Assembly: GCA_041663285.1 (NCBI GenBank)
Contig: JBAZSP010000001.1
Span: forward strand, 7,454 to 71,453
DNA from: Candidatus Shapirobacteria bacterium
GTDB lineage: Bacteria > Patescibacteriota > Microgenomatia > UBA12405
DNA length: 64,000 nt
Reading direction: 5' to 3'
Below the pieces are notes generated by a model. That model made no database searches and was not told the origin of the DNA. It was given only the letters and a program-made list of their open reading frames with translations. Made by a program: the position numbers and the translations under genes. How positions within the stretch are numbered: the stretch's first letter is position 1; every line of letters starts with the position of its first letter. This document shows positions 1-64,000 of this stretch, in pieces.

Positions 1-1226
1 AGCATCATCCACAAGATTAAATTTCCCCCCAGCAAAACCACTCCCGATATTCTCGCCACCCTGGTTTTGCAGTACCGGCCCATCACTATTGCCAAGGTCG
101 GAATTCCGCTATATAGATATCGGCCCAAATTAAGTGGCCAGTCGTAAATCACCGCTGATATTGTTTGGGTAGCCAACCCTAACAACACTGGAGCCACCCA
201 AATCAGGCTCTTTTTTTGAGTCACCATCAACGGAGCTATCACCATCGCCATCAAAAACATTATGTTAATTCCGGCGATACTTTTATTGGTAGTCAAATGC
301 ATCCGCCACTCTTCCGGCCAAATTAAAGTCTCCATACTTTTTATTATTAATTGCGGAACTTGCCTAAACTCGGTTTTAATGTTTTGGGGATTTACAAACG
401 GTTGCTGCATTGCCAGTGCCTGCTTATTCGCCGTTAGACTGCCGTAGTGCTTGTAATTAAATCCCATCCATCCGGCCATCAATCCTCCGGTCAAACCTAT
501 CAATAGCACCACTCGTCTAAATTTTATTTTCCCGGCTCTTAAGTTTCGAAAAAGTACTGCCCCCCAAATAACCGCCAAATAAATCAGTGTAAATTTAGTT
601 AATATCCCCATAGCCAATACAACTGCCAATTTCAGCTGTAGCCTCGGCTTGTCTTGACTTTCAGTCTGCCAAATCAGGTATACAAATCCCAAAGCCATAA
701 ACATTTCCAGCGATGCATTGCTGATTACACTGTTTCTTATCACCATCCCCGGCCACAAAAAATAATTCAAAGCCCACACCCTGGCCCAGATATTTTTCGG
801 GTACACCTGGTTTATAAACTTTATACTTAAGCCTACCGCAGCCAGATAAATCAAAAAAGTTCCGATCCTTAGAGCGCTAATTTTTGCCGGTAGATTATTA
901 CCGACAAAATAAGCCGGTGCCGCCAATAAATAATATAGTGGCGGCTGAAATGCCTCATAGGCATACTTCCCCAAACCTTCCGACTCCAGATTACCGGTGT
1001 ATGGGTTTGGGTAATCGCCATTTTTAATCTGCAAAAATTCCTGGCTGCTGAAATCTAGCCCCAATACCGGCATCCTTTTTTCCTGTGCCACTGTCTGAAT
1101 ATAGTCAAAATGGGCACCTTCATCTATCGGGTTCCATTTTGGTAGTCTTATTACCGAAAATAGGCCTAAAGACACAATTAATAACAGTTGGACAAGAGCA
1201 ATAATTTTACCGGCCTTATCTGCCAT
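1..1226 (-). CDS. Polytopic membrane protein, GT-C-like (ArnT/PMT-type) glycosyltransferase candidate; 3' end truncated by window start
   Basis: Reverse-strand ATG at 1226-1224. I translated it myself: MADKAGKIIALVQLLLIVSLGLF...NPIDEGAHFDYIQ...PPLYYLLAAPAYF... with many TM helices and no stop before position 1. It is absent from the ORF track only because it has no in-window stop. The DEGAHF/PPLYY region resembles the periplasmic loop motifs of GT-C glycosyltransferases. Confidence 0.5.
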   Translation of the reverse strand, partial: MADKAGKIIALVQLLLIVSLGLFSVIRLPKWNPIDEGAHFDYIQTVAQEKRMPVLGLDFSSQEFLQIKNGDYPNPYTGNLESEGLGKYAYEAFQPPLYYLLAAPAYFVGNNLPAKISALRIGTFLIYLAAVGLSIKFINQVYPKNIWARVWALNYFLWPGMVIRNSVISNASLEMFMALGFVYLIWQTESQDKPRLQLKLAVVLAMGILTKFTLIYLAVIWGAVLFRNLRAGKIKFRRVVLLIGLTGGLMAGWMGFNYKHYGSLTANKQALAMQQPFVNPQNIKTEFRQVPQLIIKSMETLIWPEEWRMHLTTNKSIAGINIMFLMAMVIAPLMVTQKKSLIWVAPVLLGLATQTISAVIYDWPLNLGRYLYSGIPTLAIVMGRYCKTRVARISGVVLLGGNLILWMM

Positions 1227-1248
1227 TAAGCTAAGTATAATCTAATTC

Positions 1249-2676
1249 ATGGCTCCAAAAGTTTACGACGTTGTTATTCTTGGGGCTGGCCTGGCTGGTC
1301 TGGCTTGCGCTGATCACATTTTGTCCGAAAATCCCGGCCACCAGGTAATTATTCTCGAAAAGAACAAACATATCGGCGGTCTGGCCGCCACCTTGAGGTA
1401 TCGTGGTTTTCGCTATGATTTGTCGCCCCACCGCTGGTACACCAAAAATGCCCAGTTAAATTCCTGGTTAGAAAAATTAATGGCCGACCAATTACTCTGG
1501 GTCAACAAAACTACCCCAATGTACCAGTTTGGAAAATTTTTTAATTATCCCGTCGAAATTCTCGACGTCATCAAAAAAATTGGCTTGTTTAAATCTGCCG
1601 CCATGCTCCTATCCTTTATTGGCGTAAAAATTCAACATTTAATATTACCCCGGCCTATAAGGACTATGGAAGACGCCTATAAAACCCGTTTCGGTTCTGT
1701 GCTTTACCGGTGGTTTAATTTAGAGTACAACGAAAAGTTATGGGGTAGGGGAGGTTGTCGATCTATGTCGGCCGATTTTGTCAATCAGCGGGTAAAAAAT
1801 CTGTCCATCACTTCAGCTATCGCCAATGCTCTTGGCATAAACCGTCATCAGGTCATTTCCCTGGTGCCCCGCTTTCGTTATCCCAAGCTTGGTGTCGGCC
1901 AAATTAGTCATCGGCTCCTTAAACGGCTGACCGCCAATGGAGGTAGTTGTCTACTAGATCAATCCATTACTTCAATATCCCACACAAATGGCCTTTATCG
2001 GATAACTACTACAAAAGGCCGCTTTTTCGCCCGGCATCTTATCTCTTCCGTCCCACTTCCTGTTCTCACCAGCCTCCTTTGCCCCGGGCATCGGGTTAAC
2101 GCCCAAGCCCACCGGTTAGAATTTATCGATCAAAAAATTGTCGTTCTTTTTGCCAAAGAAGCTCCATTAACGGCCTTCACTTGGCTTTATGTCCACCCGC
2201 CTCATATCAAGACCTTCCGTTTTTTGGAAACCGCCAATTGGTCCTCATTTATGTCGCCTTCTGGTAAAACCAGTTTAGTTTTTGAGTATCCTTACCAGCC
2301 GGGCGATCCGGTCAGTCAGCTTACCAGTCGGCAGCTAATTAATACCACCATCAACGATTTCCTCCGTTATTTTGCCCCGGCCGGTGTCAGCCGCCACCAT
2401 CTGATTAACGCCCGGGTCCACACTGTTTTTCAAGCTTACCCCAAATACAACCTTACTTACAAAACCTACTTGCCTAAAATCAAAAACTATCTTAGGAGCC
2501 ATCATCCAAAACTCCAATTAATCGGTCGCAACGGTCTTTTCCATTACAACAATATGGATCATTCCATTCTCACCGGTATTCTGGCCGCCAAAAATTTTCT
2601 GGCCGGCAATTCAATTTACGATCTTGACCAGGTCAACAACGACGCCGAATATGTCGAAGAAGTCCGGGTACCCTAA
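1249..2676 (+). CDS. FAD/NAD(P)-binding oxidoreductase (amine-oxidase / UDP-galactopyranose-mutase-like fold)
   Basis: N-terminal Rossmann dinucleotide motif VVILGAGLAGLA followed by EKNKHIGG...GPH-like segment typical of the FAD-dependent amine oxidase/UGM superfamily. Exact substrate cannot be assigned. Confidence 0.6.
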   Translation: MAPKVYDVVILGAGLAGLACADHILSENPGHQVIILEKNKHIGGLAATLRYRGFRYDLSPHRWYTKNAQLNSWLEKLMADQLLWVNKTTPMYQFGKFFNYPVEILDVIKKIGLFKSAAMLLSFIGVKIQHLILPRPIRTMEDAYKTRFGSVLYRWFNLEYNEKLWGRGGCRSMSADFVNQRVKNLSITSAIANALGINRHQVISLVPRFRYPKLGVGQISHRLLKRLTANGGSCLLDQSITSISHTNGLYRITTTKGRFFARHLISSVPLPVLTSLLCPGHRVNAQAHRLEFIDQKIVVLFAKEAPLTAFTWLYVHPPHIKTFRFLETANWSSFMSPSGKTSLVFEYPYQPGDPVSQLTSRQLINTTINDFLRYFAPAGVSRHHLINARVHTVFQAYPKYNLTYKTYLPKIKNYLRSHHPKLQLIGRNGLFHYNNMDHSILTGILAAKNFLAGNSIYDLDQVNNDAEYVEEVRVP

Positions 2677-3533
2677 ATCAGCGGCACTACGTCCGACACC
2701 ATTCGCTGGTTTGGAAATTCTTTTCGCAGTCTCTCAATATCAGCCGTTTCCATTTGCCAGCCTACCGCTTTCAAATTTTCATCCAAATGCTCCTGGCTGC
2801 CCATTTTAGTAATAGCGACTACATTGTTTTGCGAAATTAGCCAGTTTAGGGCAATTTGGGCTGCAGTTTTTTGATATTTACTCATCATCTCCTCCATAAC
2901 CTTTGGTGGGTTACCCAAAATTCCCTCCGTCTGTAGCGGCCGCCAGGCAACAAACAACATATCGTTTTTTTGGCAATAATCAACCAGCCCCGCCTTTTCG
3001 GTTTCTCTTACCACCAGATTTAGGTGCAACTGGTTCGCCACGATTTTTGAATCACATAAACTTTGGGCTTCCTCTAACCGTTTAATATTAAAATTACTCA
3101 CGCCAATATTTTTTATCCAGCCTTCTTTTTTTAGCCAATTCATTGCCTTCATCGTTTCGGCTATTGGTATTTCCAAATTCGGTTTGTGTACCAGGTAAAG
3201 ATCCAAATAATCTACCCCAAGCCTCTTGAGGCTGCCCTTAGCTGCTGCAATTACGTCTTCAAAACTCAAATTATTTTTTGCTACTTTTGAGACTAAAAAA
3301 ATTTTTTTCCGGTCAAAATTCTTAATCGCCTGCCCCACAATCTCTTCCGCCCCGCCCTGGGCATAACTTTCCGCCGTATCTATATGGCTAATTCCGGAAT
3401 TTATTGCCATCTCCACCGATTTAATTTCGGTTACTTTTAAATCCGGATACTCACCCATCATCCAGGTCCCCAGCCCCAGCACCGGCATTTCAAAGCCATT
3501 AGTTAGTTTTTTTGTTGGAATAGTTTTAATCAT
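2673..3533 (-). CDS. Aldo/keto reductase family oxidoreductase
   Basis: 286 aa; LGLGTW...G...IDTAESY, LVSKV, and C-terminal motifs of the AKR (beta/alpha)8 family. Confidence 0.85.
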   Translation of the reverse strand: MIKTIPTKKLTNGFEMPVLGLGTWMMGEYPDLKVTEIKSVEMAINSGISHIDTAESYAQGGAEEIVGQAIKNFDRKKIFLVSKVAKNNLSFEDVIAAAKGSLKRLGVDYLDLYLVHKPNLEIPIAETMKAMNWLKKEGWIKNIGVSNFNIKRLEEAQSLCDSKIVANQLHLNLVVRETEKAGLVDYCQKNDMLFVAWRPLQTEGILGNPPKVMEEMMSKYQKTAAQIALNWLISQNNVVAITKMGSQEHLDENLKAVGWQMETADIERLRKEFPNQRMVSDVVPLI

Positions 3534-3739
3534 AGTCCATTTTACCTCTTTCTTTTTTAAGCTTAATTACAGTTTCGTTTCTTATACTCATCTCACTTTT
3601 AGCTGCCAAACAGCGCCCGGATCAAACGTAACACTCTGGGCGTTGTTTAGCCGCTACAAGTCCCAGCTTGTCAGTCATGCAAATATCTTCTTACCGATTT
3701 TGTACAGCTTAATTTCAGCCCTGGCTTTATACTATCCTT

Positions 3740-4414
3740 ATGCGAATTCTGGTAGTTGAAGATGAACACCGTATCGCCAACTCGATCAAAAAAGGCCTTG
3801 AGCAGGAGCGCTATGCTGTTGATGTTGCCTATGATGGTACCGGGGGTTTCGATCTGGCCTCAACCGAAGATTATGATTTAATCATTCTTGACCTGATGTT
3901 ACCCGGTATTGACGGCCTAACAATTTGCCAAAGGCTACGCCAAAAAGATATCCACACTCCAGTTTTAATTTTAACCGCCAAGGATCAGATTCAGGATAAA
4001 GTCAAAGGCCTCAATACCGGTGCCGATGACTATCTTACCAAGCCCTTTGCTTTTGATGAACTATTAGCTCGAATTCGGGCGCTAAGCCGTCGGCCCAAAA
4101 ATGTTTTAAGTTCTGTTTTAACCGTCTCCGACTTACGGCTTAATACCCAGACTTTTGAAGTTTTCCGTGACGGCCACTCAATCACTTTGTCCGGCAAAGA
4201 GTTCGCCCTGCTTGAGTATTTAATGCGCCACCCTCGTCAGATTGTCAACAAAGATCAGATAATAAACCACGTTTGGGATTACGATTCCAACATTTTACCC
4301 AACACTGTCGAAGTTTATATCCGCCATCTTCGTCGCAAAATAGATTTGCCTTTCAAAAGCTTGCCCCGGCTAATCCATACTATCCGGGGCTTTGGTTATA
4401 AACTTGGTAGCTAA
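3740..4414 (+). CDS. OmpR/PhoB-family response regulator (receiver + winged-helix DNA-binding domain)
   Basis: MRILVVEDE...DLIILDLMLPG receiver motifs. C-terminal winged-helix LTxKEFALLEYLMRHP...V(I)RHLRRKID typical of the OmpR family. Confidence 0.9.
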   Translation: MRILVVEDEHRIANSIKKGLEQERYAVDVAYDGTGGFDLASTEDYDLIILDLMLPGIDGLTICQRLRQKDIHTPVLILTAKDQIQDKVKGLNTGADDYLTKPFAFDELLARIRALSRRPKNVLSSVLTVSDLRLNTQTFEVFRDGHSITLSGKEFALLEYLMRHPRQIVNKDQIINHVWDYDSNILPNTVEVYIRHLRRKIDLPFKSLPRLIHTIRGFGYKLGS

Positions 4415-4450
4415 GTATAATAAAGAGTAACTTCGGCATTAAAATTAACC

Positions 4451-5470
4451 ATGTTCAAACAAGCCCGCCTGAAGTTAACTGCCTGGTACCTGGTAATTAT
4501 CATGTTTATCAGCCTTTCTTTTAGTCTGGTTATTTTCCGGTTTCTTTGCCTCGAAGTTGATCGTTTTGCCAACATGCAACGTTTCCGGTTTGAGCGTCGC
4601 TTTTTAGAGAACGGTATTTCGCCGCCTTTAATTATTGTTGATTCCCAGCTGGTTGCTGACACCAAAAGCCGGGTAGCTCTGGTTTTGGCCCTAATCAACG
4701 GAGGTATTTTGTTTATTTCCGGGGGCTTAGGCTTTTTATTAGCCGGCAAAACCCTCAAGCCCATCCAGCAAATGCTGGACGACCAGAAGCGATTTGTTTC
4801 CGACGCTTCCCACGAGCTACGCACCCCGTTAACTTCTCTCAAAAGCGCCATAGAAGTCGGCCTCCGCGACAAAAAGCTTACCCTAAAAGACGCCAAAATT
4901 TTACTTAAAGAAAATATTGCCGACGTTGACCGTCTCCAATTACTTACCCAGGGTCTTCTTAAACTTACCAATTCCGCCGCTGTCGATTCTGCAATCAAAT
5001 TCAGCCAAACCTCCGCCGAAGCTATTGTTAACGAAGTCATAAAAAGAACCAAATCTATCGCTACTTCTAAAAATATCACTATCCTTAATCAAGTCAAAGA
5101 CATCCGCATTTCCGCCGATCCCTCCGGTCTGGCCGATGTTTTAGTGATTCTTATCGATAATGCCATTAAGTACAGTCAGGATTCAACCCGCATTACCATT
5201 TCTTCCCGCCAGCACGACGCTTATCTTTATTTGTCTGTCACCGATCAGGGTGTTGGCATTAATAGCTTCGACCTGCCCCGTATTTTTGACCGCTTCTATC
5301 GGGCCGATCAATCACGATCTGCTTCTTCTCCGCCGGGTTATGGACTGGGGCTGTCAATTGCCCAAAAAATTATTACTGCCCATCATGGAGCTATCAGCGT
5401 GGTCAGTAAACCGGGGCAGGGGAGCACCTTTACTGTTAAACTTCCCCTCGTTCAGCCAAAATTAAGTTAA
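4451..5470 (+). CDS. Sensor histidine kinase (2 TM, HisKA + HATPase_c)
   Basis: H-box ASHELRTPLTSL. N/G1/G2 boxes (IDNAIKYS, DQGVGI, GYGLGLSIA). Two N-terminal TM helices. Directly follows the response regulator. Confidence 0.85.
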   Translation: MFKQARLKLTAWYLVIIMFISLSFSLVIFRFLCLEVDRFANMQRFRFERRFLENGISPPLIIVDSQLVADTKSRVALVLALINGGILFISGGLGFLLAGKTLKPIQQMLDDQKRFVSDASHELRTPLTSLKSAIEVGLRDKKLTLKDAKILLKENIADVDRLQLLTQGLLKLTNSAAVDSAIKFSQTSAEAIVNEVIKRTKSIATSKNITILNQVKDIRISADPSGLADVLVILIDNAIKYSQDSTRITISSRQHDAYLYLSVTDQGVGINSFDLPRIFDRFYRADQSRSASSPPGYGLGLSIAQKIITAHHGAISVVSKPGQGSTFTVKLPLVQPKLS

Positions 5471-5487
5471 CAAAAATAAACTCGGCC

Positions 5488-6714
5488 ATGTTTAAAAAAT
5501 TACCGTTACTTTACAAAGTTTTGTTAATTACTCTTCTCCTTGTATCCCTCTACTACGTCTATAATCGCCGCCAAGCCGGCCAGTCCGCTGTTCCCCAATA
5601 TCAGACCGCCAAAGCCGAAAAAGGTACTTTAATTGTTGCCCTCACCTCATCCGGCCAGATTACCACCAGTAACAGCCGGACCGTCACCACCACTGCCTCC
5701 GGCGTAGTTAAAAAGGTATTTGTTAAAGAAGGAGATAAGGTCAAAACCGGCACTCCGATTCTCCAAATCGATCTGGATTTAACCGGCCAGCAAAAGCTGC
5801 AATCTGCTTATTCGTCTTATTTGTCCGCCCAAAACAGCCTTAAGTCTGCTCAGGACCGGCTATATAGTCTCGAAAGCGATTTTGTTGGTGCCAAAAACGT
5901 TTTTGACAACCAATGGGCCAGCCAATCCCCGGACGACCCAACTTACAAACAAAAACATTTTGCTCTTTTAACTGCCCAGGAGTCTCTGGCCAACCAACAA
6001 AAAGTTATCAATCAAGCTCAGGCCGCCCTTCAGTCCTCCCGATTATCCTATCAATTGGCTAGCTCTACTGTTTATGCTCCAATTTCCGGAACTGTTACCG
6101 CAATTTCATTAACTCCCGGCATGATCTTAAATCCCACCAGTGATTCCGGTAATAGTAGTAACATCGAAAACAAAATCGCTTTGGTCAAAACCGGTGCTGC
6201 TCCCACCGTCAGCATTAGCCTCACCGAAATTGATGTTCCCAAGGTCAAGGTTGGCAATAAAGTTACGATTACCTTAGATGCTTTCCCCTCAAAAAGCTTC
6301 ACCGGTAAAGTTATCGCTGTCGATACTACCGGTACTGTTTCTTCCGGAGTTGCCTCTTATCCGACCACCATTCAATTTGACTCCGAAGAGCCGGAAATTT
6401 TGGCCAATATGTCAGCTACTGCCAATATCATTACCAATATCAAAGATTCGGTTTTACTGGTTCCGGCCTCAGCAATTCAAATTCAAAACGGCCAGTCTCA
6501 AATCCGCTATCTTAGTAACGGCCAGCTGGCTTACAAAACCGTCGAGGTCGGCCTTCAATCGTCCACCCAAGCCGAAATTATTTCCGGCATTAGTGAAGGG
6601 GATGAGGTCGTTACTTCGGTAACCACCCCGGCTTCCTCATCCACTTCTTCCCAAAGTTCTTCACCTTTTAGTGGATTTGGCGGCGGTGGCGGCGTACGGA
6701 TTATGAATCGATAA
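5488..6714 (+). CDS. Efflux transporter periplasmic adaptor (HlyD/MacA-like membrane fusion protein)
   Basis: N-terminal TM anchor, long coiled-coil region, C-terminal beta-barrel-like segment with Ser/Gly-rich tail. Immediately precedes the ABC ATPase and FtsX-type permease. Confidence 0.7.
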   Translation: MFKKLPLLYKVLLITLLLVSLYYVYNRRQAGQSAVPQYQTAKAEKGTLIVALTSSGQITTSNSRTVTTTASGVVKKVFVKEGDKVKTGTPILQIDLDLTGQQKLQSAYSSYLSAQNSLKSAQDRLYSLESDFVGAKNVFDNQWASQSPDDPTYKQKHFALLTAQESLANQQKVINQAQAALQSSRLSYQLASSTVYAPISGTVTAISLTPGMILNPTSDSGNSSNIENKIALVKTGAAPTVSISLTEIDVPKVKVGNKVTITLDAFPSKSFTGKVIAVDTTGTVSSGVASYPTTIQFDSEEPEILANMSATANIITNIKDSVLLVPASAIQIQNGQSQIRYLSNGQLAYKTVEVGLQSSTQAEIISGISEGDEVVTSVTTPASSSTSSQSSSPFSGFGGGGGVRIMNR

Positions 6715-6718
6715 ACTT

Positions 6719-7393
6719 ATGATTAAAGTTAGCCATCTGACCAAGGTCTACCACAACGACGGTGTCGACACCGTCGCCTTAAGAGGGATTTCTTTCGAAG
6801 TTAAGGCTGGGGAGTTTGTCTCCATCATGGGGCCTTCGGGTAGTGGCAAATCTACCCTGATGCATATTCTGGGGGCTCTTGACGTGCCTTCCTCCGGTTC
6901 CTATCTTCTTGATAATCAAAATATTGAAAGTTTAAACGACGACCAGCTAGCCGAAATCCGTAACCTCAAGATCGGTTTTGTTTTTCAGGCATTTAATCTA
7001 CTACCCCGAACTACTGCCTTAAAAAACGTTATGTTGCCTATGGCATATGCCGGTATTGACAATCAATTGCGGGAAGAAAAATCCCGGTATTTTTTAAATT
7101 TGGTCGGATTAGCCGATAGGATGTATCACACCTCCAACCAGCTTTCCGGCGGCCAGCAACAACGGGTGGCCATTGCCCGGGCCCTGGCTCTTGACCCCAA
7201 AATCATTCTGGCCGATGAGCCGACCGGCAATATCGCCACCGATCAGGCCGAGGAGATAATGGCAATTTTTTCCCGGATCAATCACGATGGCCGGACTATT
7301 GTCATGATTACCCACGAAGAAGATATTGCCCGTCATTCGCAAAGAATAATTACCATCCGCGACGGCAAAATCGAAAAGGATAAAAAAATATGA
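6719..7393 (+). CDS. ABC transporter ATP-binding protein (MacB/LolD/YknY-like)
   Basis: Walker [13 protein letters not shown] signature [15 protein letters not shown], Walker [10 protein letters not shown]-loop. Confidence 0.9.
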
Positions 7394-7538
7394 ATCGCTC
7401 TAACACCTATCTTTCGCCTTATACAAAAACTTTATCATTCCGTACCTTTTTCCATTACCCCTTTATCCGTCATTTCCAAGACTTCGACGTAAGTCGGAAG
7501 CCGAAGCCATCTCAACCGCTGATTTTTTAATAAACACC

Positions 7539-8765
7539 ATGACCCTCAAAGAAATTATCCTCGAAGGCATCCAAACCTTAGGTCTAAACAAAATGCGGAC
7601 CGGCTTAGCCGCTTTGGGCATCATTATCGGTATCGGTAGCGTCATCGCCTTAATCTCCTTGGGGCAGGGGAGCCAGCTGGCAGTCGAAAACCAAATCCAG
7701 TCTCTTGGCGCCAACTTATTAACCGTCATGCCGGGCGGTAGCCGGCAACAGGGCAACGTCCGTCAGGCAGCTGGCAGCAATACCACCCTCACTCTGGACG
7801 ATGCCCTCTCAATTGTATCTTCCAGCCAGATCACCGCTGTCAAAAACGTTTCGCCCGAATTTTCCCGACGCTACCAGGTAATTGCCGGGGGCAACAACAC
7901 CAATACTCAAGTCATGGGTGTTTACCCTCAATACGCCGAAATCCGAAAAATTAGTTTATCCGGTGGTAACTTTGTCAGTCAACGTGAAGTCGATAGCCTG
8001 GCCAAAGTGGCAGTTTTGGGTTCTGAAGTTGTCACCAACTTGTTTGGTGAAGGAGCTAATCCTATCGGCCAATCAATCAGAATCAACAAACAGAGTTTTA
8101 TTGTTATCGGAGTGGCCCAATCAAAAGGTGGATCAGGTTTTATGAACCAGGACGATATAATTTATATTCCCCTGTCTACCCTTCAAAAGCAGCTGGCGGG
8201 TGTCAGTTATTTATCTACCATCGCCATCGAAGCCAAGTCCCAGGAATTAATGGTTGAGGCCCAAAACCAGGTTGGTTACTTCCTTCTTGACCGGCACAAA
8301 CTTTCCGATCCTGCTCAAGCCGATTTTTCCATTATGTCGCAAAACGATATTCTCAACACTGCTTCACAAGTCACCGGTACTTTTACCACTTTATTAAGCG
8401 GTATCGCGGCTATCTCACTTATAGTCGGCGGTATTGGTATTATGAACATCATGCTGGTCACCGTTACCGAACGCACCCGCGAAATTGGCCTCCGCAAAGC
8501 TCTTGGTGCCAAAAGAAAAACCATCATCACTCAATTTTTAGTTGAAGCCGTCATTTTAACCTTTATTGGTGGTATTCTGGGCATGGTTTTGGGTATCGGC
8601 ACCTCCCTGGCTTTATCAAAATTAATGGGTTTCCCCTTTGCTGTTTCCCCCGTATCGATTATCTTAGCCATCGGTGTCTCGGCTGGTATCGGTATAATAT
8701 TTGGCTGGTATCCGGCCAAAAAGGCCGCCCGCCTTCAACCCATTGAAGCATTAAGATACGAGTAA
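7539..8765 (+). CDS. ABC transporter permease, FtsX/MacB-type (large periplasmic domain + 4 TM)
   Basis: N-terminal TM, ~250-aa extracytoplasmic domain, C-terminal FtsX-like 3-TM bundle with ...ERTREIGLRKALGA... conserved motif. Confidence 0.85.
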   Translation: MTLKEIILEGIQTLGLNKMRTGLAALGIIIGIGSVIALISLGQGSQLAVENQIQSLGANLLTVMPGGSRQQGNVRQAAGSNTTLTLDDALSIVSSSQITAVKNVSPEFSRRYQVIAGGNNTNTQVMGVYPQYAEIRKISLSGGNFVSQREVDSLAKVAVLGSEVVTNLFGEGANPIGQSIRINKQSFIVIGVAQSKGGSGFMNQDDIIYIPLSTLQKQLAGVSYLSTIAIEAKSQELMVEAQNQVGYFLLDRHKLSDPAQADFSIMSQNDILNTASQVTGTFTTLLSGIAAISLIVGGIGIMNIMLVTVTERTREIGLRKALGAKRKTIITQFLVEAVILTFIGGILGMVLGIGTSLALSKLMGFPFAVSPVSIILAIGVSAGIGIIFGWYPAKKAARLQPIEALRYE

Positions 8766-8813
8766 TTTAAGCTTTTATTCAGTATCGTTTATTAAAATTT
8801 TTAAAACAATCTT

Positions 8814-9260
8814 ATGAAAACCAACCTTCCCGTGACTATCGTCCTCGTTATTATTTCCGCTGCCGTCGGATTTTTTGGCGGCCTCAAGTATCAGCAATCC
8901 AAAGCCTTTCCTTTCCGTAATTCCGATGCCAATGGAAACCGGATGTTAATTCGAAACGGTCAGCCAGTCGGCCAAAACGGTCAGGCGGGACGTAGTGGCT
9001 TTCGCCCTGTTAATGGCGAAATTATGAGCGCTGATGCCAAAACCATCACGGTCAAGTTACCAGACGGTGGCTCCAAAATTGTTCTGGTCACCGATCAAAC
9101 CGAAATCAGTAAATTTACCCAGGCTTCCCAGCCTGATCTGGCTACCGGCCAAAAAGTTGCCGCTTTCGGCACCGAAAACCCGGATGGTTCAATCACCGCC
9201 CAGTCTATTCAGCTTAATCCTCAATCCCGACTCCGTCCCACCGTTTCCACTACCCCGTAA
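8814..9260 (+). CDS. Hypothetical membrane-anchored or secreted protein
   Basis: N-terminal hydrophobic helix, Gly/Asn/Gln-rich low-complexity segment. No recognisable domain. Confidence 0.4.
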   Translation: MKTNLPVTIVLVIISAAVGFFGGLKYQQSKAFPFRNSDANGNRMLIRNGQPVGQNGQAGRSGFRPVNGEIMSADAKTITVKLPDGGSKIVLVTDQTEISKFTQASQPDLATGQKVAAFGTENPDGSITAQSIQLNPQSRLRPTVSTTP

Positions 9261-9263
9261 CTT

Positions 9264-9992
9264 TCAGCCGGCAATCCAGGCTGTTGCCGCCACTGGCCCT
9301 CCGGTTGCCCCCTCGATTTTTATTAAGTTTGTTTGCAGGTAAAAATCGTTTCTTTTATCAGCCGGAATATCGCCCAAATGAACCAGCGACTCCACGATCA
9401 TTTTATTCTTTAAAATTTGGTGAGCGGTATGCGTTCCAGGTGGATCAACAGTAATCGAATCTATCCCAACTACCCGGATATTATCGAAACTATTAATATA
9501 GTCAGCTGCTTCTTTTTCCAAATAAGGTAGATTCTCCGGTACATGAGGCCGGTTAATCTCGATCAACTTGTCGTATCCCGTTCTGATTATTACCGCTTTC
9601 AATCTCTGCAGCATCAGCTCATATATTTGTAAGTGCTTTTTAGTGACTCTGGCCAAATATGAAATTCCTCCAAACATTTTGGCCTCTTCGGCATCACTTA
9701 AGTCAATCATCCCCGCCTGGTTGAAAACATAATCCTTTCCCCAGCTCTCAACCCCTCGGCCGCTCATTTCCGGATTCTGATGGTTAGGTCCATCCGCATG
9801 TGGCTGAAAATTATGGTCGCCGGTTTGGTGAATATAGTGCTCCCATCCGGTCTTTTTAATTTCACTAAACACCGTCCGTTGAGGTTTCGGGTCTCCCGGA
9901 TAAACTTCCACATTAAGCTTTAAAGGCTGACTAAGATCGATCAGAACAAAATCCCTACCGGCCATACTTACCAAAGAAGTACTAGTTGGCAT
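9264..9992 (-). CDS. Cyclase-family protein (kynurenine formamidase-like fold)
   Basis: N-terminal ...VLIDLSQPLKLNVEVYPGDPKPQ... resembles the conserved start of the putative cyclase (KynB-like) family; His-rich segment HQTGDHNFQPHADGPNH follows. Assignment is by motif resemblance only. Confidence 0.5.
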   Translation of the reverse strand: MPTSTSLVSMAGRDFVLIDLSQPLKLNVEVYPGDPKPQRTVFSEIKKTGWEHYIHQTGDHNFQPHADGPNHQNPEMSGRGVESWGKDYVFNQAGMIDLSDAEEAKMFGGISYLARVTKKHLQIYELMLQRLKAVIIRTGYDKLIEINRPHVPENLPYLEKEAADYINSFDNIRVVGIDSITVDPPGTHTAHQILKNKMIVESLVHLGDIPADKRNDFYLQTNLIKIEGATGGPVAATAWIAG

Positions 9993-10067
9993 ATCGTGCT
10001 TTTAATCTATAATCTTTATTTTAGACTAAATAGTTATTACAATCTATTGTAAGAATTATTACCAACT

Positions 10068-11291
10068 ATGTCAAAATTACACCCTATCTCTTCAGCCCCG
10101 GTTATAAAAGCAATTCCTCAAAGGAAAAGTATCCGGTCTGCCAAAGTTACCGGCTCCAAAACCATTGCCGTTTTTGGCAGCTCCAGTAGTCTGGTTAGCC
10201 GTTTGCTTTCCCCGGCTTTTAAAGAAATTAGTCATCTCTATCCCGATGTTAACTTTTTACCGCTATCCCGGGATTCCGGCTCCAAAACGATTAATTCTTT
10301 TCCTCTTCCCACTATTTCCACCAAATGGGTCAATACCTCTGATTTCTTAAAACATCCTTCTGATTACCCTATTGACGGTGTAATTTTAGCCACTCCTACG
10401 TCAACCCATTATGAATTAGCCAGATTATTTCTTAACCGTCGCCTTCCGGTTTGGATTGAAAAGCCCATCAGTCTTCCTTGGCAAATTGACAGCATGGTTG
10501 AACTATTTTCTCAATCTCCCGATTTGTTTTTTGCGGCTGATTTTTTTATGGACAGTCCCGTTTTTCTTTATTTTCTTAAACGGTTTGATTATTTTATGGC
10601 TCAAATTGGTTCACCTCAGAAGATTGAGGGTCGTCTGGTCGAAAATTGGCCTTTAGAGCCCGGCAGGGAATGGTTGCTCGATAAAAGCATTAATGGTGGA
10701 GGCCTGGGTATGGATGTTTTAGTCCACGTATTGGCTTTAGTCTATCAGGTAATTGCCCGTTTAAACCTGCCCACGGAGTTGTGCATCGAAAAATCCGAAA
10801 AATATAAATATTTCGAACCGGGTGACAAGCTGCCTCCGGGAACTGAAGAGACCTATATGTGGATCAAGGCCACTGCCGGCGGTCTGCCCATCATTATTGA
10901 TGGTGGCAAGGGCACTGCCGATCATTACTACGGCATAAAAATCCACGGATCAAAAGGTTCGGTAGAAATATTTACCGGTACTGATGGCCGGGATACCTGT
11001 ATGCCCTATATATGCCTTGACACTGGCAAAGCTCCTAAAAAATTCTGGTCCTTTCCCGGTGGAGGTGTTGGTTACAGTGGTTTGTTTAAGGAATTTTTGG
11101 ATCTGGTTTACCATCAGCCTTCGGTTGACGCTCCGTATGCTCTCCCAGCTCGGGCCCAAACTTCCTTATTTACAGTAAAAACCCTAAGCCAAGCTTACCA
11201 GCTGGCTTCACCTACCTCACTTCTTTGCCCGCTTGGTGCCACTCCTCAAGTCCCCGAGCCAATCTTCCTTTCACCGTCATTACCCAACTAG
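10068..11291 (+). CDS. Gfo/Idh/MocA-like NAD(P)-dependent oxidoreductase (divergent)
   Basis: N-terminal nucleotide-binding segment IAVFGSSS... and the family-typical ...ILATPTSTHYELARLFLNRRLPVWIEKPIS... (EKP motif). Confidence 0.55.
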   Translation: MSKLHPISSAPVIKAIPQRKSIRSAKVTGSKTIAVFGSSSSLVSRLLSPAFKEISHLYPDVNFLPLSRDSGSKTINSFPLPTISTKWVNTSDFLKHPSDYPIDGVILATPTSTHYELARLFLNRRLPVWIEKPISLPWQIDSMVELFSQSPDLFFAADFFMDSPVFLYFLKRFDYFMAQIGSPQKIEGRLVENWPLEPGREWLLDKSINGGGLGMDVLVHVLALVYQVIARLNLPTELCIEKSEKYKYFEPGDKLPPGTEETYMWIKATAGGLPIIIDGGKGTADHYYGIKIHGSKGSVEIFTGTDGRDTCMPYICLDTGKAPKKFWSFPGGGVGYSGLFKEFLDLVYHQPSVDAPYALPARAQTSLFTVKTLSQAYQLASPTSLLCPLGATPQVPEPIFLSPSLPN

Positions 11292-14200
11292 GCGGATTGA
11301 ACTTTTTTTCTGGTCAGTAGTTTTACTAAGTAAATTACTGACACCATCCCCAGTGCCCCGCTGCTTACAAAAATTATCAGTGCCACCGGTTGAAAATTAG
11401 AGCCGGAATTATTTCCTCCACTTCTGCCGGCATCCATTTCCGTCGAAAACTCTTTAAGCCCAATGTTTGGCATTCCCGACGTATTCATCCCGCCATCAAG
11501 CGACCTAAAAATTTCAAACTGCGGCCTGATCACATCAATATCTTCCATTGGTGGGGATATGGTGGTTTCGTCAACATCATATCTATTGTCCAAAAGGGAA
11601 TTGTTTTTTAAGTTCTCTAATTGGTTTTCATTCACCAACGCAATCAGCGAAGAGTAGGGGAATATTACCTGATTCTTTTCAGCGTAGGCATGGTATGTGT
11701 CAATAATTTCCGGCTCGTTAAAATCAACCGTCCGGTTCCAAATATAAGTCAATGACGACATTAGCTCTGCCCTGGCCGCCATACTTCCCAAAAAATTATC
11801 CTCTTTTGCCCCCCAGTTTCCCATTGTTTCGCCTATCCCGATTGACTCTGGTCGGTATAGATGCCAAAAATCGCCGATAATTAGATCCTGTTCATTTGCC
11901 CCATCAGAACGGTTGATTACGTTGTCAATAATCCTATTGTTAATAGCATCTTCAATGCTATCGACGACCCCACCACCATTTTCCGCCAACCATTTAGTAA
12001 CATTTTGATTATAGGATGGGATATTATCTGGATGCCAGACATATGTTCTGTCTACTGCATACCCGGATCCCTCGGTTTTTGTATTTATTGTTTTGTCGCT
12101 GGCGATTACAATTCCAACGTCAAATCTTTCAAGATTCTTGGATCCACGGACAGACTTTATCATGTCTCCTTTCCCAAAATATATTAAACTGTCTAAAACT
12201 TGATCAATGTTGCCGCTGTCCACAACCGTTTCTTCGCTCAACCTGTCGTTAAATTTGACCAATTTTATCGAATTACCATTTATGGTTAATTCAGGATGCT
12301 TTTTTACAAACTTTTTTATCTGCTGTATTTTTGGATTGTTCTTATTGTCCATGGACACATCATAAAAAAATACGATATTCGGCCAACCCCATGCCTCGGT
12401 TTCTGCCATCAGCAGTTTTGGTTCAGTTTCGGAGTTACATAGAAATTCTTGGTCAATCTTATAATCTGTTCCATATGGTATTAATTCAGCCTTTTTCCCG
12501 CTTTCGTCAGCCAGCGTAATTTTTTTATTCAGGTTACATAATTTTTCTCCCAAACCAGCTACTTCAACGTATTGATCGCTCCATTTTAAGGTACTCTTAC
12601 CATTCTCCGTTGACAGGCTAATTTTTACTTTACTAACATCCAGGTTTGTCAGTTTCGAGTATACGGGCAAGGCATAACCCGCCGCCCGCCCGGAAACTAC
12701 ATAACTAAATTTTACTTTCTGGTGCTTTCCACCGAGAGTGACAACATCGGTTGATGCCGGAACTGGGAATACCCTTAATCGGTATTGTCTCGGCCCCACC
12801 TGTTCCAGAAGCGCCGGGTCACGACTTTTATCAACCTCTCTCTGATAGGTTTTGGTCGCCGCCCCGCTTGGAGCGATTATCCCCTCAAACTCCAAATTTG
12901 GCCCTAACTTTAATTCATTTATGGCCGCTTCGTTAGGTAGTGAAAATTCATAAATCACTTCTTCTGATCTCGATGAATTGCTGGTAAATTCATCGGTAAT
13001 TTCAACTTTGGCAACTACTCCGTCGTGTTCAGTAGTCAGGTTTATTAACCGGTTATCTAAATTAATCCGGCTTGGGATTCTGGCTATCGTCTGTTTCTTT
13101 AGAATATCTTGTGATATCTTAGCGTCATCGGTGCTGCTACTATAGTAATGGCTCCCGAATATGCTGTAATAATTTACTGTTAAGTCGTTAATGCTACTTC
13201 TGCTTTGACGCAAAACAAAAGGGTAGGCTGCCATCTTAAACCAGGATTGAATACGCTCACTCGCCCTCTCGCTTGTCCCTACATTCTTATAAGCTTGGGC
13301 TAAAAAATTATCGTCATTTGTCAGCGGGTAACTTTCCAGCAAATCAAGATATTCATCAATGGATTTTTTAACCAATTCCTGATTTTTACCCAGCTCTCTG
13401 GCGACTATCTCCTTTTCTTCAAATGTGTATGCTCTCCCAAAACTTTCTAACTTCCTTATTACATACCCTTGCCTTGGTTGGTACGAAAGGAATTCCATTA
13501 TCGTAATCGCCGTTACTGTCGTGACAATCAAAAAAGCATCCATTCTTACCCGCCCCCATTTAGCAATCGCCTGATGCACCAATCGATACCAATTTTTAGC
13601 CAAAATCGCCGTTACTATATAAGGTGTTGAAATTATCACTGCTCCAATAAGAGTTGGCACCAATCTAGTCAATAAAATTGCTAGGGTACTGCCTATACTC
13701 ACTTCACCGTAATATCGTCCACTAATAAGTTCCAGTAAATATTTAATCCAGCCCATTCCGATAGCCGGAACAAAAAAAGACCAAAGTAGTGTCATGTACC
13801 CTGTAATAAATAGGAACATCTCATTAATTAGCAATTTTCCGGCTAAAAGCTTCTCGTCCGAACTATTTTCTGTTTCCAGATACAATACAAACGGTAGCGC
13901 CATTACTGCCAAAGCCGGAGGCCACATGGCTGGTATAGTCCTTACCGCCATCTCGGATATTGTTAGGGATATCAGCACCGTCGGTATCTCAAATATAAAA
14001 AACAATTTTCCCAATTCTGTATTTTTTCTTTTCACCGCCCAAAATACCGCCAAAATAGGAGCTAAAAACATCACCCCCAGTGCAAGCTGTCTTACCGTGT
14101 CAATTTCTTTTAGCTCACCCAACAATCCCGTCGCCGAATCGGGTATGTCGCCCAATGTTAATAAAAATAATATTAAAAGTATCCCAAAAAATAGGTTATA

Positions 14201-14545
14201 ACCCCAAAAAATAAATTTCATAATCAATTCTCCGCTAAGCTTCGGTCTAGCAGTATTTTTATTAACCGCTTCACTTACTTCCATATTGTCCAGGAGTATT
14301 TCAACGGCTATTTGTTGGATCCTCTCCTCAAATCCTTTTGGGGTCACGTCCTTTTTGCCGGCCATCAGCCTGATTATCCCGCTGGCGCTATCAATACTGA
14401 CTAGGGCGGTTTTTTCCGACTTGGGGTAATTTCGAAAATAATCAACCAATATTTGGGCCGAGATCGTTTTTGCCAGCCTTGGCCACCCGGTATCGCTTTT
14501 TGTCGCCAACTCTATCAGCTTAACCAGTTCTTCTCTTTTATTCAT
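11288..14545 (-). CDS. Large (1085 aa) polytopic membrane protein of unknown function, with a ~700-aa extracytoplasmic region and C-terminal TM anchor
   Basis: Long uninterrupted ORF. Soluble N-terminal ~100 aa, about 8-9 predicted TM helices, large hydrophilic domain, C-terminal hydrophobic helix + KK tail. No family motif recognised. Confidence 0.6.
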   Translation of the reverse strand: MNKREELVKLIELATKSDTGWPRLAKTISAQILVDYFRNYPKSEKTALVSIDSASGIIRLMAGKKDVTPKGFEERIQQIAVEILLDNMEVSEAVNKNTARPKLSGELIMKFIFWGYNLFFGILLILFLLTLGDIPDSATGLLGELKEIDTVRQLALGVMFLAPILAVFWAVKRKNTELGKLFFIFEIPTVLISLTISEMAVRTIPAMWPPALAVMALPFVLYLETENSSDEKLLAGKLLINEMFLFITGYMTLLWSFFVPAIGMGWIKYLLELISGRYYGEVSIGSTLAILLTRLVPTLIGAVIISTPYIVTAILAKNWYRLVHQAIAKWGRVRMDAFLIVTTVTAITIMEFLSYQPRQGYVIRKLESFGRAYTFEEKEIVARELGKNQELVKKSIDEYLDLLESYPLTNDDNFLAQAYKNVGTSERASERIQSWFKMAAYPFVLRQSRSSINDLTVNYYSIFGSHYYSSSTDDAKISQDILKKQTIARIPSRINLDNRLINLTTEHDGVVAKVEITDEFTSNSSRSEEVIYEFSLPNEAAINELKLGPNLEFEGIIAPSGAATKTYQREVDKSRDPALLEQVGPRQYRLRVFPVPASTDVVTLGGKHQKVKFSYVVSGRAAGYALPVYSKLTNLDVSKVKISLSTENGKSTLKWSDQYVEVAGLGEKLCNLNKKITLADESGKKAELIPYGTDYKIDQEFLCNSETEPKLLMAETEAWGWPNIVFFYDVSMDNKNNPKIQQIKKFVKKHPELTINGNSIKLVKFNDRLSEETVVDSGNIDQVLDSLIYFGKGDMIKSVRGSKNLERFDVGIVIASDKTINTKTEGSGYAVDRTYVWHPDNIPSYNQNVTKWLAENGGGVVDSIEDAINNRIIDNVINRSDGANEQDLIIGDFWHLYRPESIGIGETMGNWGAKEDNFLGSMAARAELMSSLTYIWNRTVDFNEPEIIDTYHAYAEKNQVIFPYSSLIALVNENQLENLKNNSLLDNRYDVDETTISPPMEDIDVIRPQFEIFRSLDGGMNTSGMPNIGLKEFSTEMDAGRSGGNNSGSNFQPVALIIFVSSGALGMVSVIYLVKLLTRKKVQSA

Positions 14546-14662
14546 AGCTCATTTTACCCGTCAAACATCAGTTAATCAACATTCCTTGAAAGGATATTAA
14601 TTTGTTATATTTACAATAAAGATAATCGGCGTCAATTATTAGTTCGCCCATACTTAAATAAT

Positions 14663-15541
14663 ATGATTTGTCCCAAATGCGGCAAGGATCTCTTGGATAA
14701 AGCGAAATTTTGTAAATATTGCGGCCACTCTCTGATGGCTGGAACTCCACCTGTGCCGCCTCAAGGTCCTTCGCCCCAACAGCCATTAGCCTCAATCTCT
14801 TCAGAGATTACCAATACTTCCGGCCAGGGCGAAACAGCCATTGTCCCTCCGGAATTAAGCGGTTGGAATTGGGCTGCTCTGCTGTGGACTTGGATATGGG
14901 CCATCAGTCACCGGGTCTGGATCGGCCTGATTTGTATTATTCCAATTCCAATTGTCAGTCTGGTTATGCAAGTAATTCTTGGAATAAACGGCAATAAATG
15001 GGCTTGGCAAAACAAAAAATGGCAGAGTGTCGACGATTTTAAAAAATCCCAGCGTAAATGGGTAAAAGCTTATTTTATTCTGCTCCTCCTGCTTCTTGCC
15101 TTTAGTCTAGGTATAACCTTTTTGCTTGTCGCTATTAACCCCGGGGGCAAACTAAACGAATCCAAAGATGCTAAAACAATAAACGACATCACTACCATTA
15201 AGGCGGTTGTCAACCAGAGTTATATTTCTCAAACTGCCTATCCCTGGGAGCAATCCGGTTCCGGCGGCGAAACTTATTTTACCGCTGATTTGGCCAAGGA
15301 AAGCTGGCTAAACGGCCTGATTGCCACTGGTGATCTTTCCTCCTCTACTGCAGCTGGCTTTTTGGAGGACCCGCCCCTGGCCTTGGTAAGTCGCTTTGGA
15401 CAGCCGGATTTTGTCATCTGTTTTCAGCCACAGTCAAAAACCTATCAGCTCCGGGCATCCGACAGCTGCCAAAACTTTGTCAGCGCCACCAGACCTTATT
15501 TGGATCCCTGTCAGGCCGGCAAAAGTTATTACTGTTACTAA
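14663..15541 (+). CDS. Zinc-ribbon domain membrane protein (hypothetical)
   Basis: N-terminal CPKCG...CKYCG zinc ribbon, Pro-rich linker, 2-3 TM helices. Confidence 0.5.
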   Translation: MICPKCGKDLLDKAKFCKYCGHSLMAGTPPVPPQGPSPQQPLASISSEITNTSGQGETAIVPPELSGWNWAALLWTWIWAISHRVWIGLICIIPIPIVSLVMQVILGINGNKWAWQNKKWQSVDDFKKSQRKWVKAYFILLLLLLAFSLGITFLLVAINPGGKLNESKDAKTINDITTIKAVVNQSYISQTAYPWEQSGSGGETYFTADLAKESWLNGLIATGDLSSSTAAGFLEDPPLALVSRFGQPDFVICFQPQSKTYQLRASDSCQNFVSATRPYLDPCQAGKSYYCY

Positions 15542-15544
15542 GGG

Positions 15545-17050
15545 ATGCCCTTGGTCTATTTTTTACTCTCCCTATCTCCCTTTCTGTTGTTTTTGCTACT
15601 GCTTCTTGGTTACCGTAGCCCTTTAACCCGGGCTTCATTGACTACCCTACTTTACTCAACTGTTTTAAAGCTGGTTGTCTGGCAAATATATCCTTCGACT
15701 TTCTTCACTGCCCTCCAAAAAGGATTTTTTGTCGCTTTGGACATCCTGATCATCATTGCCGGGGCTATCTTTTTTATGAAAGTATTGGATTATTTTCAGG
15801 TGCTTCAGCGGATTGGATTACATCTTGAATCAATTTCTGCCGATTACCGGGTTCAGGTTATTCTTCTGGCCTGGTTTTTTCAGGCATTTCTCGAAGGCAC
15901 TGCCGGCTTTGGTACTCCCGCCGCGGTGGTTGGTCCCCTTTTAGTAGGCCTTGGCCTTTCTCCCCTAAACGCCGCTGTTATCGCTCTATTGGGCAATAGC
16001 ACTGCCGGAGTTTTTGGTGCCGCCGGCACTCCCATCCGGATTGGCTTCGCCGGTCTGGACATTTTTTTAGTCGATAAATACGCCGCTTTTTTAAACTATA
16101 TCGGGTTGATAGTTCCCATTTTTATACTATGGAAGCTGGTATCGCCTTATCCGAACCGTCAGCAGCAGTTTAAAGAAGCCCTGCCTTTTGCCTTTTGGTC
16201 GGGGTTGGTGTTTGTGGTTTCTTCCTTTATTACCGTTTTCTTGGGCCAGGAATTCCCCTCAATCATTGGATCTCTTTTGGCCTTGCTGATAATTATTGTA
16301 TCCATCAGGCTTAAAATTTTTACTCCACCCGTAATTCGCCTGTCTTCCCGAAAGCATCTTACCCGCTCTTCCGGCTCCGTTATGGCCGACATTTTTCCCT
16401 ACCTTGGCCTGATAACTCTGTTGCTTTTAGGTAAGTTGCTATTGCGGGATTCTGGCCTGACCTTGGCTTGGGGAGTTTTTAATCACCGTTTCTCCTTTTT
16501 TAACCCCGGCTTTGCCTTTCTGTTGGCTGGTCTGGTTTATGCTGTTATTTATCTCAAAAATTCCGCCCAAATTCTTAAACTATTTACCGCCTCCGTCCGC
16601 CAGTCCCTCTCACCCTTTTTAGTCATCGCTTCCATGTCGGTGGTTACCCAGCTCATGATTAATTCAGCCCAAAATTATTCCGGTCTCATGTCGTCTTTAA
16701 GCTATATCTCTTCCGGCCTAACCTCACCCCTTTTGCCGATTGTGGCGCCTTTTATAGGAGCCTTCGGTAGTTTTATTACCGGCAGTGTCACCCTTTCTAA
16801 TCTAATGTTTGGTAGCCTGATTCATCAATCGTCTTTAGCCCAAAACATCAGTCCGCCTCTAGTCTTGTCTCTTCAGATTATTGGCGCCGCCGCCGGCAAC
16901 ATGATTGCCCTGGCCGACATTCTCACTGCCGAAACCATCCTGGGCCTAAAAAATCAGGAACGCCATATCCTCAAAGCCGTCATTTTCCCCTGTTTTGTCT
17001 ATCTTGCAATTACCGCCTTGGTCGGTTTTCTTTTAGTTACACTACTCTAA
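15545..17050 (+). CDS. lctP: L-lactate permease (LctP family) transporter
   Basis: 501 aa polytopic. Conserved LctP block ...EGTAGFGTPAAVVGPLLVGLG... and ...GAFGSFITGS... Confidence 0.8.
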   Translation: MPLVYFLLSLSPFLLFLLLLLGYRSPLTRASLTTLLYSTVLKLVVWQIYPSTFFTALQKGFFVALDILIIIAGAIFFMKVLDYFQVLQRIGLHLESISADYRVQVILLAWFFQAFLEGTAGFGTPAAVVGPLLVGLGLSPLNAAVIALLGNSTAGVFGAAGTPIRIGFAGLDIFLVDKYAAFLNYIGLIVPIFILWKLVSPYPNRQQQFKEALPFAFWSGLVFVVSSFITVFLGQEFPSIIGSLLALLIIIVSIRLKIFTPPVIRLSSRKHLTRSSGSVMADIFPYLGLITLLLLGKLLLRDSGLTLAWGVFNHRFSFFNPGFAFLLAGLVYAVIYLKNSAQILKLFTASVRQSLSPFLVIASMSVVTQLMINSAQNYSGLMSSLSYISSGLTSPLLPIVAPFIGAFGSFITGSVTLSNLMFGSLIHQSSLAQNISPPLVLSLQIIGAAAGNMIALADILTAETILGLKNQERHILKAVIFPCFVYLAITALVGFLLVTLL

Positions 17051-17066
17051 ATATCGCCACATAGCC

Positions 17067-17942
17067 CTATCTTTGCTTGTCTACCATTTGCGCCAATGAT
17101 TGGTAGCCCAACAATCGGTTGATTTTATTTTTGGCCAATTCACCATTACGCTTCTGAAACTCCATCGCCCGGATTATTCTTCTTAACTTCCTGTCCAAGT
17201 TTACTTTCTTATTAACCACCAGCCCGGTTACGGTTTGTTTTTGATGTTGCCGTTGAATTCGAACTTTTTTCTTTTTTTGGATTTCAAAGCCTTCATCTTT
17301 TATAATCGCCGCGATTTTTTTTAATACCACCCTTTGCTTACGGCCGAAGACCTTAAAAGAAAAAGTCAGGTCGTCAGCATACCGGCTATAACTCCCTTCG
17401 TATTTTAAGGCCAATCTGGTCATTCTCTGGTCCATTTTGTAGTTAACCAAGTTACTCAACGCCGGGCTAGTTGGGGCTCCCTGCGGTAGTCGGGCATTGC
17501 TGGTGCAGATGTTAGTCAAGATTCTAGCCACCGTTTTTCCCCAGCCAATTTTCCTAAAATATTTTTTGATTTTGGTTTGATTTATGCTCGGAAAAAAGTC
17601 TTTCAAGTCCAGATTTATGACTACCGCCTTGCCGGTATGGTTTTTGGCATTGTCGACAATCGATTTCCGGTACCGAAATCCTAAACAGGCAGGATGGGGT
17701 TGCAAGTATCGTAAGAATTTTTGGTGTACCCCTCTCTGCAGTTTTTTCAGTTCACTGTCGGGAGCTTCGATTTGTCTATAACCCCGCTTGTTTCTTTTGG
17801 GTATTTCAAAGGTGGTGTATCCATACCTTTCTGGTTTGCCAAGTTCCCATTCTTTCAGGCTTTCAGTTGCCAAGCCCAACTGCTTGGCCAATTCTTCTGT
17901 CGTTTTACCCCCCTCGAAAAGTTTTGCGATCCAGTTGGTCAT
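17067..17942 (-). CDS. Retron-type reverse transcriptase (Ec86-like clade), 291 aa
   Basis: RT domain motifs in retron-specific form: NAKNHTG, NLDLKDFFPSI (cf. Ec86 NIDLEDFFPSL), LPQGAPTSPALSNL (QGxxxSP, cf. Ec86 LPQGAPSSPKLANL), YSRYADDLTFS (YADD catalytic box), and the retron-specific VTG motif (QTVTGLVVN). The ATG lies 9 nt downstream of the a2 inverted repeat of the adjacent ncRNA. Confidence 0.85.
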   Translation of the reverse strand: MTNWIAKLFEGGKTTEELAKQLGLATESLKEWELGKPERYGYTTFEIPKRNKRGYRQIEAPDSELKKLQRGVHQKFLRYLQPHPACLGFRYRKSIVDNAKNHTGKAVVINLDLKDFFPSINQTKIKKYFRKIGWGKTVARILTNICTSNARLPQGAPTSPALSNLVNYKMDQRMTRLALKYEGSYSRYADDLTFSFKVFGRKQRVVLKKIAAIIKDEGFEIQKKKKVRIQRQHQKQTVTGLVVNKKVNLDRKLRRIIRAMEFQKRNGELAKNKINRLLGYQSLAQMVDKQR

Positions 17943-17950
17943 AAAAATGT

Positions 17951-18089
17951 TTTCAGGCGCTTTGCCTAATCCTTGAAATAAATCGCAGATTTATTTCAAG
18001 GATTAACCTAATTCAAGCACAGCACGTCAGTGCCCGGCCAACGATAACATCGGCCTATACCAGTGAAGGTATCACCAAAGCGCCTGAAA
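17951..18089 (-). ncRNA. Candidate retron msr-msd non-coding RNA, flanked by 14-bp a1/a2 inverted repeats
   Basis: On the minus strand, TTTCAGGCGCTTTG (18089..18076) and its perfect reverse complement CAAAGCGCCTGAAA (17964..17951) flank 111 nt. A G directly 3' of a1 is the candidate branching G. Internal hairpins: ATACC/GGTAT, GGCCGAT..ATCG(TT)GGCC, GCAC-TGAC-GTGC, and a 17-bp perfect stem with 5-nt loop (plus-strand 17967-18005) typical of an msd stem. Located immediately 5' of the RT gene, as in Ec86-type retrons. Confidence 0.6.
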
Positions 18090-18104
18090 TTTAAATAGCT
18101 TCTG

Positions 18105-18110
18105 ATTATA
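18105..18110 (-). promoter_or_regulatory. Candidate -10 box (TATAAT on the minus strand), ~15 nt upstream of the a1 repeat of the retron ncRNA
   Basis: Perfect TATAAT hexamer (reverse complement of plus 18105-18110), positioned to start transcription a few nt before a1. A TTGGCA lies upstream with a short (13 nt) spacer. Overlaps the last codons of the upstream ORF. Confidence 0.25.
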
Positions 18111-18116
18111 CAACTC

Positions 18117-18740
18117 TTACAATTGCCAAGGGGCGGTCGGTTTCGGTGTCGTCTTTATAAACGGCTTGATTCCGCCTGTCGGCAACGCCATTCCGGTCGG
18201 CATGGCCGGGATATTTGATTTTATTATTTCCTTTATCTCTTCCTTAGTAATGTAACCGTCGGCACAATACGCTTGGTCTTCCAACACCTTAGTAAAGGTT
18301 TCACAATTCAACCCCATTCCGTATTTGTTTCCTTCTCCTTGGCTGAATTGCGTTCCCATGCCGATTGGTGTTGGGTCAGCCTCGTCGCCGCTGCACATAA
18401 AATCAAAAAACTTTTTAGCAGTTTCGCATGGCATCCCCTTGCTTATCCCGTTAATCTTCCCTCCACTCGGCATAGTCCAGCCCGTTTCCTGAGTTTGACC
18501 ATCCCACTTCCAGCCCTGTTCGTTTACCGTATCAGTCGGAAATTTTTTTCCGGCTCCTCCATTTCTAGGCGTTTCCGGCATCGTGTTAGTCGAAAACCTG
18601 CTCAGAATACTTTGCCAGCTCAAACCCAGTACTTCCGCATCCAGCCTGTCTGACCAGAATTGGGCTCCCTGAAAAAGAGCTACGGCAAAAAGTGATAACG
18701 CCCCCAAAACTACATAAAAATGGTTACTGTTTTCTTTCAT
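18117..18740 (-). CDS. Hypothetical secreted or membrane-anchored Cys-containing protein (207 aa), co-oriented immediately upstream of the retron ncRNA
   Basis: N-terminal signal-anchor (HFYVVLGALSLFAVALF), Gly/Trp-rich middle, 4 Cys (CETAKKFFDFMC...NCETF...YCADGY). No recognisable family. Its stop is 27 nt from a1. Confidence 0.5.
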   Translation of the reverse strand: MKENSNHFYVVLGALSLFAVALFQGAQFWSDRLDAEVLGLSWQSILSRFSTNTMPETPRNGGAGKKFPTDTVNEQGWKWDGQTQETGWTMPSGGKINGISKGMPCETAKKFFDFMCSGDEADPTPIGMGTQFSQGEGNKYGMGLNCETFTKVLEDQAYCADGYITKEEIKEIIKSNIPAMPTGMALPTGGIKPFIKTTPKPTAPWQL

Positions 18741-18811
18741 ATTACTAAAACTATGGATTATAAGTTACCAAAAGTCAACAACCACACCTGCACCTTCTCC
18801 AACCACAAAAT

Positions 18812-18833
18812 ACCCCCGACTTTCATCGGGGGT
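18812..18833 (-). terminator. Hairpin (7-bp CCCCCGA/TCGGGGG stem) downstream of the RRM gene
   Basis: Read on the minus strand: ACCCCCGATGAAAGTCGGGGGT followed by AUUUUGUGG. Separates the RRM gene from the 207-aa ORF and retron unit. Confidence 0.4.
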
Positions 18834-18866
18834 ATCCGGTTTAACAAAGAAAACAAAAAAACTTAC

Positions 18867-19211
18867 TTAGTTTCTCCAGTTTCCATTATTTCCGCCGCGG
18901 TTTCCGCCGCCAAAGCCTTGGCGTGGTCCACTCCGGGAGTAGTTATCTCTGGGTGGTCTATCTTCCATTGGTCGGGCTTCGTTGACTTTGATTGTTCTGC
19001 CGTCCAATTCTTTTTCATTCCACATTTCAATCGCTGCTTGAGCTTGTTCTTCTGTTTCCATCTCTACAAATCCAAAACCTTTGGATCTGCCGGAGAATTT
19101 ATCCATTATAACAACTGCCGAAACTACTGTTCCGGCTTGGGCAAATGCTGCCGCTAGGGATTGATCGGTGGTTGAGTAAGACAGGCCGCCGACATAAAGT
19201 TTTTTAGCCAT
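18867..19211 (-). CDS. RRM-domain glycine-rich RNA-binding protein
   Basis: RNP-2 LYVGGL and RNP-1 KGFGFVEM motifs. C-terminal RGG/Gly-Asn-rich tail. Confidence 0.85.
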   Translation of the reverse strand: MAKKLYVGGLSYSTTDQSLAAAFAQAGTVVSAVVIMDKFSGRSKGFGFVEMETEEQAQAAIEMWNEKELDGRTIKVNEARPMEDRPPRDNYSRSGPRQGFGGGNRGGNNGNWRN

Positions 19212-19521
19212 TTTTGGTTAAAAATAATTAATATGTAAGCGACCTCTTTTCTACAATTAACTTTCGAAAAATTCTACCTACCCTTGTATTTTAACCTAAC
19301 ATATGGAAATACACAAATACGAAGCTTTCACTATGGGTAGTCCCGCCTCAGCCAGAATGACTCTTTTAGTTGTAAACATTTGAAATCTATACTACTCTTA
19401 TTTCAGGATAGGCAAAAACCGTGAGTAATTCGCTTACCCTTTGGTTTCTTATTATTTCCATATAACCGACTTAGTTACTTTAAAAAATAATAGAAGTTTT
19501 TGCTCTCCAAACACTACTTAA

Positions 19522-20298
19522 ATGGCTGGCAACATTACTACCAAGCGGCTGGAAGCCTGGATGTATCGGGCTCCGAATGAGCATTTCGCCCTGATCGTCA
19601 GTATTTTTCTTCTGATTATTTTTGGTTTAATTTTTTCCAGCATTAATTTTATCGTCTTTCTTTTCCTTTTAATTTTGGGTTTGATTTACATCCAATTAAC
19701 CCAAGCTCAATATATCGGCAACGCCGTAAAGGTCACCCCCAGCCAATTTGCCGAGCTCTACGATGTCTTTAACTGTCATACCGAGAGGCTCAACATAAAC
19801 TCTGCCAATCTTTACATCAAGCAGGACCCTTACCTTAATGCTTTTACTGTCGGTTTGGGAACTTGCAGTGTAGTTTTGACATCCAGCCTGGTCGAACAGT
19901 TAAGCCTATCCGAGCTTGATTTCGTTATAGGTCATGAGCTTGGTCACTTTCAGTCCGGCCACACTGTAATTTCTTCTCTGATTAATCCGCTGGGAGGTAC
20001 TAACCCCCTTGGTTTTCTGATTTTTGGCATTTGGAGCCGGGTGGCCGAATATACTTCCGATCGTGCCGGTTTAATCCTCTGCAACAATATCGACTCCGCC
20101 GTTTCGTCCATGATCAAGCTTTCGGTTGGCGGCCGGCTATTTGGCAGGTTTAACGCCGCCGACTACGTCGACCAAATCAAAAGTTCCAAAGACGCTTCGG
20201 TCAAGTTTAGTGAAACCCTTCTTTCTCATCCGCTAACAACCAATCGGATCAGGAGGCTATTACAATTTTGGCGGGAAAGCTTTACAATTAATTCATAA
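19522..20298 (+). CDS. M48-family zinc metallopeptidase (HtpX-like) membrane protein
   Basis: TM helices followed by HELGHFQSGH (HExxH) and downstream Glu-containing segment characteristic of peptidase M48. Confidence 0.75.
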   Translation: MAGNITTKRLEAWMYRAPNEHFALIVSIFLLIIFGLIFSSINFIVFLFLLILGLIYIQLTQAQYIGNAVKVTPSQFAELYDVFNCHTERLNINSANLYIKQDPYLNAFTVGLGTCSVVLTSSLVEQLSLSELDFVIGHELGHFQSGHTVISSLINPLGGTNPLGFLIFGIWSRVAEYTSDRAGLILCNNIDSAVSSMIKLSVGGRLFGRFNAADYVDQIKSSKDASVKFSETLLSHPLTTNRIRRLLQFWRESFTINS

Positions 20299-20301
20299 GT
20301 T

Positions 20302-20937
20302 ATGAAGCCCTGCCCCCAGTGTACAGTTCTAAATCCTGAAGACAGTATCTATTGTCAGGAGTGTGGCCACAAACTGGTTAATTTTGGCGCCAAACTTACC
20401 CGCTCCGGTAAACGTTCATCAAGTCTGTCCAAGGAGCTGGAAGCCGGCCTTGGTCCTGTCTTTGTCCCACCCCAAAGATCACATTCGTTGGCTTTTATGT
20501 TTTTTGGAGCCGTTGTCTTGGCCATAACTTTTTTGGCCATCCTCGGCTCCGTTGTCGGTTCCGACGACGTTGACCGCCTGTCGTCATTGTCAAATACCAA
20601 AGTCTCGCCATCAGTTAAGTCAGCGGTCCCTCTCACCAATTTATCTCTAACCGGCATTGACTCCGAATGGCGGGGTACTTACCCCCAGTCGGTTTTTTAC
20701 GTCAATGGCACTATAACCAACAACTCTGCCACTTCTGTCCGCAACACCATGCTACGGGTTGATTTTTATTGGGATAAAGATCTTACCGATATTTTTGATA
20801 CCCGTTATTTGAAGATCACTACCGCCATTTCCTCCAACAATCGCCATTCTTTTTCCCACCCGATCTCCGGCTTCTTTCCCAAAGACAATAAAAACTTTTG
20901 GTATCTGGTTACCGTTATTAGTTCCGAAAAAGATTAA
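20302..20937 (+). CDS. Zinc-ribbon domain membrane protein (hypothetical)
   Basis: CPQC...CQECG zinc ribbon at N-terminus, one TM, extracytoplasmic domain. Confidence 0.5.
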   Translation: MKPCPQCTVLNPEDSIYCQECGHKLVNFGAKLTRSGKRSSSLSKELEAGLGPVFVPPQRSHSLAFMFFGAVVLAITFLAILGSVVGSDDVDRLSSLSNTKVSPSVKSAVPLTNLSLTGIDSEWRGTYPQSVFYVNGTITNNSATSVRNTMLRVDFYWDKDLTDIFDTRYLKITTAISSNNRHSFSHPISGFFPKDNKNFWYLVTVISSEKD

Positions 20938-21434
20938 TGGGTTGCCATAAGTGTCATAAGGAAATTAGTCCTGCCGCCAAATTCTGCAATTATTGCGGCG
21001 AACCGGTACTAGCTTTGGCCACTCTTCCGGCTCCTTCAGGGCTTCGTTTCCTCAACCTCTTTCTTGACAATATTTTCCAATATTCGATTATTTTCGTATT
21101 AGTAATTGCCTTTTCTTTAGTAAAAGTTCTTCTGTCCAAAGAACCTTCTTACGACCCGTCCTTTGAGCAAGTCCTGGCATCAATCCTTCGCCCAGCCATT
21201 CTTGTCCTCCATTTTGTTTATTATATTTCCTCTGAAGCCTTGTGGCAGCGCAGCCCGGCAAAGTTTATCACCGGCACCAAGGTAGTAAGTAGCACCGGCG
21301 GCAAACCTCTTATTTCTCAAATTATTATTCGCTCACTTTGCCGGCTCATCCCCTTTGAACACTTTTCCTTTTTTGGTAAGAATCCGGTTGGCCTCCACGA
21401 CAAGATATCCAAAACTATCGTTGTCAAAGCTTAG
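20937..21434 (+). CDS. Zinc-ribbon + polytopic membrane protein (RDD-like?)
   Basis: CHKC...CNYCG zinc ribbon followed by 3 hydrophobic helices. RDD-family resemblance is weak. Confidence 0.45.
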   Translation: MGCHKCHKEISPAAKFCNYCGEPVLALATLPAPSGLRFLNLFLDNIFQYSIIFVLVIAFSLVKVLLSKEPSYDPSFEQVLASILRPAILVLHFVYYISSEALWQRSPAKFITGTKVVSSTGGKPLISQIIIRSLCRLIPFEHFSFFGKNPVGLHDKISKTIVVKA

Positions 21435-22276
21435 AGCGAAATCTTTTCGGCCACTATAATATTGTCCCATCCCATTTTCGGTATTGGAAACATATCCATA
21501 AATCTGTCCAAAACTATCGTCAGTCCTAAAAACATCGGATGGTTGTCCAAAAATGCTCCGCCAAACACCAGACTGCTTCTGTAAGTTCTGGCAATCCTAA
21601 ACCCCTTATTTCTGATTAGTTGGCATAATTCATCCAGCTCGAATAATTTTACATGTTGCTCCTCTTCGCCCATTTTTTGCCTTTTTTCTTCCTCGGTAAA
21701 TAGTACTTTGGCTTCCTTATCTTCTTCCCGGGTGGCCATTGTTTTTAACCACCTGCCGGCATGTTTTACCCAGTTATTCCTGTTAGGAGTTGACACTACC
21801 AGCCTTCCCCCGCCATTAAGGCTCCGGCTGATATTTTCAAGTACCTCTTCGGGATTTGCCACATGTTCCAAAACCTCCGACAAAATAATCAAGTCAAATT
21901 TTTGGTCCAACCTGTCATGTTCAATATTCTTTTTGGCGAATTTAATCTTATCAACCTCTTTAAATTTGGCTGCCCGGTTTCCATACTCCACAAATTCTTC
22001 CGATAGGTCATAACCCCAAAAAGTAATGTTCTTATTAATTTCTTTAGCCATCCTGGCCAGTCTCAAAAGCAAAGCTCCATTACCGCAGCCAAAATCTCCG
22101 ATAGTTAGCGGTCTATCAGGTGACGATTTTTTGATAAATTCAATAACGTCTCCTTCTATATATTTTTTTGTTTTTCTCCAAGCGTAGGCGACGGAAGGGG
22201 ATTCCAAGTTAAGCTGGTTGAACCAAATCTGGTATTCGCCGTATTTCTGATAAAAAGCCTCAAAAGTTTTTTCCAT
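21431..22276 (-). CDS. Class I SAM-dependent methyltransferase
   Basis: Motif I IGDFGCGNGALL, motif post-I (D/E), LSEVLEHV motif II/III pattern. Confidence 0.8.
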   Translation of the reverse strand: MEKTFEAFYQKYGEYQIWFNQLNLESPSVAYAWRKTKKYIEGDVIEFIKKSSPDRPLTIGDFGCGNGALLLRLARMAKEINKNITFWGYDLSEEFVEYGNRAAKFKEVDKIKFAKKNIEHDRLDQKFDLIILSEVLEHVANPEEVLENISRSLNGGGRLVVSTPNRNNWVKHAGRWLKTMATREEDKEAKVLFTEEEKRQKMGEEEQHVKLFELDELCQLIRNKGFRIARTYRSSLVFGGAFLDNHPMFLGLTIVLDRFMDMFPIPKMGWDNIIVAEKISL

Positions 22277-22375
22277 AACTCTATTCTATCGTAACCACTT
22301 GTCCAATTTAATCTGGCAATAATTATTGCTCAACATTGTTAACAATATACCTACTGTGTTACATTAAACATACTT

Positions 22376-23455
22376 ATGAAAGCAATCATCACCGCTGGCG
22401 GCCGGGGCACCCGCATGCGCCCCATGACCTTTTCCACCAATAAACATTTGATCCCTCTGGCCAACAAACCCCTTCTCTATTATCCGATTGAAGAAGTTGT
22501 TGCCGCCGGTATTAAGGATATCGCCATCAATTACAACCCCGGTCAGCTGGAAGAGCTCCAGGCGGCTTTGGGTGATGGTAGCCGTTGGGGGGCCCATTTG
22601 ACTTTCATTCTTCAGGAGCAGCCCAAGGGTTTAGCCAATATTTTTCAAATTGCCCGTGACTTTGTTGGTTCCGATAAATTCTTAATGCATCTGGGCGATA
22701 ATATTTTTTATGGCGGTATCAAAGATTTAGTCGATAAATTCTCCAAAAGCGATTCCCAGGGGATGGTTCCCATCCTCCATCATCCCGAAAATCGCCGAAT
22801 GGGAGTTCCTTTTTTTGATGATCAGGGGAATCTGGTTAAGTATGTCGAAAAACCGGAAAACCCACCCCATGACTTTGCCGTTCCCGGTCTTTATTTTTTT
22901 ACTCCTTTAATTTATCAATGCTTCGAAGGCCAGGATGCCATCAAGCCCTCTCCCCGCGGTGAATTGGAAATCAGCTCTCCTTATCAGTGGCTAATCGACC
23001 ATCACCACCGGGTAGAGACTTACGAATTTAAAGGTATTTGGCAGGATCCGGGCAAGTTTGAAGATTGGATCGAAACTAATCAATTTTTAATTGACCGTCA
23101 GGTAGTTGATTGCCGGAAGTCTACACTAGATGCTACTGTCAAAGTCGAAGGACGATTACAAATTGGCCACAATTGTCAGATTACTAATAGCCTCTTACGT
23201 GGGCCGGCCATAATCGGGGACAATGTCGTCATTCGGGATTCTTTTATCGGGCCTTATTCTTCCATAAACGACAATTGCACCATTCTTAATAGTCATATTC
23301 AGAACTCCATTCTCGGGCCGCAGGTAAAAATTACCAACTTGCCGAAAGCCGTCGACAGCAGTTTAATTGGCGAAAGCTCGATGCTTTTTGGTGACCATCA
23401 GCTTTCCGGATCCATCGAGCTTTTCGTTGGCAATCAATGCCAACTTCATCTATAA
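22376..23455 (+). CDS. Sugar-1-phosphate nucleotidyltransferase (glucose-1-phosphate thymidylyl/uridylyltransferase-like) with C-terminal left-handed beta-helix domain
   Basis: N-terminal GGRGTRMRPMTFSTNKHLIPLANKPLLYYPIE signature of NTP-transferase. C-terminal hexapeptide-repeat region. Confidence 0.8.
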   Translation: MKAIITAGGRGTRMRPMTFSTNKHLIPLANKPLLYYPIEEVVAAGIKDIAINYNPGQLEELQAALGDGSRWGAHLTFILQEQPKGLANIFQIARDFVGSDKFLMHLGDNIFYGGIKDLVDKFSKSDSQGMVPILHHPENRRMGVPFFDDQGNLVKYVEKPENPPHDFAVPGLYFFTPLIYQCFEGQDAIKPSPRGELEISSPYQWLIDHHHRVETYEFKGIWQDPGKFEDWIETNQFLIDRQVVDCRKSTLDATVKVEGRLQIGHNCQITNSLLRGPAIIGDNVVIRDSFIGPYSSINDNCTILNSHIQNSILGPQVKITNLPKAVDSSLIGESSMLFGDHQLSGSIELFVGNQCQLHL

Positions 23456-23462
23456 TGCTTTC

Positions 23463-23867
23463 ATGCCCATTGTCTGGTCTCCGGACTTAAGTGTCAACGT
23501 CGAACTTCTTGATCACCAGCACCAGGACTTTTTAAAAGTTCTGAATGAGCTTTATTCATCACTTCAGGACTTTCAAAATATGACCGATTTAGATGTTATA
23601 TTTACAAAGTTAAAAACGTACATTGACGCCCACTTCACTACCGAAGAAGGTTATTTTCACCAATATCATTACCCTGATACCGCTGTCCACATAGAAGAGC
23701 ATCATAAATTCAAAATCAAAATGGCTGATTTTGCCAAGCACTCTCACGGTGGTCAGATGACTCTCTATTTAGAACTTATTGACTATTTAGAAGAATGGCT
23801 GGTAAATCATCTAAAATCCATGGATCAAAAATATTCCCATTTTTTTAATTCGCAGGGATTATTTTAA
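23463..23867 (+). CDS. Hemerythrin-like metal-binding protein (bacteriohemerythrin)
   Basis: H..H...E / H...H....D spacing (LDHQHQDF, HFTTEEGYF, HIEEHHKF, LVNHLKSMD). The ORF-track start at 23367 overlaps the preceding gene in another frame; the internal ATG at 23463 is more plausible. Confidence 0.6.
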   Translation: MPIVWSPDLSVNVELLDHQHQDFLKVLNELYSSLQDFQNMTDLDVIFTKLKTYIDAHFTTEEGYFHQYHYPDTAVHIEEHHKFKIKMADFAKHSHGGQMTLYLELIDYLEEWLVNHLKSMDQKYSHFFNSQGLF

Positions 23868-23877
23868 ATAACCTTTT

Positions 23878-24279
23878 ATGGCTGCCTGGTCTGACTGGTA
23901 TAACCAACTTATCAAACCCGCCTGGACTCCACCCGGATCAACTATTGGTCTGATTTGGACCATAATTTACCCCCTGATTATTTTAAGTCTGGGACTGGTT
24001 ATTTCTCAGCATGTTGCCGGCAAAATAAAATTCCGCACCCTCCTACCCTTTATCCTCAATTTGTTTTTTAACCTGGCCTTTACCCCCATCCAGTTTGGCT
24101 TAAGAAATTTGCCCCTGGCCATGATAGATATTCTGCTAGTCTGGTTTACCATTCTCTGGTCAATAATTTCCATTTGGCCTACCTCAAAACTTGTCGTAAT
24201 CCTTCAGTTACCCTATCTGCTTTGGGTAACTATCGCCACTTACCTTCAATCTTTTATTACCCTAAACAACTCGTCGTAA
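23878..24279 (+). CDS. TspO/MBR-family tryptophan-rich membrane protein (short form)
   Basis: Characteristic start WSDWYNQLIKPAWTPPGSTIGLIWTIIYPLI and Trp-rich TM helices. 133 aa is shorter than typical TspO. Confidence 0.55.
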   Translation: MAAWSDWYNQLIKPAWTPPGSTIGLIWTIIYPLIILSLGLVISQHVAGKIKFRTLLPFILNLFFNLAFTPIQFGLRNLPLAMIDILLVWFTILWSIISIWPTSKLVVILQLPYLLWVTIATYLQSFITLNNSS

Positions 24280-24281
24280 AC

Positions 24282-24968
24282 ATGCCCAACCCATCCGTTT
24301 CCGGCAGCTTAACTATCAGCCAGCAGCATGGCTTGGCCGCCCTCAAAGAGACCGACTTGTCTGTTTATTGCCCCGGAGCTACCGTTATCGGGCCCGATAT
24401 CTTGGCGATGGCTGACCAAAATCCCCGCCGGACTATAATTGCCTCTTTTGCCGATAAATTAAAAGCGCTTGAATCAGGGGAAAACATTACTTCGCCCGGC
24501 CTATCATCCCGGATTATTGTAAAAATTGAAGAACTTGCTCCGCCCCTGGCCTATCCCGAAAAGAATTTTGATTTTGTCTACGCTAGATTGTCTCTTGGCC
24601 ACCTCACTTGTCAGCAACTGGATTCAGTCCTTAACGAATTTAATCGCGTTCTTCGGCTCAAAGCTAAAATCTTTATCGTTGCTTATTCTGTCGATGACCC
24701 CGATACCAAAATTCCCGGTGCCGTTTTCGATTCTAGCACCAGTTTAACCGCTTACCCTTTTCTCAACCAAAACGGTCAAATCGAAAAAGACAGATTAATA
24801 AAACGTTATTTTCAATCGCAGAAATCACTTTCCAACCACCTTTTCCACGCCGGTTTTAAGGTTAGTTATCTCGACCAATACTCCGAACTCAATTCTCCCG
24901 GTTCTTATGGCTCTTTGCCTACGGATCCTGCCCACAACTTAGTCGAGGTAGTCGCAGTCAAACAATAA
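24282..24968 (+). CDS. Hypothetical protein (possible SAM-methyltransferase-like fold)
   Basis: Start set at the ATG after the TspO stop; the track ORF 24174 overlaps TspO. Weak Rossmann-like VYCPGATVIG...FDFVYA pattern only. Confidence 0.35.
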   Translation: MPNPSVSGSLTISQQHGLAALKETDLSVYCPGATVIGPDILAMADQNPRRTIIASFADKLKALESGENITSPGLSSRIIVKIEELAPPLAYPEKNFDFVYARLSLGHLTCQQLDSVLNEFNRVLRLKAKIFIVAYSVDDPDTKIPGAVFDSSTSLTAYPFLNQNGQIEKDRLIKRYFQSQKSLSNHLFHAGFKVSYLDQYSELNSPGSYGSLPTDPAHNLVEVVAVKQ

Positions 24969-24973
24969 CGCCT

Positions 24974-25603
24974 ATGTGTGGCCGATATCTTTTGACCCCC
25001 GATCCCGATTTTTACTCTCGCTATTCTCTCTCAGCTCAAATTTCTCTGCCGCCCACCTTAGCCGATTTCTCTCCCGGGGGTAGGGGGCTAATCGTAATTC
25101 GCAATCAAAGCCAAAATCAACTGGAAACTGCATTATGGGGGCTCATCCCTTTTTGGGCCAAAGATCCAAAAATTGGTGTCAAACTTTTTAATGCCCGTAG
25201 CGAAACATTAGCTACAAAACCAGCCTTTAGTCGTTCTTTTTTCCGTCAACGGTGTTTAGTTCCGGCATCGGCTTTTTATGAATGGCAAAAGTCCGATACT
25301 GGTAAAAAAGTACCTTATTTGGTTTCACTCAAAGACAATCAAAATTTTTCTCTCGCCGGAATATCTGCTACTTGGCAGGATCCCCAGGGTAATTCCGTTC
25401 AAACCTACACCATCATCACCACCCAGCCCAACTCCTTAATCGCCCCCATTCATCACCGGATGCCGGTTATTATTTCCCGTCCTGACGAAAACAGCTACCT
25501 CAATCCGGACACCTCGTCCTCCCAACTAAAAAAATATCTAAAGCCCTATCCGGCCGCTCTACTCCGGGTGGAAAAACTAACCCGATCCTCTGGTCGGGAT
25601 TGA
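24974..25603 (+). CDS. SOS-response-associated peptidase (SRAP/YedK/HMCES family, abasic-site processing protein)
   Basis: Catalytic N-terminal MCGRY. Conserved ...WGLIPFWAKD... and ...FYEWQK... blocks. His near the C-terminus. Confidence 0.85.
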   Translation: MCGRYLLTPDPDFYSRYSLSAQISLPPTLADFSPGGRGLIVIRNQSQNQLETALWGLIPFWAKDPKIGVKLFNARSETLATKPAFSRSFFRQRCLVPASAFYEWQKSDTGKKVPYLVSLKDNQNFSLAGISATWQDPQGNSVQTYTIITTQPNSLIAPIHHRMPVIISRPDENSYLNPDTSSSQLKKYLKPYPAALLRVEKLTRSSGRD

Positions 25604-25634
25604 CAGTCAACTTTTTTTAGCCCACAATCAACAT

Positions 25635-26537
25635 ATGTCCGGCCCTACCGGCTTGTCCTCAAGCCCAAAACTTTTTCGCCAAATCATTGATGATTTACCT
25701 ATTCCTCTTTTTGTAAAAAACGCCAAACTCCAATACCTTTTTAGCAGCAAAAGCTTTCACCACAATTTACTGGGGCTTAGTTCGTCCCAGGCCTTAGCCA
25801 GCCAGAACGATGTTTTTTTATCAGCCCTAAAGCCCAAATTTCGTCTCCAATTTCTATCTTTACAACGTCAGTTATTGGCATCGCCCGGAAACACCTCCAT
25901 TGATGTTGGTTTAGATCTTCCCGGTGGTTCTTCTTTTTATCGGTTACATTTGACCTCAATTACTTCGGGCATTTCCGGCGGCGGCTTAATCGGTTATCTC
26001 ATCCGTTTAAATGATTCGTCATCCTTTCCGGCTAAATCAGAAGAATCCGGCGATTTAATTCAGCGGATTGTTGATCTTTTACCGGTCGGGGTTTTCTGGA
26101 AAGATCACAACTTTAAATATCTGGGCTGCAACCAGGTTTTTGCCCAGGACGCAAACCAATCATCGGCTAGTGCCGTCATCGGCAAAACTGATTTTGAAAT
26201 CTACTCTGAAGACAGGGCCAAAAAATACCGCGAAGACGACCAAAACGTTTTTGTACAGGGTAAGTCAAAAATCAATCAGGAAGAAAAACGGACTCTGCCA
26301 TCAAAAAAGGATCACTGGATTCGGCTTTCCAAGATCCCTCTCACCGATCCTGCCGGCCAGATTATTGGTGTTGTCGGAGTCTACGATGATATCACTGATA
26401 TTAAAAAAGCCGAATCGGAACTAACCGACAAACTTGCCCAGTTGGAAAAGATTAACCGATTTATGGTCGGCCGTGAATTAAAAATGATTGAGCTCAAAAA
26501 TCGTATCCGCCAACTGGAAGAACAGCTAAAACAGTAG
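25635..26537 (+). CDS. PAS-domain protein with C-terminal coiled coil
   Basis: PAS-like segment (IVDLLPVGVFWKDHNFKYLGCNQVFA...IGKTDFEIY...). C-terminal heptad-rich ELKMIELKNRIRQLEEQLKQ. No output domain. Confidence 0.6.
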   Translation: MSGPTGLSSSPKLFRQIIDDLPIPLFVKNAKLQYLFSSKSFHHNLLGLSSSQALASQNDVFLSALKPKFRLQFLSLQRQLLASPGNTSIDVGLDLPGGSSFYRLHLTSITSGISGGGLIGYLIRLNDSSSFPAKSEESGDLIQRIVDLLPVGVFWKDHNFKYLGCNQVFAQDANQSSASAVIGKTDFEIYSEDRAKKYREDDQNVFVQGKSKINQEEKRTLPSKKDHWIRLSKIPLTDPAGQIIGVVGVYDDITDIKKAESELTDKLAQLEKINRFMVGRELKMIELKNRIRQLEEQLKQ

Positions 26538-26544
26538 CCAGCCT

Positions 26545-28968
26545 ATGTTCCACCTGCCGTTGCCCCACTCTCTTAAAATTAGACTGATTACCCTTTTTTT
26601 ATTACTCGGATCTTTCTTTGCCATATTTACTGCCAAAATTATTTCATCTTATGTCAGTCGCTTTTCCCAAGCTCAACAACACCACACTCTGGCTTTGCAG
26701 GCCAATAGTCACACCCAAAAAATTAATTTTCTTTTTCTTCGCAATCAATCGCTGGCAAAAAATTTAAGCAATAATCCGATTATCCAAAGTTTCCTTACCG
26801 GCACTTTCCCCGAAGCCTCTGTCTTAAGCCAGTTTCAGGCCGTTTTTGATCCTTCGTCTAGCTCGGCTATAAGTCTTTTGGGCCCCAATAGTTTGGTGGA
26901 AGTCTTAGGAAGTTCCTTGCTGAATGACCAGGGCCGCCCCCCCACTCCTTCTTATCAAAAATTTCAAGTCGGGCAACCCGCTATCCAATTATCTGACGAT
27001 GGTTCAGTTTACTATTTTTCTCACCCCGTTACTTCGCCCGAAGCTTTGGTTATTGGCGTCATTGTTGTCACCCAGGATGCCGGCGTCCTTGCCCAAGAGC
27101 TTCCCGACCTCAAGCCCGGGGAATCAATTTCTTTGACCGACGAATTCGGTATTATTGCTTACTCTACCGAACCGTCCAGGCTTCACCACAGTCTGGGCCG
27201 GCTCACTTCCCAAGCCAAAACCCAAATTAAATCAAACAACCTCTATCCCAATATCAATATTAGCCCTCTTGGCTATGATTCCATCCAGCAACAGTTAAAA
27301 AGTATTAGTACGCCTCAAACTTTTTCAATAGCCGATCCCTCAACTCAATTACCCAATCTTCTTTCCGTCGCCAAGCTTCCCGATTTTCCTTACTACTATC
27401 TCATGGAACTGCCTGGTCATGATGGCTTATCACCGGCCGTCTCCCTCTCACTTTATCTGGGTGCAATTCTGGTTATTTCTTTCCTTGCCTTTACTCTTCT
27501 TATCATTTTTATTACCTCCAAATTTTTGCAGCCACTAGGTCAGCTCAAACAGGCGGCTTTCCGGGTTACTCAAGGTGATTTTGCCCAAGTAGTACCGGTT
27601 CAGTCTTCCGATGAGTTTGGCAAATTGGCCGAAAGTTTCAACACCATACTGTCTGTTATCCGTCAATCCCATTCTGCCACCGAGAGCCAGGTCACTCGTC
27701 AAACCCAGCAACTTTTGGAGGAGCATACCCATACCGATTCCCAGCAACGGGCAATTTTAAATATTCTCGAAGATATCGAAGACGAGAAAAACAAAACCCA
27801 GGAGTTAGCCAATCGTCTCCAAGAAAAAAGTCAGATCCTTACTGAAGAAAAATTCAAAACCGACTCTCTTCTGGAAAGTATCGGCGACGGAATTATTGCC
27901 ACTAACGAACATGGCGAAATTTCGGTTGTCAATTTAAGTGCTCAACAGCTTTTAGGCTATCCTCAATCCGAACTTCAGGGCCGTCCGGTTTATCCCACCC
28001 TCCGTCTGCTCGACAAAAACCTTAAAGAAGTCCCCAAGAATCGGCGCCCAATTATTATCGCCCTTTCATCCGGCAAAAAAATGTCAACGCCTACCAGTGA
28101 AGCCTTTTATTATCAAAAAAAAGACGGCTCACTTTTTCCCGTCGGAGTAACCGTCACCCCTTTTATGCTAAAAAATCGGACGGTTGGAGCTATTGAAGTC
28201 TTTCGGGACATTACCATCGAAAAAGAAATTGACAAAGCCAAAACCGAATTCGTTTCCTTAGCATCCCACCAGCTAAGAACGCCCCTGACCACGGTTAGTT
28301 GGTATACCGAAATGCTTTTGTCCGGGGATGCCGGTAAGCTAAGTCCCCGGCAGATAGAATTTTTAAAAGTTATTTATCAGGGTAATCGGCGGATGAACGA
28401 CCTAGTCTCCGATTTGCTAAATATTTCCCGAATAGAATTAGGGACTTTTGTGGTCGATCCCAAACCCATCAGTATTCCGGAATTAGTCAATGAGGTTTTA
28501 GCCGACCTTCGCCCCTTAATTATTGAAAGAAAAATCAGGGTACTTACTTCTTTTGGCCGCAAGCCACCTGTTATCACTGCCGACCCCGGCTTATTAAGGA
28601 TGATAGTTCAAAACCTAATCTCAAACGCTGTCAAATACAGTAAAAACCGACACCAGATAAAGCTATCCGCCGAAGTAGGCAAAACTAATTTCCTGATAAC
28701 CGTTTCCGATCAGGGAGTCGGCATCCCCGTCTCTCAACAGTCCCTTATATTTTCCAAAATGTTTAGGGCAAATAACGCCCGACAAAAAAACATTGAAGGC
28801 AATGGTTTAGGCCTTTATATCGTTAAATCCATTGTTGACTATTCCGGTGGGAAAATTTGGTTTGAGTCAATCGAAAACAAAGGCACTACTTTTTACGTCA
28901 CCTTACCCCGTCGCGGCATGCCCGGCAAAATAGGCACCAAGGCCTTAACCGGTAGTCTGGTCCTGTAA
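26545..28968 (+). CDS. Sensor histidine kinase, multi-domain (TM, extracytoplasmic sensor, HAMP-like, PAS, HisKA, HATPase_c)
   Basis: Two TM segments flanking a ~270-aa sensor region. PAS (SIGDGIIATNEHGEI...). H-box ASHQLRTPLTTV. N/G boxes (NAVKYS, DQGVGI, GNGLGLYIV). Confidence 0.85.
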   Translation: MFHLPLPHSLKIRLITLFLLLGSFFAIFTAKIISSYVSRFSQAQQHHTLALQANSHTQKINFLFLRNQSLAKNLSNNPIIQSFLTGTFPEASVLSQFQAVFDPSSSSAISLLGPNSLVEVLGSSLLNDQGRPPTPSYQKFQVGQPAIQLSDDGSVYYFSHPVTSPEALVIGVIVVTQDAGVLAQELPDLKPGESISLTDEFGIIAYSTEPSRLHHSLGRLTSQAKTQIKSNNLYPNINISPLGYDSIQQQLKSISTPQTFSIADPSTQLPNLLSVAKLPDFPYYYLMELPGHDGLSPAVSLSLYLGAILVISFLAFTLLIIFITSKFLQPLGQLKQAAFRVTQGDFAQVVPVQSSDEFGKLAESFNTILSVIRQSHSATESQVTRQTQQLLEEHTHTDSQQRAILNILEDIEDEKNKTQELANRLQEKSQILTEEKFKTDSLLESIGDGIIATNEHGEISVVNLSAQQLLGYPQSELQGRPVYPTLRLLDKNLKEVPKNRRPIIIALSSGKKMSTPTSEAFYYQKKDGSLFPVGVTVTPFMLKNRTVGAIEVFRDITIEKEIDKAKTEFVSLASHQLRTPLTTVSWYTEMLLSGDAGKLSPRQIEFLKVIYQGNRRMNDLVSDLLNISRIELGTFVVDPKPISIPELVNEVLADLRPLIIERKIRVLTSFGRKPPVITADPGLLRMIVQNLISNAVKYSKNRHQIKLSAEVGKTNFLITVSDQGVGIPVSQQSLIFSKMFRANNARQKNIEGNGLGLYIVKSIVDYSGGKIWFESIENKGTTFYVTLPRRGMPGKIGTKALTGSLVL

Positions 28969-29058
28969 AATTTCTTCTATCTCAAAATTTCCGGCCGGAC
29001 TACTTTTGATAGCAAATTTTGGTCTTTCTGCTTGCCCGGAGTATAATAGATATGTACC

Positions 29059-29436
29059 ATGGCACAAAAAATTCTGATAATCGAAGACGAGCCCGCCGTT
29101 CAGACTGCCCTAAAAAATAAATTATCCCGAAACGGATTTGCTGTCATCACCGCTGCCAATGGTCAAACTGGCCTAACCAAAGTCGCCCAACACTCTCCCG
29201 ATCTGATCCTTCTGGACATTATTATGCCGGTCATGGACGGTATCACCTTTTTGACCAAATTACGAAGTCTGCCTCTTGGGCGCACCATTCCGGTAATTGT
29301 TTTAACCAATCTTTCCGATACTCAAAAATTTCAAGCCGGTATTGATTTAAATGTCTCCGGATACCTGATAAAATCTGATTGGAAACTTGACGACCTGGTT
29401 ATCAAAATCGAAAAAGTTTTCGCTGCCAAAAAATGA
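29059..29436 (+). CDS. Single-domain response regulator (CheY-like receiver)
   Basis: KILIIEDEP...DLILLDIIMPVMDG...K receiver residues. No output domain. Confidence 0.85.
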   Translation: MAQKILIIEDEPAVQTALKNKLSRNGFAVITAANGQTGLTKVAQHSPDLILLDIIMPVMDGITFLTKLRSLPLGRTIPVIVLTNLSDTQKFQAGIDLNVSGYLIKSDWKLDDLVIKIEKVFAAKK

Positions 29437-29804
29437 AAACGGTTCTCATCGCCGAAGACGATAAATTTCTATCCAGCGCTTACCGCCTGAAACTTGAAAA
29501 AGCCGGCCTAAATACTTTAATGGCCGAAGATGGCCAGCAGGCTCTCGACCTGCTCCAAAAGCATCGGCCTGACCTTATTCTTCTTGACTTGATCATGCCG
29601 GTCAAAGATGGCTTCCAGGTACTTGAGGCCATCAGTCAAAAGTCATCCCTAAAAGACATTCCCGTCATTGTCGCTTCCAATCTTGGCCAGAAAGAAGATA
29701 TCGATAAAAGTCTAAGTTTCGGTGCCAAAGAATTTGTCATCAAAAGCGATTTGTCTCTTGATTCTTTGGTAGCCAAAATAAAAAGCCTTCTCAAGCTAAG
29801 CTGA
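29433..29804 (+). CDS. Single-domain response regulator (CheY-like receiver)
   Basis: TVLIAEDD...DLILLDLIMPVKDG. ATGA overlap with the preceding gene suggests translational coupling. Confidence 0.85.
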   Translation: MKTVLIAEDDKFLSSAYRLKLEKAGLNTLMAEDGQQALDLLQKHRPDLILLDLIMPVKDGFQVLEAISQKSSLKDIPVIVASNLGQKEDIDKSLSFGAKEFVIKSDLSLDSLVAKIKSLLKLS

Positions 29805-29821
29805 TATGTTACTATCATGTA

Positions 29822-31504
29822 ATGTTTGTCGTTCGTAATCATGATCTCTATCGTCGCCTCAAAGAGCTGGAAGTTATTCCCGCTGCCAAGCTTGAAGAAT
29901 CCTTCCAAATGGCCGAAAGCGATAATCGTTTTTTAGGCGATATTTTATATGAACGTGATCTTATCTCCGACGAAAATTTAGGTAAATTACTTTCCGACTT
30001 AACTGGTGTCCCTCTGGTCCGCTTATCGGAAAACCAGATCCCCAAAGATATCCTGACTTTAATTCCCCAAGTCTATGCCAAAAAACAACTGGTTATCGCT
30101 TTTGCCAAAGATAAATCCGGCCTCCACCTCGCCCTGGTCAATCCCAAAGATACCCAGATACCGGAATTTATCGAGAAGAAAACCGGCATCCCCGTCATTG
30201 TCCACCTGGCCACCGTTAAGGATCTCAAAGATGCCATAAATCTATATTCTCAAGACGTCGGCCAGGCGTTTGAAGATATCATTAACGATCATATTTCCCA
30301 AGCCAAAAACCGGACCGCCACCGATCCGCCGATTATCAAAATTGTCGACACCATTTTAAATTACGCCTATCAGAACAAATCATCCGATATTCATATCGAG
30401 CCGCAAAACGACACTTCTTTGGTCCGTTTTCGGATTGACGGTATCCTCCACGATATCGTTACTCTTCCCCGGGATGTCCACCAAAATATCGTTACCCGCA
30501 TAAAAGTCTTGGCCAATTTGCGGACAGATGAGCATCAGGCTGCCCAGGACGGTAAATTCCAGTTTCCCACCGAAGACGAAAATCTCGATCTTAGGGTGTC
30601 TATCGTCCCGCTTACCGATGGTGAAAAAATTGTTATGAGATTACTGTCGGAAAAATCACGCCAATTTTCCCTAGCCTCGCTTGGTTTTTCTGCCTCTGAC
30701 TTGGAAAAAGTCACCGCTGCTTACCAAAAGCCCTATGGCATGCTTTTGTCTACTGGCCCCACTGGCTCCGGCAAAACCACTTCCATGTATTCGGTCTTAA
30801 AACTTCTAAACCATCGCGAAGTCAATATTATGACCATCGAAGATCCGGTTGAATACGAGATGGAAGGGGTAAACCAAATTCAGGTAAATTCCAAGACCAA
30901 TCTGACTTTTGCTAAGGGTTTGCGCTCAATCGTCCGCCAGGATCCCGATATTATTTTAGTCGGGGAAATCCGCGATGAAGAAACCGCCGAAATCGCCACT
31001 AATTCAGCCATGACCGGCCACCTGGTCTTATCCACTCTTCATACTAACGATGCCGCCACTGCCATCCCCCGCCTTTCCGACATGGGGGTCGAGCCCTTTT
31101 TAATTGCCTCGTCCGTCAACTGCATTATCGCCCAAAGGCTGGTACGAAAAATTTGCACCAAATGCCGTATCTCCGACAATATTACCTTGGATAAATTAAA
31201 AAAATATGGCTGGAGCCTTTCCGCCATCAAAAAACATTTTGGGCCAAAAGGCCCCTACCGAATTTATTCCGGTAAAGGCTGTCCGGTATGTCATCATACC
31301 GGCTATACCGGCCGGGTCGGTATCTTTGAAGTTTTAGTTATCTCCGAGCCGGTCCGCAACACAATTATTGCTTCCGCCACTGCGTCAACCCTTCAGGAAG
31401 TAGCCATTAAAAACGGTATGACCACTATGCTTGAGGACGGTCTGGCCAAAATCAAGCAGGGGATAACCACTGTCGAAGAAATCCTCCGGGCTACCAAAAG
31501 CTAA
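29822..31504 (+). CDS. pilB: Type IV pilus assembly ATPase PilB (GspE-family secretion ATPase)
   Basis: GspII_E N-terminal domain. Walker A GPTGSGKTT. Asp and His boxes. C-terminal tetracysteine (CTKC...CPVC). Confidence 0.9.
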   Translation: MFVVRNHDLYRRLKELEVIPAAKLEESFQMAESDNRFLGDILYERDLISDENLGKLLSDLTGVPLVRLSENQIPKDILTLIPQVYAKKQLVIAFAKDKSGLHLALVNPKDTQIPEFIEKKTGIPVIVHLATVKDLKDAINLYSQDVGQAFEDIINDHISQAKNRTATDPPIIKIVDTILNYAYQNKSSDIHIEPQNDTSLVRFRIDGILHDIVTLPRDVHQNIVTRIKVLANLRTDEHQAAQDGKFQFPTEDENLDLRVSIVPLTDGEKIVMRLLSEKSRQFSLASLGFSASDLEKVTAAYQKPYGMLLSTGPTGSGKTTSMYSVLKLLNHREVNIMTIEDPVEYEMEGVNQIQVNSKTNLTFAKGLRSIVRQDPDIILVGEIRDEETAEIATNSAMTGHLVLSTLHTNDAATAIPRLSDMGVEPFLIASSVNCIIAQRLVRKICTKCRISDNITLDKLKKYGWSLSAIKKHFGPKGPYRIYSGKGCPVCHHTGYTGRVGIFEVLVISEPVRNTIIASATASTLQEVAIKNGMTTMLEDGLAKIKQGITTVEEILRATKS

Positions 31505-31586
31505 AAGGTGATTTTTGTCCGGTAATCCTTTATCCTTAAGTCATTAAAGGCGGAGTTAATCCGGAATGGAACATTCCCCATAATCT

Positions 31587-32639
31587 ATGTTTGATCACCT
31601 TACCTACCTCGACAAAGTCTTGTTTACCAAACACCTTTCTGTTTTGATCCGCGCCGGGATTCCCTTGGTAACTTCCCTAACTACTCTGGAAGCCCAAGCC
31701 AAAAATCCCTTACTAAAATCTATTATCATTCACCTTGGCGAAGAAGTAAAAAACGGCCAATCTCTGGCCCGATCCTTAAGCCGTTACCCTCATATTTTTG
31801 ATAATTTCTATCTTGGGCTTATCGAAGTTGGCGAATCGAGCGGCTCCCTGGAGGAAAATCTGGAATTTCTGGCTAAACAAATGGCCAAAGATTATAACCT
31901 CCGCAACAAAATCCGCGGAGCCCTGCTCTACCCGGGCATTGTTTTTCTGGCTACATTTATTATGGGGGGCTTTATTTCTCTCTTTATTCTCCCCAAGCTG
32001 GTTGACTTTTTTACCGCCTTCGAAACCAATCTCCCTCTGGCCACCATCATTCTTTTATCTATCGCCAATTTTATGAAAAATTATGGTTTTCTATTTTTTG
32101 GCTCCCTAATTACTCTTTTTATTTTCACCAGCCTGGCCATAAATTTACCGGCCATTAAACCCTATTATCACCAGTTCTTGCTCCGACTCCCGATGATTGG
32201 GAATCTTATCGCTTATTCCCAGCTTTCCCGTTTTGCCCGTAATCTTGGCACATTAATCAAAAGCGGTGTCCCTCTGTCGCAAAGCCTTACCGTTACTTCC
32301 GGTACCCTTTCTAACTTATCTTTTATTTCCGCCGTTCAGGCCATGAACCAGCATTTAACCAAAGGTAAAAATTTGGCCGACACTCTTTCTCAATCCCGTC
32401 TTCAGGTTTTTCCACCCCTGGCTCGGGAAATGATTTCCGTCGGCGAAAAGACTGGAAAAATAGACGAGACCTTATTGTATCTTGGTGATTTCTACGAGGA
32501 AGAAATCGACGATATTTCCAAAAACCTTAGCACTACTCTCGAACCGATACTGTTAATTGTTATCGGGCTGGTCGTCGGGTTTGTAGCTTTGGCTATCATT
32601 AGCCCGATTTACGAACTGACTGGTTCCATTCGGCGCTAA
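31587..32639 (+). CDS. pilC: Type IV pilus platform protein PilC (GspF family)
   Basis: Two GspF repeats, 3 TM helices. Conserved ...GESSGSLEENLEFLA... / ...GEKTGKIDETLLYLGDFYE... blocks. Confidence 0.85.
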   Translation: MFDHLTYLDKVLFTKHLSVLIRAGIPLVTSLTTLEAQAKNPLLKSIIIHLGEEVKNGQSLARSLSRYPHIFDNFYLGLIEVGESSGSLEENLEFLAKQMAKDYNLRNKIRGALLYPGIVFLATFIMGGFISLFILPKLVDFFTAFETNLPLATIILLSIANFMKNYGFLFFGSLITLFIFTSLAINLPAIKPYYHQFLLRLPMIGNLIAYSQLSRFARNLGTLIKSGVPLSQSLTVTSGTLSNLSFISAVQAMNQHLTKGKNLADTLSQSRLQVFPPLAREMISVGEKTGKIDETLLYLGDFYEEEIDDISKNLSTTLEPILLIVIGLVVGFVALAIISPIYELTGSIRR

Positions 32640-33073
32640 TGCCTCACTCCCGCCATTCCGGTTTTACCTACCTGGAAACCCTTTTGGTAGTGACGATTGT
32701 TGCCGTGATTGCCGGCTCGTCCGCCTCTTTTTTTTCTAATTCCATTCAGTCTAATAATTTAAAAAATTCCGTCGATATGATTATTACTACTTTCCGCAAA
32801 GCCCAATTTTATTCAATTTCCGGAAAACGCAATTCTTCTTGGGGTTGCTGCCTGATAGGTAACTCCATCCGCCTTTTCATCGGTTCCTGTGCCTCCCCCG
32901 ACTTTTCCGAAGATTTCACCCTCCCTGCAAATATTTCCGTTTCTGCTTTTACTCCGGTTACTTTTTCTTTGGGTCGGGGCGAGCCGTCATCGTCCGTTTC
33001 GATTACTGTTAGTAGCTCTACCGAAAGTCAGACCCTAAACCTAAATTCTATCGGAGGTCTGGCCATTAATTAA
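32639..33073 (+). CDS. Prepilin-type N-terminal cleavage/methylation domain protein (pseudopilin)
   Basis: G|FTYLETLLVVTIVAVIAG class III signal peptide. 1-nt overlap with pilC stop. Confidence 0.7.
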   Translation: MPHSRHSGFTYLETLLVVTIVAVIAGSSASFFSNSIQSNNLKNSVDMIITTFRKAQFYSISGKRNSSWGCCLIGNSIRLFIGSCASPDFSEDFTLPANISVSAFTPVTFSLGRGEPSSSVSITVSSSTESQTLNLNSIGGLAIN

Positions 33074-34854
33074 TGATGATCACAAACTATTCCCGCCCCA
33101 CCGGTTTCGGTCTGGTCGAAACCATCGTCGCTATGGCTATCTTTATTACCTTTGCCGCCTCCGGTATTTTTGGAGTCTTGGGGTCGTTTAGTCTTAATCG
33201 GCTGGGCAACGAAAATACCCAAGCCACCCTTTTGGCCCAGGAGGGGGTTGATGCCGTCAGGTCAATAAAAAAACAGTCCTGGTCGCATCTTACTGCCGGT
33301 TCCTACGGCCTGTCCTCGGTCGGTGGCACCTGGTCGTTTACATCTCCTCCGGATACTATCGGCAAATACACCCGCCTAATCGATTTATCGGTGGCTTCGC
33401 GCGATTCAGGCGGTAGCCTGGTAGCTATCGGTGGAGCAGCTGACCCCGACACTTTTTTAGTTAGCTCCAAAGTGCTTTGGGATTTTAGTCCCACCCGAAA
33501 TAATTCCGTCGGTACCACCCTATATATAACCAACTGGGAAAAGCCCATCCTCACCTCCGGTGTCGGCGGGATGCTGGTCTATGCCGACAGTCAAGTTACC
33601 CCGGATGGTTGTCTTTACCGGCTGCTGGACGCCTCCGGTAATTGGGGTATCGCCTCTACCGTTGCCGACATAGATCCTAGTACCTCTGACCGGGTTTTGT
33701 ATGTCGCCCGATTATATCCATCGGCTACCCGAAATGAAAAAATATTACTTTCCCGGCACTTTAACGGTACCTCTCAATATATTTATGCCCAGGTTTTTGA
33801 TGGTGTTACTTGGTCCGATGTAACCTTGCTGACCAGTTGGGCAGCCACCACCTATACTGACACTCAAAAATTTGACGGCACCTATCTTAGTAACGGCGAT
33901 TTTGTGGTTTTATACACCGACAACACCACTACCCCCAAAATGCGCGTCTGGAACGGATCAGCCTGGGGTTCGGCTATTTCCACCCGGGTTGTTGGTGGTG
34001 TCCCAAATTTCATTATCACCAAAGCCCGTCCCGGTACCAACGAAATCATGGCGGCCTTTTTCGATCAATCATCCGACACCAATACCCAGTATTTTAACGG
34101 CGGTGCCTACCAAACCTCAAATTGGACACTTCATACCGAGCACGCTTCAGCCGCCCCTTCAGCCGCCAAGTGGTTAGTCGATTTTGCCTGGAGTCCATTC
34201 ACCCCTACTCAAGGTTTACTTATTTACTCCACCTCCACTAGCGACAAGACCATTACCTCCAAAGTCTGGACAGCCAACGGTTCCGGCAGCGGTTCTTGGG
34301 GGACAGTGGCCGACTCTGCTGCTACCGCTGGCAACTTAGGTGCCATGAATGTCGAGAGCCGTTCTGCCGCCGCTGATTTCTTAAGTTGTCAAAAAAATGC
34401 CAACAGTGACTTGTATTGTTACAAGTTTGGCCTGGCCGACTCCTGGTCAACTCCCGCCAACAATCTCTTAACAGCCACTAACTACAGCGGTAACCCCCGG
34501 AGTTTCCACCTGGGCTTTGAAAAAGACGGCGCCCTGGGTTTGGTGGTTTATTCCGACAATACCTCAACCCCAAAATACCGGAAGTACGACCCCGTCCCAA
34601 ATTCCTTCGATGTTTCCGCTTCCGGCCTTGCTTCAACTACTAACATAATTTCTACCGTTCGCCAAGTATCCCACCCCGCCACTAACGATATCATGGTCCT
34701 GTTTGCCAACACTGCCCTCGATGTTTACACTGCAGTTTGGGACGGTACCGGTGATGTTTTTTACACCAGTACGGGTAAGGCTCAAACCCAGCAGGGGATT
34801 AGCGGTTCCAGCGCTTTAAGCTTTTGGTACGATTTTACCTATGATGCCAACTAA
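33073..34854 (+). CDS. Large (593 aa) prepilin-type protein (minor pilin/tip-associated candidate)
   Basis: N-terminal G|FGLVETIVAMAIFITF prepilin motif, then Thr/Ser/Trp-rich beta-rich extracellular region. Confidence 0.6.
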   Translation: MMITNYSRPTGFGLVETIVAMAIFITFAASGIFGVLGSFSLNRLGNENTQATLLAQEGVDAVRSIKKQSWSHLTAGSYGLSSVGGTWSFTSPPDTIGKYTRLIDLSVASRDSGGSLVAIGGAADPDTFLVSSKVLWDFSPTRNNSVGTTLYITNWEKPILTSGVGGMLVYADSQVTPDGCLYRLLDASGNWGIASTVADIDPSTSDRVLYVARLYPSATRNEKILLSRHFNGTSQYIYAQVFDGVTWSDVTLLTSWAATTYTDTQKFDGTYLSNGDFVVLYTDNTTTPKMRVWNGSAWGSAISTRVVGGVPNFIITKARPGTNEIMAAFFDQSSDTNTQYFNGGAYQTSNWTLHTEHASAAPSAAKWLVDFAWSPFTPTQGLLIYSTSTSDKTITSKVWTANGSGSGSWGTVADSAATAGNLGAMNVESRSAAADFLSCQKNANSDLYCYKFGLADSWSTPANNLLTATNYSGNPRSFHLGFEKDGALGLVVYSDNTSTPKYRKYDPVPNSFDVSASGLASTTNIISTVRQVSHPATNDIMVLFANTALDVYTAVWDGTGDVFYTSTGKAQTQQGISGSSALSFWYDFTYDAN

Positions 34855-35368
34855 ACGTCTTACAGCTGGTTTCACTCTGATTGAGATGATTTTATATATC
34901 GGGATTGTAACCATCTTCTTAACTGCCGCCATTCAGTTTGGTTGGAACATAATCTACATTAGGGTTAAGTCAACCAATCAACAGGAATTAAACCAAAACC
35001 TCCGCTTGGTGGCCGAAAAACTACTTTACGAAATCCGAAATGCCCAATCAATCAATACCCTAACCTCTACCTCACTTACTCTTAATTCAGTCGATCCGCA
35101 GCGCCATCCTACCAAAATTGATTTGACTAACGGCTCTGTTCGTTTTGGTTATGGCCCATCCGGTTCGTGTTCTTTTTCCGCCCCCTGTAACCTGACTGGT
35201 AATTTAGTCCGGATTACTAATTTAACCTTTAGCGATTTATCCAGTAATGACGGTAAGTCAGTAAATATTAGCTTTTCCCTAACCGGTGAAGTTATCAATC
35301 CTTCCGGCCGCCAGGAATACGTTTACTCACAAACTCATACCGGCTCTGCCGAATTAAGGCTAAAATAA
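34841..35368 (+). CDS. Prepilin-type N-terminal cleavage/methylation domain protein (pseudopilin)
   Basis: G|FTLIEMILYIGIVTIF class III signal peptide. Confidence 0.7.
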   Translation: MMPTKRLTAGFTLIEMILYIGIVTIFLTAAIQFGWNIIYIRVKSTNQQELNQNLRLVAEKLLYEIRNAQSINTLTSTSLTLNSVDPQRHPTKIDLTNGSVRFGYGPSGSCSFSAPCNLTGNLVRITNLTFSDLSSNDGKSVNISFSLTGEVINPSGRQEYVYSQTHTGSAELRLK

Positions 35369-35372
35369 TACT

Positions 35373-35744
35373 ATGGCTCAACCTGGCTATATCGCCCTCT
35401 CCAGTATTCTGATGATTTCCGTTATTATAGTTCTTATTTCAATTACCCAAGCTTTGACCTCCGTTAACGAAAGTCAGTTTTCCCTGGTTCACACTCAAAG
35501 CGACCGGGCCCTAAATATGGCTGAATCCTGTGTTGAAGATGTCCTTATTAAGCTCAACAAAGACAACGCTATTCCGCCAACCATTTATCTTCCTTCCGGC
35601 ATCTGTGCCGTCAACCCCATTGTTAATACCGGTACCGGTTGGACTTTTACTGTTACCGCCACCCAAGCTTCCATAACCAAATCCTTGACAGTTCAGGCCA
35701 CCCGCAACTCCGCTGTTACTCTCACCGGCTGGCAGGAAAATTAA
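35373..35744 (+). CDS. Pilin-like hypothetical protein (hydrophobic N-terminal helix)
   Basis: N-terminal hydrophobic helix (IALSSILMISVIIVLISI) without a canonical GFxxxE cleavage motif. Lies within the pilin gene cluster. Confidence 0.4.
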   Translation: MAQPGYIALSSILMISVIIVLISITQALTSVNESQFSLVHTQSDRALNMAESCVEDVLIKLNKDNAIPPTIYLPSGICAVNPIVNTGTGWTFTVTATQASITKSLTVQATRNSAVTLTGWQEN

Positions 35745-35769
35745 ATGATTTTACCTTACAATTATATCA

Positions 35770-36774
35770 ATGCTTGAAAGATTCTATTTTGTTATTCACC
35801 TAAGCCGAAGCCGGGTTAAACTTTACCAGGTATCAATTGGTAAGTCCTTATCCTGCGTGCTGCAGGTCGACCAGGCCTACAATCCGCCTGCCCTGGAGGA
35901 AGTTTTTTCGGCCAAGAATCTCAAAACCAAAATCGTCCGGGTTTTATTTTCTGACGATTTAAGCTATGTTGTCAAAATTACCATCCCCAAGGCCATAGCT
36001 GTCACCCGTGACTATATTGGTGGCTTGCTTAAAGAACAGATCCCCGAAGTTTTATCCGATACTGATTGGGACTATAAACAAATATCCACCGCCGGTGACT
36101 CTAAGGTAGTTATGGCTTTTGCTCCGGTCAAAGAATTCAAAGATAAAGTTAACACTCTTTCGTCAAAACTATCCCTGACTATCGAAGCTATTGAGCCGGA
36201 ATCGGTGGCCATCACCCGCCATCCCGATCCGGTTATTGGCCTAGCCCTCAAAAACGATCTTTCCGGCTCCGACGATCAGACACTAAATTTAGCCATTAAT
36301 CGTTCTGTCAAAAGATCCCTGCCCCCGTCTTTAATTTTTGTCCCCCTTCTTATCATTTTTCTTTTTGCAAATTTTATGGTTTATCGTTATTTTAAAAATA
36401 TTACCGATACTTCCAGCCTCAATCCAAAATCTGTCCAGCCTACAAGCGTTACCAATCCTACCCCCCTTCCCCCCAGCCCTACAGTCAGGCCGTTCAACCG
36501 CTCCCTGATTTCAATAAAAATTCTTAATGGTTCCGGTATTCCCGGTGCTGCCGGCAAAGTTTCCCCCAAAATTCAGGCTCTCGGTTATGCCGACGTTACG
36601 ACGGGCAATGCCGACAATTCTGACTACCCGATTACCAAGATCACCATCAAGTCCGATGAGTTTTTGGCCGACTATTATCAGGATCTTAAAACCCTCTTTT
36701 CCATTAACTCTGAATCGTTTTTAGTTGACAATACTCAGGATCCGGATGTTATAGTTATCTTAGGAAAAAATTAG
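35770..36774 (+). CDS. Membrane protein with C-terminal LytR_C (cell-envelope-related attenuator C-terminal) domain; PilM/PilN-like N-terminus possible
   Basis: Central TM helix (LIFVPLLIIFLFANFMVY). C-terminus ...ISIKILNGSGIPGAAGKVSPKIQALGYADVTTGNADNSDYPITKITIKSD...DVIVILGKN fits the LytR_C pattern (V.V.NG.g..GLA......L...G......gNa). Sits between pseudopilins and the major pilin. Confidence 0.5.
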   Translation: MLERFYFVIHLSRSRVKLYQVSIGKSLSCVLQVDQAYNPPALEEVFSAKNLKTKIVRVLFSDDLSYVVKITIPKAIAVTRDYIGGLLKEQIPEVLSDTDWDYKQISTAGDSKVVMAFAPVKEFKDKVNTLSSKLSLTIEAIEPESVAITRHPDPVIGLALKNDLSGSDDQTLNLAINRSVKRSLPPSLIFVPLLIIFLFANFMVYRYFKNITDTSSLNPKSVQPTSVTNPTPLPPSPTVRPFNRSLISIKILNGSGIPGAAGKVSPKIQALGYADVTTGNADNSDYPITKITIKSDEFLADYYQDLKTLFSINSESFLVDNTQDPDVIVILGKN

Positions 36775-36788
36775 AATTTATAAACCAT

Positions 36789-37241
36789 ATGACCAAAAAA
36801 TATCAAAAAGCTTTTACTTTAATCGAACTCTTAGTTGTCATCTCCATTATTGCTACTCTTGCTGCCGTAGTCTTCGTCGCCCTAGATCCTGCCAAAAGGC
36901 TCAAAGATGCCCGTGATTCGCGCCGTTGGAACGATGTTAATACCCTCTTAACTGCTATGCATCAATATATCGTCGATACCGGTGGTTCTATGCCTCCAGG
37001 AGTAACCTCTACTGCTTCCCAGCTTGGCACCTGTGCCTCCGGTGGAGCTACCAACTGCACGGGAGCTGGTACAGCTTGTCTTGATATTGGAGGCACTTTA
37101 GTAAAATATCTAAAAAGTGTCCCGGTTGATCCCAAGGGCTCTGCCGCCTCGACTGGCTATTCGGTGGTAAAAGACACCAACAACATCTTGACCATCAATG
37201 CCTGTCTTAGCGAAGGTACGACCATCTCCGTCTCCCGCTAA
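36789..37241 (+). CDS. Type IV pilin (major pilin candidate, PilA-like)
   Basis: Canonical KAFTLIELLVVISIIATLAAV prepilin leader/N-terminal helix. Cys pair in the C-terminal region (D-region-like). 150 aa. Confidence 0.8.
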   Translation: MTKKYQKAFTLIELLVVISIIATLAAVVFVALDPAKRLKDARDSRRWNDVNTLLTAMHQYIVDTGGSMPPGVTSTASQLGTCASGGATNCTGAGTACLDIGGTLVKYLKSVPVDPKGSAASTGYSVVKDTNNILTINACLSEGTTISVSR

Positions 37242-37346
37242 AAGCCGAAGCTATTTGTAGGTTTGATTTTTCTATTGGCCAGGCTGAAACGTAGGGCTAC
37301 AGGTATCTTTTGCCCTCGGTTTTCTTTAGAATTAAACAACCTACCC

Positions 37347-40300
37347 ATGAAAACTCTATGGCACCTTGGCCGGAAGGCTTATATTTCCGTATCAGGATTA
37401 CTTCTTTTATTACTTTCCCTTTCTCAACCCGCCTTTTCTGTAACTCACGACATAGCCGATAGCAACAACTGGAATCTCAAGATTACAAAAGTCACCGGAG
37501 AAATAGACAAATATAATTTTGCCGATGTCAACAATAACGGCATTAATGACCTCCTTCTTTGTAACGAATACATCAATAATCATAACGGAACCTATTCCGG
37601 TTCCTGTTATGTAATCTATGATTCCATCTTGTCGCGTTTTCAGGGTATCGGTCAAACGTTGGATATAACTAACAGTCAAAATTACAGTCTTCGGTTCGAC
37701 GGGCCTATGGCGCAAACAAAGTTGGGATATTCCAGCGGTACCACGGTGGGGGACTTTAATGGTAATGGCAAAGCCGACCTTCTAATTCCTGCCTCTTATG
37801 CCTTTATCCTTAATTGGGGTTCCGGTTCCTTCTACGTTATTATGGATGATATTTTGGATGACTTTGTTGGAGTCGGCAACACCATTGATTTGGCGGATCC
37901 CAACAGTTTTAGTATTCGCTATGATGGCCACACCTCCGGGAGTGTTAAAAACTATGCTTCAGAAGCAACCCTGCTTGCAGCCGATGTCAACAACAACGGT
38001 ATAGACGACATCATCTCCGGTTCCGGTCACTCCGGCCTTGTTGGCCGGGATCGTTCCGGCTCTCTTTATGTAATTTATGACGGGCTAATCCGAAGCAAAT
38101 CTGGGCGTGGAAATTTGGTGGATTTATGGCAGGGAGAAAATGCTTACAATATTGTTTTTTATAATGCTGCTAACACCTATTTTTCCTTATATAACAGCAC
38201 TCTGGTAAAAGATTTCGACCACAATGGTAAAAACGATATCCTGGTTGGTGCCGGCTACGCCGACAATCGCTCCCTGACCAATTCGGGGTCTCTCTACTTT
38301 ATCTCTGACGATATCATCGACAACTATTCCGAAACCAACCATCAAGTAGATTTATCTAATATTAATAATTTTTCCTGGCGGCTTGATGGTGCGGCTGCCG
38401 GCGACATGTTATCTTATGCCAGTATTGCCGCCGGCGATTTAAATAATAATGGTTTGAACGACTTGGCCATATCTTCTTCCGGAGCCGACAATCGTTCCCG
38501 CTCCGGTTCTGGTTCCTATTATATTTTGTTTGATTCTTTCTTTTCTTCGCTAGTCGGCGTTGGTAAGACCTTAAACTTGGCCAACGGCAACTTCAGTATT
38601 CGCTACGATGGCGCAAGCCCCGACTCTGCTTTGGGATACAGCTCTAAAGATGTCTTTGATTTCAACAACGATGGTTTTAATGACCTGGTTATCCCCAGTT
38701 ACGGTGACTCAAACAACAGTCGTCCCTATTCCGGCTCGACTTATTTAATCTACAATACTAAATTTACCGGATTAACCGGTCTGAACAATACCATCGACAT
38801 CTCCGATCCCGAAAAGTATGATATCAGATTCGACGGAGATGTGGCTGATGGTTACTATTCTTTTCAAAATAATTTTGGTGATTTAAACGGCGACGGCAGC
38901 ACTGATTTATTAAGTTTTTCCCCGGGGGACTGGGATCAAAACGGCTACATGTATCTGATTTACAATTTTCCCCACACCATTACATCCAACAATAGTTCTT
39001 CTTCCATTGGAACCACCCTGATCACCGGTTCTGTGGTAGCTACCCAATCAGTTACCGCCATTTCTGGTGTCCAGTATCAAATCGGTAGCTCCAACCCCGC
39101 TTCCGGCTGGAGTGATTGCGTTGCCGCAGACGGTGCGTTTGGCGAAAAATCCGAAGATTACTCTTGTTATCTTGCCGGCCTTACTAATGGGTCTTCTCAC
39201 ATTGTCTACTTCCGTGCTTACGATGCCAACACTTCTTACACCTCATCTTCCCGTTATTCTTCCGTTTCTTTTACCTACGACGTTTCTCCTCCCAGCTTAG
39301 ACACTCCTTCGGTTACAGTCTTCGGTACCGGCGCCACTCTGGCCTGGGTTACCACCGAGGAATCTTCTTCTCAAATTAACTATGGATTAACATCGTTGCT
39401 GGGGAGCTCCACCCCTCAAGCCGATACTTCTCCACTGGTTACATCCCACACCGTCGAGCTTACTTCCTTAGTCCCTTGCACCCTCTATTACTTCCAAGCC
39501 ATTTCTACTGATCTTGCTTTAAACCAGTCAGCTGGTAATAGCGGCACTTTTATCACTTCCGGGTGTCCCGGTAACTCCGAAATTAGCCTAACTGCCAGTC
39601 AGATTGTTCCGGTTTCAACCGGTGCCACTTCCACTCTCTCTTCTATAGGTAGTACCTTGGCTTTGTCTCTTCCCTCATCCTACTCTGCCGCTGATGCCAC
39701 CATCCAGCTAAAGCAACTTGACCACCAGTCAGTCATAGCTGCTCTAAATACCCCCTCCCTTGATTACCTCCAAAGCTCCCTAGTCTTTGACCTAAAAGCT
39801 TTGTCCTCTACTGGTTCGACCGTTTCTTCCTTTATCCAGCCCCTGACCCTAACCCTGCTCTATTCCTATTCTCAAATTCCCAATTTGGACGAAGGCACCC
39901 TTATGTTCTATTACCACGATGGTTCCTCTTGGAATCCTTTAGTCGATTCGGTAGTCAATAAGGAGAGTCGCACTCTAACTGCCACCACCACCCACTTTTC
40001 CACCTTTATGGTTTTTGGCAAATCTTCTTCCGGCATGATTACTTCTCCGGCCTCTCCCTCATCTTCTTCTTCACAAGCCCCTGTTTGCGGTGACCCGCCA
40101 CCGTCTTCAACCCCCGACCTTTTCCAGATCGACACTACCTCGACAACCGCCAAGCTCTTCTTTACCCCAATTTCTAATACCTCTGAATTTTTCATCTCTT
40201 TTTCTTCTAGCCCGACTGCAGAAGAGCATGGAGAAAAGGTCACCTTATTACGTGAAGGAGTCCAGTCTCACACTCTCTTTAGTCTTAAACCCTCTACCAT

Positions 40301-40622
40301 CTATTATTTTAAAGTCAGAGGCCAGAGTGGTTGCACCCCCGGGGGGTGGTCCAAAATCCTAAAGGCCAAAACCGGGTCATCCAAGGCCGTCATAACTAAA
40401 TACTATCCTAACTCCCTTATCCCTCAATCACCGCCCGCGTCAATCTCAAAGTCCAAATCCAAAACCCTTACCACCCAAGCTACTCCTTCCGTTTTTAATG
40501 ATTTAGCCCCATCTTTTCAGCCCACCTCGGTTCCTCAACATCCAGCGCCAACCTTGCCCGCTCCAACTTCAACGCCCAGTCCTGGTTTCTGGCCTCAGCT
40601 AAAAAGTATTCTTGGTTTATAA
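37347..40622 (+). CDS. Giant secreted FG-GAP (integrin-alpha-like) repeat protein with fibronectin-III-like segments and Pro/Ser/Thr-rich C-terminus; adhesin candidate
   Basis: Signal peptide (MKTLWHLGRKAYISVSGLLLLLLSLSQPAFS). At least 6 repeats of the Ca-binding-loop form D(F/V/L)N(G/N)(D/N)G..D(L/I) (DFNGNGKADLL, DVNNNGIDDII, DFDHNGKNDIL, DLNNNGLNDLA, DFNNDGFNDLV, DLNGDGSTDLL). Start moved from the track's 37263 to the Met preceding the signal peptide. Confidence 0.7.
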   Translation: MKTLWHLGRKAYISVSGLLLLLLSLSQPAFSVTHDIADSNNWNLKITKVTGEIDKYNFADVNNNGINDLLLCNEYINNHNGTYSGSCYVIYDSILSRFQGIGQTLDITNSQNYSLRFDGPMAQTKLGYSSGTTVGDFNGNGKADLLIPASYAFILNWGSGSFYVIMDDILDDFVGVGNTIDLADPNSFSIRYDGHTSGSVKNYASEATLLAADVNNNGIDDIISGSGHSGLVGRDRSGSLYVIYDGLIRSKSGRGNLVDLWQGENAYNIVFYNAANTYFSLYNSTLVKDFDHNGKNDILVGAGYADNRSLTNSGSLYFISDDIIDNYSETNHQVDLSNINNFSWRLDGAAAGDMLSYASIAAGDLNNNGLNDLAISSSGADNRSRSGSGSYYILFDSFFSSLVGVGKTLNLANGNFSIRYDGASPDSALGYSSKDVFDFNNDGFNDLVIPSYGDSNNSRPYSGSTYLIYNTKFTGLTGLNNTIDISDPEKYDIRFDGDVADGYYSFQNNFGDLNGDGSTDLLSFSPGDWDQNGYMYLIYNFPHTITSNNSSSSIGTTLITGSVVATQSVTAISGVQYQIGSSNPASGWSDCVAADGAFGEKSEDYSCYLAGLTNGSSHIVYFRAYDANTSYTSSSRYSSVSFTYDVSPPSLDTPSVTVFGTGATLAWVTTEESSSQINYGLTSLLGSSTPQADTSPLVTSHTVELTSLVPCTLYYFQAISTDLALNQSAGNSGTFITSGCPGNSEISLTASQIVPVSTGATSTLSSIGSTLALSLPSSYSAADATIQLKQLDHQSVIAALNTPSLDYLQSSLVFDLKALSSTGSTVSSFIQPLTLTLLYSYSQIPNLDEGTLMFYYHDGSSWNPLVDSVVNKESRTLTATTTHFSTFMVFGKSSSGMITSPASPSSSSSQAPVCGDPPPSSTPDLFQIDTTSTTAKLFFTPISNTSEFFISFSSSPTAEEHGEKVTLLREGVQSHTLFSLKPSTIYYFKVRGQSGCTPGGWSKILKAKTGSSKAVITKYYPNSLIPQSPPASISKSKSKTLTTQATPSVFNDLAPSFQPTSVPQHPAPTLPAPTSTPSPGFWPQLKSILGL

Positions 40623-40691
40623 CTCTTATCGTGGGAAATCAAGGCTATTTTCTTCCGCCGCTAAATTCTAGAACCGAAGAATCGAACTTCT

Positions 40692-40706
40692 AACCGGCCA
40701 CCGGTT
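40692..40706. terminator. Bidirectional hairpin (AACCGG-CCA-CCGGTT) between convergent genes
   Basis: 6-bp perfect stem followed by a U-rich tract on the plus strand (UUUAGGCUUUAUCUAU). Lies between the FG-GAP gene (+) and the NUDIX gene (-). Confidence 0.4.
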
Positions 40707-40754
40707 TAGGCTTTATCTATGGCGTTGACACTGATTGGCGAAAATTTGAAGTTA

Positions 40755-41159
40755 TTAAAGTATAGTTGGAAGAATCAGTATATTAGGATGTAAATTTAGA
40801 CCTTTAATATCTTTTTTACTAAAGAATTTTAGCTCAACGCTTTCATCAGCGTTTCCGAGAAATTCAAAAGAGTCTACCTCCACCTTAAAAGCCAACATCA
40901 CTTTTGGTGTAAACCTGTTGGTGCCATTAGTGGCTAGTGTCCACGCGTATTGTGGCTGATCTGACACTTTAGTAATCCCGACTCCGATCTCCTCCTTAAT
41001 TTCTCTTCTAAGTCCTTCAACAAATGTTTCCCCTACTTCTAGCCCGCCTCCGGGTAATTCCCATCTTCCGTCAGCCTCTTTGATTAATAAAATTTTATTA
41101 TTCTTATATATTAATGCCTTGGTTGACACTCGATAAAAACAAGGAGGTAACTTCTGCAT
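40755..41159 (-). CDS. NUDIX hydrolase
   Basis: Nudix box GGGLEVGETFVEGLRREIKEEIG. Confidence 0.8.
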   Translation of the reverse strand: MQKLPPCFYRVSTKALIYKNNKILLIKEADGRWELPGGGLEVGETFVEGLRREIKEEIGVGITKVSDQPQYAWTLATNGTNRFTPKVMLAFKVEVDSFEFLGNADESVELKFFSKKDIKGLNLHPNILILPTIL

Positions 41160-41165
41160 ATCCGA

Positions 41166-42236
41166 CTATTCCTTTTTCATCTCCGCCTTAAAGTAATCCA
41201 CCCAGGGTATTCCCACTGGGTCGATTCCATTAAGCATTGCCAAATAAAAACAAATATATTCCCCGACCGTTAATGCTTCAAAGGCTTGGGCTAATTTGCT
41301 TTCCGTCTCGATATTAATTTCAATAGCCGGAATATTATTTTTTTCGATTACTCTTTTTGTTACCTCAAAGCGCCTAGTTATTGGGTGGCTGTAAGTTTTT
41401 GTTGTCAGCATTACCGCAATCAAATTAGCATTGTTTGTCAAAGGATAAGCCAAACCTTCCATTAAGTGGTGGTTGGCTTCCGGAATCAAAAAGTATGTCC
41501 CCATCGTTTTAGCATTTTCGTTTAGCACGTTGCATACCGCCTTGGCACACCCTCCCAAATGCTCCGCCGCCATGATCAAAACGACCCGGTTGTAAAGTCT
41601 ATCAGCTATTTTTTTGGCCGCGTTTTCTTGTTGAGGTCGATCCACCGCCAGTTCTTGTTGTTTCTTTCGGATTGTTTTTATTACTTCTTCAAAATCTTGG
41701 TCACTTACAGCCAGGCAGCCGGCTTTTATCAGCAATCCCAATATCCCGATTACGCTATAGCCTATGGCCATTCTTGGCTGCCCGCATGGGTTATGGGTAG
41801 GGTTAATTCTAAAATAAGTCCAGTTGTTAGCTTGTGCCACTTTTTCAAGCTCCCCTCCGGCCGATATCGCCATTATTTTTGCCCCTCTTTTTTTGGCCTC
41901 CTCCCCGGCCGCCAGCACCTCTTCGGTGGTGCCAGAATAACTTGAAAGTATTACTAAAGTATTCGAATCGGCGTATTCCGGCAATCGGTAATCACGCACA
42001 ATTTCCAGAGGTAGTTTTAATTTATCAAAATAAACGGATTTTATAATTTCAGCGCCCAGTGCCGATCCTCCCATCCCCGAAACAACAATTTTATCGACAT
42101 CATCAAAATTATCTTTAACAGCAATCTTTTTTACTTCCTCCCATGCTTGCAGGCATTGCTCGTCCAGCTGATTTATTGATTCCAGTACCCTACTCTTATC
42201 TAAAGCCTTTATTTGATCAAAATCATCTAAATTCAT
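41166..42236 (-). CDS. Bifunctional phosphoglucose/phosphomannose isomerase (SIS-domain, archaeal-type PGI/PMI)
   Basis: Two SIS domains (VVSGMGGSALGAEII; LVILSSYSGTTEE). Family-typical C-terminal region. Confidence 0.8.
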   Translation of the reverse strand: MNLDDFDQIKALDKSRVLESINQLDEQCLQAWEEVKKIAVKDNFDDVDKIVVSGMGGSALGAEIIKSVYFDKLKLPLEIVRDYRLPEYADSNTLVILSSYSGTTEEVLAAGEEAKKRGAKIMAISAGGELEKVAQANNWTYFRINPTHNPCGQPRMAIGYSVIGILGLLIKAGCLAVSDQDFEEVIKTIRKKQQELAVDRPQQENAAKKIADRLYNRVVLIMAAEHLGGCAKAVCNVLNENAKTMGTYFLIPEANHHLMEGLAYPLTNNANLIAVMLTTKTYSHPITRRFEVTKRVIEKNNIPAIEINIETESKLAQAFEALTVGEYICFYLAMLNGIDPVGIPWVDYFKAEMKKE

Positions 42237-42269
42237 GAATCAGTTTATCATAATGCTAAACTATAAAAA

Positions 42270-43337
42270 ATGCTTAAACCGTCGGCCTTTTCCTATATCC
42301 TACCGCCCAACTTAATCGCCAATCAGTCGGTTTCCCCCCGCGATCACAGCCGCCTATTAACTCTGAACCGTCAAAATGGAGCTATCGGCCACTGCCGTTT
42401 TTTCGATTTACCCACCCTGCTGAGTTCAAATGACGTCCTGGTTCTTAACCAGTCCAAAGTATTCCCGGCTCGTCTACTTGGCTGCAAATCTACCGGTGGC
42501 AAAGTCGAAATTTTATTATTACATCAAATAGGTTCCAATACATGGTCAGCAATTGCTTCTCCCCGGCCTAATGTCGGCTTAAAGCTTCTGTTTGGCCAAA
42601 ATTTAGAAGGATGTGTTACCCAAAGTTTATCTTCTACCGGGGAAATTACAATTGATTTTAACCAGTCATCAGCCGAAATTTTTACGACCTTGGATTTAAT
42701 AGGTCTTACTCCCGTCCCTCCTTATATTCACTCCACTTTACCCGAACCGGAGCTGCGCCGGAATTATCAAACCGTTTATGCCAAAGAGGTCGGCTCTGCT
42801 GCCGCTCCCACTGCCGGCTTGCACTTTACCGACCATTTACTTGACACTCTCCGCGATAGGGGAGTCACCATTGAATATCTTACTCTTCATGTTGGTCTTG
42901 GAACTTTTAAGCCCCTTAATCCCAACAATTTTTCCACCTCTTCTCTCCACTCAGAAATTTATCAAATCGACTCCCAGGTTGCCGCCCGGTTAAATAAGGC
43001 CAAATCCAGCGGTAAAAGAATTATCGCCGTCGGCACCACCACTGCCCGTACTCTGGAGTCAGCAGTTGACTCCCGGGGTGTACTTTATAACTTATCTTCC
43101 GCTACCGATCTTTTTATCTATCCGCCATACCGGTTTAAATTTATTGATAGTCTGATAACCAATTTTCATCTACCCCAATCAAGTCTATTGGTATTAGTTA
43201 CCGCCTTCAGCTGCTTTCCCAATACTCCGCATAAATACCGTAGGTTTGAAGATACTATTATATATAATGCCTATCAACAGGCCATTAGGCAAAATTATCG
43301 CTTTTTTTCCTTTGGTGACGCCTGCTGGATTTACTAA
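42270..43337 (+). CDS. queA: S-adenosylmethionine:tRNA ribosyltransferase-isomerase QueA
   Basis: Conserved QueA blocks (...VYAKEVGSAAAPTAGLHFT..., ...HVGLGTFKP..., ...IAVGTTTARTLES...). Confidence 0.9.
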   Translation: MLKPSAFSYILPPNLIANQSVSPRDHSRLLTLNRQNGAIGHCRFFDLPTLLSSNDVLVLNQSKVFPARLLGCKSTGGKVEILLLHQIGSNTWSAIASPRPNVGLKLLFGQNLEGCVTQSLSSTGEITIDFNQSSAEIFTTLDLIGLTPVPPYIHSTLPEPELRRNYQTVYAKEVGSAAAPTAGLHFTDHLLDTLRDRGVTIEYLTLHVGLGTFKPLNPNNFSTSSLHSEIYQIDSQVAARLNKAKSSGKRIIAVGTTTARTLESAVDSRGVLYNLSSATDLFIYPPYRFKFIDSLITNFHLPQSSLLVLVTAFSCFPNTPHKYRRFEDTIIYNAYQQAIRQNYRFFSFGDACWIY

Positions 43338-43359
43338 AAATATCTAATACAATAACTTA

Positions 43360-43881
43360 GTGAATTTAAAAAACCAAGTCAGAGAAGTACCGAACTGGCC
43401 GATTTCGGGAGTTAATTTTAAAGATATTACGCCCATACTTCAAAGCCCCCCGGCATTTCGTTATCTGATTAATAAGCTTTGCTTGCCATACAAAAAGATC
43501 AAGGTTGATAAAGTCATCGCTATCGATGCTCGGGGCTTTCTAATCGCTACTCCTATGGCCTATCTACTCCGGGCGGGAGTTTGCTTGGTCCGGAAAAAGG
43601 GAAAGCTGCCCCGTGCCACTATTGAAACGACCTACCAAAAAGAATACGGTCCCGACATTTTGGCCATGCACCGCGACTCTGTTCAGTCCGGCGAAAAGGT
43701 AGTTATTGTTGACGACGTTTTGGCTACCGGCGGCACCCTGTCGGCCGCTGCCAATCTGGTGTCAAAGCTCGGTGGTCAAATTATCGGTATTAGCGTAATT
43801 ATTGATTTACCCTTTTTAGGAGGGCGTAAGTTGCTTAATCAATACTCTGTTCATTCCCTGATTTCTTATGAAAACGGCTAA
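43360..43881 (+). CDS. apt: Adenine phosphoribosyltransferase
   Basis: PRPP-binding motif VVIVDDVLATGGT. Typical APRT length and N-terminal block. Confidence 0.9.
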   Translation: MNLKNQVREVPNWPISGVNFKDITPILQSPPAFRYLINKLCLPYKKIKVDKVIAIDARGFLIATPMAYLLRAGVCLVRKKGKLPRATIETTYQKEYGPDILAMHRDSVQSGEKVVIVDDVLATGGTLSAAANLVSKLGGQIIGISVIIDLPFLGGRKLLNQYSVHSLISYENG

Positions 43882-44623
43882 CAAAATACTTATTGGTATT
43901 ATTGGCGGTTCCGGTTTGGACGACCCCAAAATTTTAAAAGACTTTACGTCTACCCAGCCCCAAACTCCTTATGGTTTTCCTTCCAGTCCAATTACTCTTG
44001 GCCAAATTGGCGGCCAGCCAGTGGCCATTATTGCCCGGCACGGCTCAAAGCACGACCTGCCACCGACTTTGGTACCCTACCGCGCCAATATTTGGGCTCT
44101 AAAAAAAATTGGCTGCAGTCATGTTTTGGCCACCACCGCTTGTGGTTCTTTAAGAGCCAAAATCAAGCCGGGCGATTTAGTTTTTCCCGACCAATTTATC
44201 GATTTTACCCGGCTTAGACCGCTCACCTTCTTCGATTATAAAGTTGTTCACACCTCGATGGCCTCGCCCTTTGACGCCGGGCTTCGCCGACAGCTAATAG
44301 AAGCGGCGGATAATCTCCATTTTGCCTACCATCCGGCTGGCACCGTCATTACCATTGAAGGCCCCCGGTTTTCTACTAAAGCCGAATCCAAGCTTTTCCG
44401 TCTTTGGGGTGCTGATCTTATCAACATGTCAACCGTCCCCGAAATAGTCTTAGCCAACGAAATCGGTTTACCGTATCAGTCAATTGCCATGTCTACCGAC
44501 TATGATTGCTGGAAAACCAACGAAGCTCCGGTAACTTTCGACATGGTTATGGAGCGGATGCACTCAAACGCCGACAAGGTCAAACACTTGCTTATTGATG
44601 TCGTCTCCTCTTTCTCACCCTAA
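43868..44623 (+). CDS. mtnP: S-methyl-5'-thioadenosine phosphorylase / purine nucleoside phosphorylase (PNP-I family)
   Basis: IGIIGGSGL start, ...HGSKHDLPP..., ...INMSTVPE... motifs of the MTAP/PNP family. Confidence 0.85.
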   Translation: MKTANKILIGIIGGSGLDDPKILKDFTSTQPQTPYGFPSSPITLGQIGGQPVAIIARHGSKHDLPPTLVPYRANIWALKKIGCSHVLATTACGSLRAKIKPGDLVFPDQFIDFTRLRPLTFFDYKVVHTSMASPFDAGLRRQLIEAADNLHFAYHPAGTVITIEGPRFSTKAESKLFRLWGADLINMSTVPEIVLANEIGLPYQSIAMSTDYDCWKTNEAPVTFDMVMERMHSNADKVKHLLIDVVSSFSP

Positions 44624-44665
44624 TTTCCGCTGGATAATCTCTACCCGGTTCTATAGAATGTTTAT

Positions 44666-45622
44666 ATGCTGATTATCGGAAGACTGCTTTTGTTGATTCT
44701 GACTTCAATTTCTCTGGGCGAGTTTTCTAAGCGGATTATCCGCCATCTCGATAGTTATACCCGGCATGCGGGCATCAGTCATTTTGCCGCTACTGCTATC
44801 ATAATTTCTCTAACTACCAGTTTTCCCGAGTTAATAGTAGCGGTTTCTTCATCTTTCAAAAATGCCTCTGCCTTGGCCTTTGGTAATGCCCTGGGAGCCA
44901 ACATGATCAACATTTCTTTAGTGATTGGCCTAACAGCAATTGTCGGCAAATCCTTATTTTTTAATCACTCCACCCGGCCTGACAAAATATTGTTGCCCCT
45001 CCTTTTTTCTTTCCTGCCATTAATATTTGCCTTAAACGGCACCATAACTCGGCTAGAAGGCCTTATTCTTCTTGGTTTTTATTTTTTCTACATCCGCAGC
45101 CTTATTTTGTCGATCAGGGAAAATCCGGTTATATCAGCTCCGGTACAAAGCAGCCCCAAGTTTATTAGCCCCCATTCTGTCAAACATCTTTTGATGATTA
45201 TTTTTTGGGGCTCACTTTTGGTGGTTGCTGCCCAAATCGTGATTTCTATTTCCCACTCCATGGCAGGAGATCTTGGTCTGTCGTTAAGCTTTATCGGAAT
45301 TTTTATTATCTCTATCGGCACCACCCTGCCCGAGCTCTTCTTCAACATTAAGGCAGTCAGGCATCAGCACGGCTCTATGGCCACCGCCAATGTTGTCGGC
45401 TCCTGCATCACCAACGCCAATTTAATTTTAGGTTTATCGGCCTTAATTAACCCGATCACCTTTACTCGTAGTTACGATATGATTTTGCCGATTATTGAAT
45501 ATTTTTTCGTTACCGTTCTATTTTTCTTTTTTGTTACCACCAAAAAACGTCTTGACACCTGGGAAGCTTATGTCTTGGTCGTCTTTTTTCTCTTTTACGC
45601 CCTTCTCGAAGTACTTTTTTAA
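44666..45622 (+). CDS. Ca2+/cation antiporter (CaCA family, YrbG-like)
   Basis: Two alpha-repeat motifs GNALGANMINISLVIGL and GSCITNANLILGL. Polytopic. Confidence 0.75.
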   Translation: MLIIGRLLLLILTSISLGEFSKRIIRHLDSYTRHAGISHFAATAIIISLTTSFPELIVAVSSSFKNASALAFGNALGANMINISLVIGLTAIVGKSLFFNHSTRPDKILLPLLFSFLPLIFALNGTITRLEGLILLGFYFFYIRSLILSIRENPVISAPVQSSPKFISPHSVKHLLMIIFWGSLLVVAAQIVISISHSMAGDLGLSLSFIGIFIISIGTTLPELFFNIKAVRHQHGSMATANVVGSCITNANLILGLSALINPITFTRSYDMILPIIEYFFVTVLFFFFVTTKKRLDTWEAYVLVVFFLFYALLEVLF

Positions 45623-46320
45623 TATCTTTTAATAATATATTTCTTTTCCAAATACTTTAGCCCTTTTTTCTCTACCAGCACAAAATTATCTTCAACTCCG
45701 TCAAATAAATCTGGCAGATTAAAAAATTCATCTCTCGTTAACCACCTATTTTCGCCACCTTCAAACTTTTCAATTAATTTCCCTTCCAGTTTATCTGCTT
45801 TAAACACAAAAAAGAATTTGTCTTCCAGCATCTCATTTCCGGCTGAATAATCCATTTTATGTTTAACCCCACGTAGCCTAACCCTACCGGTCAATCCGGT
45901 TTCTTCCCTAAGCTCCCGCAGCGCTGCTTCACCGATTGTTTCACTCCACCTTACTTTTCCGGTCAAAAATCCACTATAGCCAAAAAACGGTTGTTTTAAT
46001 CTTTTTTGGACCAAATAGTAAATTTTTCCTTTAATAGTTTTTTGGGGCATAACCAGCACCGCCACCTTAGCTTGTTTTTCTATATTTAAGCTTTCTGTGT
46101 CCAACCTATTAGCAAACTCTTTTCCTACTCTGGTTAATTCATAACCTCCGTCACCGTTTTTCTGGATTAACTTATCGTTTCTTAACTGCCGTAAATGAAA
46201 AGAAAATAGGTCGGTGGTTAATCCGGTCAAATTCAGTTCGGCAAATCGCGCCTGAAGTTTAAATAATAAAGTCTTTAATACTTGGGCCTGAATTGGGTGC
46301 AGTTTAATTTCAGTATTCAT
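45619..46320 (-). CDS. NUDIX hydrolase with N-terminal winged-helix-like domain
   Basis: Nudix box GKVRWSETIGEAALRELREETGLTG in the C-terminal half. N-terminal ~90 aa helix-rich. Confidence 0.7.
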   Translation of the reverse strand: MNTEIKLHPIQAQVLKTLLFKLQARFAELNLTGLTTDLFSFHLRQLRNDKLIQKNGDGGYELTRVGKEFANRLDTESLNIEKQAKVAVLVMPQKTIKGKIYYLVQKRLKQPFFGYSGFLTGKVRWSETIGEAALRELREETGLTGRVRLRGVKHKMDYSAGNEMLEDKFFFVFKADKLEGKLIEKFEGGENRWLTRDEFFNLPDLFDGVEDNFVLVEKKGLKYLEKKYIIKRY

Positions 46321-46369
46321 GGCCTAGTTTATGCCAAAATCATCACACTTCAAGTGAAGGGCTCTTCAC

Positions 46370-46726
46370 TTAACGTCTAGTTCTCAATCTTCCGTCTATC
46401 AAAAAAGCTGCTAAATATACTGTCCCCATTAGGCCAATTATTAGGCTAAAACATATCACGGCGATATAAATTTTATCAAGTTTAAGTACTATGCCAATAG
46501 CCGCTAAAACTAACCCCATCAATATTGTCACCCAATTACCATAAGTATTCCAGGCTTTTGTGATTTTTGGGTACGATTTTGTTAACCTTAAAACCTTTTC
46601 TTTATTACTTTTTGGTAGTGCAAAACCGTCTATTTTCCACTGTGGATAACTTTGAGTTGTGGCCAATAACCCCAAAATTGCTCCTGGTACAAATCCCAAA
46701 ATTAGGCTTAGTTCTAGCTGTTCCAT
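46370..46726 (-). CDS. Small hypothetical membrane protein (3 TM)
   Basis: 118 aa, three hydrophobic helices. No motif. Confidence 0.4.
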   Translation of the reverse strand: MEQLELSLILGFVPGAILGLLATTQSYPQWKIDGFALPKSNKEKVLRLTKSYPKITKAWNTYGNWVTILMGLVLAAIGIVLKLDKIYIAVICFSLIIGLMGTVYLAAFLIDGRLRTRR

Positions 46727-46960
46727 AATTTGTATTTTACACCGCTAATTGCTTTTTACTGTCTCTTCAGGAAATATTAAATTTAAAAATTGAATCAAGC
46801 CAAAGAACAAAATGAGGATTGTACATAAAAAAGTATAACCCATTCCACTATTCCCCTGATACCAGCCAGAAATAGGACCGCCCCGGGAAGTCGGTAGCTA
46901 GACGATTGTATTATTCTTATACGTTACCAAAAAAAACAAAAATCAGTTACAATTATTTCA

Positions 46961-47425
46961 ATGACTACATCACCAAGCTGGAGACCGCTTCCAGGTTTTT
47001 TTATACCCCTTTGTTTATCACTTTTTATTGTGGCTACTTTAATCTACCAAAAGCAGCAAACCCGGCCTTTTGCCTATCAGCCACCAGAAACTTACGTTAC
47101 CCCACCTGTTCCCACCACAATCCCAACTCCCACCCCCTTTGTTTTTTCCGGGATTGGCATTCGAATCCGCAATTTTCAGGAAAGTCAGATACTGGTTGAA
47201 CAAGTCATTCCCTCTTCTCCGGCCGAAATGGCTGGCATCAAAGCTGATGATTTAATCACCCAAATCGACAATCTTCCTGTCTCCGGCACTGTCGATGACG
47301 CAGTTTCCCTAATTCGTGGCCCCGAAGGGAGTTCGGTTATCTTGACTATTGAGAGGCAAGGCAAGCAGCTAACCCAAAAAATCGTCCGGCAAACCATAAT
47401 CGACACCCTACCCCTTCCTGAATAA
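46961..47425 (+). CDS. PDZ-domain membrane-anchored protein
   Basis: N-terminal TM, Pro/Thr linker, PDZ carboxylate-binding region (...VIPSSPAEMAGIKADDLITQIDNLPVSG...). Confidence 0.6.
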   Translation: MTTSPSWRPLPGFFIPLCLSLFIVATLIYQKQQTRPFAYQPPETYVTPPVPTTIPTPTPFVFSGIGIRIRNFQESQILVEQVIPSSPAEMAGIKADDLITQIDNLPVSGTVDDAVSLIRGPEGSSVILTIERQGKQLTQKIVRQTIIDTLPLPE

Positions 47426-47436
47426 TTCAATCGCCG

Positions 47437-50400
47437 ATGCCTGCCAAAACCAAAAATCTAATTCTCCTCCCCATCCTTTTGTTGGTTTTTACCATTGGCG
47501 TTTTTATCCTTCGCAGCCGCTACAAGCCACCTTCTGTTGACCGCTATTCTCCTGCAACTCGTTTACAACTAACTTCCAGTCAGGATCTCCAGCTAACCGC
47601 TACCAAAACATCATCAGCCGGCATTGACCCTCAAACCAGTCTTTTGTTGACCGGCCAAGCCCCGCTCGACTTTAATGCCATATCGCAAAGCCTAAAAATC
47701 AGCCCTTCGGTTCCGTTCAAAATTACTCCCAAATCAGACAAAACTGCCGAGATAGTCCTGTCTCAAGCGTTAGAACCTTCCAAAATTTACAAATTCGTCT
47801 TGCCGGCTTTAGTCGGGAAAGTCGAGGCCAAAGATTATAACTGGGCCTTTCAGGTTTCATCACCTCTAAAGATTACCGGGACTTATCCTGGCAATCAGTC
47901 CACCGGAATTCCTTTAAACGCTGTCATCGAAATCTACTTCAACAATCCTGATTTTAACGTCGACTACCAAAAATATGTGACCGTTACTCCGGGTATTGAC
48001 GGTCATTTTGAGAAGCATCAAAATACGCTGGTTTTTGTTCATCAGGGTCTGTCTCCCACCACTCTCTATACTGTCACAGTTAAGTCCGGCATCGCCCTAA
48101 GCGATAATTCTCAAAAAACTCAAGAAGACTATACTTTTCAATTTGAAACTTCGTCAACCGAAAAGCAATCAGAAAAGATTTACCAATTTACCCAGCCGAT
48201 TTTTGAAACCACCCCCTCCAGCCAATCGATTGTCTTTTTGTCCAACTACGAAGTCACCACCACTTCAGGTAAGGGTCGGGTTTACCAGCTGACTGCCGAT
48301 GAATTCAAGAATTGTTTATCCCAAAGAAGCACCGTTCCTGGATGGAGCTACTACGCTTTGGCCCGTTTCCGCTGCCAACCTCCTCGGGAATCTGCGGCCG
48401 AATTTGACGTCGATATTAAGTCCACCGGCCAGAATGGCCAGCAGTATATCGAGATTCCGGGAAGTCTTAGCCAGCCTTATTACCTTTTTGAGCTGGATAA
48501 CCCCCAATCTCCACCCAGTCAGACCCTTTTGCAGATCAGTAATTACAGTTGGTATTACTGGTTTGGGGAGCGAGAATCCCTGGTGTGGATCAATGATTTA
48601 TCCTCCAAGAAGCCGGCAGTTTCTGTTCCGGTCAGTCTGGATGGCAAGCCTATTGGGACGACTAATCAAGACGGTATTTTGACTTTTGCTACCCCCAAAA
48701 ATTTCGCTGATTCGCCCCAGCCGATTCTGGAACTCGCTACTTCTCCCCATCATAGCTTCAGCCTAGTCGGTTATTCTAGCCGTTATCAGCCTTACGATTT
48801 TTCTTCCTACAATTCAGCCCATACCTCCTACTGGTCTTACCTTTATACCGACCGTAACCTATATCTGCCGGACGACGTCGTTAATTTATGGGGCATCATC
48901 CAGAGCAGAAACGGGCAACCGGTTTCAGAAGTCACCGTAAATCTTTTTCCACCGAATGATTACTCGTATAGCAAGAATGAATCCGAACCTTTAAAATCAG
49001 TAAAGATTCCGGTATCTTCGGCTGGAACTTTTGTCGCTTCTTTTGATCTTGCCGGCGTCAATCCCGGGTGGCACACTCTGTCCGTCTACAACGGTTCGGA
49101 ATTGGTCAGCTCGTCGGGTTTTAGTGTCCAAACCTTTACTAAACCAGCCTTTAAGCTTACTGCCAAGGCCTCCAAGTATGCTATCCGAGCCGGGGACTCC
49201 AACCAAATTTCTATACAGGCTAGTTTTTACGATGGAACCCCCCTGGCCAACACCACTCTGGCCTGGACGGCCTGGAGTAACCAGCGCAAAACCGGCGAGG
49301 TTACCACCGATAGCTCGGGCCGGGCGACTGTAAACTTAACCACCGAATATCAGGAAGGTCAGCAGAATTATTGGCCGTATCAAGCCACTATTAATTTCTG
49401 GCCCAAAGACCAACAGGAAGGGGATATCAATGCCTTTGCCAGTTTTTCTGTTTACGGTCCCGACTACCGTCTGATTCCGGCAGTTAAGTGGGATTCCGAA
49501 TCTTCTTCTGCCAAAGGTTCGGTTAAGGTTCAGCGCTACGACTACAATCTTCTCAATCAAAAATATTGGGTAGAGGATTTTCCTCCTGTTCCCAATGTCA
49601 AAGTTAATCTTGCCCTAACTCGTATTTGGTATGACCAAATTGAAAATGGCGAATACTACGACCCTATCAATAAAATCAGTCGTAAAAAGTACCGTTACGA
49701 GCGGCGTACCGAACCGGCCGGAAGTCAGGAGCTAACTACCGATGCCCAGGGGCTGATTACTTTTGGTTTTTCCGCTGCCAAACTTTCTCAATACGAGTTA
49801 GTTTTCAGCACTAAAGATCCGTCAGGGCGGACGGCCTATTCCATTTCCCATTTTTTTGCTGGTTTGTCAGGTACTGGTGAGGGCGAATCGAGCCAGGGCT
49901 TCACCCTCGAGGCCGATAAGGATCAATATCGGGTAGGGGAGGTGGCCAAAATTAAACTCCTTAATGACCAACTCCCGGCCCCGTCCGAATCTCCGAATCG
50001 TTATTTATTATTCAGCGTCAACAGCGGTTCCATCCTTGATCACCGCTCCCAATCTCAAAATACTCTCGACTTTGAGTTCCAGCAAAAATACGTTCCCAAT
50101 GTTTTCGTTAAAGCCGTCTGGTTTAACGGCAAAAACCATACCCAACCGGGTTATACATATGGTCACGACGCCGGCCTTAATCTACGCTATCTACACGAAG
50201 AGAAAGCTCTTACGGTTAAAGTCAATTCCGATAAGTCAAAATATCAGCCCCAAGATGAGGTCAGGCTATCAATCGAAGTCAAAGATGCCCAAGGCCAACC
50301 CCGTCAATCCCGGATCCTGTTGTCAGTAATCGATCAGGCTTTAAGTGATCTTTACGGTATTCCTCAAAGTGCCCTCTTGTCTTCGCTTTACCGCCTGCTT

Positions 50401-52353
50401 CCCGAAGGCGGCCTTTTAAGCTATAGTTCTCACCAGGATCTGGAATCGGTCGCAAAACCCGCCGGTGGTGCCGAAAGGGGAGGAGGTGGTGGTGACCGAT
50501 CAAGCTTCAAAAATACTGTACTTTTTAAAGAAGTTGAATCTGATTTAAACGGCCGGGCTACCTTAAAGTTCAAACTACCCGACAACATTACCTCCTGGCG
50601 CCTAAGTTCCCTGGCGGTATCTCCCAATCTTTTTGCCGGTGACAATTTTACCCTTATCCCCGTAACCAAGCCTCTCTTTGTCAATCTGGTTACTTCCGAT
50701 AATTTTATTACCTCCGATCAGCCCAAGATCACCGCTGTTTCCTATGGTGACTCCCTCTCGGATTCCGATGACGTAAAATTCAATCTTACGGCTGACTCAC
50801 TCAACCTCCGGCAGTCGAAGTCCGCCAAAGCTTTTCAGACTGTCGATTTTGACTTGGGTAAACTGTCTCCCGGCTCTCATAAATTAAGGATTGAGGCTGT
50901 TAGAGGCCAGGAAAGTGATGCTTTAATCCGCACTATAAATGTAGTTGATTCCCGATTTGTCGCTCCTCAGACCGAGTTTAAAGATATCTTAGAACGTTAT
51001 AGCCCATCCTGGGCTTCTTCTTCGCCGGCCAACTTTATTTTGGTAGATAAAGCCATCGGTTACTGGTTCCCCTATGTTCAGCAGCTTTCGTCGCTGTCAA
51101 ATTTTGGCCAGCAGGAGCGGCTTGACCGGATAGCCGCCCAATCAATCTCTGGGGAATTACTTACGGATTTTTATAGCCAATCACTTCCGGATCAGAGCTT
51201 GTCTCTTGATCGTTATTTAAAAAGCAATGGTTATTCTCTTTTGCCGGGTGCCGATGCAGATTTAGCTCTGACCAGTTCCATAGCTGCGGCTAATTTGCCC
51301 ACAGTCTCGGCCTCTTCATTAAAAACCATCCTGTGGCGGTACTTCCATCAGGAGTCGGATATTACCCGTGCTTCAGCTGCTTTATGGGGATTAGCCGAGC
51401 TAAACGAGCCGGTGCTTACTATCGTCCAAAACTTAGCCCGAGAGCAAAACTCTGTTTTTGGCCAGCTGTATCTTAGCTTGGCCGCTGCCGCTTTAGGGGA
51501 TCACGCTTCCTCGCAGGCAATTTTTAATCAAGCCACCGCCTCTTCCTTGGTCGAAGAATCACCCTACAAGTTTATTCGTATCGGCGAAGATTCAACTCTT
51601 AATCGTAAAGCTACCGCCCTGGCTGCTATTGTAACCGCCAGACTAAATCAAACCGAAATCACCGATGCCTTTTGGCGCTACCTCAATTCAACTTATGACA
51701 CCGACAATCTTATTGTTCTCGAAAAAGCCTTGATTCTAAAACATCAGCTGGCAAGCATACCCTCTTCCCAAACGGTCTTTAACATTTATCTAAGAGGTCA
51801 AAAGTCCGAGAAAACTTTAACCGATGGCCGTTCTCTTAACGTCGAAGTTTTCCCCACCGAACTTAAAGATTTTTCCATTGAGCCGCGCCTTGGCCGGTTA
51901 TCACTAATTGCCTCTTATTGGCAAAAAATTGATCCTTCCTCCTTAAAAACTGATCCCAATTTAGATATCAAGCTTTCACTTGAGCCGTCAAATCAAATTT
52001 CTGCCTCATCAGTCGTCAAGGTTAGGATTGATTGGCAAATCAAACAAGACGACACAAATCAATCCCACCTAGCTACGGTCAACTTGCCTTCGGGTTTAAG
52101 CTATATCGACAACCCTTATCAATATCACCTCGATCTCCCCGCCAATACCTATTACGGTTGGCCTTCAATGGTAAAAAACAATCAGCTAAACTTTTGGCTG
52201 ACCAAATGCGCATCCAATTGTTCTACTTTATACTTCCTTGCCCGGCCGGTAAACAAAGGCAGCTTTACATTTGAGCCATCAATAATTTATGCCAAAAATA
52301 CACCCTCTTCTCTTAATCTTACCCCTTCTTCTCCTGATCTTATTATTAAGTAA
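47437..52353 (+). CDS. Alpha-2-macroglobulin-family giant protein (1638 aa), membrane-anchored, apparently lacking the CxEQ thioester
   Basis: N-terminal anchor helix, many beta-rich MG-like repeats. A2M-like block ...LLSVIDQALSDLYG... and ...ITSWRLSSLAVSP.... The position where the thioester would sit reads FGQQE, with no Cys. Confidence 0.7.
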   Translation: MPAKTKNLILLPILLLVFTIGVFILRSRYKPPSVDRYSPATRLQLTSSQDLQLTATKTSSAGIDPQTSLLLTGQAPLDFNAISQSLKISPSVPFKITPKSDKTAEIVLSQALEPSKIYKFVLPALVGKVEAKDYNWAFQVSSPLKITGTYPGNQSTGIPLNAVIEIYFNNPDFNVDYQKYVTVTPGIDGHFEKHQNTLVFVHQGLSPTTLYTVTVKSGIALSDNSQKTQEDYTFQFETSSTEKQSEKIYQFTQPIFETTPSSQSIVFLSNYEVTTTSGKGRVYQLTADEFKNCLSQRSTVPGWSYYALARFRCQPPRESAAEFDVDIKSTGQNGQQYIEIPGSLSQPYYLFELDNPQSPPSQTLLQISNYSWYYWFGERESLVWINDLSSKKPAVSVPVSLDGKPIGTTNQDGILTFATPKNFADSPQPILELATSPHHSFSLVGYSSRYQPYDFSSYNSAHTSYWSYLYTDRNLYLPDDVVNLWGIIQSRNGQPVSEVTVNLFPPNDYSYSKNESEPLKSVKIPVSSAGTFVASFDLAGVNPGWHTLSVYNGSELVSSSGFSVQTFTKPAFKLTAKASKYAIRAGDSNQISIQASFYDGTPLANTTLAWTAWSNQRKTGEVTTDSSGRATVNLTTEYQEGQQNYWPYQATINFWPKDQQEGDINAFASFSVYGPDYRLIPAVKWDSESSSAKGSVKVQRYDYNLLNQKYWVEDFPPVPNVKVNLALTRIWYDQIENGEYYDPINKISRKKYRYERRTEPAGSQELTTDAQGLITFGFSAAKLSQYELVFSTKDPSGRTAYSISHFFAGLSGTGEGESSQGFTLEADKDQYRVGEVAKIKLLNDQLPAPSESPNRYLLFSVNSGSILDHRSQSQNTLDFEFQQKYVPNVFVKAVWFNGKNHTQPGYTYGHDAGLNLRYLHEEKALTVKVNSDKSKYQPQDEVRLSIEVKDAQGQPRQSRILLSVIDQALSDLYGIPQSALLSSLYRLLPEGGLLSYSSHQDLESVAKPAGGAERGGGGGDRSSFKNTVLFKEVESDLNGRATLKFKLPDNITSWRLSSLAVSPNLFAGDNFTLIPVTKPLFVNLVTSDNFITSDQPKITAVSYGDSLSDSDDVKFNLTADSLNLRQSKSAKAFQTVDFDLGKLSPGSHKLRIEAVRGQESDALIRTINVVDSRFVAPQTEFKDILERYSPSWASSSPANFILVDKAIGYWFPYVQQLSSLSNFGQQERLDRIAAQSISGELLTDFYSQSLPDQSLSLDRYLKSNGYSLLPGADADLALTSSIAAANLPTVSASSLKTILWRYFHQESDITRASAALWGLAELNEPVLTIVQNLAREQNSVFGQLYLSLAAAALGDHASSQAIFNQATASSLVEESPYKFIRIGEDSTLNRKATALAAIVTARLNQTEITDAFWRYLNSTYDTDNLIVLEKALILKHQLASIPSSQTVFNIYLRGQKSEKTLTDGRSLNVEVFPTELKDFSIEPRLGRLSLIASYWQKIDPSSLKTDPNLDIKLSLEPSNQISASSVVKVRIDWQIKQDDTNQSHLATVNLPSGLSYIDNPYQYHLDLPANTYYGWPSMVKNNQLNFWLTKCASNCSTLYFLARPVNKGSFTFEPSIIYAKNTPSSLNLTPSSPDLIIK

Positions 52354-52954
52354 GTTCTTTTTTCTGCCTCTAATTCGGCCGCCTCTCCGGGGTTTTGTCA
52401 TTCCCCAGAATTCCATGTTCAATGGCCAGATTATTGAACTGCTACGGAAGCACCAATCGCCCAATATCAAAAACATTGTAATTTTTGGTACTAACCATCA
52501 GGACGTCGGGCCTTTAATTATTTCTGTCGCTGATCCCAGTTTCCAATCATTGATTTCTACCGAGCACAGCTACCAAAATACGTTTCAGGTCGCTAAAGTC
52601 GTTTATCCCCGGGTATCGGTTACTGGTTATCTTTTTCGGCCTGGTCACGATTATCCGGCTGTCTTTAAATTTGCCGATTCACTCAAAACGGCTTTTGACC
52701 CATCTACTACCTTATTCTTGGCGTCGGTTGATTTTGCCCACTATCTTGATGAGTTGACTTCGCTTCAAAACGACGCCACCACCTTGGATTTATTAACCAG
52801 TCATAATTATCCGTCTCTTTCCAATTTAACTTCAACCCACACCGACTGTCCTGACTGCCTTATCGCTATGGCTCGCTTGTTCGGAACCGATCATCTGCTT
52901 ATCCCAAGTCACACCTATCAGTCGGCTACCAGTTACTTTTTTATGACCTGGTAA
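52289..52954 (+). CDS. MEMO1/AmmeMemoRadiSam-protein-B-like protein (divergent)
   Basis: Blocks aligning with the Memo family (GFVIPQNSMFNG ~ APHAGYxYxG; IVIFGTNHQ ~ ILGPSHH; SVDFAHYLD ~ SSDFCHWG), but the first conserved His is Gln here. Overlaps the A2M 3' end by 65 nt, so the true start may be downstream or the assignment may be wrong. Confidence 0.4.
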   Translation: MPKIHPLLLILPLLLLILLLSKFFFLPLIRPPLRGFVIPQNSMFNGQIIELLRKHQSPNIKNIVIFGTNHQDVGPLIISVADPSFQSLISTEHSYQNTFQVAKVVYPRVSVTGYLFRPGHDYPAVFKFADSLKTAFDPSTTLFLASVDFAHYLDELTSLQNDATTLDLLTSHNYPSLSNLTSTHTDCPDCLIAMARLFGTDHLLIPSHTYQSATSYFFMTW

Positions 52955-53096
52955 CTAGCTTTCTTATTCCAAGACAGCAAAAGCCCCGATAATAAAATCG
53001 GGGATGAAGCTATCAATAACCGGACGAAGTCCGACAGGAGCGGAACATTTACCCGCCTTTGGAGGGCAAAACCCCGACCGTAAGGTCGTGGGTTTT

Positions 53097-53747
53097 TTAT
53101 TCGATCTCTTCCAGGATCCCGCTACCACCTTCCGTTTCTGTTTGTACCACCGGTTTAGCAGCCGGTTTAGCCGCCACCGGAGTTGGGTAAAAAAATTCCC
53201 AGGAATCAAAAATCTCATTAAATAGTTTCATCCAATAATCAGATTTTGCCATATCGGTTTTGACCAAAAATAGTATTTGGTCATCAATCGCCCCGGCGAT
53301 CAATTTTCCGTTATCACTAAACATTATCTTCTTGCTCGGTTTATCTCCTAAGCTGGTTTCGATTACATTACCGCCCTTTAGGTTGGTGTCATTCTTAACC
53401 CAAGCCTCAACGTTACTGTATCGTGTATCTTCAGCTAAAATTATTATTTGCCCCTTTTCTTTCTGGCTTTCAATCGTTAGATTGGTGTATCGGTTCGGGT
53501 CGTCAACTTTCTGGGTCACGGTCACGCCCACCGGGTAAGTAAAAACAAAGCCGGCCTCGTCTTTCCAGGTACTTTTTGCCGGAATACTCGTCGGAGTCGG
53601 CCCGCTTTCTTGGGCAATCGGTTGGTTTTGGGTCGCTGTCTGGTCGGTCGACTTTTTAGCCTTAGTAACCGACCACATCACCCCCCAAAACACCAAACTG
53701 GCCACTATCGCCACCCCAACTACTACCACAATTTTATTTTTCACCAT
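53097..53747 (-). CDS. Hypothetical secreted/membrane-anchored protein
   Basis: Start set at internal ATG (MVKNKIVVVVGVAIVASLVFWGV signal-anchor). The upstream part of the track ORF is hydrophilic and overlaps the divergent gene. Confidence 0.45.
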   Translation of the reverse strand: MVKNKIVVVVGVAIVASLVFWGVMWSVTKAKKSTDQTATQNQPIAQESGPTPTSIPAKSTWKDEAGFVFTYPVGVTVTQKVDDPNRYTNLTIESQKEKGQIIILAEDTRYSNVEAWVKNDTNLKGGNVIETSLGDKPSKKIMFSDNGKLIAGAIDDQILFLVKTDMAKSDYWMKLFNEIFDSWEFFYPTPVAAKPAAKPVVQTETEGGSGILEEIE

Positions 53748-53769
53748 GTTTAGGTTATCATATTTAATA

Positions 53770-54195
53770 ATGAAAAAGAAACTATTTCTTATTTGTCTGT
53801 TCTCTTTATTCATCTTCTTTTCTCCTCGGTCATCTTTGGCTTTAAAAAAACGGGTCTGGCGTCCCGTTTCTTCGTCATCCGGCTCCGGTGGCTCCCCGTC
53901 AATCTCGGCCAAACTATCCGCCGACCGCCAAAACATTATTCTTTCTTTTCGAAATGTTACCGCCACCACTTCCGTTGGCTATGAGCTTACTTACATAGGT
54001 AACGATTTAGAACAGGGTATTTTTGGCTCGGTTTCTCCCTCCGAAGGCAATGCCGTTGGCCGGACAATTTATTTTGGCACCTGCTCCAAAAACCACTGCA
54101 CTCCTCACAAAAATCTTAAAAACGGTGTCCTTGCCATCACTTATCACCTTAAATCAGGCAGTACTTCGGCAAAAAAATACCGTATCCGATTTTGA
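53770..54195 (+). CDS. Hypothetical secreted protein
   Basis: Signal peptide MKKKLFLICLFSLFIFFSPRSSLA, Ser/Gly linker, 2 Cys (CSKNHC). Confidence 0.4.
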   Translation: MKKKLFLICLFSLFIFFSPRSSLALKKRVWRPVSSSSGSGGSPSISAKLSADRQNIILSFRNVTATTSVGYELTYIGNDLEQGIFGSVSPSEGNAVGRTIYFGTCSKNHCTPHKNLKNGVLAITYHLKSGSTSAKKYRIRF

Positions 54196-54204
54196 GGTTG
54201 GTTT

Positions 54205-54750
54205 ATGAAATCTTTTTTAAAAGCCCTGTTGTTGGCTTTTTTGGCCTATGCTGTCATCTTTGGTTTTTTGGGCTTTGTTTCTATCCTGATTCCCAGTCCC
54301 TATTTTTCTTATGCCCTAACCGCCAGTGCTTCTTTCTCTATCTTGGTGGCGGTTATTATTTTTGTCAGTATCCATTGGCACCAAATCCCGGCATTGCTTT
54401 TTATCCTACTTTTAGGCGTGATAACCGCCTATTTCCCCTTAGGTTATCCCATGTCCGAAGATCCTCATACCTGTCAGAGCTTTCCCTGCACAAATTTCCG
54501 GCCGGACTTACAAAAATCCTACTTTTTGGTCCGGGGTGTTCCTTTAATTTGGCAGGGTTATGCCAGCTTTCCTTTGGAATCTAAAATTAGAATTACCCCG
54601 GCTCCTTATTCCGATTTTGGCCGTTATGGCGGAGATTGGTGGGCTCCGGCTGCTTATTGGCCCAACCTTGTGAACAATATTTTAATCATTATCTATCCTT
54701 CTGCCCTTTTTTATTTGCTAAAAATTCTCCTTCCCCGATTTAGGTCTTGA
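54205..54750 (+). CDS. Hypothetical polytopic membrane protein
   Basis: 181 aa with 4 hydrophobic helices. No motif. Confidence 0.4.
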   Translation: MKSFLKALLLAFLAYAVIFGFLGFVSILIPSPYFSYALTASASFSILVAVIIFVSIHWHQIPALLFILLLGVITAYFPLGYPMSEDPHTCQSFPCTNFRPDLQKSYFLVRGVPLIWQGYASFPLESKIRITPAPYSDFGRYGGDWWAPAAYWPNLVNNILIIIYPSALFYLLKILLPRFRS

Positions 54751-55028
54751 CTTCGGGTTTTATACGGGTGTATCTTTTGGTATTGTGATCCAAAAAATTA
54801 GCGCTCCCGTTAGTGTGGTTTTAACTTTTAGTCATCGTCAGCGGACGGTCCGGCCGGTCAAGCTGGTCTGGGATGGTCACGAACATGTCATTACCAAAAT
54901 CGGTTTTCACCACACTTACTGGCAGGGGAGGACTTTATACCATGTTTTTTCAGTCGCTTCACCATCAATGTTTTTTCGTCTTGTCCTGAATACTCAAAAT
55001 TTATTTTGGATTCTCGAGGAGGTTTCCG

Positions 55029-56258
55029 ATGACCTGCCCGCCTGAATTACCTTTTAATCCCAAACCTTCTACCGTTATGTTCATCGACCTCAATTCCTGT
55101 TTTGCTTCCATTGAGCAACAGGCCAATCCGCTTTTGCGTGGTCGGCCTATTGCCGTGGCGGCTTACGATTCGCCCCGGGGCTGTATTTTGGCTCCCTCTG
55201 TCGAAGCCAAAAAATTAGGCATTAAAGTTGGTATGAGAGTGGCCGACGGTCAGCTTATTTGCCCCGGTCTTTTGGTCTTAACTCCCGACCCTCACAAGTA
55301 CCGGGCGGTTCATCGTCAGTTGCGGGCTATTTTGGGCCAATACACCACTCAATTTGTTGCCAAATCAGTCGATGAATTCGTGCTAAACCTTGAGGGTTTC
55401 CCTGCCTTTCGCCGCGGTCTGTTTACCGTCGGTCAGGAAATCAAAAGCCGGATCCGGTCCGAAATCGGTGACTGGTTGACCGTCTCTATTGGCCTGGCTC
55501 CTAACCGTTTCCTGGCCAAAACGGCTTCTAATCTAAAAAAGCCGGATGGTTTGGAAGAAATAAATATTTCTAATTTTAAGCAGATTTATGCCCGTCTGTC
55601 TTTGACCGATTTAACCGGGATCGACAAAAATCTAGCCGCCCGGCTTAATCTGGTCGGCATCCATACCGTTTTAGACTTTTTCGGCTCATCTCTTAGCCGT
55701 TTAAAATCCGCCTTCCGTTCAGTTTGCGGCTATTACTGGTATCTCCGGCTTCGCGGCTGGGAAATAGACGACGTCGAATTTGGCCGCAAAAGCTTCGGCC
55801 ACATGTATTCACTGCCGCGCCCCTTGGTTACCAAAGCCGAGCTTTCGCCGATCTTAGCCAAATTGGTCGAAAAAACCTGTTATCGGCTTCGCCAAAAAGG
55901 TTATCACACCCGCGGCCTTCATTTGGCCGTTTTATATCGTGATCATAGTTTTTGGCACCAGGGCATGGCTACTCAAGCCACCCTCTTCTCTTCTGCCGAT
56001 ATCTACAAATTGGCCCTTAGAATTTTGTCCCGCTCACCCTATCTTAAGCCGGTGGCCAATCTTTCGGTTTCCTGTTTTAATCTGGTCAAAAGCCAATCGG
56101 TTCAGTTTGATTTATTCGACACCGTCGCCCCCAAGTTAAGGCTGACCCAGGCTCTTGACAATATCAACACCATTTACGGCAATTTTGTCATCACCCCGGC
56201 CGTCATGCTTGGCACCGGCGATCAGGTTCTCGACCGCATTGGCTTTGGGAATATTTAG
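55029..56258 (+). CDS. dinB: Y-family DNA polymerase (DNA polymerase IV, DinB-like)
   Basis: ...MFIDLNSCFASIEQQANPLLRGRPIAVA... matches the DinB N-terminus (hVDMDCFFAAVE..P.L...P.AV). The true start is likely the internal ATG at 55077. Palm/fingers/little-finger length is appropriate. Confidence 0.85.
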   Translation: MTCPPELPFNPKPSTVMFIDLNSCFASIEQQANPLLRGRPIAVAAYDSPRGCILAPSVEAKKLGIKVGMRVADGQLICPGLLVLTPDPHKYRAVHRQLRAILGQYTTQFVAKSVDEFVLNLEGFPAFRRGLFTVGQEIKSRIRSEIGDWLTVSIGLAPNRFLAKTASNLKKPDGLEEINISNFKQIYARLSLTDLTGIDKNLAARLNLVGIHTVLDFFGSSLSRLKSAFRSVCGYYWYLRLRGWEIDDVEFGRKSFGHMYSLPRPLVTKAELSPILAKLVEKTCYRLRQKGYHTRGLHLAVLYRDHSFWHQGMATQATLFSSADIYKLALRILSRSPYLKPVANLSVSCFNLVKSQSVQFDLFDTVAPKLRLTQALDNINTIYGNFVITPAVMLGTGDQVLDRIGFGNI

Positions 56259-56656
56259 TAGGTTCCGCCTCCGCCTCTGTGCCTGCCCCTACTAAGTGGT
56301 CCCGTTCCCCACATGTTTGCTTGCCTTCTGGCAACAGCTAGCCTTCCGCTCCGTCCTCCTCTTATCGGTGTCGGATATCCTTGATCAGCAGAGACATCAT
56401 CCATATCCGAAACAGCTGGCGGATTTTCCGCTCCAACCCGGGGAGGGACAATTACTCGTTCCGTTTTAACAGCCATACAGTAATTATATTACTATAAATC
56501 CAATTTATCATTCAAAGGATACGGCCGGCGAACAAAGATAACCAGGCCGAATATTTAATATTAACCATCTCTATCCTGTAAAGATTAAACAAATTTTTGT
56601 TTTCTCGCTCATTTTTGCTATCATAAATCCTATCTCATAAATCATAAATCAAACTT

Positions 56657-57259
56657 GTGTACACCGAAGTCTTCTTTGACATCGAAACCCAAAAACTATT
56701 CAGTGAGGTTTCGGCTTTTAACCCCTCTCTTTTGGGAGTCTCAATTGTTTCTGTTTACGTCCGGCAAATCAATGCTGATTATCAAGAGCAAAGCGGCCAA
56801 ATGTCCAGCTTTTGGGAAAACGAGCTAGGCCAAATGTGGCCACTTTTTGCCAATGCCAATCGGGTGATTGGTTTTAATTCTCTTGGTTTTGATGTTCCCA
56901 TTTTAGCCCCTCTTTGTCCTTTCAATTTCAAAAAATTAAACCACTTCGACCTGATGGACAAGGTTAAACAGGTTATCGGGTTTCGGGTGAGCTTAAATAC
57001 TTTGGCCAAATCCACCCTCGGTCTTCAAAAATCCGACGAAGGTATTAACGCCGTCCTTTACTGGCAAAAACACGACCCGTTGTCGCTTCAAAAATTAAAA
57101 CAGTATTGCGAAGACGACGTTTATCTCACCCGTGATCTTTACGATTACGGTTTGCACCACCACCAGTTCAAGTTTATTGACAAATGGAACTCTCCCCGGG
57201 TTGTCAATATTGATTTTAGCTACCCTCCGGCCGACGACTCTCAAATCCAGCTTTTCTAA
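56657..57259 (+). CDS. DEDD-family 3'-5' exonuclease (RNase H-like fold)
   Basis: Exo I FDIET; Exo II GFNSLGFDVPIL; Exo III YCEDDVYLTRDLY (DEDDy). GTG start. Preceded by three copies of (T)CATAAATC within 40 nt. Confidence 0.6.
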   Translation: MYTEVFFDIETQKLFSEVSAFNPSLLGVSIVSVYVRQINADYQEQSGQMSSFWENELGQMWPLFANANRVIGFNSLGFDVPILAPLCPFNFKKLNHFDLMDKVKQVIGFRVSLNTLAKSTLGLQKSDEGINAVLYWQKHDPLSLQKLKQYCEDDVYLTRDLYDYGLHHHQFKFIDKWNSPRVVNIDFSYPPADDSQIQLF

Positions 57260-57292
57260 ATGTTATATTAGTTAAGTTACCACTATTTAAAA

Positions 57293-58159
57293 ATGGCTTC
57301 AGACAAATACACCGCCCTTTGGTTATCCCACACCTCCATCTCTGATTTTTTGGTTTGCCCCCGCTCGTATTATCTCAAAAACGTTTATCACGATCCGGCC
57401 AACAACCACAAGGTCAAGCTCATGTCGCCACCCTTAGCCTTAGGCCAGGCTGTCCACGAAGTTTTGGAATCGTTATCCATTTTACCCCAAAATATCCGGT
57501 TTAAAGACAATTTAGTGGAAAAATTCAGATCCAGCTGGAAAAAAGTAACCGGCCTAAGTGGTGGATTCACTGATTTTGCTTCGGAGGAAAAATATTTCCA
57601 AAAGGGCGAAGCCATGATTTCCCGGGTTGTCCAAAACCCCGGCCCCTTGGTTAATCAGGCTGTCAAAATAAACCAAGACCTACCCAAGTATTGGCTTTCC
57701 GAGGATGACAATATCATTTTATGCGGTAAGGTAGATTGGCTGGAATATTTTCCTCAAACTGATTCGGTCCATATTATCGACTTCAAAACTTCCAAAAGGA
57801 TAGAAAAAGCCGGCAGTCTTCAGCTACCAATTTATCATCTTTTAGTAAAAAACTGTCAAAAACGTTCGGTTTCTAAAGCCAGTTACTGGTATCTTAGCCT
57901 CTCCGATCAGCCACAGGAGCAGCCTTTACCCGACCCCGACGAATCCTCCCAAAAAATTCTAAAAATTGCCAAGCAGGTCAAGCTGGCCAGAAGCCTTCAG
58001 CGATTCGTTTGTCCTTATCAGGGTTGTAATGCCTGCCTGCCCTATGAGGCTATTATTCAGGGCAATGCCAAGCATGTCGGCATTGACTCTTACCACAACG
58101 ATGTTTATATTTTGCCTCCTCAACCGGCAGCCGAAACTCCCGACAGTATAATCCTTTAA
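57293..58159 (+). CDS. PD-(D/E)XK nuclease with Cas4/RecB-like Fe-S cysteine arrangement (DUF83-like)
   Basis: One N-terminal Cys (FLVCPRSYY) + C-terminal CPYQGCNAC (C-x4-C-x2-C), the 1+3 Cys pattern of Cas4/AddB-type 4Fe-4S nucleases. IIDFKTSK matches the D..(E/D)xK core. Confidence 0.6.
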   Translation: MASDKYTALWLSHTSISDFLVCPRSYYLKNVYHDPANNHKVKLMSPPLALGQAVHEVLESLSILPQNIRFKDNLVEKFRSSWKKVTGLSGGFTDFASEEKYFQKGEAMISRVVQNPGPLVNQAVKINQDLPKYWLSEDDNIILCGKVDWLEYFPQTDSVHIIDFKTSKRIEKAGSLQLPIYHLLVKNCQKRSVSKASYWYLSLSDQPQEQPLPDPDESSQKILKIAKQVKLARSLQRFVCPYQGCNACLPYEAIIQGNAKHVGIDSYHNDVYILPPQPAAETPDSIIL

Positions 58160-58903
58160 ATGAATTCCGTCCGCTTAAATAAGTTTTTAGCCGCCGCCGG
58201 TATCAGCTCCCGCCGCCATGCCGATAGCCTGATTAACGCCGGTAAAATCACCGTCAATAATCTACCAGCTCGCCTGGGTGACAAAATTGATCCCGCCAAA
58301 GACATCGTTAAGTTTGGTAACCAGGAAGTTAAGCCCGGCCCCGGCAAACATTACTACTTGCTCCACAAACCGGTAGGGGTGCTGTCCGCTTCGTCCGATG
58401 ATCGGCACCGGTCTACAGTCGTTGGACTGATTAATTCACCTGTTCGGCTTTTCCCTGTCGGCCGGCTGGACAAGGACACTACCGGCTTGATAATTTTAAC
58501 CAACGATGGTGATTTTGCCCTAAAACTTACCCACCCTCGTTACCACTTGCCCAAAACCTATTTGGTTACCGTCAAAGGTCGTCTGCCGGCCTCCAAGCTT
58601 TCCCGGCTTAACCATCCGTTTCTTTTGGAAACCGGTCCCACCCAACCAGCTCAGGCAACCATCGTTTCCCGTCAGCCCGATACTACCACTTTAAAAATTA
58701 TCTTACACGAGGGCAAAAACCGCCAAATCCGCCGGATGCTTTCCGCTTGTCGGCTTCATCTTCAGGCGTTACAAAGAATCAGTATCGGGCCGCTTAGCCT
58801 GGGGAATCTTCTGCCCGGCCATTTTCGTCCGCTTACTCCCAAAGAAGTTTGTTTATTACTCCAATTATGTAGTAATATAAATCATGACACCGCCAAAAGA
58901 TAA
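58160..58903 (+). CDS. Pseudouridine synthase, RsuA/RluB family (S4 + catalytic domain)
   Basis: S4 domain MNSVRLNKFLAAAGISSRRHADSLINAGKITVN. Catalytic ...HKPVGVLSA...VGRLDKDTTGLIILTNDG.... Confidence 0.85.
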   Translation: MNSVRLNKFLAAAGISSRRHADSLINAGKITVNNLPARLGDKIDPAKDIVKFGNQEVKPGPGKHYYLLHKPVGVLSASSDDRHRSTVVGLINSPVRLFPVGRLDKDTTGLIILTNDGDFALKLTHPRYHLPKTYLVTVKGRLPASKLSRLNHPFLLETGPTQPAQATIVSRQPDTTTLKIILHEGKNRQIRRMLSACRLHLQALQRISIGPLSLGNLLPGHFRPLTPKEVCLLLQLCSNINHDTAKR

Positions 58904-59048
58904 AAATTCCTTTCTTATACTTTTGCTGGCCTGTGTCATCTTGTTCGCTTCTTTTATCGTCAACTACACTTCCTTCTTCGACGACGATTATTTCACCGCT
59001 GTCGATTCATTGGAAGAAGTCTCTCCCAAGATGATGCTCGGCCAATAA
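58884..59048 (+). CDS. Small (54 aa) hypothetical single-TM protein
   Basis: I translated it myself: MTPPKDKNSFLILLLACVILFASFIVNYTSFFDDDYFTAVDSLEEVSPKMMLGQ*. ATG overlaps the rsuA-like 3' end; stop sits inside the 5' arm of the strong terminator. Too short for the ORF track. Confidence 0.3.
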   Translation: MTPPKDKNSFLILLLACVILFASFIVNYTSFFDDDYFTAVDSLEEVSPKMMLGQ

Positions 59049-59076
59049 AAAATGGCAGCCGAAGCTGCCATTTTTT
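59046..59076. terminator. Bidirectional rho-independent terminator
   Basis: AAAAAATGGCAGC-CGAA-GCTGCCATTTTTT: 8-bp GC-rich stem, tetraloop, A-tract/T-tract flanks. Sits between convergent rsuA-like (+) and Hsp20 (-) genes. Confidence 0.65.
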
Positions 59077-59091
59077 CAGTTTTCTTATTTT

Positions 59092-59511
59092 CTACTTTGC
59101 TGATCTGAGCGGTATTTCTTTGGCCTTAGCCTCTTCGGCGACTTTCGCTTTTACCGTCACTATGCCGTCTTTTATTTCGGCATCGACCGACTTACTATCA
59201 ATCGGTTTAGGCAGCCGGCTAGCATAGTCAAAACTGGCTACTTTTGACCATTGATGTATGGTCCTGCCTCTTTTTTTGGTTTCTTCGCCCTCTTCCATCC
59301 TGGCGGTAATCCGGAGCACCCCACCCTCATAAGTTACTTTAACTTTATCGGCTGGTACACCGGGGACTGAAGCCTGCACCACCACCATATTATCTTCTTC
59401 AAAAACATTCAATCCCTGATTAATTTTTAACTCCGGCCATTCATCTTCGTCCATCCACAACGACTTAAATGGGAATGAATCCATAAGCGGTCTGAAAGGT
59501 AAATATTTCAT
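59092..59511 (-). CDS. Hsp20/alpha-crystallin family small heat-shock protein
   Basis: Alpha-crystallin domain (...VVVQASVPGVPADKVKVTYEGGVLRITA...). Start set at internal ATG (MKYLPF); the track's upstream 19 codons overlap the terminator region. Confidence 0.85.
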   Translation of the reverse strand: MKYLPFRPLMDSFPFKSLWMDEDEWPELKINQGLNVFEEDNMVVVQASVPGVPADKVKVTYEGGVLRITARMEEGEETKKRGRTIHQWSKVASFDYASRLPKPIDSKSVDAEIKDGIVTVKAKVAEEAKAKEIPLRSAK

Positions 59512-59579
59512 CAGTGTGATTAAACTGTTAACACAAGCAGTATAGAATAAAGACTGCGAGCAAGTCAAGTGGGTAAGTG

Positions 59580-60896
59580 CTAATTAACCTTTTCCCATCC
59601 TTCCAAAACCAACTCCCCAAATCTTTTGTCTGTAACCTGGCTATAACCCAGTTGGGTCAAATTAACCCGGTAATTATTGCCAAAAATCTCGACCCCGTAG
59701 GGGACCACCTTTATCATTTTTTCCTGGCCATCGATCTGTTCAAAATCTGCTACCTGGATTTCTGGATCATAATACTTTATCGGATCGGAAAACGATTTAA
59801 TCATGTACACTCTATCATCAAGTTCCGATGCCAGCCCTCTCCAATTCTCCCGGTGATATTTTGGGTTAAAAAGGTATACCAGCGAACATATCAAAAATAT
59901 AGCCAGCACCAATCTTTTTAATTTGCTTCGGGCAATTAGTAGGCAATATATTGGCAAAACATATAGAAATCTAAAATAACTTAAAAGCGGTACCCGCCAC
60001 GATACCATCCAACCCAAAATTATCGGTAATATTAATAGCCAAAGCCATTCTTTCCTTTTTATACTCCCAGGTATTGCCGCCAATGCTGTCATCCCGACCG
60101 CGCCCGTTGCCACTAGCCAGTAAGCCCATTTGGGGTAAAAACTAATTCGGCCGATGGTAAATTTTATCGGGACCAACAAAAGGTTTTTCAAATCGGCTTT
60201 ACCCAGAATTTGCCCCCAGCTACTTATAATTCTTACCTGTTGAGCCGAATTATTTAGCTGTAAAAGTAAAAGCGGTAAAGTAGCCGCGACTCCTATCCCA
60301 GTCCCAATTGACAAAACGGCTGCCTGCCGGTATTGCTTTTTTACTAGGCTTATAATTCCCAAACCGGCAATAAAAAAAATCGCTCCATAAAAAGTCCACC
60401 AGGCCAAAACCAAAAAAAACACCGATTTAATAACGTTATTTTTAAGCCAATAACGCCAGCCGATTATCAAAAACATAGTAACCATGGCATACATCCGGTT
60501 TTCCTGGCTGTAGTACACCAATAGGGGATTGGCCGCCAGAAGCATTGCCGCCCACCATCCCAAATGTGGCTTCTTCTGATCTTCACCGATTTTATAAACA
60601 GTCCAGACGGTAACCACTCCTGCCAATACCGACATTAGCCTCATCGTTACTTCGCCGCTGCCCCATATTTGGCTCCAAAGTTTGAGCATCCAATAAAAAA
60701 GCGGTGGGTGAAAATCAGTAGGACCGAATTTTAAAACAATATCCCCAAAACTCAGATTTTTTACTACGTTTGCCGAAATCGCCTCATCCAGCCAAAACGA
60801 TTGATTCAAAGCAATTAACCTAATCCCTAAGGCTAAAACCACCGGAATTATCCAGGGCCAGCGCATGCTAATATTAAAATAACGTTTTTTCTTCAC
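59580..60896 (-). CDS. GT-C membrane glycosyltransferase (family 39 / ArnT-PMT-like, phospholipid-carrier dependent)
   Basis: Polytopic. N-terminal loop motif ...SFWLDEAIS... and ...DFHPPLFYW... characteristic of GT39/ArnT. Confidence 0.7.
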   Translation of the reverse strand: MKKKRYFNISMRWPWIIPVVLALGIRLIALNQSFWLDEAISANVVKNLSFGDIVLKFGPTDFHPPLFYWMLKLWSQIWGSGEVTMRLMSVLAGVVTVWTVYKIGEDQKKPHLGWWAAMLLAANPLLVYYSQENRMYAMVTMFLIIGWRYWLKNNVIKSVFFLVLAWWTFYGAIFFIAGLGIISLVKKQYRQAAVLSIGTGIGVAATLPLLLLQLNNSAQQVRIISSWGQILGKADLKNLLLVPIKFTIGRISFYPKWAYWLVATGAVGMTALAAIPGSIKRKEWLWLLILPIILGWMVSWRVPLLSYFRFLYVLPIYCLLIARSKLKRLVLAIFLICSLVYLFNPKYHRENWRGLASELDDRVYMIKSFSDPIKYYDPEIQVADFEQIDGQEKMIKVVPYGVEIFGNNYRVNLTQLGYSQVTDKRFGELVLEGWEKVN

Positions 60897-60908
60897 CTCT
60901 CTATTCTA

Positions 60909-62066
60909 ATGGATAAAAAAGCATTTATAATCATTTTCCTGATTGTAGTTACCGACATCATCGGATTCGGTATTTTTATCCCTCTGATGCCCGTTATTTC
61001 CGACACCTTCTCCACCTATGGCTTCAAGCTTGGCCTGCTTATGTCATCCTACTCCATCGCTCAATACGTTGCTGCTCCCCTTCTTGGCTCAATGTCCGAC
61101 AAGTATGGCCGACGCCCGGTGTTGCTGATTAGCAAGTTGGGCACCATTTTTGCCTATCTAATTTTTGCCTTTTCCCGCAGTTATTACCTGTTGCTTTTTT
61201 CTCGACTGGTCGATGGCTTTACCGGTGGCAATATTTCTGCCGCCAGGGCTTATATTAGCGATATCACCGATGCCAAAAGCCGCCCCAAAGGCATGGCCTT
61301 AATCGGAATTGCTTTTGGGCTTGGTTTTATAATCGGTCCGGCTTTCGGCGGTTTCTTTTTTAGCCTGGGTAATCAGCTCCGTTACCCGGCCTTGGCCGCC
61401 GCCGGCCTAAGCCTCATTTCCTTTGTCCTTACCTGGTTTTTTCTCCATGAACCTATCAAAACTACTACTACCGCTGCGGTCTTTCGTCTGCCCAGGCTAA
61501 CTGATCTTCTCAAAAAAGATCCTATAAGTCGGATCATGTTGGTTCAGCTTCTTTATATGATCTGCCTTTCCGGTTTCCAATCCACCTTTTCCATTTTTAC
61601 CGCCAAAATTCTTGGCTATAGTGTTGAGCAAAATTCCAGTCTTTTTATTTACATGGGCATTATTACCCTGGCCATTCAGGGCTTTATTGCCAAAAAAGGC
61701 GGCCACCGGGTTAACTATCTTTCCGGGATTGGCTTAATCCTGGCCGCAACCGGCCTTAGCCTGTTAGTTGTGGCTCAAAATTTTTATTTTGTTTTGATCT
61801 CTTTGGGGTTGACTTTAACCGGTGCCAGCATGGTCAACGTTTTTCTACCTTCGGTTTTACTCAATTCAGCTTCCTCTTCGGAAGGTCGTCTAATGGGTAC
61901 ATACGAAGGCTTCAGTAGTCTCGCCAGAATTATTGGGCCTATCGTAGCCGGTACCCTAATTCTTACCATCCCCAAACCGGTCTACCTTTTAAGCGCACTT
62001 ATCCTATTCCTTTCGGTTAAGTTGGTCCCGCACCGTGCCCTAACCCGCCAAACCTTAAAACCGTAA
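60909..62066 (+). CDS. MFS transporter
   Basis: 12 TM. MFS motif A (GSMSDKYGRRPVLL). Confidence 0.85.
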   Translation: MDKKAFIIIFLIVVTDIIGFGIFIPLMPVISDTFSTYGFKLGLLMSSYSIAQYVAAPLLGSMSDKYGRRPVLLISKLGTIFAYLIFAFSRSYYLLLFSRLVDGFTGGNISAARAYISDITDAKSRPKGMALIGIAFGLGFIIGPAFGGFFFSLGNQLRYPALAAAGLSLISFVLTWFFLHEPIKTTTTAAVFRLPRLTDLLKKDPISRIMLVQLLYMICLSGFQSTFSIFTAKILGYSVEQNSSLFIYMGIITLAIQGFIAKKGGHRVNYLSGIGLILAATGLSLLVVAQNFYFVLISLGLTLTGASMVNVFLPSVLLNSASSSEGRLMGTYEGFSSLARIIGPIVAGTLILTIPKPVYLLSALILFLSVKLVPHRALTRQTLKP

Positions 62067-62283
62067 AATCCCCAGGCCGATTAACCCGGTCACGATCAGA
62101 TAAATTGCTACCAGCGTTGACAATAATTTAGGATTCATCAAAATCAAAATCCCAAATATCAGCGACATCAGGGGGCTTATATTTCTTAGCATAATTAAAT
62201 TTTACTCCCAAAAAACATCTTTGTCCCGCTTGACTTTACCGCCTCTTCTTTTTATTATTAACTACTACCAAAGAAAACCCGAA

Positions 62284-63489
62284 ATGACTAATTCAGGTGA
62301 ACCACTAGCCGCTGCACTTCGCCCTAAAACGTTGGAGGATTTCATCGGTCAGCAGCACCTTGTCGGCCCGGGCAAACCTCTGCGGGTGGCCATCGAAAAC
62401 AAAAGTATTTTTTCCATGATATTTTGGGGGCCGCCCGGAACCGGCAAGACCACATTGGCCCGCATTTTGGCCAAAGCTTGCGGCATGGAAATCTATGAGT
62501 TATCGGCCGTTTCGGCAGGCAAAGATGACGTTCGCAAAATCATAAGCTCTACCTCCATCGGGCTTTACAAAAAGGTCTTGTTTTTAGACGAGATCCATCG
62601 TTTCAACAAAGCCCAGCAGGACTACCTACTGCCTTTTGTCGAGTCGGGTTCTTTGGTTCTTATCGGTGCCACCACCGAGAATCCCTCTTTCGAAGTTATT
62701 GCCCCGCTGCTTTCCCGTTGTCGGGTATTTGTTTTTCATGAACTTGCTGCTGTCGAAATGGATGAAGTTATCAGCCGCACACTTAACGTCATCGACAGAA
62801 ACAGTGCAACCAAGCAATCTCTTAAAATGGACAAAAAATCCCGCGACTGGCTTATCAATCTAGCCAACGGTGATGCCCGCCAAGCTATCACCATGATCGA
62901 TAATGCCCATACTCTTTATGGCAATCTGAAAATCGAATCCCTCAAGAACGCTCTGCAAAACAGTTTTTTGCGCTTCGACAAAAAGGGCGAAGAGCACTAC
63001 AACACTATTAGCTCATTAATTAAATGTATGAGGGCTTCAAACGTAGACGCCGCCTTGTATTATTTAGCCCGATTAGTTGATGCAGGGGAAGACCCGAAGT
63101 TTATTGCTCGCCGAATGGTGGTTTTTGCCTCTGAAGATATTGGTTTGGCCAACACCTCCGCTCTCCTTGTTGCCAACGCTGTTTTTAGAGCCGTTGAAAC
63201 TATTGGTTATCCCGAATGTCAGGAAAATCTGGCTCATGGTGTGGCCTACCTAGCCCGTAGCCCAAAGGATCGCTCAGCCTATGAAGCTTTTATGGCCGCT
63301 CTGGCTGACGTTAAAACCTATGGCAATTTACCTATTCCAATGAATTTAAGAAACGCCCCGACCAAGCTAATGAAGGAGGTGGGGTATGGAAAAGGATATG
63401 AAATGTATACGGATGAAGATTTATTGCCAGAGAAGTTGAGAGGGAAAAAGTATTTTGTTACGGTTAAAAATATCAATGACAAGAAGTGA
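62284..63489 (+). CDS. rarA: Replication-associated recombination protein A (RarA/MgsA AAA+ ATPase)
   Basis: ...[15 protein letters not shown]..., Walker [16 protein letters not shown], Walker [17 protein letters not shown], sensor/arginine finger, C-terminal MgsA helical domain. Start moved to the ATG 21 codons into the track ORF. Confidence 0.9.
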
Positions 63490-63563
63490 TTACCGGGAGT
63501 TTTTTCTAAAAGCTTATGTCATCATTAAAAATTACATAATTTACAATTCTCTAACCCGAAACC

Positions 63564-64000
63564 ATGACAAGCTCTTCGTCAACTAATATCGATTTGAAAT
63601 TTTTAAAACAAGCTGTTAATCAGGCAAAAAAGTCATTAAAGCTTGGCGGTTTCCCGGCCGGGACAGTCTTGGTAAAAGATGGCAAAGTTATTTCTTTGGG
63701 TGTTAGCCTTGGGTTTAAACTTCATGATCCTACCAGCCACTCCGACACATCATCTATTAGAATTGCCTGCCAAAAATTAAAAACTACCAACCTTACTGGA
63801 GCCACCATTTACACCACTCTTCAACCTTGTCTTATGTGCTTTTCCGTTGCGGGTTGGGCTAATATCAAAAAAATAATTTACGGCTGCCAAAAAACTAGTG
63901 ACTTGGTTCAAAAAGGATATTACGAAGGCTCAGCCGATATTAACAAAATTAATGATCAAAATAATCAAAAAATTGAGCTAATGTATATTCCCGACTACGA
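63564..64000 (+). CDS. CMP/dCMP-type zinc deaminase (nucleoside/tRNA-adenosine deaminase-like); 3' end truncated by window end
   Basis: H(S)D...PCLMC zinc-binding pair (HSDTSSIRIA ... LQPCLMCFSVAGWANIKKIIYG). Confidence 0.6.
   Translation, partial: MTSSSSTNIDLKFLKQAVNQAKKSLKLGGFPAGTVLVKDGKVISLGVSLGFKLHDPTSHSDTSSIRIACQKLKTTNLTGATIYTTLQPCLMCFSVAGWANIKKIIYGCQKTSDLVQKGYYEGSADINKINDQNNQKIELMYIPDY

Follow-up and report, generated by a model that had tools for sequence, protein, structure and literature searches.

A retron consists of a small RNA gene and its reverse transcriptase (RT). Retrons that stand alone are already known from the Retron-Eco5/Ec107 branch of RT clade 2 and from clade 11 (Mestre 2020, PMC7736814), the Ec107 branch being labelled 'clade2_Ec107like' (Toro 2026). 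Their cassettes contain nothing but ncRNA and RT, no protein cluster is specifically associated with them, and they are located amid ordinary chromosomal genes with signs of vertical inheritance. The locus described here resembles them in all these points but has a different RT clade and a different ncRNA family. The hosts differ as well: the known cassettes come from Gammaproteobacteria/Bacillota and Actinobacteria, the present group from CPR, Planctomycetota, Verrucomicrobiota and Acidobacteriota.

Three further systems are relevant for comparison. Type XIII is made up of an RT and a SWIM/winged-helix protein, to which a HEAT/ARM protein may be added. In type XI the RT is joined to a protease, which is however missing in 207 of 232 type XI-like RTs; two type XI-like lineages have been named, with WYL or DnaB_C partners and a distribution in Bacteroidota and Bacillota (Toro 2026). 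Retron-Eco1 (Ec86), of type II-A, is the best match of our RT among solved structures and shows the same overall ncRNA-RT layout, although the NDT-like effector has no counterpart at the locus studied here.

Layout of the locus

We analyzed a 64-kb stretch of DNA from a Candidatus Shapirobacteria genome, referred to as the window. A preliminary description of the sequence had listed an RT gene, a lactate permease gene, a 207-aa ORF, a repeat arm (a1), a hairpin and an RRM gene, all of which were confirmed at their positions. The genes and intervals around the RT are:

15545-17050, plus strand: lactate permease gene, convergent to the RT
17051-17066: gap of 16 bp between RT and lactate permease gene
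17067-17942, minus strand: RT ORF, 291 aa, without extra domain (RVT_1, E=1.3e-23)
18117-18740, minus strand: 207-aa ORF with N-terminal signal-anchor and 4 Cys, judged not to be part of the retron
18810-18819 and 18826-18835: arms of a hairpin past the RRM gene, pairing perfectly over 10 bp, with TTTTGT next on the minus strand
18867-19211, minus strand: RRM gene (RRM_1, E=5e-22)

The 16-bp gap to the convergent permease gene leaves no room for a gene downstream of the RT, so the ORF coordinates agree with the earlier statement that a downstream effector is lacking. The terminator-like hairpin that had been noticed between the 207-aa ORF and the RRM gene is likewise present, with its perfect stem and TTTTGT; the listing of the terminator scan does not contain the hairpin at 18810-18835. 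GC content of the retron (0.42–0.44) equals that of the flanks and gives no sign of recent transfer. Known retron-effector families were not detected among the 48 ORFs of the window, and an NDT-like gene is absent from the neighbors as well as from these 48 ORFs. Searching the 64 kb by tblastn for relatives of protease, CHAT and EAD5 domains returned noise only (E>0.09).

The retron ncRNA

Directly upstream of the RT we identified the elements of an msr-msd ncRNA:

17951-18089, minus strand: msr-msd ncRNA, from a1 to a2
18076-18089, minus strand: a1 arm, 14 nt, 100% complementary to 17951-17964
18077-18073, minus strand: invariant TGG-G, including the presumed branching G
18072-18057, 18055-18036 and 18034-18021, minus strand: three msr stem-loops
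17967-18005, minus strand: msd hairpin, presumed template of the msDNA stem, 18 perfect pairs and a 3-nt loop
17951-17964, minus strand: a2 arm, its last base 8 nt ahead of the RT start codon

Folding of the ncRNA yielded -72.5 kcal/mol, with z = -7.4 in comparison to shuffled sequences. When 17 relatives were aligned, compensatory changes were observed at 22 of the 33 consensus pairs. The msd stem is kept throughout the family with variable sequence (alignment columns 109–166), and the TGG-G right at the edge of a1, with the presumed branching G among its bases, is invariant in 17 sequences. The covariance model of the family, named R1, matches the window ncRNA with 83.9 bits (E=1.9e-17). An Rfam scan of 16500-19500 showed no retron or other RNA family, its sole match being a chance hit to an lncRNA (E=0.19). 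A structured ncRNA with a1/a2 repeats and an msd hairpin is thus found upstream of the RT, as in retrons in general, and the locus holds a real retron with an intact ncRNA.

Class of the reverse transcriptase

The translation contains NAKNH in region X (DNAKNH), LPQGAPTSP, YADD (RYADD) and VTG in region Y (QTVTGLVVN), so that NAxxH, VTG and YADD, the marks of retron-group RTs, are all present; YADD is invariant in 25 relatives. NCBIfam retron_St85_RT scored 245.6 bits against a cutoff of 235, and the top PADLOC matches are all retron RT models: RT_XIII with 286 bits, RT-Protease_XI with 271, RT_II-A with 254 (254, 241 and 203 for the different II-A models) and RT_III-A with 251, followed by RT_outgroup with 228 and RT_Ec107-like with 208. 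Among solved structures the RT of Ec86 (130.6 bits, E=7e-37) and the RT-Toprim of Ec67 (127.9 bits) were matched.

The RT had been described as similar enough to Ec86 to make an NDT effector expected. This expectation does not hold, since the RT matches the II-A models no better than those of types XIII, XI and III-A. We rejected membership in Ec86/type II-A because the II-A scores lie below those of XIII and XI and Ec86 ties with Ec67. The likeness to type XIII comprises the best PADLOC model and the next-closest RTs in genomes, at 35–40% identity. A SWIM partner is encoded upstream in 27 loci with RTs in this identity range (CxCx12CxH in L043) but neither in the window nor in the neighbor-joining (NJ) subclade of its RT, and the R1 ncRNA model had no match in any locus with a SWIM-type partner. 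A genuine type XIII RT with such a partner (L043) reaches 491 bits on its own model, compared to 286 bits here, and together with the absent SWIM partner this led us to reject type XIII.

With type XI the RT shares a score of 271 bits, which corresponds to the level of a generic cross-match. P0036, which has the full type XI architecture, itself obtains only 277 bits on the XI model, and the model therefore does not discriminate. Relatives at 52% identity (L085 and P0036) do possess the RT-Trypsin_2 architecture, L085 also in combination with an ncRNA of the R1 family. The 291-aa RT of the window ends about 50 residues after region Y and has no protease domain, for which reason the type XI architecture was rejected. 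Placement in clade 2 (Ec107 branch) or clade 11 was dismissed as well, as 208 and 228 bits lie under the scores of other models.

The R1 retron clade

Relatives of the RT in genome contigs were not found by a single-sequence scan but by a profile scan. Model R1 places the ncRNA immediately ahead of the RT at 96 of 164 loci; with the four additional subclade loci, all of which have it, the count is 100 of 168. This shared and covarying ncRNA family defines the clade to which the RT belongs, with hosts among CPR, Planctomycetota, Verrucomicrobiota, Acidobacteriota and Chloroflexota-like MAGs.

Within 3.5 kb no recurring partner was found across the 96 loci. The largest neighbor family occurs in only 8 of them and is a housekeeping family; recurrent neighbors are ABC-F, sulfatase, PQQ-like, histidine kinase, PIG-L, Maf, Ddl and SDR proteins. 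Clusters of ABC-F, sulfatase, PQQ-like, histidine kinase and DUF1501-like proteins were considered as partners and discarded, as they represent abundant housekeeping families or synteny of related genomes. WYL or DnaB_C families were not among the annotated recurrent neighbor clusters. The neighbor analysis was based on raw ORFs and BLAST clustering, which very small or very fast-evolving partners would escape. All ORFs were clustered; greedy gene calling had missed the RT gene in 28 loci of the GC-rich set. In the R1 clade the RT is almost always alone amid unrelated housekeeping genes.

In an NJ tree, calculated without support values, the subclade of the window RT has 11 members, all of them short RTs of 274–308 aa. 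Six subclade loci were read individually (L001, L003 and L169–L172). Their reported flanks are all different and none is in common with the window; a convergent gene faces the RT in three of the six, as in the window. No protein family is specifically tied to the RT subclade. The solo state is common to this deep subclade, at 48–55% identity, and to about 90 loci. In related genomes fixed sites were observed, after QueH (L003 and L171) and before an ABC-F gene (six loci). Between pairs of solo RTs dN/dS amounts to 0.05–0.28, mostly 0.06–0.17; the RT of the clade is under purifying selection. A few RTs of a sister subclade show fused domains, namely Trypsin_2 (L085 and P0036), CHAT (L094 and L100) and the EAD5 adaptor domain (P0084).

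The upstream 207-aa protein

The protein encoded upstream of the retron carries a hydrophobic helix at its N-terminus and contains exactly 4 Cys. The preliminary description had seen no NDT, ATPase, TOPRIM, TIR or protease motif in it, and Pfam, PADLOC and NCBIfam gave no match. Only three homologues (P0122, P0123 and P0124) were found among 1.84 billion cluster representatives, with 5.8 billion clusters covered by profile search; P0122 originates from another Ca. Shapirobacteria MAG. At the loci of the three homologues (L165–L168) tblastn detected no RT and the R1 model no ncRNA, a statistic on absent linkage that is small with three homologues. Conversely, the four members of the family, used as tblastn queries, had no relative in the 168 RT loci. 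Full length, N-terminal TM anchor and the 4 Cys are conserved between the 207-aa protein and its retron-free homologues. In L166 homologues of the window RRM gene (86% identity) and of a 292-aa gene lie within 5 kb of the 207-family gene, which identifies them as resident genes of the lineage. AlphaFold2, run on the 4-sequence alignment, gave a mean pLDDT of 40 and a pTM of 0.25. Apart from the N-terminal helix it placed no more than short helices around the pairs of Cys, and the quality of the model was insufficient for a fold search.

The preliminary description had offered this protein as a new type of membrane-acting effector and had asked whether its gene always accompanies the RT. It does not: the gene is absent from all 168 RT loci that were fetched, no RT relative carries it, and all homologues are at loci without RT or ncRNA. 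It had also considered that the protein might be found widely without retrons; every homologue is retron-free, but a family of four members is not widespread. The 207-aa protein appears to be specific to Shapirobacteria, either secreted or located in the envelope, and to be upstream of the retron by position only.

Candidate promoter elements

Two sites were noted upstream of the ncRNA and the 207-aa gene:

18105-18110, minus strand: TATAAT, candidate -10 box of the retron, perfect match, 15 nt ahead of a1 and just past the stop codon of the 207-aa ORF
18778-18750: promoter-like site of the 207-aa gene, from the promoter scan

Among 88 related loci, 19 have a perfect TATAAT no more than 40 nt ahead of the ncRNA, compared to 0.25% of background 45-nt windows; they include loci with an ncRNA of 66–70% GC. 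In the window no good -35 was found for the TATAAT at 18105-18110, and the promoter scan reported neither this box nor a full -35/-10 promoter for the ncRNA; the -10 argument is entirely one of comparative conservation. The 207-aa ORF terminates only 27 nt before a1, with no hairpin in between, and read-through could therefore co-transcribe the two.

Origin and function of the cassette

Taken together, we estimate a probability of roughly 70% that the locus carries a retron cassette complete in itself, standing alone between two resident genes unrelated to it, from a clade that is mostly partner-less and kept by selection. The proposal of a minimal retron without effector, which perhaps makes msDNA only, gains support from the missing cis effector, from a subclade of short RTs only and from six loci without a shared neighbor. 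The cassette would be read in the order own promoter, msr-msd ncRNA, minimal 291-aa RT, with transcription probably starting a few bases past the TATAAT at 18110-18105. Folding and covariation show that the ncRNA closes on the 14-bp a1/a2 duplex. By analogy to characterized retrons, the RT would bind the conserved msr hairpins and prime on the 2'-OH of the invariant G by a1, at about 18075, and the msd hairpin would be copied into a short msDNA. As no toxin is encoded in cis, the RT-msDNA complex would be the end product of the locus. Most likely the cassette either needs no toxin for its action or depends on a factor encoded at another site.

Such a factor could be an effector encoded in trans, e.g. 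a stand-alone protease, CHAT or EAD-domain protein matching the domains fused to sister-subclade RTs (Trypsin_2, CHAT and EAD5). Trans effectors have been raised as a possibility for orphan retrons, but most hosts of orphan retrons are without homologues of known retron partners (Mestre 2020, PMC7736814). Homologues of the fused domains are absent from the 64-kb window, its 48 ORFs include none of the known effector families, and no partner recurs within 3.5 kb across the 96 loci, which makes this alternative rather unlikely. The protease-fused sister RTs also bear on a different scenario, in which an ancestral type XI-like RT-protease lost its toxin domain and left a functionless 'antitoxin' that is not yet eroded. 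Loss of the protease within type XI-like RTs has been proposed (Toro 2026). A decaying relic is nevertheless very unlikely in view of intact RT motifs, perfect a1/a2 pairing and a perfect 18-bp msd stem, and of a solo state that extends over the deep subclade and about 90 loci. Values of dN/dS around 0.1 between solo pairs, compensatory changes in the ncRNA, a -10 box retained in GC-rich genomes and cassettes at fixed sites after QueH and ahead of the ABC-F gene argue in the same direction.

Recent recruitment of the 207-aa membrane protein as a lineage-specific effector, co-transcribed with ncRNA and RT, we consider extremely improbable. Its gene shares the strand of the retron, a1 is 27 nt away and no terminator intervenes; the function of the protein is unassigned in the databases searched, and it is membrane-anchored, as are type IV retron effectors (Mestre 2020, PMC7736814). 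These points are outweighed by the retron-free loci of all three homologues and by the absence of the gene from every RT relative. An antidote-dependent toxin would not be expected to persist alone, yet length, TM anchor and the 4 Cys are conserved in the retron-free homologues. Separate signals, a conserved -10 box for the retron and a promoter-like site for the 207-aa gene, also speak against a common unit, while the AlphaFold2 model with its pLDDT of 40 is uninformative.

The stand-alone reading removes a false lead, the 207-aa protein as a new retron effector, and corrects an expectation, as similarity of the RT to Ec86 does not predict an NDT partner. The window offers a clean case from a sizeable group of retrons without partners, apparently selected rather than decayed, and thereby bears on the role of orphan retrons, a question raised previously (Mestre 2020, PMC7736814). 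Only tentatively do we suggest that the group could be a large undescribed lineage of effector-independent retrons with its own R1 ncRNA and a built-in promoter, often inherited vertically at housekeeping sites, in which RT-msDNA might have a role without a cis toxin. If a toxin-independent function of the clade were true, the view of retrons would be broadened beyond abortive-infection systems. The minimal RTs of 274–308 aa and their compact ncRNAs may also be of interest to users of retrons for DNA production in vivo.

Organization of the retron locus

The locus is arranged as the preliminary description had it in every physical respect, i.e. coordinates, ncRNA, reverse transcriptase (RT), 16-nt gap, 207-aa ORF and hairpin.

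Features of the retron locus, in order along the minus strand
18867-19211, minus: RRM-domain gene, first in order
Arms 18835-18826 and 18819-18810, minus: perfect 10-bp hairpin, then TTTTGT, between the RRM gene and the 207-aa ORF
18778-18750, minus: promoter-like site 5' of the 207-aa ORF
18740-18117, minus: 207-aa ORF
TATAAT at 18110-18105, minus: perfect TATAAT in the 27-nt spacer between the 207-aa ORF and the ncRNA
18089-17951, minus: structured RNA (retron ncRNA), 8-nt spacer to the RT
17942-17067, minus: reverse transcriptase, 291 aa
15545-17050, convergent to the RT: lactate permease gene (Lactate_perm E=7e-74), 16-nt gap to the RT

The ncRNA is closed by a perfect 14-bp duplex of the inverted-repeat arms a1 and a2; within it lie three small hairpins and the msd hairpin, a perfect stem of 18 bp. 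Its fold is much more stable than those of shuffled sequences (z = -7.4). The motifs NAxxH, LPQGAPTSP, YADD and VTG are all present in the RT, which passes the NCBIfam retron_St85_RT cutoff and whose best PADLOC matches are without exception retron RT models. Going by what is known of the family, RT and ncRNA would act together up to the synthesis of msDNA.

Clustered round the retron region are three proteins that begin with a zinc-ribbon (CPxC...CxxCG) and continue with membrane segments (14663-15541, 20302-20937 and 20937-21434). A 1085-aa integral membrane protein at 11288-14545 (minus strand) scores 169 bits on TIGR02921 (PEP-CTERM family), below the cutoff of 200; such a protein is unusual in a CPR genome.

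Type of the reverse transcriptase

The absence of an NDT effector had seemed surprising on the premise that an Ec86-like RT should have such a partner. This premise does not hold. PADLOC scores of the window RT are flat (RT_XIII 286, RT-Protease_XI 271/270, RT_II-A 254, RT_III-A 251 and RT-TIR_XII 247 bits). For calibration we used the RT of locus L043, which carries a genuine type XIII partner, the CxCx12CxH SWIM motif being readable in the 555-aa upstream protein; this RT reaches 491 bits with RT_XIII, against 299 bits with the next model. The window RT therefore lies at the level of a generic cross-hit for every defined type. Among solved structures Ec86 RT (130.6 bits) ties with the Ec67 RT-Toprim (127.9 bits) when the window RT is the query, and effector swapping across retron RT clades is described by Mestre et al. 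2020 (PMC7736814). We provisionally file the window retron under the known category of stand-alone retrons and not under II-A, XI or XIII.

The 207-aa protein belongs to a small family outside retrons

The 207-aa protein matched no family in Pfam, PADLOC or NCBIfam, and its predicted structure has a pLDDT of 40. HMMER, run exhaustively against 1.84 billion representatives, returned three homologues (P0122, P0123 and P0124), to which a profile search over 5.8 billion clusters added none. P0122, named in the profile search as another Ca. Shapirobacteria protein, is 48% identical in the matched stretches and 40% across the full-length BLAST alignment. The four proteins can be aligned over their whole length. 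All have a hydrophobic stretch at the N terminus, two C-x10-12-C modules that hold the four invariant Cys, and the motif DG(Y/F)(I/V/L)(T/S)K(E/D)EI(K/R)E.

Neither an RT (tblastn) nor a match to the ncRNA model R1, described below, was found in the loci of the homologues (L165, L166/L167 and L168). As to whether the 207-aa gene always accompanies the RT, the two never occurred together in the 168 fetched RT loci, where tblastn of all four family members gave no match. The proposal of a new membrane effector is rejected on these grounds and retains only a very slight residual probability. A wide occurrence of the family without retrons had been named as what would refute this proposal; all homologues do lie in retron-free loci, though the family is tiny and not widely spread. 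In L166 the 207-family gene is accompanied, at distances of up to 5 kb, by homologues of the window RRM gene (86% identity) and the 292-aa zinc-ribbon protein (14663-15541). The 207-family, RRM and zinc-ribbon genes are thus residents of a neighbourhood that is loosely conserved, and in the window the retron is inserted into it.

A common ncRNA family without a recurrent partner gene

RT relatives were collected from 168 loci by look-ups of the closest proteins, by a profile scan over one genome per species (80 loci) and by scanning metagenome contigs (80 loci). Seventeen upstream regions align as one ncRNA family, in which TGG-G after a1 is invariant, the second hairpin (GGCCGATGTTTCGTCGGCC) is nearly so, and compensatory changes occur in 22 of the 33 consensus pairs. 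Of the 164 loci first collected, 96 have a match to the covariance model R1, built on this alignment, directly upstream of the RT and in the same orientation; so have all four extra loci of the window RT's subclade. The 27 loci with the type XIII SWIM-type partner cluster gave no match to it. Tandem R1 matches 5' of a single RT gene were seen in L141 (2089-2215 and 2388-2493) and L152 (595-744 and 809-949).

Among the ORFs lying within 3.5 kb of the RT in the 96 R1-positive loci, no family is present in more than 8 loci. Recurrent neighbours are housekeeping genes, among them ABC-F (two ABC_tran and ABC_tran_Xtn), sulfatase-like, PQQ-like, histidine kinase, PIG-L, Maf, BrkB, D-Ala-D-Ala ligase and SDR. 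In six loci (L087, L090, L092, L093, L104 and L108) the retron lies directly before an ABC-F (EttA-like) gene downstream of the RT, and in two (L003 and L171) it follows QueH. That related genomes keep the retron at one housekeeping site suggests vertical inheritance in the ABC-F and QueH groups and not mobility with defence islands. Neighbour joining places the window RT in a subclade of 11 members (RTs of 274-308 aa). The six members with contexts read (L001, L003 and L169-L172) have entirely different neighbours, and in three (L169, L170 and L172) the RT abuts a convergent gene as in the window.

Probable maintenance of the solo state

A retron lacking a partner might be a decaying relic. 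Pairs of solo RTs (75-91% identity) gave dN/dS values of 0.05-0.28, mostly near 0.1, and a comparison of 25 relatives shows no variation at YADD and about 55 further positions. In 19 of 88 loci a perfect TATAAT stands no more than 40 nt before the ncRNA, compared to 0.25% of background windows, even where the ncRNA has a GC content of 66-70%. Several relatives have the gene upstream of the cassette in the opposite orientation, and there the cassette must carry its own promoter. Together with the compensatory changes in the ncRNA these observations speak against a relic. They also argue for a cassette independent of transcription from the 207-aa gene; read-through from this gene may occur in the window, as only 27 nt and no hairpin intervene.

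An effector encoded in trans was searched for in the window. Tblastn of the protease, CHAT and EAD5 domains that are fused to related RTs gave no match in the 64 kb, and a PADLOC scan of the 48 window ORFs with 150 aa or more found no retron-effector family. Generic matches (mad3 7e-31, mad2 1e-16 and mad8 1e-8 of the MADS defence system, a Cas4-like PDDEXK and a methyltransferase) may be domain cross-hits, e.g. from the histidine-kinase ATPases and methyltransferases of the window. Of the readings proposed earlier, that of an effector-less minimal retron finds support, and it applies to an entire clade. The surprise of a missing effector and a new partner thereby dissolves, and the window locus offers a clean entry point to the biology of orphan retrons.

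Fusions and relation to known systems

The sister subclade comprises solo RTs and single-ORF fusions, the latter to Trypsin_2 (L085 and P0036; the type XI architecture), EAD5 (P0084) and CHAT/caspase-like domains (L094 and L100). In P0084, a protein-database entry of 411 aa, the retron RT is joined to Effector-associated domain 5 (EAD5, E=8e-15); this domain is of an adaptor type and hints that some clade members recruit partners in trans. Two RTs 47-49% identical to the window RT are fused to a C-terminal CHAT/caspase-like domain (L094:1554-2987 and L100:1046-2473; Pfam CHAT 30.2 and 27.9 bits, cutoff 24; HFSGHG and LNACYS motifs), both with R1 ncRNA upstream. This architecture is not among the retron types in the available text of the surveys by Mestre et al. 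2020 and Toro 2026.

Stand-alone (msr-msd)-RT cassettes are already described for a clade 2 branch (Ec107) and clade 11 by Mestre et al. 2020 (PMC7736814), where the question of trans effectors or another function is posed. Toro 2026 (bioRxiv 10.64898/2026.05.14.725207) reports 207 of 232 type XI-like RTs without protease and singles out by name two lineages with WYL or DnaB_C partners, whose hosts are Bacteroidota and Bacillota. Compared with these known groups, the window clade has no recurrent partner, an ncRNA family of its own and different hosts: mainly Planctomycetota, besides Verrucomicrobiota, Acidobacteriota, Armatimonadota, Methylomirabilis, one alphaproteobacterium and CPR. According to Toro 2026 no type XI ncRNA had been found earlier. 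In L085 an R1 ncRNA with clear a1/a2 (454-617, 55.5 bits) precedes the RT-Trypsin_2 gene (672-1880), which is cut by the contig end.
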